DNA of 64,000 bases from NCBI GenBank assembly GCA_951406725.2, contig OX597837.1:4774001-4838000 (forward strand). Direction: 5' to 3'. The notes under the pieces were generated by a model. The model searched no databases. It was not told where the DNA came from and worked only from the letters and a program-made list of their open reading frames with translations. Every line of letters starts with the position of its first letter. Positions within the stretch are counted from its first letter, which is position 1. The position numbers and the translations under genes are program-made. Positions 1-64,000 of this stretch are shown piece after piece. Source of the DNA: Octopus vulgaris (lineage: Eukaryota).

Positions 1-543
1 GGCCGCAATCTAATGACTGAACCAAGTAAAAGATAAAAGATATTTTCGTTTTTGTACATCAACGCTCATGTTCGTTGGCTTTTCTATTGCTGAGCCTTCC
101 CATTTTAAAAGAGAATGAGATGATTTTGAAGAACATCTGTGACTGCTAATCCTAGAACGACGAACGACAAGGTAAATACCCCATCGTTTGGCTGATTTGC
201 ATATAATTATTCAAGTATGATATTATTTACGTATAATATTATTGCGATGTTAAAGTTTGACATCAGTTATGTGTTCAATTTGACATTAATCTGCTCTGCA
301 CTATGCAATTCAATCAAGCATTAATATTCCAGCGTGAGAAATATGTAAATTATAAACGTAATCTAGATGTTCCTTGTGCAAATTCTTCATATCTGAAATC
401 CGTGCAGTTTTCGAGTTTCTGCATTGCAAAAGTTTACCCTTCTCATATAAGCATTAAGATACGGGTATATCTATGACCGCAGCACATTTGAGCAAACGCT
501 TGCTCCATCATAGCCAGAATAGGGATAAACATCCACTATACTT

Positions 544-705
544 GCGCAGGAGTTGCTGTGTGGTAAGTAGCTTGCTTACCAACTACATGGTTCCGGGTTC
601 AGTCCCGCTGCGTGGTACCTTGGGCAAGTGTCTTCTACTATAGTCTCGGGCCGACCAAAGCCTTGTGAGTGGATTTGGTAGACGGAAACTGAAAGAAGTC
701 CGTCG

Positions 706-765
<60 letters not shown>

Positions 766-960
766 TCCCCACAACATCGCTTGACAAGCGATGCTGGCGT
801 GTTTATGTCCCCGTAACTTAGCGGTTCGGCAAAAGAGACCGATAGAATAAGTACTAGGCTTACAAAGAATAAGTCCTGGAGTCGATTTGCTCGATCGACT
901 AAAGGCGATGCTCCAGCATGGCCACAGTCAAATGACTGAAACAAGTAAAAGAATAAAAGG
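544..960 (+). mobile_element. tRNA-derived SINE, family A (internal (TA)n(TG)n microsatellite), full length
   Basis: A-box-like TTGCTGTGTGG and B-box-like GGTTCAGTCC in the head, internal microsatellite 706-762, tail ending GACTGAAACAAGTAAAAGAATAAAAG. More than 10 homologous copies or fragments occur in the window. Confidence 0.85.
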
Positions 961-1299
961 GTATATATTTTTTTCATGAGGTAAAATATTTACAAAGCCA
1001 ATGGGTTTCTCTTTTGCTAATCATGACTAAGAAATTAATGACATTATTACAATTTCAATGTATCATAAGAAGTTTTTAGTCCATGCTAGGAACAGAAACG
1101 TTGTTTCGTAAATGAATCCGTAGCGAAATAAATCTAAGGGGAAGTAATTAGTGATTATATATACTGTGGTAAACGTTCCGAGAAATCGTCTCGCATTGAC
1201 GACAAACGTGTAAATGCAGAGATTAGATCGGTTAACGTAATTTTGTCAGCACCAGCGCAGAGTTTATTCATTGTCGACCATGAGCTAAACAGCAGCAGA

Positions 1300-1344
1300 T
1301 ACTACAACTACTACTACTTCTACTACTACTACTACTACTACTAC

Positions 1345-1375
<31 letters not shown>

Positions 1376-1376
1376 A

Positions 1377-1444
<68 letters not shown>

Positions 1445-1642
1445 CATTATTATTATTATTATCATCATTGTCTTTATTCTAACAATGATCGCATTAATTC
1501 TTTTTGTTTTCTTGTATAATATTTCCAGTGCTTGGAATTCTGTGATTCGTGCGATACACCGTTGATTCACAAATACTTCAAAACTCCATAGTCGTCGTTG
1601 GCACGCTATAGTAGTAGTAGTAGCAGTAGTAGTAGCAGCAGC

Positions 1643-1694
<52 letters not shown>

Positions 1695-1730
1695 ATAGTA
1701 GTAGTTGTTGTTGTTGTTGCTGCTGCTGTT
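1300..1730. repeat. Compound trinucleotide microsatellites (CTA/TAA/TTA; GTA/GCA/GTT)
   Basis: Read directly from the sequence. Confidence 0.95.
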
Positions 1731-2279
1731 GCTATATCTGTACATCATATGTAACAACGAAAAAGTAAGCCTTGTGTTTCCGACGTAAAAGGAAAACAAA
1801 AAAAGTCAAAAAATTTATCTGTCAGAGTTTGTCCTTCTTTTGCCAAACACAATAAAACTTCATAAGCCGCCATTTGTTTTGTTAATTTTCATCTTTTAAT
1901 CACTTTGTTGTTCTCGTTATCATCATCGTCCTCGTTGTTGTTGTAATTTTTGTTCTTGTGGTTGTTGTTGCTTTTGGTTTTAATTATCCTCCCCAGTCAA
2001 AAACAAAACATAAATAACTATTCCCCCATCTTCATCTTCTGCTCTCAACAGATATTTCAAGAAATATTTATTTACTATCTCTGAACGAGGTAAAGACAGT
2101 AACTGCACGACAATGTGAAGTATATTTGCCATCTAAATATGGCTAACCACTAAGGGTGGATGTTACAGTAGCTTGTAGCCCCAGGAGAACATCTTCTCCA
2201 GCTGGCTATTGACACACTTTCTGTGCCCTATCGGTATTTGCAAAGGGAGGTCATCCTTCCCTCGTCAACCTAAGTGATA

Positions 2280-2324
2280 CGCACGGACTGCAGTTTCTAG
2301 GTATTGACCCGTCATCAGCGCACG
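2280..2324 (-). ncRNA. Minimal type I hammerhead ribozyme motif in a PLE pLTR-like repeat (about 2060-2340)
   Basis: Minus strand: cgtgcg-CTGATGA-c-GGGT-caat-ACCT-a-GAAA-CTGCAG-TC-cgtgcg. Stem I is 6 bp with GU pairs; stem III is the palindrome ACTGCAGT. Confidence 0.75.
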
Positions 2325-2569
2325 ACAATCACCAGTTTTCGATTATGATTATCTCACAACGCCGCTCAAGCCAATGAGGAAAACTTCCACGTGGTCACCC
2401 GTCCTAGTTGCTAGAAATAGTAACAGTCCTCCACAGTCCATCCGTTTTCTCCGCCCGATATTCCTAATCGTTGGGCTAGGGTCTTCAGATACCTCTTCCG
2501 TATGGTAGTCGTATAAAAAAACAAAACTTCCTTAGATTTTCCGGATGGATTCCCAAGCGTGGCCGCCAC

Positions 2570-2700
2570 AGACGATAGATATTATCTTGGTATACTCCTA
2601 CGTTTCTTGCCAGTTAGCACGGCTTGAAGAATCTGGTTTGCGACTATTTAATGCGACGTCCTAATTACATGTCTCTAGTACAGAAACCTTAACCTTTCAG
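2570..2700 (-). pseudogene. Degenerate RTE-clade LINE C-terminal fragment
   Basis: Minus-strand translation HVIRTSH*IVANQILQAVLTGKKRRSIPR resembles the RTE GHVxR...GKRxRGRPR tail. Confidence 0.4.
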
Positions 2701-2717
2701 GGCGCTGAAGTAGCAAG

Positions 2718-3108
2718 AAGGCGGCAAGCTGGCAGAGACGTTAGCACGCCGGGCAAAATGCTTAGCGGTATTTCGTCTGCCATTACGTTCTGAATTCAAA
2801 TTCCGCCGAGGTCGACTTTGCCTTTCATCCTTTCGAGGTCGATTAAATAAGTACCAGTTACGCACTGGGGTCGATATAATCGACTTAATCCGTTTGTCTG
2901 TCCTTGTTTGTCCTCTCTGTCTTTAGCCCCTTGTGGGTAGTAAAGAAATAAAAAAAGGTATTTCGTCTGCCGCTACGTTCTGAGTTCAAATTCTGCCGAG
3001 GTCGACTTTACCTTCATGCTTTCGGATTACATCTCACTGGGGTCGATGCAATCGACTTAATCCCTTTGACTGTCCTTCTTTCACCCCTTCTGAGCAATAA
3101 AGAAATAT
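2718..3108 (+). mobile_element. tRNA-derived SINE, family B (dimeric form)
   Basis: Head GGCGGCAAGCTGGCAGA...TTCAAATTCC, central GTCGACTTTGCCTTTCATCCTTTCGAGGTCGATTAAATAAGTACCAG (resembles the Meta/MESC SINE domain, from memory). A second headless unit starts at about 2957. Confidence 0.85.
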
Positions 3109-3196
3109 GAAGTAACGACAAGGCCTAAAGAGACTCCCTGATCTTCGAGAAACGCAACCTATTGGGGATTTTTAATCGACAGTCTCTTCGAAGGAG

Positions 3197-3483
3197 CCCC
3201 AGATATTGCTCCTTCTGATTTCCTCTTATTCAGGTCTCTGCAGAATAGTCTTAATGGTAAAAATCTCAATTCCTTGGATGACGTAAAAAGATACCTTGAT
3301 GAATTATTTTCCATGAAACCCCCTCAATTCTGAGAAGAGGGTATTTTCAAGTTAAAGGAAAGATGGAGACGCATTGTGCAACAAAATGGTTCATATTTAG
3401 TTGATTTAAAATGTAATGGCAAGTATTTATTGACTTTTTTCTTTCCTTTAAAAATCGGTAGGAACTTTCCGGACAACCCAATA
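3197..3483 (+). mobile_element. mariner transposon 3' fragment (transposase C-terminus plus TIR)
   Basis: PDIAPSDFLLFRSLQNSLNGKNLNSLDDVKRYLDELFSMKPPQF*EEGIFKLKERWRRIVQQNGSYLVD, followed by TIR-like AACTTTCCGGACAACCCAA-TA. Confidence 0.85.
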
Positions 3484-3519
3484 GTTTGTTTACGTTCTTT
3501 TCTTTTGGTGAGGAGAGGA

Positions 3520-4125
3520 TAAACCCAAGGCCAACTTTATTCCAAAGTGATCTTGCCTCGATATCTTTACTTATTATCCCGACGTTTGTTTTGGTGGCGT
3601 TGATGTGTCTACAAGATGAGAGATTGTTTACAAATTTAGACTTATGGTCCTTAAATGTAAAGCACTAATTTTGTTGAGCTAATGCTTTTAATCTCTCGAT
3701 TATGTCTAGATCAATTACTATCTTTTACCGTTTCTGCATTGAGTATCATTTACATTCACTGTAATATTTTTTTTTGTATGAGATGGTGCTACTACTGTTA
3801 GATAGGAATGTCTGGTTGTTTTGTTTGGCCAATCAATGTTTTGCCTTATCAGATTGTACAAAAATGTTTTTATTGATATTGAAGCAATTTTTCTTTAAGT
3901 CTTTCTGGAATTGGTTTCTGGTATTTTTGAGTTTAATAATACTGATCATTCCGAAAAAGGTCATCTCCGAATGGCTGTAGAATATTGTTTAGAGGCGGTC
4001 GTTTGTTTGTATTGAAAGAATAACCGACGCTCACGTTGGCGTTTTCGTCGTCATCTTTCCTGAACAAAAGAAAGCGCAACTCTTTGATAAAATGTTCCCT
4101 TTTGTGTCAAAGACATTTTAGTTGT
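3520..4125 (-). pseudogene. Penelope-like element RT N-terminal fragment (second lineage, Nematis-like), frameshifted
   Basis: Minus-strand pieces GYSFNTNKRPP..LQPFGDDL / NQFQKDLKK..IFVQSDK / FTFKDHKSKFVNNLSSCRHINATKTNVGIISK. The last piece matches LKHHKQNFISNPVRLICPTKSDIGKISK at 31.7 kb. Confidence 0.7.
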
Positions 4126-4351
4126 ATTTCTCTAGAATGGATGATAATAATCTTAACGGAAAGGTCAAGGTAGCGTGTTTCCATAATTCAGCAGATATGT
4201 TCTCTTTTGCTCAGAGAAATATACTAAAAGTAACTTTATTAACAAAGAAAACTTTCTCGTACTGGCATATGTAAAAACTTTTTGCAACTGTAAAGTTTCG
4301 TGCAAGTTTTAGACTATAAAACTTCCAAAGCCAGAATAGATAAGCGGACGC

Positions 4352-4545
4352 AAGGCGGCGAGCTGGCAGAATCGTCAGCACGCCGGGCGAAATGCTTAGC
4401 GGTATTTCGTCTGCCGATCCCTGCTGTACTCTTTCGCCACAACTTTCTCTCGCTCTTTCTTATGTTGGCCTGCTTCCTTATCCAGCGGGGTAGCGTCATT
4501 TGAAGGCTAAAACAATGCGAAGCGCAGTGTGAGCGGCGATGTCAA
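4352..4545 (+). mobile_element. Chimeric SINE: family B head joined to family C' body and tail
   Basis: 4352-4415 matches the B head; 4416 onward matches about 22477-22600. Confidence 0.7.
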
Positions 4546-5304
4546 AACAAGATAGGAGAAGGCTGATCCAAGTCATCACTGAAACTGTAAAAATCTGTAA
4601 AACTTTCTAGAGGTTTATCATTTAAGTATATATGAGCATGTCTAGACGTGCAAATATATGCATGAGAATACATACATAAAACAAAACATGAAAATCGGCA
4701 CATATACATACATTCATACAAAATTACTCGGTTGATGTTGAAATGTCGATGAAGGAGCCTTGGATCGAGGTTAGAAACCGTTTCTTTCTCTATTGGCAAG
4801 AAATCTTGAAATAATCTGAGAAATGATATGCATGTATATACGACGGACTTCCTCATAGTTTCCACTACGAAATTCACTGCCAGGCATTGGTCGGTCCGCA
4901 GCTACAGTCGAAGACACTTTCTTGGTGCCGCAGGGTGAGACTGAACCCGGAACCGCGTAGATTCAAAACGAGCTTCCATAATACCACAGCCGTGCTTGCA
5001 ACTATGCTCTTTCATAGATCATAATAAGTATCCTTCAGGCTACTATACAAACGCCTACTCTGTTCACTACAAGAAAATGCAGCACGAATGGTCGCTCGAC
5101 TTGCTAGAAATAGCAGGCGAATTGGTTTCTAAATCAAAAACCTCCCCCAAAAAGATGGTTATGGCTGAACGACATATTGATCAGAGATGAAACGAAGCGG
5201 AACAACAACGATTTTACAAATAATAGTTTGAGGTCGGTCTTATAAACACCGCAAATAAGCCATTATATGTACAATCGCTTTCTATCACCATCAATATATT
5301 GCTT

Positions 5305-5980
<676 letters not shown>

Positions 5981-6479
5981 CCGTTTGAAGCTATACTGCG
6001 AAAACAATCAACTGATTGCTACGTGTTCTTTACACGTAATTAAGAATTTTCATTGCTTTACAACAAAGCCTGTCTGCTAGCATTCTGTTTACGCTCCTAA
6101 AACTCATCGTCTATTTCGCTTATATATACACCCACACACACGAGCATACAATCACCTAAACAGAAATACACACGTATATATACATATGTGTGTGTGTGTG
6201 TGTTTGTGTTTGTGTAGATATATATGTATGCGTGTATATATGCATAGATATATATGTACACTTATATATATATACATACATTTATGATATATTTATATAT
6301 ATATATACAGAAAGAGAGAGAGAGAGAGAGAGAGATGCTTACACACACACATACGCACACGCACGCACACACTCACACACACACACATCTTTGTCCACTG
6401 ATTTGATCTTGTATTGTGACAGGATTATTGCTGCCATTAAAAACACAGACTTTTGTTTTTATTTTCATTCTTCTTATTA

Positions 6480-6494
6480 ATATTGTTGTTGTTG

Positions 6495-6567
<73 letters not shown>

Positions 6568-6611
6568 TATTGTTATTATTATTATTATTATTATTATCAT
6601 CATCATCATCA

Positions 6612-6678
<67 letters not shown>

Positions 6679-6698
6679 CATTATTATCATCATCATCA

Positions 6699-6762
<64 letters not shown>

Positions 6763-6792
6763 CATCATCATTATTATTATTACCATTATTAT
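6480..6792. repeat. (TTA)n/(TCA)n microsatellite
   Basis: Read directly from the sequence. Confidence 0.95.
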
Positions 6793-7170
6793 TAACTCTG
6801 TTGAATGCAGATGAATTAGATATCGTTTACAACTTCCTCCGGAATAAAATACTTTACGAAATGAAGTGGAGGTTTTTTTTATCAAAAATACTCATATACA
6901 GATAACTTCCTAAAGTCCTAAAGTTCGAAGTCTCTTTTAAGACGGTTTAAAAAAACAAAACAAATACGTAAGGTTGCTGGTGTCTTTGTATTTACTTTTG
7001 GGCAAAGGTTTGTTTTCTTTTTGCACGTCATCAACATAGATAAATATAGTCAGAAACGTTTCACGCCAGCCCTCAAAAACACCGCTCGAAAATCGTACGA
7101 AATATACTCAGTTCTTACACACGGAAACGTATAATGTTTTAATTATAACTGAAATATTATTTACATAATT

Positions 7171-7390
7171 CTCTTTCTCTTTCTCTTTTACTTGTTTCAG
7201 GCATTTGAATGCGGCCATGCTGGAGCACCGCCTTTTAGTCGAGCAAATCGACCCCGGGACTTATTCTTTGTAAGCTCAGTACTTATTCTATCGGTCTCTT
7301 TTGCCGAACCGCTAAGTGACGGGGACGTAAACACACCAGCATCGGTTGTCAAGCAATGCTAGGGGGACAAACACAGACATACATACACAC

Positions 7391-7456
<66 letters not shown>

Positions 7457-7618
7457 GACAGGCTTCTTTCAGTTTTCGTCTACCAAATCCACTCACAAGG
7501 CTTTGGTCGGCCCGAGACTATAGTAGAAGACACTTGCCCAAGGTACCACGCAGCGGGACTGAACCCGGAACCATGTAGTTGGTAAGCAAGCTACTTACCA
7601 CACAGCCACTCCTGCGCC
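7171..7618 (-). mobile_element. SINE family A, full length, probable 13-bp TSD
   Basis: Reverse complement of 544-960. Flanks are tatttacataatt (7158-7170) and tatttacattatt (7619-7631). Confidence 0.85.
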
Positions 7619-7659
7619 TATTTACATTATTTACATTTGTCCTCATCTTGTTTGTTGTT

Positions 7660-7705
7660 AACACAACGTTTCGGCCAATACGCTCTCCTGCCTTCTTCAG
7701 GTGTC
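7660..7705 (-). ncRNA. Minimal hammerhead motif (copy 1 of SINE-like family E, about 7633-7780)
   Basis: gacac-CTGAAGA-a-GGC...GCC-GAAAC-GTT-gtgtt; stem I is 5 bp. Confidence 0.7.
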
Positions 7706-7993
7706 CTGGGGAAATTTCGAACCTGGGTTCTCATTCCTAAGGTATTTTTCTATGTTATTATTATTATTATTATTCAGGTCTAGTGATGTGCACTAGATTA
7801 TTTACACTAGACCTAAATTATTAGGTCTTGTGATGTGCACCTAGTAATGAAGATGAGGATGGGGTAATAATATTTGCTGATCCACCAATTATGCTTGGTG
7901 TAGCCTTGGGATCGACTACCTTCAATGATTCGCTCTTGTTGTTGCTGTTGTTGTCTTAAGCTTTTTTTTTTTTTGTTCATCTTGTTTGTTGTT

Positions 7994-8039
7994 AACACAA
8001 CGTTTCGGTTGAGACACTCTCCAGCCTTCTTCAGGTGTC
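7994..8039 (-). ncRNA. Minimal hammerhead motif (copy 2 of family E, about 7972-8125, with tRNA B-box upstream)
   Basis: gacac-CTGAAGA-a-GG...CC-GAAAC-GTT-gtgtt, with CCCAAGATTCCGAGTTCGATTCCAGGC upstream (8099-8125 minus). Confidence 0.7.
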
Positions 8040-8527
8040 CTGGGAAAATTTCGAACCTGGGTTCTCATTTCGATGTTATTATTATTATTCAGGTCACTGC
8101 CTGGAATCGAACTCGGAATCTTGGGAAGAGACCCAACGAGAAATGTAGTTCTAGATATTAAAGAAAAAAGCCGAAAACTGACAGAACGGTGACGGATAGA
8201 ACGTTATTGAATCTACATGCAACTGCTCGATTCGTTAAGCAACAAATTGTAGCATATTAAAAGCGATGGAAAACATGGTTAAGAATTTCTTTCCAAAAAC
8301 TTTAATTTTCATTCCTATATCAGGGACTGCTAGTGGCAGTTCCATAGAGCCGTAGCTAACGGGGACATGCCCTTTTATCTCAAAAACAAGTCGCTTTTCG
8401 CCCTTGGCAAAGTTGATAGAAGCAATGCTGTGTTTCACATGAGCAAAATATTTGGTACAAATGTTATTCAAAGCTATGCGTCTGTCGGCTACATGGGACC
8501 CTTGTCTCTTGGGAAAGGAGTTTCATG

Positions 8528-8702
8528 CAGCGGAGTAGCTAGAGTATGTGCCATCCGAAGCGGCCCTTAAGTTTACGCTCACACCTGGCACCCCCGGGCC
8601 TTAAGCCTATACAGGCATTTACAGCAAAACCAAAAGTGCTGCTCCCATGAGAGCGTCGGCAGGAGAGGACCGAACCCTCGATCCCCTTAGCTACGCCGCC
8701 AG
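8528..8702. mobile_element. Possible hAT-type MITE
   Basis: Imperfect terminal inverted repeats CAGCGGAGTAGCTAG / TTAGCTACGCCGCCAG around about 175 bp of GC-richer sequence. Confidence 0.4.
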
Positions 8703-9730
8703 TTTCCTGACAGCTCGCATTCTCCAATACATTCACTTCAACTCTGGTCTGTTTTAACCATTTTTTTTTTACCTATGGACATCTTTAAGTCTTTTCATTT
8801 TTTTTTTATTCATGTGGACCCTCACAGTAACAGCTAGATGTGAATACATTGCTTTCTACGAAGTTCCAGGTTCAATACCACTACATGGCACCTTGGGCAA
8901 ACATCTTCTACTATAACCCAGGGCTTATGTGCGGATTTGTAAGACGGAAACTGAAAGCAATCTGTCGTATACATGTGTGTTTTTATGCGTGTGTTTTGCT
9001 GTAGTGCTGCTATTTCTCGCAGGTCAAGCGTCTGCATAATTTAGAAGTTTTCTTTTTTGCTAACGATGCTGTAATTTTGTTAGGCCTGGAAATAAAGATG
9101 TAGATACGAGATCTACCAGGTGATCATGCTTTTTCTCCATTTTTTCCTTCTGTCAATATCTCTGCATATATATTATTTTTTTGTCTTACATTGCTTAGTT
9201 TGATAACGAAAACATGTAACATGCAATTTGCCATTTACTCTTAGACAAAGTTCCATTAAATACAATCCAATATCTCATATATCTTCCAACAAAAACAAAA
9301 AGAATCAGTGATAAACAAAACCACTTTTAATCGAGCAACAAACCTATCAGAATAAATCGACGCGAATAAGAAGAAAGAAGAAAGAATAAAGGATAAAGAA
9401 TAAAGAATAAAGAACCGAGGATAAAACTAAAAAGAAACACATATATTCTGTAGAACAAATCTTGGAGAATAACAAAGTCAGGAAGTGAAATGGCCTGAAG
9501 CATGAATATAGTGTTTAAAATATCTTGTAGTCTTAAACAGGTGATCAAAAATGGTAAAAAGGATTGCCGTGATGAATTACATTACTACAAACAATACGTA
9601 TCCAAGTATTGTTTTATGAAAGACGACGCCATTTTCCTTAAACGAGGTAATAGTAGTATCTATACATCAGCAGTGGTTATATAAGAGTCACCTTATCTGC
9701 TAGAAATAGATAGAAAATATCTATCTATTG

Positions 9731-10022
9731 AAGGCGGCGAGCTGGCAGAAATGTTAGCACACCAGGCGAAATGCTTAGAGGTATTTTGTCTGCCGCTACG
9801 TTCTGGGTTCAAATTCCGTCGAGGTTGACTTTGCCTTTCATCCTTTCGGGGTCGATAAATTAAGTACCAGTTACGCACTGGGGTCGATGTAATCGACTTA
9901 ATCCGTTTGTCTGTCCTTGTTTGTCCTCTCTGTGTTTAGCCCCTTGTGGGTAGTAAGGAAATAGGTATTTTGTCTGCCGTTACGTTCTGAGTTCAAATTC
10001 CGCCGAAGTCGACTTTGCCTTT
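9731..10022 (+). mobile_element. SINE family B with partial second unit
   Basis: Homologous to 2718-3108. Confidence 0.85.
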
Positions 10023-10857
10023 AAGATAGCGTAAACTGTGCTCTAAATGGAAGTGTTGTCAAATTCTATTTAATGGACTCAACGATGTTCTAAAATAAGT
10101 CGAAAGCTAAGCTACTATAAATCGGCACGAACTTTCCGTACAACCCAATACAATATTCATCTACGAAACTGACGAAGGACCCATTTACCCCTTCTTTAAA
10201 TTTTACATATACATATTCTAGGAAGCGTAAGATGCCAGCACATTTCTATACAGAACTGTAACTTCAGCATAGCACATATATTTACAATGACACGGCATGT
10301 ATAAATTTATGAATTGCGGAAACGATATATTTTAAATCGTGTTATATCCTAACATGGTATCCCCATAGAAAACTATCAATGATAGCGAAGAGAACTCGTT
10401 AGAGACAGAGAAACCATAAACTCGTAATCTGTTATCTATGCCTTTAACGTTCGTGTCTGCCTTTCAAATGATAGTTCTGTTAATATTTATTTTTATAGGA
10501 CTTGTTAAATAATTTTCTCTGTAAATTATGCGCTGCTGCGGTTCAACACAGCAAATACGTTTGCAGTAACGAGCATGAAATTGTGAATATCGGAATACAT
10601 GAATATATATATATATGATGTACGTCTCCTTGCTTGTAAATATAATTTTCAGAGTCGTTTCTAGGGAAAATCAAAATTAACCAGATATACTGCAATGCGT
10701 TGCTTGTTTGAATGTTATCATGATAGGAAAACGATAAAATAATGATTACACACGTGAAGGCGCAGTTGAACGATTAAGAAATTCGCTTCTGGGTATAATC
10801 CCGCTGCAGGACGCGTCTGACAAAGTGTCATCTATTACATATATAAATCCGGGTAAG

Positions 10858-11081
10858 CGCGGCGAGGTGGAGAAACGTTAGCACACCGGGCGAAATGCGT
10901 AGCCGTATTTCGTCTGTCGTTACGTTCTGGGTTCAAATTCCGCCGAGGTCGACTTTGCCTTTCATCCTTTCCAGGTCGATTAAATAAGTACCAGTTACGT
11001 ACTGGGGTCGATATAATCGACTTAATCTGTTTGTCTGTCCTGGTTTGTCCTCTCTGTGTTTAGCCCCTTGAAATAAAGAAA
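10858..11081 (+). mobile_element. SINE family B
   Basis: Homologous to 2718-2950. Confidence 0.85.
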
Positions 11082-11339
11082 TATAAATATGCGGTGATAT
11101 ACATATTGAACTTCTAAGAGAGCTGGAACCAAGCTTTCGCATGTATAGTTATACCAACCCCCTAACAGAATGCCACTTCACAGTTCTAAAATTCCCATTC
11201 ATCCTGATAAAAGTAAGGACCAGGTACTGCACTGTCTTAGGGTTCAAAGACTTACGGCTATTTAGTATCTTGTCAAAAACTTGAGAGCCCTAAATGGAAT
11301 TAGAGTAGATTTTTTTAAGAAGTATCTTGGCAGGGGAAT

Positions 11340-12290
11340 CCAAATGGTGGGGGAAAATGGAGAAAAATGGTAAATGAGTCAGTTGTTGTTTGCTGAGGAT
11401 AGAGCACTGGTGGCGGGTTCGAAAGTGCGAGTGAGGAGACCGGTGGTAGAGTTTGGAAGAGTGTGTGAGGGGAGGAAACTGAAAGTGGATGTAGATAAGG
11501 GTACGAGAGATGGAATGGTTGGTGACATGGATGTGAGTATAAATGGTGAGATGTTAGAGGAAGTGAGTGTTTTTAAGTACCTGGGATCACGTGTGACGGC
11601 GGATGGGGGTTGGCTGAGGAAGTGGGGTACAGAGTGAAGGAGCGGAGTAAGATACTAGGTGTTGTACAAGGTATGCTGAGCGATAAAGGGTTGAGTATGA
11701 GAGAGAAAAGTGTGGTTGCAGAGTGGTGGAAAGGAGGCAACTAGATGTGTTTGAGATGGGATGTTTGAGGGCTATGGCTGGTGTGACACGGATGGACAGG
11801 ATGAGGAATGAGGAGGTGAAAAGTCGAACAGGAATGAGAGAACAACTAACAACCAAAATGGATGGACGAACGTTGAAGTGGTTTCACCACAATGAGAAGA
11901 TTGGTGAGGAGCAGATGGCTAGGAGGGTGATGAGGCCAGTGGTGGTAAGCAGCAGAACCAGAGGCAGACCTCAGTTTGTTTAGATGGATGGAGTGAGGAA
12001 AGCTTTGGTGGTTAGAGGTGTTGGAGTGAGAGAGGCAAGAGAGTTTATAAATGATAGGAAAGCTAGGAGAGTGTTTGTGGACGGATGAGTGAATTTGATG
12101 TTGATCAAAGGGGTACGGGACCAGCTTGATGCGGCAGGAGTAAACAAGCATATGCTGTCGGGTCCCGCTGCTTATACTGGGGGTTGCATTCTATGCTTTG
12201 ACCCGAACATAGGACGAGGCTCACCGCTGAATGGAATGTCTAGTGTGTGTTTTGTTGTAGCTGTTTTGAGGAGATTTTTCCCTCTTTCTT
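11340..12290 (+). pseudogene. RTE-clade LINE, 5'-truncated RT C-terminus and 3' UTR
   Basis: LLFAED (FADD-like), EEVSVFKYLGS, FEMGCLRAMAGVTRMDRMRNEEV, LKWFHH and RTRGRP across frameshifts. Confidence 0.85.
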
Positions 12291-12604
12291 AAAGGGTGTG
12301 ATTACTTTCGAGACAGTACTTCTTGATACACCAAACATTTCGGCTGTTTTCGTTACGCTAGCGCCTGCCACACGCGCACCAACTATTTAACCTCTTTGAA
12401 AGTCCGATAGATCTGTCATTTTAAAGAATTTTAATTAACTTTCTTTTATGATATCTGAAAAGAAACAGCAATTTTATCAAAACATATTAAGCAACACTAA
12501 TAATAGATGAAAAAACAGTAAAATAAACAAGCTTTTGACAGTTTTATAGATATTTCAAAATTATGATGCTATGATGCTAGGTTTTTCCATCATTTTGTTC
12601 AATC

Positions 12605-13079
<475 letters not shown>

Positions 13080-13136
13080 TATGGGTGTGCGTGATTGTAT
13101 ATAGATTGTGTATAGACAAGGTTGGAATTCCTTTTA

Positions 13137-13187
<51 letters not shown>

Positions 13188-13222
13188 GTATGTATATATA
13201 TATATGTATGTATGTATGTATG

Positions 13223-13258
<36 letters not shown>

Positions 13259-13539
13259 TGTATGTATGTATGTATGTATGTATGTATGTATGTATATATC
13301 CGCTTTGTATGGATATTTTATCCTATCTCAACTGTACTATCAGCGTTTATGCGTTTGAAAATAAATTATTATCTCATTTGTATCGCGAAGACCACATTTC
13401 GGCGCTTCTAAAGCAAACTTTGGTTCGTTTGCATTTATCGTGAATAAACGTGTGTGTATGTGTGTGTATGTGTGTGTATGTGTGTGTGTGAGTGTGTGTG
13501 TATTGTTCTTTAGCAAAAATAATATTGAAAGTAACTTCG

Positions 13540-14040
13540 AAGCTTCGGCTGGCTAAGGCATCATCGAACTGCGATGCTTTTGAATTTATCTTGGCTTTAT
13601 ATAGTCTCAGCTGAATTAAGACTTTTTTATTGTAAGCTGAGTTCTGTTGAATGGTAAAGAGGTTGTATGGTAAGTCGTGATGGCAAGATATATTAGAGAA
13701 TGCTTATTGATAAAATTTGGAAATGCGCTATTGTTCAAAATTTACTCCTAAACGTAGAACGCTATAATCAGGCTTGTATATTTAGATGTGTCATCTTCAG
13801 GTTATAGGCGTCCACAAAATAGTGTAGTTAGGTTCTTGGTCAGCAGATGTGTCACTCAGTTTGATTGTTGTTGTTGGTTAGTTTCCATTCAAGAGACACT
13901 TATTCCCAGCTTTGAAATTACACCTATGTTATGGTGGATGGATTGTCGATGAATAGGATTGTAATATTTCAACATTAGCTAACAGGAGCTCCGCATCCTG
14001 AGGTTCACAATTTTAGGGTAAACAAGGAGATCCTCTGTAT
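13540..14040 (-). pseudogene. Possible highly degenerate PLE linker/EN remnant
   Basis: Minus-strand CNFKAGNKCLLNGN resembles [15 protein letters not shown] of the 29 kb ORF; a degenerate HHR-like string lies at about 13540-13570. Confidence 0.3.
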
Positions 14041-14079
14041 TTATATAAAAGATATGCATTTATATACAATATCTATATC

Positions 14080-14171
<92 letters not shown>

Positions 14172-14324
14172 AACGAAAAATCCAGTGAAATCCGTGAAAC
14201 TAGAATCAGTATATCCAGGGGTAATCCGGCTGGGATGCTGGTATGTAGATGAAGATATGCAAGTCCAAAGAGTAAGAAGTTAAGGCAGGGTAAAACAGGT
14301 GTGATCATGTGAGCGTATAATGTA

Positions 14325-14905
14325 TAGTTGGAACTTATAGAAAAACAGAAGGCGAAGACAGGTGTATGAACAACAAGCAGGTGTATGAGTTTGACACACG
14401 GGAAAATGAAAAGGTCTTTTACATTTCGAGCCTATGCTCTTCAACAGAAAGGAATAAGAAAAAATAGACAGAGAGAGAAAGAGAGAGAGAATGAAAAAAA
14501 TTGTAGATTTATAGGTCAAACATCGTGAATGATTAGAAAAAAGTTTGAAAGAAAGGGAGACAATAAAGTGCTGTTGATCCCAAATGAAGGGTCGCGTACG
14601 TGTATGTATATGTGAGAATGGGGTGTGGATCTCTAAATGTGTGCTTGTGTGAATAGGAGCTAGTGACTCTGACGTGTGTGAGTGTGTGCATGTGTGTATG
14701 CGTCTGCAACGTGTGGTGACGCGATTGAAGGTATGTGTTTGGGTGTGTGGATGATGGTGTATGGTGTGGGTGTTGAGAAGTGGTCAGTTCTAGTGTGTGT
14801 GTGGAGTAGCGTGGGGTGGTGGGGTGGGGTGTAGTAGTGTAGTAGTGTGGGATGTGGTGGTGTGGTGTGGTAGAGTTCCTCATTGAATGATTTAGTGGAA
14901 CAAAT
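14325..14905 (-). mobile_element. Non-autonomous HHR element, family H1 (CA-rich body; hammerhead 14416-14451)
   Basis: cttt-CTGTTGA-a-GAGC-atag-GCTC-GAAAT-GTA-aaag. Related to 19445-19633, 34726-34834 and 49801-50010. Confidence 0.7.
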
Positions 14906-14920
14906 CGATCCGCTCTCTCT

Positions 14921-14960
<40 letters not shown>

Positions 14961-15376
14961 ATCTATCTTTCACTAATTCTAATAGTTATCACTCCTTTCA
15001 AAAGCTGCTAGCCATATGCTTAAATAATTCGTGAACTGGAAAGAGAAGTGAAATATGTTTACTCACGCACGTGGCAGATGTATGCGAGAAAAATAGCATA
15101 GCTGCGACCAAATAACAAATCCTCAGAGAATAGCAACATTAAAATAGTTACAGTTGCACTTGATTTGGTGTAGTAGCTGCATGAATAATGGAGTGGGGAG
15201 CACATAAAATTTCTAGAGATCAGAAGCACTTGGATATCTTCTGTCAATAACAGTGCTACTTTGGCACCGCTAAAGACTTCAAAACTGTAGGAAGATATCG
15301 AAATCGTCTCGATTTCCAAAGTGTTTATTCCGCTGTGCAAGTCGCGTATAATATAAAGAATAAAGTTGCAAAGCAT

Positions 15377-15818
15377 TTAGAGTGGAATAAAAACCTACAG
15401 AATTGGTCTTTAGAGCAGTGGAAGAATGTTATTTTTTCTAACGAGTCATACTTTACCTTATTTCCCATCACCGGCTGAGTATACGTGTGGAGACAGCCAA
15501 AAGAAGCATTTGACCTAGACTGCCTTCTCCCAACTGTTAAACATGGAGGAGGATCTGTGATGATCTGGGGGGTGGGGGCTATATCTTGGAAATCCGCTGG
15601 TCCGATGGTTTCCCTTCATGGCAGAATTAACAGTGAAGACTATTTAAGCATTTTATTTGATCTAATTCATCCTATGGTTGCAGAACGGATTGCTAATGAA
15701 ATAATATTGAGATCTGGGGACTGTGGTGGCCAGTTAAGATGTTCAGCTTCACTAGAATGTTCCTCGTACCATTCAGTAACAACTTTAACTCTGCGAATTA
15801 GTGTATTATCATCCTGAA
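15377..15818 (+). pseudogene. Tc1-like transposase fragment with an internally inverted segment
   Basis: Plus strand WKNVIFSNES...PTVKHGGGSVMIWG; minus strand (about 15690-15818) QDDN...WPPQSPDLNII. Confidence 0.85.
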
Positions 15819-16599
15819 GGAGTGAGTTGCGGAACGGATATGGCAAATAATACTGGATTTCATTAGCAATGCATAACAAATAAAATATGTATGATAAAGT
15901 TTAGGTTAACTTAGGTTAACTTGGATTGGTTTTCGTTCAAAACCAGTTAAAATTTATTACAGTAATTTATGAATACAAATGTGTTTAATAATTGATATAA
16001 AGCAGGTTAAATAACTGATATTACATACATAGTGTTTGGAATTTTAACCTGCAAGTGATGAAGTGGATTTTTGAAGATACCTATTGTCACCTGCAAATAT
16101 TCTTCTTGGACAATATCTCTGATTAACTAAATAATTGTAAATTTAAATAGCTAAAGACAGATCTTTACAATTTATAATAATTCAGGGAATTTATTCTGTC
16201 AAGAAATTTCTAATTGCATTTCCATTCGTAGTCAGGAATAGAAATCATTTACGATCGTCCTTTTACATATTATGTGACTTGTTGATAATAGCTTCATGCA
16301 ATGGCCTTCTCTTAACATCTCGTCATCGCGCCTTCTTGATTTTACTTGTTCAAAAATCTCCATTCCATTGTGGCATCTCAGGGGACAAAAAGCGTTAAAT
16401 GAAGTCATGATACAATAAGCGTTATGTGAAGTCGTGATACGATATATGAAATGAGGATTTGATTGCGTTAATTGAAATCACGATACGATAACAGTTCAAT
16501 AAAATTACGAAACAAAATATCTCTAGCAAGAATGCAATCTTTTAATGTTAGTTACAAGTTGCTCTCATATTACCTGCTTAAGAGAATTGAATTCTTTAC

Positions 16600-16935
16600 G
16601 CACCACATGGTTCCGGGTTCAGTCCCACTGCGTGGCACCTTCTGCAAGTGTCTTCTACTATAAACTCGGGCCGACCAAAACCTTGTGAGTGGATTTGGTA
16701 GACGGAAACTAAAAGAAGCTCGTCGTATATATAAAATGTGACCGCGTGTGTACCATTGGCAATTTTTTCCTCTGTCTTCCCTTCTCTGGATCTTTCCTTC
16801 TGCTATGTTTCCGACGAAGAGCTCCGCTCGAAACGTTAAACCCTCCTTCTTTCCTGAGCGTCCAATAATACTATATTTGTTCCACGTCCTCGCGTTGTTG
16901 TGTTTTTTTTTGTGTTTTCTTGTTTGGATTAACTG

Positions 16936-17014
<79 letters not shown>

Positions 17015-17142
17015 GTGTATGTTTGTGTGTTTGTGTTTGTCCCCCAACGTCGCTTGACAGCCGATACTGGTGTGTTTACGTCCCCGTAACTTAGCGGTTC
17101 GGCAAAAAGAGACTGATAGAATAAGTACTAGGCTTACAAAGA
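16600..17142 (+). mobile_element. SINE family A interrupted by an HHR element in its internal (TA)n
   Basis: Head 16600-16726, insert 16733-16935, (TG)n, then tail from about 17030. Confidence 0.85.
16733..16935 (+). mobile_element. Non-autonomous HHR element, family H2 (hammerhead 16807-16841)
   Basis: gttt-CCGACGA-a-GAGC-tcc-GCTC-GAAAC-GTT-aaac. Homologous to 46232-46440 (minus). Confidence 0.75.
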
Positions 17143-17919
17143 ATTCTAGTTTTCCCTTTCGCGTTCGCTGTAATTGAGCCCTCCATATCAGGTTAACTTC
17201 TAATATTCGTTTCCTAAAGGATTATCCTTCTTACGGATTACTTTCCATAATCCATATCATATCTCCGATATAGTAAAACGTGATGACCTTTCTGGACAGC
17301 TACTAATGGCGAAGTTAATATTTAGAGTGTTTATGCAGCAAACTATATAAATATGTGTGTGTGTATTTGAGTGTGTGTGTGCGTTTCTGTGTTTGTATGT
17401 GTATGTGTGTGTATTTATATATTCATAATCTGAAGTGATCCTTTGCGTGGGTAACGCTGTAGAAAAACAACTGCATATGTGCATATGTGCATGTATGTGA
17501 GTATGTGTGTGTGTGTGTGTATCAATCTGTGTGTTTGCGTGTGCGTGCGCATTCCCATCGATATATATTGTATGTATGCCTTATATTCTCTGGCGGTAAC
17601 AACATCCAAGCTTTTCCTTTCGCTGTAATGTGTGTGACCTTGTGTGCATGTATGTAAAGTATGTATGTATGTGCGTACGAATGTATATATGCGTCTGAGT
17701 ACTGACGTATATATGCACGCATTCACACACACACTCACGAGCACACAGACACACACACTCACACTCAAATACACATACTTGCATACTCACAAACGCATAT
17801 ATACATATATATAAACATATATATATATACATACATACATATATATATATACACACATACATATATATATACACATACATATATATATACATACACACAT
17901 ATATATATATATATATATA

Positions 17920-17987
<68 letters not shown>

Positions 17988-17990
17988 CAT

Positions 17991-18160
17991 ACGACGGGCT
18001 TCTTTCAGTTTCCGTCTACCAAATCCACTCACAAGGCTTTGGTCGACCCGAGGCTATAGTAGAAGATAGTTGCCCAAGGTGCTGTCACGCAGTGGGACTG
18101 AACCCGGAACCATGTGGTTGGTAAGCAAGCTACTTTACCACACAGCCACTCCTACGCCTA
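17991..18160 (-). mobile_element. SINE family A head followed by an expanded microsatellite
   Basis: Reverse complement of 544-705. Confidence 0.85.
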
Positions 18161-18756
18161 AATATGCAGGAAGATTGTGTAAGTCGCAATAGATACAAAA
18201 TGTCAGTAGGCAAAGCCTTGAAAATAAATGAAACACAAAGGACTACAACAATTGTTACATGATGTTGGTGTTTCATGAATATACAAGATGCTTGTGATAC
18301 TATGTATATATTAAAACTTTCAAAGTTAGTAAAATGAAGAGCCTAGCTCAGAAACATGTATAATACGCTGTTGCCATAGACTTAGGCTAATCAGCGAGTA
18401 ACTCATTAATTATGATAGTCTTATTGAAAACTTCAGTTTAAATTAATCCTTTCAAGTTAAAAGATGGCAACGAAATGTTTTACTTTATAACAGTAATGGA
18501 AGCTGAATTTTAGCTTTTGCTCAAATGAGTGTATGTTTTGTTTACCGATTTCTATATCGGAAAAATGCATATTCTGTTCAGCTCAGAACGTCTGGTGTGG
18601 TCGACACTGAGGAGACCAAATCAAGTCGAAACTTTGCATCTGGCAATCTCACGGCATTCTTAACGAAGCCCTATATTTTTAACACACACATTTAATGGAA
18701 ATGTTTCTCTGGGTGCGTTTCTATATATGTATCCACATTATATATACACACTGGTT

Positions 18757-19339
<583 letters not shown>

Positions 19340-19444
19340 GAGTAGGAAGGTAGGTAAGTAGGTAGGTAGGTAGGTAGGTAGGTAGGTAGGTAGGTAGGTA
19401 GGTAGGTAGGTAGGTAGGTAGGTAGGTAGATAGGAAGATAGGTA

Positions 19445-19633
19445 GGAGAGTTTACGAAAAAAACAAAGGACGAAGACAGGTGGTGTACAAAACAAACAGA
19501 TGTATTAGTATAACGCTCAGGAATAGAAAAAGTCTTTTGCGTTTCGATCCTATGCTCTTCTACAGAAAGGGACACAGAAAAAACAAGGAGAGAAACAAGG
19601 AGAGAAAAAAGGAGAGAAAAAAGAGAGAAAAAA
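19445..19633 (-). mobile_element. HHR element family H1 (degenerate hammerhead 19534-19569) inside a (GGTA)n array
   Basis: cttt-CTGTAGA-a-GAGCATAGGATC-GAAAC-GCA-aaag. The 3' part is nearly identical to 34726-34834. Confidence 0.7.
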
Positions 19634-19675
19634 GGTAGGTAGGTAGGTAGGTAGCTAGCTAGCTAGCTAACAAGC

Positions 19676-19754
<79 letters not shown>

Positions 19755-20372
19755 GTGAAACATGCTTTCATTCATGGATTTGACATTTTCTGGAAAACAA
19801 ATAAACAGCCTAGGAAAATGATCCTCCACAGTGTTTTGTAGCAAAAAATTTAGAAATATAGTTTTTTCTTCTTTTTTTATTAAATAATCACCTGCCAAAA
19901 GGAAGGTTTTTACCATTATCATGAAAATAGAAAACAGAAACATATACTCTTAACTTATAACGGAAGATCAAGATATATATAAATAATGTATGTACGAAAC
20001 AATGAAGATATATGTTTTTGTAAGAACAGGGTTGTTTATAGATCTTAATATTGGAAAGAAAACGGTCTATGGGAATGTAAATAAAAGGCAAGAGTTTATG
20101 ATGAAGTTATTTGCGATGCAACGAGAATGGAGGAAGCAGCAGATCAAAAATATGTCAAAAAAACGTGGTTTGTTTTCAGCAGACGACGTCGAAAATTTTT
20201 GCAGACGATGAAATGCCGCTGAATTCTAGGGTAAAGTTCAGGAAGGAGGAAAAAGGGAATGTTGTGGTGTTTACTGTAGCTTCCGGCATTTTTTTTTTTA
20301 CATAAATTGTGGTGACGCCAGCGTTTATACAGACCGGTAAGTGACCTACCTGCCTTTGTGTGTGCGTGTATT

Positions 20373-20411
<39 letters not shown>

Positions 20412-20464
20412 ACTGTATGTGTAGATAGGTGGAAAGCTACATACAGATATATGCATGTATAAAT

Positions 20465-20498
<34 letters not shown>

Positions 20499-20629
20499 TA
20501 CTGAGTCTTGGGACGGTCATTACGCCAATAATAATCATAAACACATGCACGGGTTCAATATCACTTCTTCGTCGTTAGCCAATTGGTTAAATGCCTAACC
20601 ATTAACCATTAATCAATCGTTTATTCAAT

Positions 20630-21520
20630 GTGCAGGCGTGCTAACGATCCTGCCAGCTTGCCGCCTTTAATAATCTTTTCTACTCTAGGCACAAGGCGCG
20701 AAATTTTGGGGGAGGGGGCCAGTCGATTAGATCGACCTCAGTACTCAACTGGTACTGAATTTATCGGCCCCGAAAGGATGAAAGGAAAAGTTAACCTCGG
20801 CTGAATTTGAACTCAGAACATAACGACCTGCAAAATACCGCTAAGCATTTCGTCCAGCGTGTTAACGACTCTGCCGGCACGCCGCCGTAAAATATTCTTT
20901 TCTACTCTAGGCACAAGGCCCAAATTTTTTTTGTGGGAGGAGGAAGGGACTAGTCGATTAGATCGACCTCCAATATGCAAGTGGTACTTAATTTATTGAC
21001 CCCGAAAGGGTGAAAGGCAAAGTCGACCTCGGCGGAATATGAACTCAGAACGTAGTAACCGAGCGAAATACCTATTTCTTTACTACCCACAAGGGGCTAA
21101 ACACAGAGAGGACAAACAAGGACAGACAAACGGATTAAATCGATTATATCGACCCCAGTGCGTAACTGGTACTTATTTAATCGACCCCGAAAGGATGAAA
21201 GGCAAAGTCGACCTCGGCGGAATTTGAACTCAGAACTGCGAAATACCGCTAAGCATTTCGTCCAGCGTGCTAACGACTCTGCCGGCACGCCGCCGTAAAA
21301 TATTCTTTTCTACTCTACGCACAAGGCCCGAAATTTTTGGTGGGGAGGGTGCCATTCGATTAGATCGACCCAGTACGCAACTGGTACTTATTTCATCAAC
21401 CCCGAAAGGATGAAAGGCAAAGTCGACCTCGGCAGAATTTGAACTCAGAACATAAAGTCAGACGAAATGCTGTTTCAGCATTTTGCCCGACGTGCTAACC
21501 ATTCTGCCTGCTTTCCGCCT
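20630..21520 (-). mobile_element. Head-to-tail cluster of 4-5 SINE family B units
   Basis: Repeated GAAAGGATGAAAGGCAAAGTCGACCTCGGCGGAATTTGAACTCAGAAC; two alternative tails. Confidence 0.85.
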
Positions 21521-22211
21521 TTGACATATATTTAATATTAAGAATCCTTTCTATTCCTTGCCAATATATATTTTTTATACAATTACGTACAATTTCTCCG
21601 AAATTTGGAACTATTTTTATATTAGTGAATATATTACCAAAATTCTACACAAAGAAATATTACCACAACATTGTAGATTATATCTATTTATATTCATACT
21701 GATACACACAAATCTTAATATGAATATATATATGTGTATTTATGCCATTGTATGATCGGGCCTGCGTGTGTGTGTGTGTGTGTGATATCATAGAGGCTTT
21801 TCAACAGCCAATCATATTGCTTGTCGTTTTGCAATTCCGTTTCTATAACTGTTCTAATCAAGACCGTCTGTTGTTGCATTTTGATCTTGCGCGTTGTTAT
21901 TTCCTTCAAACGTTTTCAAAAGAATTCGATGCAATTACCCTGAAGCTACCTGCATCTGTGTACTGCGTATGAATACACACACGCACACACACACACTAAC
22001 ACACACACACACACCTATACACTCACGTACATAGATATATACATACATATAGAGATAGACGGATAGATACAATCATACACACACGTGTGTGTGAATGCAC
22101 GCGTGTATATGTGTATGTATATATATATATATGTGTGTGTATATGTGTGTATGATTGTATCTATGCATCTATATTTCTATTTATATCTATATATATATCT
22201 GTTTATCTATG

Positions 22212-22266
<55 letters not shown>

Positions 22267-22272
22267 GAATTT

Positions 22273-22326
<54 letters not shown>

Positions 22327-22344
22327 GTGTGCGTGTGTGTGTGT

Positions 22345-22628
22345 CGAGGCACAATGGTCCAGTGGGACAGCGGACCCGCGGTGGTAGGATCACGGTTTCG
22401 ATTCCCAGATCGGGCGTTGTGAGTGTTTATTGAGCGAAAACATCTAAACCTCCACGAAGCTCCGGCAGGCGGGGTGCGATCCCTGCTGTACTCTTTCCCC
22501 ACAACTTTCTCTCACTCTTTCTTCTGTTGGCCTGCTCGCTTAGCCAGCGGGGTGGCGTTATTTGAAGGCTAAAACAATGCGAAGCGCAGTGTGTAGCAAC
22601 ATCTGATAGCGTGGTCGGTTACGGTGAT

Positions 22629-22637
<9 letters not shown>
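22345..22637 (+). mobile_element. tRNA-derived SINE family C' (ends in (TA)n)
   Basis: Head GGCACAATGGTCCAGTGG...GGTTTCGATTCC. Shares head and body with 23171-23558 but has a different tail. Second copy at 33655-33960 (minus). Confidence 0.85.
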
Positions 22638-22677
<40 letters not shown>

Positions 22678-22682
<5 letters not shown>

Positions 22683-23100
22683 AGCAGGTTGCAATGTTGC
22701 ACCAAAGAGGAAAATAATTCGAACTAAATGTGACCAGGGTGTTAGAAAACACCTACATTGCTAGAAATACGGGCTAAAATGCTCTAATGCTGTAGTTAAC
22801 GCACATGAATGTAAAGTGCCGATCGAGAATTCTTAATACTGACGTCAGTTTCGGCTATTTCTGCTGCCTCATCAGTAAGCCCTTTCGATCTCGACATTCT
22901 TTGGCTTGCTTCTCTATTAGTATGTAAGTTTTCGTCGTCCAGATTAATGGATGATTTAGCGATTCGCTAATGTGTATACATAAAATTACTATAAACAGCA
23001 GGTTACAATGTTTCACCAAAAAGGTGAATTTTAATTGTTACTAAATGTGACTAGTGTGTTAAAAAACACATTCATTGCTAGAAACACGAGCCAAAATGCC
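22678..23100 (-). mobile_element. About 310-bp unit with partial tandem duplication and hammerhead (22832-22879)
   Basis: 22678-22785 is repeated at 22991-23100. Motif: ctta-CTGATGA-GGC...GCC-GAAA-CTGACGTCAG-TA-t-taag. Confidence 0.7.
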
Positions 23101-23170
23101 TCTGTGTGTGTGAGTGTATTTGCGCGCCGGGGTGTGTGTACATTTGTGCGTGTATGTACTACGTGTAAGT

Positions 23171-23558
23171 GGAGGCGCAATGGCCCAGTGGTTAGGGCAG
23201 CGGACTCGCGGTCATAGGATCGCGGTTTCGATTCCCAGACCGGGCGTTGTGAGTGTTTATTGAGCGAAAACACCTAAAGCTCCACGAGGCTCCGGCATGG
23301 GGATGGTGGTGATCCCTGCTGTACTCTTTCACCACAACTTTCTCTCACTCTTACTTCCTGTTTCTGTTGTACCTGTATTTCAAAGGGCCGGCCTTGTCAC
23401 TCTCTGTGTCACGCTGTATATCCCCGAGAACTACGTTAAGGGTACACGTGTCTGTGGAGTGCTCAGCCACTTACACGTTAATTTCACGAGCAGGCTGTTC
23501 CGTTGATTCGGATCAACCGGAACCCTCGTCGTCGTAACCGACGGAGTGCTTCCACTCC
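23171..23558 (+). mobile_element. tRNA-derived SINE family C, full length with 13-bp TSD
   Basis: A box TGGCCCAGTGG, B box GGTTTCGATTCC, anticodon-like TCG. Perfect TSD ACTACGTGTAAGT at 23158-23170 and 23559-23571. Second copy at 43698-44055. Confidence 0.9.
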
Positions 23559-23668
23559 ACTACGTGTAAGTTTGTGTGTGTATCCGTGAATGAACATGTA
23601 TTTATATACAAGTATGTGTATCTAATATATGCACTTCTGAACGTATCTATATAATTGGACATGTGTAC

Positions 23669-23700
<32 letters not shown>

Positions 23701-23881
23701 GTTTGAACCTCTTCTCTTAATCTTGATGATTCCAGAAGCAGTTTTGCTGTTTTCTAGATGTAACATCTTACAAGTAAACTTTGAAATATAAAACGACGCA
23801 CTCTGCCTTCAAAGCCGTTGAGTACATTCTTTGATTTGCTGATGTTTAACTTTATTGTTTCTGCAACCGCTGCTACTGCTG

Positions 23882-23924
<43 letters not shown>

Positions 23925-23980
23925 CACCACCACCACCAGTAGTAGTAGTAGTAGTAATAATAATAATGATAATAATAATG

Positions 23981-24019
<39 letters not shown>

Positions 24020-24103
24020 GCCATACACACACACAAATATACCAATATACAGTATAAATACTATTAATAATCACTTCCTCATATATGTGTGTGTGCGTGT
24101 GCA

Positions 24104-24160
<57 letters not shown>

Positions 24161-24164
<4 letters not shown>

Positions 24165-24481
24165 AAAATGGGACAAGAACGCAAAACATCCGGACAACTA
24201 GGTGATACAAAAAGGTACAACAAATCATCCAGATAGACGATACAAAAAAAACAAGGAGCCTTTTATCTTCAGTCAAGAACCGGATCATCCTCGCAATTTC
24301 CGCTGTTTAGTCTTGAGATTACTCGAATCTGGCCAGCCCCAAGGAAAAACTAAGCTAAGAGCATTAGATTCTTTGGAAGAAAGCATCGAATGTATACGAA
24401 AACAAGGACGGAAAAACAGACAATGTTACACGAATATAAATACAAAAATACAATAAAAATGACAATAAAAATAATAATAAC

Positions 24482-24487
<6 letters not shown>
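24161..24487 (-). mobile_element. TA-flanked element carrying a rearranged hammerhead (family P1)
   Basis: Lies between two (TA)n arrays; homologous to 53480-53628. Confidence 0.7.
24257..24322 (-). ncRNA. Putative non-circularly permuted hammerhead ribozyme
   Basis: GTAA-TC|TCAAGA-ctaaac-AGCg-GAAA-TTGC-linker-TCTTGA-CTGAAGA-taaaa-GGCT. Confidence 0.6.
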
Positions 24488-24542
<55 letters not shown>

Positions 24543-25085
24543 ATGCACGTATATATGTGTGTACTAATATATCTTCATATCTCTCTCTCTCTTTCTCTCT
24601 CTCTCTCTCATACGTTGCAAGCCTGGTCACTCTGTTTATGTCAAGGGTTTGTTCATTATCTGTGGCGGTCGTACCAGGGTCTTCGGTGACGCACTCTGTG
24701 ACGCTGTTCCCGGACTGGTTATTATCTCCGGGCGTGGCAATTGCATTGGCGTGAGATCTGGTTAATGTACTAATAATATTGCTCTTTGATGGTACGATGC
24801 TGTTCTTGCGGATAGCAAGTTTAGGTATTATCTATGACTCCTTCAGCCTCGCATCAGCCTCCTACTGAACTTTTATTATATACCCTGGAAGAGCAACCTA
24901 ACTCCTCCCTTGTATTGTGGCTACTTGTTAAAATGTTGTTTTTTTTTATATTAGATGCAAAATTAAAGGAGACTCTTAGGTGCTGTGTCTGTTAAATAAA
25001 TGCCTGTATTTATATGTGTGTGTGTGTGAAATGTTTGTCTATAAGTCTAAGGAAAATCTTTTCCACACAAGCCTTGACTCTGAGC

Positions 25086-25165
<80 letters not shown>

Positions 25166-25197
25166 TAGATACATACATACATACATACATACATACA

Positions 25198-25286
<89 letters not shown>

Positions 25287-25320
25287 GTTTATGTGAAACT
25301 ATGTCTGTGTATTTGTATGT

Positions 25321-25358
<38 letters not shown>

Positions 25359-26000
25359 ATGTGTATGTGCTACAAGAACTAATTAACTGAATAATAAAGA
25401 CCCATTGTTAAGACATTTTAACATTTATTTCTAAAAGGCAAGTGAGCTGAATCACTTAATATCAAGCAACAAACGAAAACCGTTATGAATGACAAAGATA
25501 AAAAACAAGGGGGACGACGGGGATAAGCAAGACATACAGACAGACAGACGCAGAGAGAGAAGGGGGGCGGAGACAGCGCGGGGAGGAGAGAGAGGGAAAA
25601 GAGAGAGAGACAGAGAGAAACTGGTAGCGAGGGACAACTTGGTAGAAGGAAATATGAAAGCCTTGCCGAGCGTTTGAAATAATGAACAAGAAAACGCCAT
25701 TACACGCAACGAAACCGTTTGTATTTTTATATACAAAATTCGAGATCAGTTTTGGTATTATATCTATTATAGAGTTTAGACAATGGAAGGGCAATATTTC
25801 GAATTCTTTCATTATCTATATCTTGTGTCCTGATCTTTTATTTTCATCAATGTTATAAGATATAACACGAACATTTCGAAAACCTCTAATAGGTTCTTCT
25901 GGTTGCAGATATTGTTTTGGTTCTTATAGCAAAATTTGTCTTTCCCTCCTAATTCACTTAATCGAAATGTGTGCGTGCGTGCGTGTAACTACCTGTATCA

Positions 26001-26055
<55 letters not shown>

Positions 26056-26144
26056 TGATAAATACATACACGTATGTCTACATACATGTGTATGGACGCA
26101 TGTATACATTTATACTTACATGCATATGTCTATATATATAAATA

Positions 26145-26202
<58 letters not shown>

Positions 26203-26292
26203 CACATATATATATAGATATATATATATAGATATAGATATATACGCACATAAATATATAGTCATATATGCGTGAGTGTACTAGTATACAAA

Positions 26293-26497
26293 AGAAACGT
26301 TAGCACGCCGGGAGAAATGCTTACCAGTATGTCGTCCGCCGCTACGTTCTGAGTTCAAATTCCGCCGAGGTCGACTTTGCCTTTCATCCTATAAAGGCGG
26401 TGAGCTGGCAGAAACATTAGCACGCCGGGCGAAGTGCTTCGAACTCGGAATCTTGGGGTTAGTAACCCGCGCTCTTAACCACTACGCCATATGTCCC
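26293..26497. mobile_element. SINE B fragments (+) fused to the tRNA head of family E (26439-26497, minus)
   Basis: Minus strand ATGGCGTAGTGGTTAAGAGCGCGGGTTACTAACCCCAAGATTCCGAGTTCGA overlaps the 8099-8125 sequence. Confidence 0.7.
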
Positions 26498-26524
26498 CCA
26501 ACAATTTTCCATACGAATGTGATA

Positions 26525-26572
<48 letters not shown>

Positions 26573-26787
26573 CAACAAAATTAGAGAATGGAGAAACATA
26601 CTTAAATCAATAAAACATCAACTATCCGATGATACTCAATCCATACTTTAATACACCATTACATAGGAGTAAAGGCAATATATAAAATGAAATGAGATAT
26701 ACAGTAATAGTAAAAGTAAAAGTAAAAGTAAAAAGATAAAGAGATATAAGTAAAAAATTACAAATACAATATGCAAATAAATCAAAA

Positions 26788-26895
26788 CTGACAGCTGTTT
26801 CGGCAGTGAGGACAGTCATACCTCATTTAACCTATAAGCCATAAAGGCAGGTATAAATGAGGCATTAACAAAGATGCCCCACGGCCTCTTCAGAG
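26788..26895 (-). ncRNA. Hammerhead motif with an 85-nt extended stem II
   Basis: ct-CTGAAGA-GGC-c-GTGGGG...[GCCTCATTTA/TAAATGAGGT hairpin]...CCTCAC-t-GCC-GAAAC-AGCT-GTC-ag. Confidence 0.7.
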
Positions 26896-27237
26896 AATTA
26901 AATTAAATTTGTTATAATAGTGAAAAATATTATATAATCATATACATATAAATATAAAAATATAAAAAAGTAAAATATAAAAACTTATACATCATAATGC
27001 TACACTTGTATAATATAATACATATTTGTACAAAAAGGAAGGTAACCAGAACAAAATAAAACAAAATATATAACAGTGTATATATAATATTAATAAGTAC
27101 CGATATCATACATATTTAGCTAATAGTTTTTTTTATAAAAAAAGGGGCTAACACATATGGAGATGAAAAATAATAATAATTAAATCCGTGGTACAGTTCA
27201 TAAAATTCTAAAGCTATAAAAGTTAATAAAAATTACT

Positions 27238-27280
<43 letters not shown>

Positions 27281-29007
27281 GTAATAATAATAAAAATAAT
27301 AAAAATAGATACAGTTAAGTTATCACCAAGTCCATCCTTCCAAGATCGAAATAACTATGAGTTAAGAAATGCTGACCACTAGGTAAAGAAAATTTAGATT
27401 AATTCGATTGGCTATTGGTTTGAAATTTAAATCACAAAAGAAAATTATACGGTTGGTTAGTCAGGGAACGCCAATATTCACACACGCATCTACAGATCAA
27501 TCGCACATACACACATAGTTATATGTATATACATACACTTGTACATATACATAATCATAAGCAACAACTAACACTTAGATAAACAAATAGGGAAGCAACC
27601 ATGCTAACACTAAGTCCTTCAAAATTATAACTGAGCCTCAATAACAAAAAAAGAACCATCCATGCATTCTATAAAATATTTAATTAAGATATAAATGTAT
27701 TTTTAAATATCAGTATGTTACTAATTCAGATAATTATTTCATGGGTAACTTAAAATTTGTAACACCGGTTTGTTGCAGAGTAAACATACGGTTGTTAGGT
27801 TTATCGTAAGTTTGTTATGATTTAAAGTACGCTAAATTATAAAATATAAAATATAAAATATATTAATTTAGATATTATAAATAAGTCACTTATTAACTTA
27901 ATAAATATAGTGCCAAAATATACCAGTTTAGGCAATAAAAAATAGAGGGGGAAGTATTAATGTAAACGCTTATGAGAACATCACAGAAATTTTAAATAAA
28001 TTTTATATTATAAAGACTTAATATGAAAAGAGATAAAATAAATAAAAAGGAATAAATACGAAGGAATAAATACGGTTATACACATAATTATAAGTACAAA
28101 CTAGTATATATGTATTCATATATTATTAAAATAAATAAAAATAAATGATAGATATGTATGTATAAAACTACACCAGTATAAGTAAATAAGTAAAGAATAA
28201 ATAGGTAACAAATTAAATGACTTGATATGTATGTAAACATCCACACTTAAATAGGCAAATAAATAAATAAATAGAAGACTAGATGCAAATATTGATAATA
28301 TTACAATAAAATGGGAAATAAATAAAAATAAATAAAGTGAATATATATATTTTATATTGTTGAAAGTAAATATGTATGGAAGGATAGTTTAAAGTACAGA
28401 TCCAGAGGACTATAGATATAAACTAAATATATGAGGCTGGTAACAATTATAAAGCAAAATGCATGTAAATGAGAAAATGAAAAAAATGAAAAAGGTTTAT
28501 CAGTGAATAACATAAGATACAAATTAAGGTGAGTACAAAAAGACCAAATATATAATAAAAACCTTCCAAATCAGCACATACAAAAAACCCATAATCTCAA
28601 CCTAAACCCACCAAACTCACAAAAGGCTCTCATATATTACATATTATACAATATCATTACATTATCCAGAGCTAGGTATCTAACCAAGATATACATATAT
28701 ACTTTGCAATATACTATGCAATATTGGAAAACTTCAAAAATCACACATTACAAGGCAAATACCAAAATGAATATGTTATTTTATGTCATATTGCATTTCT
28801 CTTAAAAAAAACAAACAAAAACCCACATACAAAAACCAAGAAACCAATAATACTAGACACATCCAATTAGTTATTATACAAATGTAGCTATAAAAATTAT
28901 AAAATTATGAAATTTATAAAATGTATACTTTAGAATTATAGAAGACCACAGGTATATTTAGTTAAAGAAGGGAATTAAAAAATTGATAATAGTGGAAGTG
29001 CTAAGTT

Positions 29008-29907
29008 CTATTTGAATCTAGAAAAGGTGAACGGTAGCCTATGAATACAAAAGAAGCTTTTCTCATTAATGTTATTAATAATTTGCCGACCCGCTTTAAT
29101 AATGAAGAAAATTTCATTAATACATAGAGAGCATTTTTTATTTTTTCCATTATACACAGGTGCTGAAGTTAGTATTTTCCAGTTTAATCTAAAATCTAAG
29201 TTCTTACTTTTAAGTTCCCAAATATATGCACTTAGCCCTGTAGAGTACATTCTATTTTTATTCCTAAAAGTATATCTATGATAATTCCATCTTTGTTTTA
29301 TGCTATTCATAGTTGCCCCGATATACACTCTACTACTCAATTGTGTATCTACAGTGCATTGGTAAACTACCTCCTTCCTGAGGCATTGATTACCAAATAC
29401 ACATTTATTTTTATTTCTGCAATTACAAAGATTAACAGAATGAGGAAATCTAAGATTGGACACCACCCCTGTACTACTATTCACATTATAAGTGTTACAA
29501 TTGTTATCATCATCCAAACCCAAAATCAACGAATGAGTTAATTCCACATTATCGGCTATATTCCTATCACTAGTACTAGTATTGGTAGTAGTGGTATGAT
29601 CTATTACATTTATATTATCTCTGACAGGTATGGTGCACTCATTATTAGTAAGGAGGTTGCTCCCATTTGTTCCAAGAAAATTTCTATTCCTATTATTAAT
29701 GAAGAGGGGCAAGTTTTCCTGGTCTAAATTCAATTTTCTATCCTTATAGAAGTGATCCAGTTTCTTGTTATTAAAAGAGGAGATGATGGTGGCTAGATTA
29801 TGAGTAATGCTATATCCCACTCTAACAGTACCGTTGTTAATTAAAGGACTAAATTTATTCCTATCCTTACCAAAATGCCTAAAAATAATATTATGCAAAG
29901 CTCTCAC
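29008..29907 (-). CDS. PLE C-terminal region: linker, Cys knuckle and GIY-YIG endonuclease (5'-truncated, open 299 aa)
   Basis: [19 protein letters not shown]...[33 protein letters not shown]...CIH. Confidence 0.8.
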
Positions 29908-29915
29908 TATGTTTG

Positions 29916-30155
<240 letters not shown>

Positions 30156-30916
30156 CTCTTCGGCGTCAAGAGACTCAGCGCTTTCAGACATTCTCGGTAA
30201 ATAAGACTTTTAACCGAAGGTATTCTACCAGTGAACGTTCCTTGAAACCCTTCAATTTCTTCGATGCGACCGGATGAGTTAGAAGATTAAAATTGTAAGC
30301 AGTAATATAAACTGCTCAGAACTAGGGTTGTCCCCTAAAAATAAAACTAACTACTGGTTTCCTTGTCATGAATGTTCGTAGGATGTAGCGTATGAGTTTG
30401 CTGCATTGAAATGTTAGTTTGATAATATTGCTGATGGAAAATGCATATGAATGGATTAATTTATAATTCATACAAGTGAGTTATATAATTTATATCATAC
30501 ACATTAATACATGCATGTAAAAGAATTTATTATGCATTTATCATACTCTAAAATAGTTTTTATATGAAAATGGCTGCAAAACGAACGTCATTGTATGGAT
30601 GTCAATTAGCGAAATAATTTTTTTCATCTTAGACCTCCTCGCTTCATATTTTATACACTCCTAATATAATCACTGGATTTTCTGCATTTCATCTGCATCA
30701 GACTATTCATTGCATCCCTGTGTTTTGTTTTGGTTTACTTCGTGGCTTTTAGCCTGATCCATTAAGGAGCTTTTCATGAGTACCACCGAATTAGTCAAAC
30801 GAATGTTTTGTCCATTAAATTTATTCTGTTCTATTTATTTATTTCCTGAGTGCTTTAAGTGGGAAGTTCATACTGTTTAGAGAATACATATTGATGAACC
30901 GCTGAAAGATATTCTT

Positions 30917-31450
30917 AGGCGTGGCGGTGTGGTAAGAAGGTTGCTTCTCAACCACGTGTGAGGTACCATGGGCAAATGTCCTCTAATGTAGCCTTGGGCC
31001 GAACAAAGCCTCGTGAGTGGATTTGTTAGATAGAAACTGAAAGAAACTGAAGGCGGCGAGAGGTGGCAGAGTGGTTAGCGCGCCGGGAGAAATGCTTAGC
31101 GGTATTTCGTCTGCCGTTACGTTCTAAGTTCAAATTCCGCCGAGGTCGACTTTGCCTTTCATCCTTTCGAGGTCGATAAATTAAGTACCAGTTACGCACT
31201 GGGGTCGATATGATCGACTTAATCCATTTGTCTGTACTTGTTCTTCCCCTCTGTGTTTAGCTCCTTGTGGGTAGTAAAGAAATAGCTATTTCGTCTGCCG
31301 TTACGTTCTAAGTTCAAATTCCTCCGAGGTCGACTTTGCCTTTCGTCCTTTCGGGATCGATTAATTAAATACCAGTTGCGTACTGGGGTCGATCTAATCG
31401 TCTGGTCCTCTCCCAAAATCTTTCGGGCCTTGTGCCTCGAGTAGAAGAGA
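30917..31450 (+). mobile_element. SINE A head followed by dimeric SINE B (31050-31450)
   Basis: Homology to other copies. The second B unit starts at about 31284 and ends in the alternative tail. Confidence 0.8.
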
Positions 31451-31679
31451 ACATGCTACCAGACAGCAGTCTACAGTAATTATTCTCAAAGGCACCACTG
31501 ACCACAATCTTTTATATCAATGCCGAATACGTGTGTATATATATATATGTGTGTGTGTATATAAATCAGGCTGAACCCGGGTACAGCTCTCCGGCTTACC
31601 ACTTTCAGTCAAATACTGTAACCCATGCCAGTAGGGAAACCAGACGCTAAATGATGATATGTATTTATTTAATGTTGAT

Positions 31680-32470
31680 AAACAAGGACATAATATTGTG
31701 AAATCACTTGAGAATAGAAGAGAACCTTTCCAACCAAGACCTCCTCGTATAAATCTTAAACATCATAAACAAAATTTTATAAGTAACCCTGTTAGATTGA
31801 TTTGCCCAACTAAGTCGGATATTGGAAAGATAAGTAAACTCATTATAGATAGAATTGTACCTACACTTAAGAGGAAAATATCGATTAACTTATGGTCTAA
31901 TGTTATAGAAGTAATTAACTGGTTTAATAATAATCGTATTAATGATAAAATAAATATTAAATTCCCAAAAATCGATATTGATTTCTATACTTCTATCTAC
32001 TCTATACTTCTTAACGAAGCCCTTATCTTTGTTATGAAAAATTCTAATCTTACCAGAAATTATATAGATATCATCCTAGCAGCAAGGAGAACTATTATTA
32101 AATTTAATTATAAACTCTGGACGAGAAAGAATAGACAAAGCAACTTCGATATTACCAAGGGATCAAATGACTCTGCACAAATCACTGATCTTGTAGGCAT
32201 TCACTTATTATAATACATTAAAGATGAATTTCAGAGCTTTAATGACGGTCTTTATAGATATGATTCTTTACTGGTTTTACATAACGCCAGTAATGCAGAA
32301 TATATTAGATAAAAAAAATTTACCAGATACTTTAAGAATGTAGGATTATCTATTATATTTGATGATTTCCTAGATGTCACTTTAGATCTCTCTACTGGTT
32401 TTTATAAACCTTTCCACAAGGCAAATCAGACTCTTAATTATGTTAATCGTTTCTCCAGCCATTCAAAGGC
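31680..32470 (+). pseudogene. PLE reverse transcriptase fragment (Nematis-like lineage)
   Basis: RLICPTKSDIGKISK, IDIDFYTSI, KGSNDSAQITDLVG*, GLYRYD (GLYRDD-like), FLDVTLDLSTGFYKPFHKAN. Confidence 0.85.
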
Positions 32471-32933
32471 TATATCTATTTATCTATCTGTTACATATAT
32501 ATATATATATATAGTTGAAATATAAATATATACAAGGAAAAAAGATACTGAATATTCAATATACACCATGTGGCAAAATTATGAGTTGAAAATATGTGGA
32601 AAACACACACACACACATATATACATAGGGCATATCTTCAGAATAGAATCATTTTTATTAATCTCATTAACCTTTTTACGTATAGATATCAGGATTATTA
32701 TTATTAAGACTATATTCTGGGAGAAATATTCATTTCTCTTTATAGGCGCAGGTGTGGCTGTGTGGCAGAGAGCTTGCTTCTCAACCACTTGATTCCGGAT
32801 TCAGACCCGCTGCGTGGTACCTTGAGCTACTTATTCTATCCATTCCTTTTTGCCGAACCGCTAAGTTACAGAAAGGTAAACACAGCAGCGACGATTGTTT
32901 AGCGGTAGTGGAGGATAAACACAGACTCAAAGG

Positions 32934-32996
<63 letters not shown>

Positions 32997-33382
32997 GGAC
33001 GTAAACTTATAGCGGTCAGTCATACATATATGTAGTGGTAGGCGGGGTCTTTGTGCCTGTATTTATCCTCCATTGCTGTTTGACAACCAGTGCTGGTTTG
33101 TTTACGACCCTGCTGCTCAGCAGGTCAGCAAGAATAAGAACTATTGCGTATCCATCTGGCTAAAAATTCATCAAGGCATTGCTCCAGCATTGATGTAGTC
33201 CAATAACTGAAACAGGCGATAGGTGAGAAATATGGGCGTTACTGGTTACAAAGTTCGACCGAGAAAAGTTTCAACATTGCAAACGATTTCTCAACAGAAT
33301 TATATGTAAGTCTATGCATGTTAATATGTAGACACGCACATGAGGGTGTGGTTGTGTATTTATAACTGTGTGTGTGTGTATT

Positions 33383-33422
<40 letters not shown>

Positions 33423-33654
33423 TACTTATATATGCATATATATATATGCATATATACATATATATATATACATATATACATATATATACACACATATATA
33501 TATATACATATATACATATATATACACACATATATATACATACATATATATATATAGGCACAGGTGTGGCTATATACACACACACACTCACACACATATG
33601 TACGTATGTATGTATCAATGTATTTATGTGAAATTTCGTGTATATATAATATAT

Positions 33655-33960
33655 CACTTGATATATCACTTGACCGACCAGACCATCAGATGTTTTACAC
33701 ATCGCTGGTCACAATGCGTTCGCATTGTTTTAGCCTTCGAACGACGCCAACCCGCTGGCTAAGCGAGCAGGCCAACAGAAGAAAGAGAGAGAGAAAGAGT
33801 GGTGAAAGAGTACATCAGGGATCACCACCCCCTGCCGGAGCCTCGTGGAGCTTTTAGGTGTTTTCGCTCAATAAATACTCACAACGCCCGGTCTGAGAAA
33901 CGAAACCGCGATCCTACGACCGCGAGTCTGCTGCCCTAACCACTAGGCCATTGCGCCTCT
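33655..33960 (-). mobile_element. SINE family C'
   Basis: Reverse complement of 22345-22637. Confidence 0.85.
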
Positions 33961-34099
33961 ACTTATATAATATATATACGTATATATAATATATATACGT
34001 ATACATATATATATATATGCATATATATATATTGTACGTGTGTATATATACATATATCTGTATGTATATATGTAAGTATATATATATAAATATATATAA

Positions 34100-34143
<44 letters not shown>

Positions 34144-34409
34144 TTCTTTTATTTATTTCATGGTTTTCAGCCAGAGGTTGAGGCCATACTGGTGCACCCC
34201 CTTTATATATAAATATATCCTGTTTCCTTTCTTTTGTGCTAATACTATCATTTTCCTTCAGACTCAGACGTATTTCTCCATACCAATTAAAAACAAGAAT
34301 ATTTCACACACCATTATAATATCATTATCAACATATATTTCCGTCCTTTCCTCTACAATTTCCTTTATTCGGCGACCGTTTATTTAGAGATAGCATCGAT
34401 ATATATATA

Positions 34410-35019
34410 TAAGAAAATTTCGCCGCTGAAGAAGGCGAATATCGAAAGGAAAATTTGCTTCCAAAATGTCAGTTTTCGCTCTTCTATTTAAACATTACGT
34501 TGCTCTTCCTCGCTTCTGTGTTTCTCTGTGATTGCTTGTTTGTTTGTTTGTTTGTTTTTCTTTTATATATTTTCGCCCTGCGAAAATAAGAATGTCTTTC
34601 ATAGATTTTCGCGTTTTGTTCATAGAATTGATGGAAAGAGCAGCATGTATTCGAATGGTATGGTCTACAACGAAGCGAAGTTATTTCAGCAACAATGCCA
34701 AAAGATACGTGCGTATATATATATATAGGCTCGAAACGTAAAAGACTTTTTCGATTCCTGAGCGTTATACTAATACATCTGTTTGTTTTGTACACCACCT
34801 GTCTTCGTCTTTTGTTTTTTTCGTGAATTCTCCCTATATATATGAGAGGTATTGCTCTCTCAAAACGCCTTTTTCAGATGGCCAGATAACCGAAGAGATG
34901 GTGTTGTGGATTTTCACCTCGGCATCCGAAAATTGTCACATTATTTTACAGATAAATTTCCTCTATTTACATAATATTGAGGTATCTTTCTTTCTTTTGT
35001 TATCTTACCGTTTTTACCA
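34410..35019 (+). mobile_element. Stack of short TA-separated PLE terminal fragments
   Basis: 34411-34563 (degenerate HHR 34424-34473), 34726-34834 (H1, begins inside the HHR), and 34845-35019 (CCGAAGA HHR with its cleavage site deleted). Confidence 0.65.
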
Positions 35020-35316
35020 ATATATATATATATATATGTTTTAATCCTTTCTGTTTTCCTCGCATACTGTTTTTCTCTATTATCTTGGTGCGGTACGGTG
35101 GATAAATTTAAGACTTTAGCTCTTATTTCTAGCAAGTGGATGCTTGTTAAGCATCCTTACGCTTCGTACAAATGTAGAATTCATAGCTATTTAATGCTAT
35201 TGCGCCTGCGATCCACCCATGTCACTGCTGGTGATATCATCGATTTTAAAATTTATCCACAGATGATATGAACAGTAGTGACATCTGATTTCAAATCTAA
35301 GTGTTTGAATGTTTTG

Positions 35317-35381
<65 letters not shown>

Positions 35382-35394
35382 TAACCGGTGTTGT

Positions 35395-35642
35395 TCAAAC
35401 GATGAATAGCTTTGCGTAACCATGCTCCGTTTTGTTCTCTTACTTTATCATCATCTTATAATCATCTCATAATAATGACTTTTATGACTCGTATTACTAC
35501 CTCATTCAATCTGAATGTATATATTTGTCACTACCTGTCATAAATAGCCTTTTTTATTTGCAATGTGCATTTTCGTTGATTTTTCATATTTTACCGTTAC
35601 ATTTCCACGTGTATTATATATTTTCTTTTCGTAACATATTTC

Positions 35643-35646
<4 letters not shown>
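35395..35646 (+). mobile_element. TA-flanked repeat of about 250 bp; inverted homologue at 42442-42684
   Basis: Reverse-complement match between the two loci; both are bounded by (TA)n. Confidence 0.75.
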
Positions 35647-35711
<65 letters not shown>

Positions 35712-35811
35712 ATAAGATTAGCTCGTATACGAGTGGGTATATATTTGTAAAAAATGAAGTTCGAAAATGCTGCTATATTAGACTAATTTTTAATTTTTAT
35801 ATATACATTAT

Positions 35812-35848
35812 AACATGTTTCGGTTCTTGAAATGATGAACCTTATCAA
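35812..35848 (-). ncRNA. Hammerhead motif, U3-A8 core variant, at the PLE 3' end
   Basis: TTGATAA-GGTTC-atcatttcaa-GAACC-GAAAC-AT-GTT; stem I is weak. Confidence 0.55.
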
Positions 35849-36194
35849 AAAAAGTTATATATAAAAAAAGATAGTTCATGCTATCAAATATAAAAAATTC
35901 ATTTATAACATACAATAGAGTCAGGCATCAAAAGTTCATATATAGTGAAGTGAGTTCGTTCATGCTATATGTTCAAAGAGTATGATGCAGTGGTTCATAG
36001 TGGTGATATGCATTCAATATAAAAGATAGATCAAAGTGGTGATATGCAGTCAATATAAAAAATTGATGTTCCTGAAGGAGCGAGGAATTCATTTTAGATT
36101 TTACCTTGAGTAACTGTGATGACTTTTGGTCGGTGTTCGCTGGATAGTTCTGGCGAACCTTGTGAATTGTTTGGGTTTTATATCACCTGTTAGG

Positions 36195-36480
36195 TGGTCA
36201 GTCCAGCGTAACGTGACGTCATCAACGTTTTGACCAACCGTTTCGTTAGGTGGCTTAGTCAAGCAGAACGGGACGTCATCAATATTCTGACCAATCCCGA
36301 CCTATAACTGTATTAGATCTGCCCCTTGTCTGTATCCTGTTGGGTGACTAGTCAAGCATAACGGGACGTCATCAATATTCTGACCAATCCCGGCCTATAG
36401 CTGTATTAGATCTGCCCCTTGTCTGTATCCTGTCCAGTCTAACAGAACGAGACGTCATCAACGTGTTGACCAATCAGAAT
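36195..36480. repeat. Four GACGTCATCAA...TGACCAA modules (CRE-like plus CCAAT) in the PLE 3' region
   Basis: Copies at about 36214, 36270, 36364 and 36450; two about 94-bp units are nearly identical. Confidence 0.75.
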
Positions 36481-36665
36481 CGGGTCTGACCCTTAGCTGT
36501 ATCGTATGTGGCCAGTCCATCAGGGTTAGATCTGTTCGAAGAGATCTTTTTATAAATTTTTTTCCCTTTTTCCCTAAGGCATATTTCCGTCAGTGTGAGT
36601 GACTGTTTAAGGTAGCGGCCGTGGTGGAATTTTGCTTCTCCTTTTCGGAGGACCAATCTTTTGTT

Positions 36666-38963
36666 TTAATATTCCTGGCCCAAGGTGTTTAAACTTGGTC
36701 TAAATTTTTTGATGAAATACAGTTCTTTATTTTGGCGTTGCGTGAAGGTTGCGTTGTCACTGAATTTATAAAGTGGGTAAGTTGTAAATTTCGGATTTAC
36801 ATTTCCAGCACATCTATCTATGTGTCCGCTGACCGGTATTTTCCGGTATTCAGGGTTTCTAATTTGTGATTTATGCACCGCCATCCTGTTACGTAAGCTA
36901 TTTTTTGTATGGCCTATATACTGCCTATTGCAGCCTGCGCATGTTATGACGTAAATTAAGTTTTCTGATGCGCAGGTGAAGTTTGCTCTAATGGTGAACT
37001 GGTGGCCTTGTTCTAGTATAAATTCTGAAACTTCTATCAAGATGACACAGATTCCGCAGTTGGGCCTTCCACATTTTCTAACTGCTGGTTTTGTGGTTGA
37101 TGTTGAGTGCAGTTTAGCTTGGGTTAAAATCCTTTTCAAGGATTTTGATTGCCGTTTACTTTTAATGATGGTGTGTGTTTCGAGGATCCGGTTCATCTTT
37201 GGGTCTCCCTTTAGTAGGGCTGTGCTTTGTAGTATGGTGCTGAAGGCCTCATTGTTGAGTGGGTTGTGTGTAGAGATGTAGGGAAGGGTTTTTAATTGTT
37301 CTTTCTTTTTTGGTTTTGTTTGTCTCAGGTCTTCTACACTTAATTTGAGTGCCCTTTGGATTGCACTGTCTATTAGGGGCTGTGGATAGTTTCTATTTGT
37401 GAGTGTGATTCTAAGTTCCTGGAGGCGTGTGTGTCGGGTGTTTGTGTCTGATATTATGGTGCAGATCCTTCTAGCTAAACAAAAAGGGACATTTATTCTT
37501 GTGTGTCGTGGGTGGCATGAATCAAAGGGTAGGTATTATTTGGAGTCTGTCGGTTTATAGTAGATATCTGTCTCTATTTTTTTGCCGGTTTTTTTAATGA
37601 GGATGTCTAAAAATGGTAATTCATTTTCGTTGTGGTCCATCGTGAATTGTATATTATCATTTATTCCATTTAATAGTATTTTAAATTCCTCAAGTTTCTC
37701 TATACCTTTGTCCCAGATGATGAAACAGTCATCGAGGTATCTTTTCCAGTTGTTATGGATATAGGTGGCGAAGGTGTTTCCAAATTTCTCGAGTGTTATC
37801 TGGTAGAGTATTTTCTCGAGGTATCCCATCACTAGGTTGACAAAAGATGGTGCAGTACGCGTGCCCATCGCTGTTCCCGATCTTTGTCTGTAGAAATTAT
37901 TGTCAAAAATAAAATAATTGTTCTCTAAAATAAATCTAAGTCCTTCTATTATAAGGTCTTTGTTTATGCGAGTTGGGAGTTCAAAGGGGTAGTTATTCAG
38001 CCAGAAGGTGATTGCTTCTATTCCTAGGTTGTGAGGGATGTTAGAATAAAGATTAACTACGTCGAATGATACTAGAAGGGTTTTCTCATTGACTGTTTTG
38101 GGGAGGTGGTTGAGCATATCTATATCGTCTCTTACGTAGCTTTTGATGTGTTTTAGGAAAGGTTTAAGAAGTGTGTCTAAGAAATTGCTGAGGCGGTGAG
38201 TCTCACATGCTGGCCCTGCTATTATCGGTCTAAGTTTAAGATCATTTGGTGAAGGGATTTTGATGAGTGTGTCGGTGGATGTTTTGCACGTTTCTCTAAT
38301 TATTTGGCTTTTGTGTACTTTAGGGATACCATAGAACAAACTCGATTTGCATTTGAAGTTAGTGATGTATTCATACTCCTTGTCCGTGAGTCCTTCTCGG
38401 TATGTGTTGATTAATGTCCTAAGGTTATGCATTATTTTTTGCTGATTATACTGTTGGGCCCTTTCATAATACGTTTCATCTCTTAATAGGGATAGCACTA
38501 AATTTTTATAATCGTTTGTATTCATTATTACTATCGCGTTGCCCTTATCTGCCTCCTTAATTGTTTTTGCTTTGTCTTCTCTTAGTTTGATGAGGTCGTT
38601 CCATTCTCTTTTGTTGAAGTTAGGGCTGTGTTTTTGTTTCTTGATGAATTGAAACGGGAAATTAGTCATGTAGTCACAATAGCGATCTAAGGCTTTATTC
38701 TTTCCCTTGGTGGGGGTGTAATTGCTCTTGTTTCTAGCTATTGAATCCTCCTCTATTTGTTTGTCTTGAAATTCCTCGGTGAGTCTTAGTTTTCTGCAAA
38801 ATTCCGAAATATCATCTTTCATTTCATAGTAATTAGAACGTTGTGGGGTTGGTGTAAACTTAAGTCCTTTGGAGAGTATGCTTATTTCGTTAGGTGTAAG
38901 TTCTTTGTTTGAGAGATTGATTATCTTAATTACCTGAGGTTTCTTTTGTTTGTCCTTTGCCAT
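36666..38963 (-). pseudogene. PLE polyprotein (RT, CxxxxCxxC Zn finger, GIY-YIG EN), about 765 codons with one in-frame stop at 37536-37538
   Basis: LRPIIAG, SFDVVNLYSNIP, GTAMG, RYLDDCF, LPFLDI. After the stop, YLPFDSCHPRHT continues in frame (339 nt) into KCGRPNCGIC...NLIYVITCAGCNRQYIG. Confidence 0.92.
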
Positions 38964-39841
38964 CGTGTGTCCCTGTTCCTGTGTGTAAGGTCTAAAAAAT
39001 GGTTGGTGTAGTTATGTTCAAAACTACTATTTATCTGTCTCATGTTGTTATAATTGTCAGAGTGAGTTTGTGGTGCTCTGTTCTGAAGTGTGTTGTTGTA
39101 CCTAGTGTTCCGTCTTAGTTCATCAGGTATATTGTGTTGGTAGTTGTTTCCTCCGTAGTGCATTTGTTGTTTGTTAGGTTTGTATGGTTGGTTCCTGGGG
39201 TGGATGTTTGGTAGTAGCGTTTTAGTTTGGTTATGTGGATTGTATTTTATAGTATTGTATGTTGTGGCTCTTAGGTTCGTGAAATGGTGTGGTGGGCCTC
39301 TGTAAGTGTTTTGGGGTTGGTGTAGGTAGTGTGGGTGCGTTTTAAATGTATTTTTCTGGTGTAGAGTGTGTTTGGATTTCTTGGTGGTTGTTCTGCTCTG
39401 TTGGTATATCTATTTTCGAACTGGTGTGGTGGGCCTCTGTAGGTGTTTTGGGGTTGGTGTAGGTAGTGTGGGGTGTGTTTTAAGTGTATTTTTCTGGTGT
39501 AGAGTATGTTAGGATTTCTTGGTGGTTGTTCCGTTCTGTTGGTATTTGGTTTTGAGTTACTTAATTTTATGAAGGGGTTGTTGGATATGTGTTCATTTTT
39601 GAAGTTGGTTTCATAATCTAAAAACCAGATGGCGCTCTTTTCCCATCGTTGGAGGGACTTAAAGTTCCTCTTTTTCACATTCTTCATTCCATAGTGCTGG
39701 TAATGTTTCAGTATTGATGTCGTCTATTAGTTTGATGACTTCTTCGTTGATTTCCTCGTCTATGGTTTTTACTTTTTCTTCATTCGTCTTAGCTCTCAGC
39801 TTGAGTAGTTCTATTTTCATCTTCATTTTTTCTAATGACAT
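38930..39841 (-). pseudogene. Disrupted upstream ORF (ORF1-like) of the PLE
   Basis: E/K-rich helical segment, then an N/P/T/H-rich region with an about 120-bp tandem duplication. The last piece overlaps the RT ATG in another frame. Confidence 0.5.
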
Positions 39842-39911
39842 TTTTTCTCTAACTTAGAGAAAAAATGTCATTAGAAAAAATGAAGATGGAAATGAAGACA
39901 GCAACGTCCAC

Positions 39912-40237
39912 AACTGGCACTCCCGTCGGTTACGATGACGTGGGGTACCAGTTGATCCGATCAACGGAACACGTTGCCCTTGAAATTAACGCGCAAGTGG
40001 CTGAGCCCTCCGCAGACACACGGACCCATAACATAGTTTTCAGTGAGATTCGGTGTGATACAGGATGTGACAAGGCTGGCCATATGAAATACAGATACTA
40101 CTCGTTTTTGCCAGCTTAGTGAGCTGGAGCAGTGTGAAATAAAGTGTCTTGCTCAAGGACACAACGCGTTGCCGGGAATCGAACTCACGACCTTGCGATT
40201 GTGAGCCGAATACTCTAACCACTTAGCCAAGAGCCTT
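39912..40237 (-). mobile_element. tRNA-derived SINE family D (CORE-like centre, tail shared with family C)
   Basis: TGGCTAAGTGG, GAGTTCGATTCC, GTGTCCTTGAGCAAGACACTT; the tail matches 23370-23550. Head fragment also at 44095-44190. Confidence 0.8.
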
Positions 40238-40553
40238 CATGACGTCTACAACTGCAATAATATTAATCTGTATCGGCCCAAGGTGGCAGGCTTTTTAATG
40301 GAAAGACATTGATGTCGAAGTGAGGGAAGTCACTGGATAGAAAACTACCAGTTTTATTTAAGAAATCTTCCTTTGAATAAGCACATGAATGGCCGTGTGG
40401 TTAGGAAGTTCACTTTGCCACCTTATGGTTTGGTTACGAGTTCGGTCCCACTGTGCAGTACTTTGGGCAAGTGCCTTCTACAATAGCCTTGGAATGAAAT
40501 GACCAATTCTTTGTGGGTGAATTTGCTAGACGGTAACTGTAAGGAAGCCCTTC

Positions 40554-40630
<77 letters not shown>

Positions 40631-40633
<3 letters not shown>

Positions 40634-42193
40634 AGAAGGTTTGAAAATGCAATTTAAAAGATGTTTATTTACTTAACCGGTTTCACCCTTTGGAAAAAGA
40701 TTGTCAAAAGTAACAGAATATTATGAATTCAAAAAAGTTTTTTTACATAATTGCCACATAACATGTATATATACAGTCTTTGGTAACAGGGACATGTTAA
40801 GGATATAAAGAAGTACAACAGTGTGATGAGAATATTTGAAAAAATGAGCAGAAAAGAATAAAACAAATATATTATTGGAAGTTTGGTTGCGTTAATTATT
40901 GGTTGTTGCAAATTGCCACATTACATGTATATAAACAGTCTTTGGTAACAAGGACATGCTAATGACATAAGAAAGTACAACAGTATGATGAGAATATTTG
41001 AAAAAATGGGCAGAAAAGATTAAAATGAATATATTATACATCTCAGGGTCATTACAGAATTACAGAATATTATGAATTCAAGTCTGTTTGTCAAGTGTGT
41101 GTGGTTGTCATGGTGTTGTGTGTGCGTGTGTGCGCGCGTGTGCGTGTGCGCGTGCGCGTGTACGCACGCATGAGTGTGGATGGCATTTGACATGGTGCTG
41201 CGTGTGTATATATGTGCCTGTATATATATATATATGTGTGTATATATGCGCACGGGCGGGCACGCATATATACACACACCATCCTACCCCAAAAAATTCT
41301 TTAAACAACACACATCTATTTTCGCCACCCTGGAACCATTCAAAAACAGCCCCCACACACACGCAGACGCTTGTATACGTGTGTGCGCACGCACACAGGG
41401 GCACGCACACTCACACCAGTCTCACCTCCATACAGGTACATATATACACACGCAGCACCATGTCAAATGCCATCCACACTCATGCGTGCGTACACGCGCA
41501 CGCGCACGCGCGCACACACGCACACACAACACCATGACAACCACACACACTTGACAAACAGACGCCATCTGACCAAATACTACAGACACACAGACACATC
41601 TATTCACACACACGCAGAGAGACACATATATTCACCTCATCCTAACCCCAAAATCATTGATGCTTGAAGGAAAACCAAAAACAGAAAAAAACGGGTACAT
41701 CTTTCTCAATTCAACATTTCTGCTAAAACGGACAGGTCAGTAAACAAACTCGCCTTGAATTCATAATATTCTGTAATGACCCTGAGATGTATAATATATT
41801 CATTTTAATCTTTTCTGCCCATTTTTTCAAATATTCTCATCATACTGTTGTACTTTCTTATGTCATTAGCATGTCCTTGTTACCAAAGACTGTTTATATA
41901 CATGTAATGTGGCAATTTGCAACAACCAATAATTAACGCAACCAAACTTCCAATAATATATTTGTTTTCTTCTTTTCTGCCCATTTTTCAAATATTCTCA
42001 TCACACTGTTGTACTTCTTTATGTCCTTAACATGTCCCTGTTACCAAAGACTGTATATGTTATGTGGCAATTATGTAAAAAAACTTTTTTGAATTCATAA
42101 TATTCTATGTTACTTTTGACAATCTTTTTCCAAAGAGTGAAACCGGTTAAGTAAATAAACATCTTTTAAATTGCATTTTCAAACCTTCTTTCG
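40631..42193. mobile_element. 1.56-kb fold-back element, family H3, with two inverted hammerheads (40669-40713 minus, 42110-42154 plus)
   Basis: Arms are 40631-41081 / 41755-42193 and 41082-41223 / 41430-41562. Motif: ttactt-TTGACAA-TCTTT-ttcc-AAAGA-gt-GAAAC-CG-GTT-aagtaa. Confidence 0.8.
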
Positions 42194-42235
42194 TATATAA
42201 TTCCACTCGTGCGATACCCCACAACTCAACTTTGT

Positions 42236-42316
<81 letters not shown>

Positions 42317-42684
42317 GGTGAAGCTGTCAGGGAAAATAGAACTCAAATCATGAGTGTATGTATAATATTTAGCAGAAGTAACAGAGTGACTCTCGGCCCT
42401 TGTGTCACTCTGTCGGCTCTGATATATATATATATATATATTGTAGAAATATGTTATAAAAAGAAAATATAAGATACACGTAAGGGTAAAATATGAAAGA
42501 TCAACGAAAATGCACATTGCAAATAAAAAAGGCTATTTATGACAGGTAGTGACACATATATACATTAAGATTGACTGAGGAAGTAATACGAGTCATAAAA
42601 GTCATTATTATGAGATGATTATAAGATGATAATAAAGTAAGAGAACAAAACGGACCATGGTTTACGCAATGTATTCATCGTTTG

Positions 42685-42716
<32 letters not shown>

Positions 42717-42719
42717 CAT

Positions 42720-42935
42720 GTTTGTGTGCTTGTGTTTGCCCTCCCCCCCCAACATCGCTTGACAACCGATGCTGGTGTGTTTACGTCCCCGTAACTTAGC
42801 AGTCCGGCAACAGAGTCCGAAAGAATAAGTACTAGGCTTACAAAAATAAGTCTTGGGGGTCGATTTGCTCGACTAAAGGCAGTGCTCCAGTATGGCCACA
42901 GTCAAATGACGGAAACAAGTAAAATAGTAAAAGAG
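42720..42935 (+). mobile_element. SINE family A tail (a family A head lies at 40388-40555)
   Basis: Homologous to 763-960. Confidence 0.85.
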
Positions 42936-43648
42936 TATAGTTGAAGGAACTCCGAGGGCTCTTCGAACGATATTTGTTCTGCACCGACTTCCAAATAATC
43001 CCTCCTCGCTACCAACGTAGCGAATTATATAGATCGATCCGTTGTGAACCAGTTTACCAGTTACCAACAACGCTATGGCTCATTATCGATTCTTATATCA
43101 TAAATAAAACACAAATAAATACTAAAAAGTCGACTCTGTGTAAATGCGAAAGCAGATATTGACCTAACATCTACATTTATCTTTCGTCGTCTTCTCTGTG
43201 TTTGTTAACATCACATGTCATCACCTTCCCTTATCATTTACGATTTAAAAACCAGGCAACACTAGAACTTGGAAAGAAAACATTAGTAGTATCTTGTTTT
43301 ATCGTGTTAAAAGTATACGTCTCTCTTTTATTTTGTTAGGGTTTCTCTTCTGTATAATCATCAGAAATATATTTTACTGCGCTGAGCAGATTTAAGAGGG
43401 AATAAAAATTGTATCTAGGTTCCCATGTGAACCAACAGTGGGATTTGTTTAATGCTTGAAAAATTAATGTTAAAGCTATTTGGATAAGTAATCTATGCTA
43501 GCGTGTGTTTGTATAATCTTACTGAAAAAGTTCTATCGAATGCCATGTAGTGTTATAGCCATATTTAGATTGAGTGCGCATCGAAAAATATTGTGACAGT
43601 ACAGATGAAAAAACATACTGCCATATATTGTATGGCTTTATATATACA

Positions 43649-43697
<49 letters not shown>

Positions 43698-44055
43698 GGA
43701 GGCGCAATGGCCCAGTGGTTAGGGGACAGTAGACTCGCGGTTTCGATTCCCAGACCGGACGTTGTGTATGTTTATTGAGCGAAAACACATAAAAAAGCTC
43801 CACGAAGTTCCGGCAGGTGGTGGTGGCGACCCCTGTTGTACTCTTTCGCCACAACTTTCTCTCACTCTTTCTTCCTGTTTCTGTTGTATCTGTATTTCAA
43901 AGGACCAGTCTTGTCACGCTGAATCTCTCCGAGAACTACGTTAAGGGTACACGTGTCTGTGGAGTGCTCAGCCACTTTCACGTTCATTTCACGAGCAGGT
44001 TGTTCCGTTGGTCAGATCAAATGGAACCCTCGTCGTCGTAACCGACGGAGTACCA
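43698..44055 (+). mobile_element. SINE family C
   Basis: Homologous to 23171-23558. Confidence 0.85.
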
Positions 44056-44311
44056 CGATGCGGAAAGTGAATAGAGGCTGACTTATTTTATGGGAGGGCG
44101 CATGGCTTAGTGGTTAGGGCATTCCACTCACGATTGTAAGGTCGTGAGTTCAATTCCCGGCGACGCGTTATGTCCTTGAGTAAGACACATATGAGAAGGA
44201 CTGTCTTGTTTTGTTTTTACTGTCCTGTTCTTGTTACCATGTTTACCCATCCGCAAAAAATAGCAAATTTTATTTAACTTGCTTTGCGGGAAGGACTGTT
44301 TCAACGAAGTT

Positions 44312-44371
44312 GCGTCTTGTCCTTACCATCGAAATGCGGAGCAGACAAATCAGGGACAGCTGAAGAAGGGG
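44312..44371 (+). ncRNA. Putative non-circularly permuted hammerhead (family P2 element, about 44190-44510)
   Basis: GCG-TC|TTGTCCT-taCCaTC-GAAA-TGC-linker-GGGACAG-CTGAAGA-a-GGGG. Confidence 0.55.
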
Positions 44372-44579
44372 AATATTCCTTGTGTTGTATGTCTTGTACT
44401 CTATTTTTTCGTTCTTTGAAAAAAAGTTCGTTACCATGTTTTTGTTTTTATATTTTCATTTCTCATTGTGTTCAACTTTTTTTTTTGGTGTCCTGTACCC
44501 ATATATGCATGTATGTATACATGAATATGTAGGTATGTACATATATGTATGTATATGTGCATATATGTGCATACATTTG

Positions 44580-44616
<37 letters not shown>

Positions 44617-45443
44617 CATATATTATATATATATGTATGTATGTGTGTATGTATGTGAAGGCGCGTGGTTCAGTGGTTAGAACGTCGAGTGATGTGTACC
44701 CCGAAAGGGAATCTCTTAGGTGCAACCATGGTCATTCGTGACCGATGGAGTCAAGTTTTTATATGTATGTGTGTGTGTGTCTGTGTGTGTAGTGCAATAA
44801 GCGGCTAAATCTAAACGACATTTTAAAAGAAAAAGATATGTTAAAATGAATGTATGGATATACTTTCTGAACACGAACTCGTGTTCCTGACTATCTTTCA
44901 TTACAAAAAAAAAAGTTTAAAACATAGTTAATAGTGGAGGATAGAGTTTGAGAACGAAAAGGTAGACGGAGTATACCCCCTTTACACGCATAATCAGAAA
45001 GACAAACAAAAAAATATAAATGCTGACGACATATCTATGAATATTTTATGACCCAGCTGTCTGGAAAACTGAGAGAGATATTTGCAATCTCCGACATTAA
45101 TTGTAAAAGTTTTATATCATTAATCAACTTGCCTAAAAACGCCTGCACAGGATATATTTTTTGTGAGAACTATTTTAGCACACGGTTCGATAAATATGAA
45201 AATAATTATATGCGGAGAAGAGATATTAAATTGAAATAGAATGACGGAGAAGAAAAACGAGAAACCTGAAAATGAATCCTGAAGATATATATATATATAT
45301 ACACAGTTATACCTCACTTTACGAGTGCCCGGTGTACCAGACTCCGCTTTTACGAACTTTTTGCGAGTTTTGCTTTCTGTTTGTGAGTTTTCGTTTTGCG
45401 AGCGTTCTCCAGGAACGAATTAGGTCGTATATCGAAGTATTAC

Positions 45444-45554
<111 letters not shown>

Positions 45555-45719
45555 TTATATATATATAAATATATTTATGTATGATTGGTCCCAGGGTTTA
45601 TTGTGGTGTATGTAAATGTGTCTGTGTGTGTTTAATATTTGGTAGGATGGTGTGTGTATATGTGTGCACGTTTGTAAACTAAATATATCTCTTTCAGTGA
45701 ATATATATATATATATATA

Positions 45720-46156
45720 TACTACCAAAATATGACCTTTTTGAACTTATAATTTTCTGTGTATATATATATAGATACTTCCAAACTAACATGAGTTTTA
45801 ATGAAATCCTAATAGGTTTTATGAATTTGTTAATAATTTCTCAAAAAAATTTTTTCTTCAAACTGTTTTTAACATATTCTTATTATTATTATCAAAGAAT
45901 GTATATATGTATTGTAATATTTTGTGCCCAATATTTTAATGAACTTTTTTATATTTTCTCAACATTTTTCCTTGTAGACTGTTTTTAACATGTTCTTATT
46001 ATTATCAAAGAATTTATATGTGTATTGTAATATTTTGTGACAACCAGTACCTAACACAACAACGCTTTTACATTTTACTTTTGACAATTTTTTCCTAAAA
46101 AAGTGAAACCGGTCAAGTGAATAAACCTCTTTTAAAATTGCATTTTCAAATCTTCA

Positions 46157-46160
<4 letters not shown>
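45720..46160 (+). mobile_element. Family H3-related element with hammerhead 46075-46120
   Basis: ttactt-TTGACAA-TTTTT..AAAAA-gt-GAAAC-CG-GTC-aagtga. The 3' end matches 42150-42193 and abuts (TA)n. Confidence 0.7.
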
Positions 46161-46231
<71 letters not shown>

Positions 46232-46236
<5 letters not shown>

Positions 46237-47109
46237 TAATCCAAACAAGAAAACAAAAAAGCAACAACGCAAGGATGTGGAACAAATAAAGTATTATTGG
46301 ACGCTCAGGAAAGAAGGGAAGAAGGAGGGTTTGACGTTTCGAGCGGAGCTCTTCGTCGGATACATAGGAGAAAGAAACATCCCGAGACGGGAGGACAGAG
46401 GGAAAAAAATAGCAGGTAGTCTACACGAGGTCACATACTAAAAAGACGGAAGTGTCAAAAGGAAGGAAAAGTGTTTTTTTAAAAACAAAAGAGCTGAATC
46501 AGAGAAGGAATGGTAAAAATGGTGTGCGAGATGACAAGGGTGTGTGTGTGGGTGTGTGCGTGTGTGTGTATGTGTGTGTATGGTGGACGATGGCTAGTGG
46601 CAAGCAGTAGTGGAATGGTGGACGATGGCTGGTAGCAGGCAGTAGGGAATTAAGGAGTGGGTGGGGGTACCCTAGCAAGTCAGAAAGGCAGGTCAGAAAC
46701 AGGGAGGTATGTGTGTGTGCGTGTATATGTATCGTGTGTGTGTTTTGTTGTAGTATGTGTGTGCGTTTTTTTGTGTGTATGGCGAGTAACTGTGCTTAGA
46801 CTTAGTGTATGTATGCGTGTGTGCTTGTACGTGCGTGTGTGTGTATATATACGTATGATTGTGTGCGAGTGTGCGTATGTATGTGTGTGTCTGTGCTTAT
46901 ATGTGTGTACGTATGTGTATGTGTGCGTGCGCGTGGAGGTATATGTTGTGTGTATGTATATATGTCGGTGTGTATGTGAATTAGTGTGTTTGTACGTGTG
47001 TATGTGTGTGTGCGTGTATTGTATATATATGTAAATGTGTGTGTGTACGTGCGTGGGAGTGAATGTATGTATGTGTGTGTGTGTGTACAAATGTGTGTTT
47101 ATATGTTTG

Positions 47110-47178
<69 letters not shown>

Positions 47179-47513
47179 GTATGTATGTGTGTATATATAT
47201 GCATGCAAGGACACACTTCGCAACTGAAAGATAGATGGAAAAGACTATCGCGGTGCGGGCGCATGCGAAACTACAGGCACACACGCACACGCCCAGACGC
47301 GGGCCCGAAATAAAGCCAGACCCTAAAGGCATGCGTGCATGCATGAATGTATGTGTGCGTGCGCGCGCATGCATGTGTCTGAGTGTGCATGCGAGTGTGT
47401 ATGTAGGTGTGTGTGTATGTATGTATGTGTGAGTGTGTATGTGTGTATGTCTGTGTGTATGTATGTCCGTATGAGTGTATGTAAGTATGTGTGTGTGTAT
47501 ATGTGTATGTGTA

Positions 47514-47520
<7 letters not shown>
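46232..47520 (-). mobile_element. Family H2 element with a long CA-rich body (hammerhead 46329-46363); 5' limit uncertain
   Basis: CCGACGA-a-GAGC-tcc-GCTC-GAAAC-GTC-aaac. The 3' 200 bp match 16733-16935. Confidence 0.65.
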
Positions 47521-47554
<34 letters not shown>

Positions 47555-47556
<2 letters not shown>

Positions 47557-47603
47557 TGAAACCGGTCAAGTGAATAAACATCTTTTAAAATTGCATTTTC
47601 AAA

Positions 47604-47648
<45 letters not shown>

Positions 47649-48449
47649 AATATAAAAAAAGGGGAACCAAGAAGTGGACCGAAACGACGAATCGGAACGA
47701 ACCTGATGCGGGCCGCTGTCAGACAATAAGGAGATAAATAAAAATATATATGCATACATACAAACATATATGTACGTACCTACATCTACATATATATATA
47801 CATGCATATATAAATAATTATACGGGAGTACAGGACATCACAATAAGACGTAGAAACGGAAAAAAACAAAATACAAAAAACGAGAAAACGGAAAACGAAA
47901 AACAAGAAAACGAAAAACAAATACAGGACGGGCTACACACGTCTTCTCGTTTTGTAACTAATTGTATTTTTTGTACATGTATTTTTATTTTTGCAGTTTT
48001 ATCGTTTGTCTATGCCAGAAAAAAGGCTTTTTCGTTCGTCCTCTTGTGTTTGTTTTTGTACATGTATTTTAATTTTGCAGTCTTATTGTTACGTCTTGTT
48101 TGTGTTCGTACTCATTTTGCCCCGCTGCTTGGAATTTTATTTTAATTCTCTCGCAGGAAGGCCTATTGGATTAGTGTTCTGTCTTGCCTTCGAAACATGC
48201 CTGACTCCTCTAGCGACAGCTGATGACGGGGGTTTTGTCCTTGTGTAGCCCGTCCTGTATTTGTTTTTCGTTTTCTTGTTTTTCGTTTTCCGTTTTCTCG
48301 TTTTTTGTTTTTTGTTTTTTTCCGTTTCTACGTCTTATTGTGATGTCCTGTACTCCCGTATAATTATTTATATATGCATGTATATATACATGTAGATGTA
48401 GGTACGTACATATATGTTTGTATGTATGCATATATATTTTTATTTATCT

Positions 48450-48490
<41 letters not shown>

Positions 48491-48555
48491 TGAAGGTTTG
48501 AAAATGCAATTTTAAAAGATGTTTATTCACTTTTCAAGATAGATAGACCGGTTTC

Positions 48556-48557
<2 letters not shown>
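47555..48557. repeat. Nested inverted structure of about 1 kb
   Basis: Outer arms 47555-47605 / 48496-48557 (H3 3' stubs), TA arrays, and inner arms 47729-47938 / 48243-48452. Confidence 0.85.
48174..48232 (+). ncRNA. Putative non-circularly permuted hammerhead (family P2)
   Basis: GTG-TT|CTGTC-ttg-CCTTC-GAAA-CAT-linker-GACAG-CTGATGA-c-GGGGG. Confidence 0.6.
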
Positions 48558-48598
<41 letters not shown>

Positions 48599-48860
48599 GT
48601 AGGTAGGTAGGTAGGTAGGTAGGTAGGTAGGTAGGTAGGTAGGTAGGTAGATGGGTGGGTTGGAGGATGGATGGATGGATGGATAGGTTGGTAGGTAGGT
48701 AGGTGGGTAGATAGAAAGATAGATCGATAGATAGATAGATCGATAGATAGACAGACAGACAGACAGATAGATATTCATAATTTCGTTAACCTCACCGTGA
48801 ACGTTTTAGGTCATACGGTTGGGTGTGTGTGTATGTGTATTATATATATATGTGTGTGTG

Positions 48861-48906
<46 letters not shown>

Positions 48907-49680
48907 TGTGTGTGTGTGTGAGTTTGTGTGTGTGTGTGTGTGAGTTTGTGTGTGTGGTTTACTTATGTCTCTGTAACATAACGTTTCAGCGACAAGGGTG
49001 TGATAGAATAAGTTCTAAATTTAAAACAAGTACTTAGTCCCGACTTCTTTTGACTAAGGCGGTGTCCCAGCATGGCCGCAGTCCAATGACAGTTAATTAC
49101 TACGGGAACAAAACTTCGCTTATTTCTTTAAATGCATTTTTTTTTTCAGCCAATGAAAATAGATCTAAGTATTTTGTGCTGCATTATCGACATAAAATAC
49201 AACCAAAATAAATATTTATATTCTTTTACCTATAAACAAGCAAGCATTAGATTTCTTTTCCTCCGAGCAAATATAATAATTTTGTGAAAATATTTATTTA
49301 ATTACCTCCCCTTTTCTTTCAGAAGAAAATTTAAATTAATTAAGAATTTGTTTGCTTAATAATTAATAGTAGAGATATTTTTTCTCTGCGGGGGCAAACA
49401 GTGCAACTCATTAATCAAATTGCAAAATCCGTAAATAGTTATAAGCTTATAAGCAACTGTTTGTCTCTCATAGTCTTAAATAATCTCCTTATCCGTTGCT
49501 CATCTGTCAAGACGCCATAAGAGATTAGAGTTTATATTGTTAGGCATATCCAACCTAGATACGATATATGATGGCCTCATAAAGCTTCTACACCTGCAAC
49601 CAGTTTATCAGTTTCTAGGATATACGAATATGTGCGTTCCTGTGTGCATGGACGTATATATGAATATCCATATATATGTG

Positions 49681-49718
<38 letters not shown>

Positions 49719-49734
49719 TATCCATATATATGTG

Positions 49735-49800
<66 letters not shown>

Positions 49801-49802
<2 letters not shown>

Positions 49803-50008
49803 CCATGTTGATTCGCTAGCTTCTGCACGCATTTTTTTCCTTCCTTGTTTCTCTCCGTGTTTCTTTTCTGTGTATCTTTCTGTTGAAGAGCGTAGGCTCG
49901 AAACGTAAAAGAGTTGTTTTATTTATATTCCTGAGCGCCATACTAATACAATTGTTTGTTTGTATTCCACCTGCCTTCGTCTTTTGTTTATTTTCATAAA
50001 GCTTCCCG

Positions 50009-50010
<2 letters not shown>
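49801..50010 (+). mobile_element. Family H1 element between (TA)n arrays (hammerhead 49875-49912)
   Basis: tcttt-CTGTTGA-a-GAGC-gtag-GCTC-GAAAC-GTA-aaaga. Confidence 0.75.
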
Positions 50011-50046
<36 letters not shown>

Positions 50047-50256
50047 TGGTTTTCATCCAAATGGTGGCTGCCCCCTCCTTATCGGGTATGGCCTTGCACG
50101 AAGCTTAATCAATGTTGTTATCGCGCAATGCCTGTGCAAGAATATTTTTTAAAGTGAGGAAAGGCTGTGCACTGAGTCAATCCCACTCACTAAGCAACAG
50201 CAGCCATAATCCGAAAAGAAGAACAAGTCAACATCATCGGTAACCACTGAGCCGCA

Positions 50257-50372
50257 GGTTCCCAACCACATGGTTCCCAACCACATGGTTCCCAACCACA
50301 TGGTTCCGGGTTCAGTTCCACTGCGTGGCACCTTAGGAAAGTGCTTTCTACTATTGACAGACGGAGCCCGTC
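50257..50372 (+). mobile_element. SINE A head fragment with a 15-bp triplication (GGTTCCCAACCACAT x3)
   Basis: Read directly from the sequence. Confidence 0.75.
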
Positions 50373-50501
50373 ACATATATATATATATATGCATGTCTGT
50401 CTGTCTGTCTGTATGTATGTATGTATGTATGTATGTATGTATGTATGTATGTATGTATGTATGTATGTATGTGTGTATGTATGTGTGTATGTATATATAT
50501 G

Positions 50502-50538
<37 letters not shown>

Positions 50539-50689
50539 TATATATATATATATATACAACGGGTCAATCAACATTTGACCGAATTATGTACCACTCTACA
50601 ATTGGAAAATCCTCCTACTGACGATACATAAGATACAACCTCCAACTCGTTAAGCAATCAATTAAGAATTGCATTATACATTTCTGAAA

Positions 50690-51760
50690 CGTGAAACTTA
50701 AAACCAGAACATTTTCTTTCTGGAATATGATGCAAAGTAGAGCTGCTGCAGTGTTTTAGGATTGGATCATGGATAATGACTACAAAATATAATTGTTTAC
50801 ATGAAGGCAAAACCTCTTGTCAGAAAACAGCCATATAAATTCTATTTTATTCAATAGCAAAAAGTGGGCAATTTTTTCGGTGAGAAGTATGATAGGTACG
50901 TTCAAAAATGGCAATATAATACTTACTTGAAAAATCAGAGTTGAAGGAATGTGTTTCCTACATATTTACAGTGTACGACCACTCTGAAATTAACTTGCAG
51001 ATGACGACAAATGAAGACGTTCAGAGTTTGACTTCAGTTCACGAATACAGCTTTGAATTTTTAGCAGTTCGCAATGAGATAATATAATAGCTACTCGGGA
51101 AAGTAGAGTTAAAGGTACGACCACTCTGAAATTGACTTCAGGTAACGAAAAATGAAAACATGAAAATTTTGACTTTGAATCTCTAGCACTTTGCAGTGAA
51201 AAATGTTGCGTTGTAAAGCAAATAATTCATCAAAAAATGTGAAAACAGCTAAAAAAAAATTCTGTAATGCAGATACACGACCATATAGATTTAAAAAGTA
51301 TGGAAAACAGTCAAAATAAAAAAAATCCTTTCACTTTTCTAATACTCTCTCACCAAAACACTCAAACACACAATACATACCAATACTTATTTTTAAATAT
51401 ATTGACAGAATGTAATAATACAAAATTACAACACATAAACAAATAATAAATCAAAATGTATGAAAACCGCTAAAAAAATATTCTCTAATACCAATTTACG
51501 ACCAGAAAGATTTAATAAGTATAGAAACTACATACAAAATAATTATGTACATACAACGAATTAGAGAAAACCTGTGTAAACCACCATTTTCCCGTTTTTT
51601 TTTCCATTTACGCAAGAGCTCTGGGAGGAAATATTATAGTGCATGACAATCCTTGGGACATAAGTAATGTGTGTGTAAAGTTTGGTGAAAATCAGTTGAG
51701 AAGTGTAGAAATGTATGCGTTAGTTAATATTCACATACATGATGTGACTTACATATACTG
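50690..51760. mobile_element. Unclassified degenerate repeat, possibly Helitron/Helentron-derived
   Basis: Internal duplication of GTACGACCACTCTGAAATT (about 50973 and 51115). TGTGTAAAGTTTGGTGAAAATC resembles a motif in invertebrate non-autonomous Helitron-like repeats (from memory). Confidence 0.25.
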
Positions 51761-52580
51761 AATTAGAAAGAAAAAAGAGCATATATAAGTGTATATATAA
51801 GCATACATACATACGTATGAGTGTGTGCAGAAAGAGAGAAATAATCAGAGAAATTTAAGCTAAAAGCAACGAGCAAAATTTACCCCTAACACTTTTATTT
51901 TTGTTCATAAGATTTCGGTATTTTTTTCTGTTAAAGTACGTATGTCTTTCTATTCCTCTACAACAACAAAAACACCCAAAAAACAATGATTCTTTCAATT
52001 TTTCTATAAAGTATACTAGAAGCGAATCTAAATAACCAATTTTAATTCCAGCAATCAATACTTAAATGGCTCCCAAATTTCTATTATCGCCACAAATCAT
52101 CCAAAACTTCATTGTTTGTTCATGTGAAAACTCTAGCGAATACAATGTTTTCTAATGATGTATATAATTACTACAGGTACACTATCACCTGGTTATTAGC
52201 CATTGTTAACCTGCAGATGGTTTCTTGCCATCGTTATTAAATGTTCGACGATCGGTTTATTTTCGGTAACGTCCTTATGATAAGGTTTTTAGTTTTGTGT
52301 GTGTGTGTGCGTGTGTACATGTGCATGTTTGTGTGTGCATGTGTGCGTGTGTGTTATTGTGTGCACGAGGCGTTGTTATGTATGTGTACGCGTGTGCGTG
52401 CATGTGTTATGACTAATTATGTACATATATATAAAAATATTTAGATAAGTGTATATTTATGTGTGTGTATGCATGTATATATGTATGTATGGATATTTAT
52501 ACACATATTTTTCACACACAAGCATATACATATATATATATATATATACACGCATACATATACATATACATATATATATG

Positions 52581-52644
<64 letters not shown>

Positions 52645-52731
52645 TAGCTATAGATAGACGGACAGACAGAAGACCGGCAGGCCGGCAGGCCGGCAGGCAG
52701 ACAGACAGATATGTATATGGATGGATAGATT

Positions 52732-52784
<53 letters not shown>

Positions 52785-53487
52785 GTGACAAAAGAACAAC
52801 AATTTATATAATGAACTTCATTAGCTTACAGCTGTTTCCGCTCTAATATATAATGCGTGTCGCTGCTATAAGCATATATATTTCCGCAGAATTTAATCTA
52901 CGCCTGGTGCTTTAATAAAAGACAATTACCTTACAAAATTTCATTGATTTAAAGAATAATGGGAGTTTTATCAAGAGCTGCGTTGATAGGAATCGAAACC
53001 AGATTTGCATTAAAAACCCTTATATATTTGGACGGTCTTTTCAGAGCATTTTGAAAGTATACAGCTCCTATTTTTCATGAATTGCTTTCATGTTTTGTCA
53101 GTTATAAATACATTTCCATTTGCTCTGAGAGCGAATGAAATACCCACGCGAGATTCGTAACAGATTATACATAAAATTTTTATGCATTATCATTTTTTGT
53201 ATCAACTTACATCGATGTCGTTTGAGCTCTTTTTTCAAGGCACATGAATCTTATGAATCTTCATGAATCTTATTTCGTTATTTTCTGCGGAGCATTTGAC
53301 CTTATCGACGATCTGTGTTACTGCATATATCTTATCCTTTTTTCCGAATCCAAAGAATCTCCTTCGTGTTCTGTAAGTTATAATGTGTGTGAATGTGTCT
53401 GCATAACTTTTAAGTGGTTTGTGTTATTTTGTGCATATTTTTGCATATAATGGCGGCTTGTTAAGTGTGTGTGTGAGAAATAGTATA

Positions 53488-53553
53488 GCAATCTCAAGAT
53501 TAATCAGCCGAAATTGCGAGGATGATCCGGTTCTTGACTGAAGATTGAAGGCT
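53488..53553 (+). ncRNA. Putative non-circularly permuted hammerhead (family P1 element to about 53628)
   Basis: GCAA-TC|TCAAGA-ttaatc-AGCC-GAAA-TTGC-linker-TCTTGA-CTGAAGA-ttgaa-GGCT. Stems III (5 bp) and I (6 bp) are perfect. Confidence 0.65.
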
Positions 53554-53626
53554 TCGAATGTCCCGTCCGTGTTTTTTGTATCGTCTTCTAAATGTTTTGC
53601 GTTCTTGTCCCAGATTGTATTTTTTT

Positions 53627-53685
<59 letters not shown>

Positions 53686-53792
53686 GAAATGTAATAAAAG
53701 GCTCCCAAATAAGGAAGCTTAGTGCTAGAGACACAAAGAGGGATAAATTCATGGAGAGAATGAAGATCAAAAACATTTACCATTAACGATAT

Positions 53793-53872
53793 ATCCCGGA
53801 CTGATCAGTTTCTACCTCTTTCTAGCGAAACAGACAGAATATGTTTGCAAAGGCAAGGTTCGTCAGCGGGAC
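53793..53872 (-). ncRNA. Type I hammerhead with extended stem II, about 107 nt from (TA)n
   Basis: gtcccg-CTGACGA-ACCT...AGGT-a-GAAA-CTGATCAG-TC-cgggat. Stem I is 6 bp; stem III is palindromic. Confidence 0.8.
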
Positions 53873-54277
53873 GCCTTCCTAATTCTAGATGCACAGAGCG
53901 TTAGAGCACATGTCGGTCTAACAATTTGTATATCTTAACTTTTCAAACCTCTGCGCAGACGCAAAATATACCCGGCAACATAGGGCATGCCGGTAAAAAA
54001 TTTTACGAACAAATTTATCAAGTAATATGTGAACATAATCAAAAAGGGTGATAACATAGGTTACTATTTCCAGTGGCCTGGCACAAAAGACGAATTAGTC
54101 ATTAGACAAAATATTATTCATATAGAAATATTTTTTTTGTCTTTTGTTATTGATTTCTACTGTGGGCTTCATTCATTAATTTTTTTATCTTTTTTTTTTT
54201 TGATTTTATCATTTCATGCATGTGGACATTGCCATTAATTGTCTAACTCTGTCTCATCTGAATTGCTTATCAAATTT

Positions 54278-54596
54278 ACATACATACATACACACACACA
54301 TACATACATACACATACACACACACAGAGAGACACACACACACATACATACATACACATACACACACAGAGAGACACACACACATACATACATACATACA
54401 TACATACATACATACATACATACATGCATACATACATACATACATGCATACATGCATACATAAATACACACGCACATACATACATACATACATACATACT
54501 CACACACACATACATACATGGATACATACATACATACATACAAACAAACACATACATACACACACACATACATACATGCATACATGCATACATGCA

Positions 54597-54630
<34 letters not shown>

Positions 54631-54835
54631 CATACATATATACATACATACATACACATACATACATGCATACATACATATATACATACATACATACACA
54701 TACATACATACATACACACACACATACATACGTACGTACACACACACACATACACACATACATACATACATACATACATACATACATACATACATACATA
54801 CATACATACATACATACATACATTCATATACATAT
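54278..54835. repeat. (CATA)n/(CA)n compound microsatellite
   Basis: Read directly from the sequence. Confidence 0.95.
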
Positions 54836-54847
54836 GTGTGTATTATA

Positions 54848-55260
54848 GACGCAGAAGTGGCTGTGTAGTAAGAAGTTTATTTCACAACCACAAGGTTCTG
54901 GGTTCAGTCCCACTGTGTGGCACCTTGGGCAAGTGTCTTCTACTACTGCCTCGGGTCGACGAAGGCCTTATGAGTGGATTTGGTAGACGGAAGTTGAAAG
55001 AATCCTGTCGTATATGTGTGTGTGTGTGTGAAAGACAGAGATTGAGAGAGAGACACACACACATACAACCGGTGTTGGTGTGTTTACGTCCTCGTATCAT
55101 AGCGCTTCGCAAAATAAGATCGCTAGAATATGTACCAGGCTTGACAAAAAAAAAAGTAATTGGGTCAATTATTTTGCCTAAACACAAAATTTTCAAGGCG
55201 GTGCCCCAGCATGGCCACAGTCTAATGACTGAAGCAAGTCAAAATTAGAAGATAAAAAGA
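54848..55260 (+). mobile_element. SINE family A, diverged
   Basis: Homologous to 544-960. A further tail fragment lies at 55995-56255 (minus). Confidence 0.8.
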
Positions 55261-56812
55261 TACACACACACACACATTTATATATATACATATATACATG
55301 ACCACCATGACCACCACCACCACCGCCGCCGCCGCTACCACACCATACGGACCACTATACCATTAGCGGAACCAGCAGTACAAACGCAACCATTTACATC
55401 ACCACCATCATCACTACCACCGCCACTATAACCACAACAGCACATCCAAACATTACCACCACCACCACCACCGCTAACATACTATTGTGCACAGACACAC
55501 ACACACACTTCCACCACCACCATCACCGCCACCACCGCTGCCATAACCACTTAACGCTCGACATTATGGACGTTCAATATATGAGCCAGAACGAATCATA
55601 AAAGCTTTCTATCACGTCGTCCTCAACCAAGCAACGAATCACGTGACCAGGCTTTTTATCTGTGAACCTATCTGGCGGCCATCTTAACAGTCCAAATGAT
55701 CCAGCGGCCAGCCTAATAGTACAAACAGACGATGATTAACATGGGCGGAAGGAAGACATTACACGCGTCGTATGTCAATCGCCAGCGTTGATAACATGAT
55801 TAAATCTTCTTGACCTTCTTGCACGTATCTCTTGCAGTTATATAATTAATTTAGCTCGATGGAGGACTCCCTGGTTTTGCAGTCGATGGAGTTTTTATTT
55901 TTTGCGTTTTGGGGGAGTTTTTTGTGTGTGGTAAAAAATGGTTCGCTTTGATACTATATATGTTTGGGTTCGGTTTTCATGCGCGGTACCTTATCTTTTA
56001 TCTGTTTCAGTCATTGGACTGCAGCCCGGCTGGGGCACCGCTTTGAAGAAATATTGGTCGAATGAATCGACCCAGTACAAAAAATTATTTTTATTTATTT
56101 TATTTTTTTTTTATTTATTTATTTATTTATTTATCGCAAAGCCCGGTACTTATTCTGTCCGTCTCTTTTGTCGAACCGCTAAGTTAAAGTGACGTTAACA
56201 TACCAACATCGATTATCAAGTGGTAGTAGGGGACAAACACAGATACAAAGACACACACATATGTATACGTATATATATATATATACATATACATCCAAAA
56301 ATTAATGAATGAAATAGATAAAATCCCGGCTACATGTTTCATTGCTAGCGGAACCTTGGAAGTAGTAATTATCCAAACTAGGGGCAGACTGCAAGCTACT
56401 CTTCAGTCCAAGGATATCTTGATCATATGAAGTTTACATTGTCTTTAGGAGATCCCGTGTTCACCTTGATCCCTGACGAATATTCCATATAACTTGTCAT
56501 GGTCCATAATACATTCAGGACTTCCATACCAGGGTCAACGATCAGCCTGTAGGTTATGTATAAAAGAGGCATTCCACATTAAATCACAACTCTTCAATAC
56601 TACTAAATGAGTATAATGAGGCCCTAGGTACATGCAACCACCGCTTTTTTCATACCTTCAGATGTTGCAACAAATCTAAATGCAACCTACATCATCAGAC
56701 AGTATATATACCGAACTTTTCAATTTTTAATTTTAATTTTTTAATTGTTTAATAATATAAACATATATTTATGTTTATATAAATATATATAATATAAACA
56801 TATATTTATGCG

Positions 56813-56972
<160 letters not shown>

Positions 56973-57911
56973 GTGTGTGTGTGTGTGTATGCGTGTGTTT
57001 GTGTGTGTCCGTGTGCGTGTGTTGTTGCTTGTAGCGTGAAGTTCGTGAGACTGTTTCAGTTTCAATGAAAAAACTCCTGTCCTCTACAATATGTATTGAG
57101 CACTCCTATCTCATTCTAACGACATACTACTACTACTGCTACCACTACTACTTTATCACTATTATCATACTACTACTACTACTACTACTTCCACCACCAC
57201 CACCACCACCATTACTACCTTAGCATTACTACTTTACATCTACTACTACTACTACCACCACCACCACTACTACTATCACCACTGCTACTACTACTACTAC
57301 TATTACCACCACTACTACCATCTCCACTGCTACTATTACTACTGCTGCTACTACCACCACCACCATCACCACTGCTATTACTACTACTACTACCACCACC
57401 ACCACTCGCATCTCCACTGCTACTACTACTACTACTACTACCTCTACAGAAATCGATTCGATTTATGACATCACTCATCTTTTTTATTCTGTCCCGTACC
57501 GCCAACGGCGAAGTTGACCTTCGATCCTGTCAAAAGCAATTAGACTCAGACTTGATGGATACCGTGAAATCTAATGCTAACCCTGTGACCCGAGATCTTT
57601 TGAGAGGGGCATTCGAATCGTTTCTATTAAATTCTTATTTCAGCAAAATGTTTGACTTTTCTAAAATAACAGGTTTTCCTTCTTTTTGTTTTTTCTTTTT
57701 CTTTATTGGAAATACTCCAAATTCCTGTCTAATTCTTTCAGCATCGGCTAGATGTTAATGTTGTGGTTTTGGTCCTAGCTAAGTCCTGATGGACAGACTT
57801 AATAAGCAAAAGTTTTTATTTTCATAGATATATGTTCAACTGCTCCCCAACTGTGGTCATCTAGTCATTTTGTTTCTGTGTGTATATATACATGTATGTT
57901 TGTGTATGTGT

Positions 57912-57965
<54 letters not shown>

Positions 57966-58081
57966 GTGTGTGTGCGTGTGTGTAATGTTTATCGTCACTT
58001 AAACATGGATGCTCTATAAGAACAGATGATACTGTTATTTTAACCCCAGGAAGATGCGATAAACGTTACTTCTCAATTTAT

Positions 58082-58300
58082 GTTTCTTTATTACCCACAA
58101 GGGGCTAAACACAGAGGGGACAAACAAGGACAGACAAACGAATTAAGTCGATTACATCGACCCCAGTGCATAACTGGTACTTAATTTATCAACCCCGAAA
58201 GGATGAAAGGCCAAGTCGACCTCGGCAGAATTTGAACTCAGAACGTAACGGCAGACGAAATACGGCTAGGCATTTCGCCCGGCGTACTAACGGTTCCGCC
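58082..58300 (-). mobile_element. SINE family B
   Basis: Reverse complement of 2718-2950. More copies at 59295-59500 and 59795-60026. Confidence 0.85.
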
Positions 58301-58410
58301 TTCATCTCTTATAGCGATTTTCTTAAAAAGATCGGTGACATTGTGTCACTTTTTCTGTTATATATATTGCAAGCTGGGATAAATTACTGCTACGACAAGC
58401 GGACGAGTAT

Positions 58411-58690
58411 CTATCACCGAAGATCACCATAATAAGGTCGAAACTGCGCAGTCTAGTTGTCTCGGAGCTGGAATAGTAGGGAGTTATCTCCCCGCTTGCC
58501 ATATATATCAAGTGTGAAGCGCACGGAATAACCAGCTGGAGAGCTAGAAGAGGCGTCCTCAAGGATTCGAAATAACAGTATTGTCTTTTCTTATTGAACA
58601 GCCATGTCTAGGCAGCGATAAACATTACTTCTCAGTATAAATATTGCTTTTGTCTCTTATGGAGATTGTCTTCGTGAGCCAGTTTGCTTA
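58411..58690 (+). mobile_element. HHR element ending at (CATA)n (hammerhead 58411-58456)
   Basis: CCGAAGA-tc-ACC-ataataa-GGTC-GAAA-CTGCGCAG-TC. The downstream CCAGCTGGAG block is shared with the 2060-2340 element. Confidence 0.65.
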
Positions 58691-58702
58691 TACATACATA
58701 CA

Positions 58703-58801
<99 letters not shown>

Positions 58802-58823
58802 ATGAAAAGGAACACACGAGTTG

Positions 58824-59215
58824 ATATATATGAAAAAGCAAGTCGAGATAGAAAATGCTAAAATAATTTTATAAAGAACATTTCAGTACCGGTTTCAGTC
58901 ATTTGAGACCTTTTCAACTGTAACGATTAAATAATTAAATTTAGAAAAATTAAAAGAAAAGTTTTTTTAAAAGAATATTTGTATAGTGTTCAGATACAAG
59001 TGGCATTTTCCTTGTTTCTGCCTGTCTCTGTCTCTCTTGTTTACACTTGTGTAAAGAAGAGAGACTATACAAATATTCTTTTTAAAAAACTTTTCTTTTG
59101 ATTTTTCTAAATTTAATTATTTAATCGTTACAGTTGAAAAGGTCTCAAATGACTAAAACCGGTACTGAAATGTTCTTTATAAAATTATTTTAGCATTTTC
59201 TATCTCGACTTGCTT

Positions 59216-59227
<12 letters not shown>
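58824..59227. mobile_element. TA-flanked fold-back element with two inverted U3-A8 hammerheads (58884-58920 minus, 59131-59167 plus)
   Basis: About 163-bp arms 58824-58987 / 59064-59227. Motif: cag-TTGAAAA-GGTC-tcaaat-GACT-GAAAC-CG-GTA-ctg (the right copy has GAAA>AAAA). Confidence 0.8.
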
Positions 59228-59283
<56 letters not shown>

Positions 59284-60864
59284 TTATTTATTTATTTTGG
59301 CACAAGGCCAGCAATTTCGAGGTAGAGGATAAGGCGATTACATCGAACCCCAGAACTCAACTGATACTTATTTTATCGAACCCGGAAAGATGAAAGGCAA
59401 AATCAATCTCCACAGAATTTGAACTCAGAACGTAAAGACCGACGAAATGCCGCTAAACATTTTGCCCCGCGTGGTAACGATTCTGCCAGCTCACTGCCTT
59501 GCCAATAATAATGATATTGATGAACATTAAAGAAATGAAATAGAACCAGTGCGTGTGTTGTTATTATTATTGTTGGTGCAATGACCCTTCCAAGACACAA
59601 TATGATATATTTTTTAAACAGACCTATAAGCGCCGAATGTGTCATGGAAAATACAGGAATTCTCGAATTCAGGTTGGCTGTAGAAATCGCTTAGAAAATC
59701 GGATACATACCCGTTGGAAGAGGGGAAAAAATTGGATAACAAACAGGTAGATATTCGAACCCTACCTTTCAAAACGTCAGATGAGCTCTCTGTACCTATT
59801 TCTTTATTACCCACAAGAGGCTAAACACAGAGAGGACAAACAAGGACAGACAAACTGATTAAGTCGATTATATCGACCCCAGTGCGTACTGGTACTTATT
59901 TAATCGACCCCGAAAGGATGAAAGGCAAAGTCGACCTCGGCGAAATTTGAACTCAGAACGTAACGGCAGTCGAAATACGGCTACGCATTTTGCCCGGCGT
60001 GCTAACCATTGTGCCAGCTCGCCGTCTTTTGCTCTCTGTACAATTAAGCTAAGAGATCCCTGATAACACACAAACACTGGCACACACAGATATGTATGTA
60101 TTCATGTATGTATGTTTGTAGGTAGGTAGGTGATAGGTATAGAGACAGAGAGGATGACGGAATGAAACGAATGAAGAGCATCAAAAAGATAAAGAAAGTG
60201 AGACAATCCAGACAAAGTGTCTAGAGGATATTAAAAGTACTGTCAGCTTTGAGCTGATATCGATCTTGTAATTAAATTAGAATTTTAGTATTGAAACAGA
60301 TGTACAACTCCACGAATATAAACGGATAAAAGTGGGACAGCCTTATTTTTAGTGGAGAAATTAATTCGATGTCAACGAACAACAAAATACACATACATGC
60401 ACAGCATTCTTTGCCTACGTTTAAATCAATATATATATACATAGATACATACACACACATATATATATATATACATATATATACATACATATATATATAT
60501 ACATGTATATATATATATATATAAACATATATATATATATACATATATATATATACATATATATACATATATATATATACATATACATATACATATATAT
60601 ATATATATATACAATTACATATATATATATATATATATATACATACATATACACACACACGCACACATATATGTATGTATGTATGTTTATAAGGGATTAA
60701 AAACATATATAAGTATGTGTCCATGTATGTATGCATGTATGCATATATACATGTACATATATATATACACATATCTATATACATATATATATATATATAC
60801 ATATATATATGTGTGTGTGTATGTATGCATACACATTTATATATACATATACAGTTATATATAT

Positions 60865-60904
<40 letters not shown>

Positions 60905-60905
<1 letters not shown>

Positions 60906-61065
60906 AAGCTAAAGGCATTTCCGTTTCCGACGAAGAGAATAATGTTCGAAACGTCAAAATTTCTCTCTTTAAACCGAGCGTCAAACTAATACATTCCATG
61001 TGCAAATCCTATTGTTTATTATTCTTACTTTTAATATTTCTTTATTTCATTTGATAATATATGTC
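60905..61065 (+). mobile_element. TA-flanked HHR element (hammerhead 60924-60958), H1/H2-related
   Basis: ttt-CCGACGA-aga-GAA-taatg-TTC-GAAAC-GTC-aaa. Downstream GAGCG...CTAATACA is also found in H1. Confidence 0.65.
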
Positions 61066-61079
61066 TATATAGTCAAATC

Positions 61080-61147
<68 letters not shown>

Positions 61148-61307
61148 AAGTGTATTGTTCGGTGATGGCAAGATGAACAAAATTAAGTACTCCATCTAGT
61201 GAGAGATAAATATTATTTAATAAACCCATTATTATATTTTTATGAGTTGCTTTCATCGCATGAAACTAATAATAGCTCATAAAAATATATATACTGTTTA
61301 TTAAATA

Positions 61308-61346
<39 letters not shown>

Positions 61347-62248
61347 GAGATGTGTACATCCATTCATATATACATATATATGAATGTATGTTTTATGTAT
61401 TTATGCATATTATATTATATTATATATATATATATATCCAATACGTGTATATGTATATATACATGCGTACATGTATATATATATATATATATGCTATAGT
61501 AAGTTTATAATAGCATCTCTACATTCTATTGTGCATATATATAAATATACATACATACATGCATACATATATATATATATATACATATATACATATATAT
61601 ATATATATGTATGCATGTATGTATGTATGTATATTTATATATATGCACAATAGAATGTAGAGATGCTATTATAAACTTACTATAGCATATTTGGCGAACG
61701 ATATAAAGGATATAATGTCATATATATACGAAATTTCCTTCTTTTATCTTTAAATACATGCATATCTATATGGGTACATGTGTGTGTGCGTGTGTGTGCG
61801 TGTGTGTATGCATATACTTGTGTATGTATGTGTGTGTGTGTGTGTGTAAGTGTGTGTGTGTGTCGATCGATAGACGGATAAATAGAGGTATATGCTTCTA
61901 TCTGTCTATGCATATATGTATAAATGCATAAATGTATAAATATATGTAGAGACAATTTGCGCAGTGAAAACGAGAGAGAGAGAGAGAGAGAGAGAGAAAG
62001 AAAGAGTGAATGAACAAGGGAGAGAGAAGGAGAGTAATGGAATCGGCGTCTCTCATCCTGTTGTTGGTGATCAAATATATATCAAATATTGTGATCGATT
62101 ATTCCACGACTTAACAAATATTTCTCGTTACCTACAAACATAGGCACAGACACACGCGCACACGCACACACACACACACACACATACACGTATGCGTATG
62201 GACCTTGCGCGCGCACATGCTCGTATACACCACACACATACACATATA

Positions 62249-62448
62249 CTCTTTTTACTCTTTTACTTGTTTCAGTCATTTGACTGCGGCCATGCTGGAG
62301 CACCGCCTTTTAGTCGATCGAGCAAATCGATCCAAGGACTTATTCTTTGTAAGCCTAGTACTTATTCTATCGGTCTCTTTTGCCGAACCGCTAAGTTACG
62401 GGGACGTAAACACACCAGCATCGGTTGTCAAGCGATGCTGGGAGACAA

Positions 62449-62501
<53 letters not shown>

Positions 62502-62682
62502 TACATATATACATACATATATACGACGGGCTTCTTTCAGTTTCTGTCTACCAAATCCACTCACAAGGCTTTGGTCGGCCCGAGGTTATAATAGAAGACA
62601 CTTGCCCAAAGTACCATGCAGTGAGACCGAACCCGGAAACATGTGGTTGACAAGCAAGCTACTTACCACACAGACACTCCTA
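62249..62682 (-). mobile_element. SINE family A, full length
   Basis: Reverse complement of 544-960. Confidence 0.85.
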
Positions 62683-62769
62683 TTAAAAACACAACACAGG
62701 CATAGCACAGATTACATAAACACACACACACATACATACATACATACATACATACATACATACATACAT

Positions 62770-62805
<36 letters not shown>

Positions 62806-62928
62806 GCATACACACAGAAAAACAAATGCATATCTTCTTTTATTTTATGTTTCAGCCAGGTGGGTGTGGTCATGCTGGAGCACCACCATGAATATGTAGA
62901 TATAGATACAGATATATACATGTCTATT

Positions 62929-62968
<40 letters not shown>

Positions 62969-62974
<6 letters not shown>

Positions 62975-63166
62975 AATGTGAAACAAGGTGGAAAAAAGAG
63001 TACTCAAATACCAGTGGTAGAGTAATATGCTTTATTTTAAGCAGCAGAAAATTCAACAAAATCTGTTACTCTGAGTTTCTCGTTGCCGTTCAAAAACTGT
63101 CTGATGAACGGCAACGAGAAACTCAGAGTAACAGATTTTGTTGAATTTTCTGCTGCTTAAAATATA
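62969..63166. mobile_element. TA-flanked fold-back element with hammerhead 63097-63134 (+)
   Basis: About 60-bp arms 63033-63092 / 63104-63164. Motif: ctgt-CTGATGA-a-CG-gcaa-CG-a-GAAA-CTCAGAG-TA-acag. Confidence 0.8.
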
Positions 63167-63211
<45 letters not shown>

Positions 63212-63231
63212 TGCATTTATACGATATATAT

Positions 63232-63291
<60 letters not shown>

Positions 63292-63684
63292 ATGTATCTA
63301 TATATGCATGTGTGTATACATACATTCATATATAAATATGCATATATATATATACATATACATATGCATTCATACATACATACATATACATACAAATATA
63401 TATACACACACACATATATATATATGTACATACATATTTACATATATATACATATATAAATCGTATGTATATGCGTGTGTGTGCATGTTTGTATGTATCT
63501 GTAGGTATGTACGCGGATAATACATACATGTACATATATATGAATTTACATATATATATAAACATACATATACACATATATATAAATATATGTCATATAC
63601 ATATACATACATGCATGGATAAATATATATTAAATAGATATAGATATAGATATATGTATATATGCGCGCGTATAGGTGTTTAGG

Positions 63685-63718
<34 letters not shown>

Positions 63719-63927
63719 TGTATGGAGCCATGTTTACATTTAAAGGGACCGATTATAGAAATATGCGTTGGAAGATGAAATATGTTGAGGGCCAACGCTC
63801 GTATCATCCTCGGCTTTCATCTCTCTGTGTACACACGATGCAGTCTGTAGTGCAAACATGTTTTCCTCAGTCAACTGTTAGGCGACATGCTATCGTTAAA
63901 TGTAATTAGATGCGTGTGTGTGTATGC

Positions 63928-63958
<31 letters not shown>

Positions 63959-64000
63959 TGTTTAGAGATACAGACAGACTGACGGACAGACAGACAGACA

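Follow-up and report, generated by a model that had tools for sequence, protein, structure and literature searches.

A reversed-order hammerhead motif with a predicted four-way junction in Naiad Penelope-like elements and non-coding repeats of Octopus vulgaris

At positions 53,488 to 53,553 of a 64,000-nucleotide stretch of the Octopus vulgaris genome (contig OX597837.1; hereafter the window), the three conserved strands of a hammerhead ribozyme follow one another in the order UH, GAAA, CUGANGA. This raises the question of whether strands laid out in this way can form a hammerhead, what then serves as stem II, and which elements carry them. A sequence-only reading had described the order at four loci, with co-varying stems I and III and a weaker stem II, and had proposed a pseudoknotted or dimer-assembled self-cleaving RNA of mobile elements. 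The observation of a reversed-order hammerhead is real and larger than first seen. We consider it likely, judging from sequence and pairing, that the motif is a four-piece hammerhead with a four-way junction in which the G10.1-C11.1 pair is kept, that it resides in the 3' repeats of Naiad Penelope-like elements and their derivatives, and that it is self-cutting.

Block order, core and cut position

The strand order is present at all four window loci (24257, 44312, 48174 and 53488), and at each of them stems I and III stand in hammerhead register with the core. We name the blocks S (the 5' strands of stems III and I around the UH), G (strand b, GAAA and the 3' strand of stem III) and C (the 3' strand of stem I, CUGANGA and strand a). 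The cut is predicted after H17, as first proposed (Table 1). The motif thus occurs at four loci, but these represent three distinct repeat families rather than four copies of one: F1 comprises 53488 and 24257, F2 comprises 44312, and F3 comprises 48174.

A strict descriptor covering six block orders gave two S-G-C matches in the window (48174 and 53488) and none for the five other orders, against a background of 0.033 matches per shuffled window (30 shuffles). The copies at 24257 and 44312 were missed because their stem II fails. With the stem II requirement dropped, 735,611 bases of loci enriched for the three families yielded 70 S-G-C matches and none for the four other orders tested. The core of CUGANGA, GAAA and an NUH triplet with A15.1-U16.1 was found in the four window copies and in eight representatives. 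A15.1-U16.1 and every catalytic-core position are kept across unrelated sequences, whose triplets are GUU, GUC, AUC and GUA; among F1 subfamilies N7 varies (A, G, U) and the remaining core is kept. The linker from stem I to strand b measures 1-4 nt.

Across the eight representatives, stem III is Watson-Crick at 23/24 pairs and stem I at 37/40, with two to four pair types per position; partner permutations did equally well in 0/5000 and 2/5000 cases, counts that overstate independence, as the eight form three related groups. Pairs were counted by a script on core-anchored positions, since MAFFT misaligned the blocks between families. Because the four loci are three families, with 53488 and 24257 in the same one, the covariation claimed for stems I and III stands between families and not within any of them. 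Among 30 copies of F2, conservation was 0.963 in the core and 0.971 in the flanks, as expected of dead copies, and therefore copies within a single family lend covariation no support. No hammerhead model was among the matches listed (150 of 281) in an Rfam scan of the window, and the Rfam hammerhead models had no match at either of two window copies at E up to 10. The paper on non-circular hammerheads mentioned in the sequence-only reading does exist: it describes type SGC (HRIMA-1 and variants), which has this non-circular order and was shown to cleave (Eckert, Friedrich, Weinberg and Weinberg 2023, PMC10085705).

An upstream block with partners for both stem II strands

In the textbook hammerhead CUGANGA and stem II are inseparable, and a split arrangement is predicted to be inactive. 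The stem II first proposed here (CCTTC/GGGGG, or AGCC/GGCT after 5 nt) did not survive: its pairing probability was 0.0 in 22/22 folded copies. A stem II built from the strand directly after CUGANGA had 5, 11 and 9 of 32 Watson-Crick pairs in three registers, equalled by 4420, 2228 and 4891 of 5000 permutations, and so was no better than permuted partners. In F1 the stem II first proposed requires a 5-nt insert, and this pairing is gone in an older subfamily. The three-strand model was right about the order and about stems I and III, but incomplete, since a fourth block upstream holds partners for both strands that it had assigned to stem II.

In every complete copy a strand a', a hairpin P and a strand b' follow each other upstream of block S without unpaired spacer, and the full motif reads, from 5' to 3', J (a'-P-b'), S, G, C. 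Strand b' pairs with strand b, which precedes GAAA (GAAGGC/GCCUUC in F3, GAAGG/CCUUC in F2, GGCUG/CAGCC in F1, GACACC/GGUGUC in Naiad), and a' pairs with strand a, which follows CUGANGA (CCCCG/CGGGG in F3, CCCCU/AGGGG in F2, up to 14 bp in F1). The junction block accompanied 82/109 core matches in the loci examined. With junction positions chosen by best score, Watson-Crick pairs in the eight representatives amounted to 34/40 for b':b, 30/32 for P and 32/40 for a:a', equalled by 3, 3 and 14 of 5000 partner permutations, respectively, and up to four pair types per position occur across the five helices. When the 110 nt upstream were shuffled, 0 or 1 of 500 sequences reached the junction score in 7/11 copies; the four exceptions were the focal copy (59/500), 24257 (62/500), L166 (64/500) and 44312 (6/500). 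The first one or two a:a' positions of F1 are often U-U or C-U mismatches.

A G opens strand b' in 8/8 representatives and directly follows A9 in 0/8, so b' would occupy the place of G10.1. The closing pair of b':b is G-C in five, G-U in two and G-G in one of the eight single copies, and G-C in the marine contig L273 described below; the pair 10.1-11.1 is the most conserved of the hammerhead after A15.1-U16.1 (PMC3088659). Nested folding, which is blind to the pseudoknotted stems I and III, gave the copy at 48174 probabilities of 0.65 for a:a', 1.0 for P, 0.99 for b':b and 0.0 for a direct stem II. It recovered b':b in F3 and in several F1 copies; the copies of F2 folded otherwise, as did two of the three from Naiads, and in these b':b was not recovered. 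The folding energy of the whole motif was unusual in 2/6 cases (z -3.25 and -4.40, the rest -0.23 to -0.97). In type SGC an additional helix links the far sides of stems I and II. Here a candidate distal extension of stem III, joining b' to the 3' strand of stem I, beat shuffles in 2/8 and is strong in L022 and L273; the distance from b' to U16.1 is 20 nt in F1, F3 and Naiad1.

From pairing potential and variation across families, b':b would be stem II, with b' giving G10.1 opposite C11.1, and a:a' together with P would add a further arm, placed between A9 and G10.1, which turns the fold into a four-way junction. The stacking we infer would place b':b on the core G-A pairs and a:a' on P. Such a fold would probably work like a hammerhead. 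The focal copy is probably inert, because it begins six bases before the cut and lacks the junction block.

Table 1. Features of the window (H17 marks the base after which the cut is predicted)
Feature	Position	Strand	Description
F1 copy, focal	53487..53623	+	5' truncation point about six bases ahead of the cut site, without junction block, then (CA)n/(TA)n
Focal block S	53488..53499	+	stem III 5' strand 53488-53492; H17 = C 53493; stem I 5' strand 53494-53499
Focal block G	53505..53517	+	strand b 53505-53509; GAAA 53510-53513; stem III 3' strand
Focal block C	53532..53558	+	stem I 3' strand 53532-53537; CUGAAGA 53538-53544; strand a 53545-53558, its partner a' missing
F1 copy, decayed junction	24146..24480	-	P starts 24376; b' 24338; H17 24317; GAAA 24300-24297; CUGAAGA 24272-24266; closing G-C of b':b lost; (TA)n abuts both sides
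F2 copy	44200..44607	+	a' 44246-44250; P 44251-44289; b' 44290-44294; H17 44316; GAAA 44331-44334; CUGAAGA 44360-44366; single mismatch in a:a' and in b':b
F3 copy, complete motif	47944..48479	+	young; 97% to tandem copy elsewhere; ends in (TA)n
F3 junction block J	48120..48162	+	a' 48120-48124; P 48125-48156; b' 48157-48162; shuffles as good 0/500
F3 blocks S, G, C	48174..48231	+	H17 = U 48178; b 48186-48191; GAAA 48192-48195; CUGAUGA 48220-48226; a 48227-48231
Second F3 segment	47635..47939	-	inverted, 5'-truncated, joined upstream; 214-nt inverted arms; Penelope-like insertion pattern
tRNA-like SINE head	~44095-44190	+	immediately precedes the F2 copy (read by eye); not fixed in other F2 copies
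Inverted arms	40840-41060 / 41768-41988		221 nt, 99% complementary, 707 nt apart, inside a larger inverted arrangement
Neptune-like Penelope element	36666-39011	-	Pfam matches to RT and GIY-YIG; 150 scored copies at 94-100%
Neptune-like element, 3' end	~35788-35852	-	minimal circular-order hammerhead, U3-A8 core variant
Hydra-type Penelope-like endonuclease end and separate RT fragment nearby	29008-29913 / 31635-32213	- / +	young family, 150 scored copies at 91-100%

Repeat families and their relation to Naiad elements

Exact gapped patterns matched 2223 times for F1, 159 times for F2 and 162 times for F3 in the assembly (2.8 Gb in 227 contigs), which are lower bounds, and reversed controls gave 0; 200 kb of arbitrarily chosen stretches held one complete core. 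An ungapped repeat search was dominated by microsatellites. The units of all three families are non-coding and 720-850 nt long, and the longest ATG frame, of 93 codons, leaves them without a GIY-YIG/RT ORF. Units arranged head to tail repeat every 786 nt, 853 nt or 723-726 nt (a five-copy array), and every ~800 nt by eye in F2, each tandem unit carrying one hammerhead-like motif. F3 copies are 98-99% uniform. Contigs from four runs span most of the unit; their status as RNA is uncertain and they are blind to strand, ends and circles. Further families or subfamilies with the motif were seen in the flanks of L148 (2999-3150, +), L166 (~2130-2270, +), L189 (1421-1550, +) and L044, and the families of this genome thus outnumber the three seen in the window.

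The tie to mobile elements that target microsatellites, suggested at the outset, was borne out. The 3' ends of units cluster in (TA)n or (CA)n and the 5' ends are scattered, and partial tandems and inverted 5'-truncated partners occur; (TA)n targets, partial tandems and inverted 5'-truncated copies are among the insertion habits of Penelope-like elements given in the sections of PMC8557442 consulted. Every insert continues without a break across the cut site. A cluster at -6 among the 5' ends of F1 is biased by the query used, and the F3 3'-end clusters at +267 and +293, considered as a Penelope 'tail', were set aside, the second possibly arising from alignment into (TA)n.

Naiads, a clade of Penelope-like elements, were reported without canonical hammerhead, and eight cases were flagged as 'HHR_half_core', their second half lying at a distance of 35-50 nt to one side or the other, and with Octopus vulgaris and Euprymna included (Craig et al. 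2021, PMC8557442, in the portions drawn on here). By eye, the Naiad_Obim and Naiad_Ovul consensi from that source carry the four-block motif at their 3' end. A Naiad-type core pattern had 380 exact matches in the genome (control 0); comparison of the 100 of these that were listed with 102 RT C-terminus matches gave, by eye, 9 same-strand pairs with the motif 0.76-1.87 kb behind the Naiad RT C-terminus. At L233, decayed RT motifs lie ahead of the four-block motif. The Naiad RT C-terminus matches P0097, which has GIY-YIG at 30-119 (N-terminal) and RT at 530-740 (C-terminal); Pfam had no match for this genome's own Naiad RT-end fragments. The Naiad copies found in the genome are decayed, with a longest open frame of 263 codons. 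Between the F1-F3 units and the Naiad tails we found no similarity outside the motif.

We surveyed by eye, in the published Naiad consensi (PMC8557442), the passages around part of the CUGANGA occurrences. Across the published Naiad consensi, nine have the J-S-G-C layout by eye. In the passages surveyed, three from Acropora, Naiad-2_Movir, one from Clytia, Naiad_Plae and one from Darwinula, whose host groups are corals, jellyfish, an acanthocephalan and an ostracod, combine it with a closing G-C pair and with strands that cannot form a direct stem II; Naiad_Esco has it in decayed form. Six nematode consensi are of type C-S-G with a direct stem II (three Nippostrongylus were named by adjacent headers and the others placed by file position), and in spider consensi the order is S-G-C, with different hairpins inserted. 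We lean towards an active four-block hammerhead, outside the six enumerated permutations, being an ancient feature of Naiads, present in cnidarians, acanthocephalans, crustaceans and cephalopods, nematode Naiads having CSG, which would explain the reported absence and would drive the thousands of units found here.

The motif marks some Naiad lineages and not all. It is not universal, because 0/73 metagenome Naiad tails passed the descriptor (antisense, upstream and shuffled controls also 0); the 73, many of them short, are those with at least 200 nt downstream among 80 metagenome Naiad-like RT-end loci, and the majority come from a subclade whose conserved 3' fold is a different one. One of these loci, the marine contig L273, has J-S-G-C, with the triplet GUU, behind a Naiad-like RT; it was found by eye and had been missed by the descriptor because its hairpin P has two U-U mismatches. 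No Rfam hammerhead model matched in 20 and 7 metagenome loci, and no Naiad relatives were found in viral contigs.

Our search also brought up other features of these contigs. Another Naiad subclade (L248, L251-L321, 22 loci aligned) has a different structured motif 30-130 nt past the RT match, with two-sided changes in 8/10 predicted pairs and no Rfam match. In L273 (2-1765, +) the Naiad-like RT C-terminus continues in frame into a ubiquitin C-terminal hydrolase-like domain, as it does in P0009 (Pfam UCH).

Young Hydra-type and Neptune-like families are abundant in this genome, and members of both lie in the window. The window's own elements were rejected as parents of the units: no S-G-C motif of their own was present in 60 loci, and one such motif, in L148, is in the flank. 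A Hydra-type ORF had been hinted at as parent of F1 by L016; F1 follows it in 1/10 ORF copies, L016 alone, which points to an insertion or a chimera. The 3' end of the Neptune-like element has a minimal circular-order hammerhead of a kind described in the relevant part of PMC4209133. Within 1.5 kb no hammerhead was found in the long AT-rich tail of the Hydra-type element. A separate RT fragment lies near the Hydra-type endonuclease end, and Pfam matched neither.

Predicted working and comparison with known systems

Naiad-clade Penelope-like retroelements would carry the motif in their 3' terminal repeat, and the 720-850-nt non-coding derivatives would carry it as well. Read-through of head-to-tail copies would give one ribozyme per unit, and self-cleavage after H17 would trim multimers to unit length, with monomers possibly joined again to form circles. 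A reverse transcriptase/endonuclease of Penelope-like type, supplied in trans, would copy the RNA into (TA)n; because inserts run through the cut site, the RNA copied would be uncut or re-ligated. A start of copying ~110-290 nt past the cut would account for 3' ends that are fixed, for 5' truncation to varying extents, and for the partial tandems and inverted copies.

The same continuity through the cut site would also suit a hammerhead-derived signal, non-catalytic or only protein-assisted, that is bound by an element protein and marks the RNA for reverse transcription. We regard this as unlikely. It stays a rival because, in a Penelope-like element of Anolis, hammerhead cutting depended on protein, was not required for insertion in vitro and left no read ends in RNA-seq (PMC11167929, parts consulted); the different conserved fold at the 3' end of another Naiad subclade would agree with it as well. 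Binding alone, however, would hardly demand that the core, the NUH and A15.1-U16.1 be kept across unrelated sequences, and the sister Naiads in the surveyed passages carry clean type CSG, a tested active order (PMC10085705, parts consulted).

It is improbable that the junction is an off-switch, b' and a' sequestering the stem II strands of an active form that, once refolded, would be plain type SGC, its stem II direct and short. In F1 and Naiad copies the two strands either cannot pair directly or do so over 1-2 bp, by eye such pairing is absent from the coral and ostracod consensi surveyed, and G-C closure is preserved in b':b and not in a:b, even though F2 and F3 can form a G-U-rich direct stem II of 4-6 bp after one extra base and hammerheads whose stem II is one base pair long can be active (PMC3088659). 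That two RNA molecules or tandem units assemble a hammerhead of canonical geometry, as the sequence-only reading had allowed, is very improbable, and nothing was found in favour of such assembly of these strands. Minimal Penelope-like hammerheads are thought to act as dimers (PMC4209133, in the part considered) and tandem copies exist, but ~130-150 nt of a single molecule suffice to close all five helices, the stem III loop is not palindromic, and consecutive blocks from neighbouring units would still be non-circular in order. Chance pairing in dead repeats rich in simple sequence, with which an F2 core no more conserved than its flanks and a non-significant junction score in 4/11 copies would agree, is scarcely credible given the descriptor background and an anatomy shared by separate families and phyla in different letters, and is already largely refuted by the variation across families.

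The four-piece hammerhead that we favour resembles several known systems in part. It shares with hammerhead variants credited to Weinberg et al. 2015 the presence of additional helices on a hammerhead core, a comparison made by description only from part of PMC13725137. Like the Naiads of PMC8557442, the F1-F3 units have (TA)n targets, partial tandems and inverted 5'-truncated copies; unlike them, they lack an ORF, and the portions of that paper drawn on here describe no permuted or junction fold. Non-coding tandem units with one hammerhead each are also known as non-LTR retrozymes, proposed to be non-autonomous Penelope-like derivatives (PMC4209133; bioRxiv 10.64898/2026.07.22.740005; both in the sections considered). 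Their hammerheads are type I, of circular order and often dimer-dependent, in contrast to the reversed-order monomeric fold predicted here.

The closest likeness is to type SGC, with which the motif has in common the S-G-C order, the conserved core, the pseudoknotted stems I and III and a very short linker from stem I to strand b (the linker from stem I to stem II in type SGC being roughly 3 nt, PMC10085705). In type SGC, stem II links G and C directly and the blocks are assumed to be indivisible; in our motif block C is divided and J, a fourth block lying upstream, is predicted to form a four-way junction, and the motif does not consist of three uninterrupted blocks. The published examples, seen to cleave, come from metatranscriptomes, and none from genomes of known organisms was reported in the sections considered (RefSeq 85 searched); ours are genomic repeats of animal retroelements and known from sequence. 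In a literature search that missed most subscription papers, type SGC appeared only in Eckert et al., and neither permuted hammerheads in Naiads nor the junction had been reported. The S-G-C order is thus already known, and its setting in animal genomic repeats is new. Non-circular RNA permutations had been known only from uncultured RNA agents, without biological context. If the motifs cut, such ribozymes would exist in animal genomes in thousands of copies, with a role in a defined retroelement clade, and the 'half-core' puzzle of Naiad elements would be resolved. The hammerhead core would then tolerate an arm of two helices inserted between A9 and G10.1, an arrangement that current descriptors do not allow, and many such ribozymes would have been missed.
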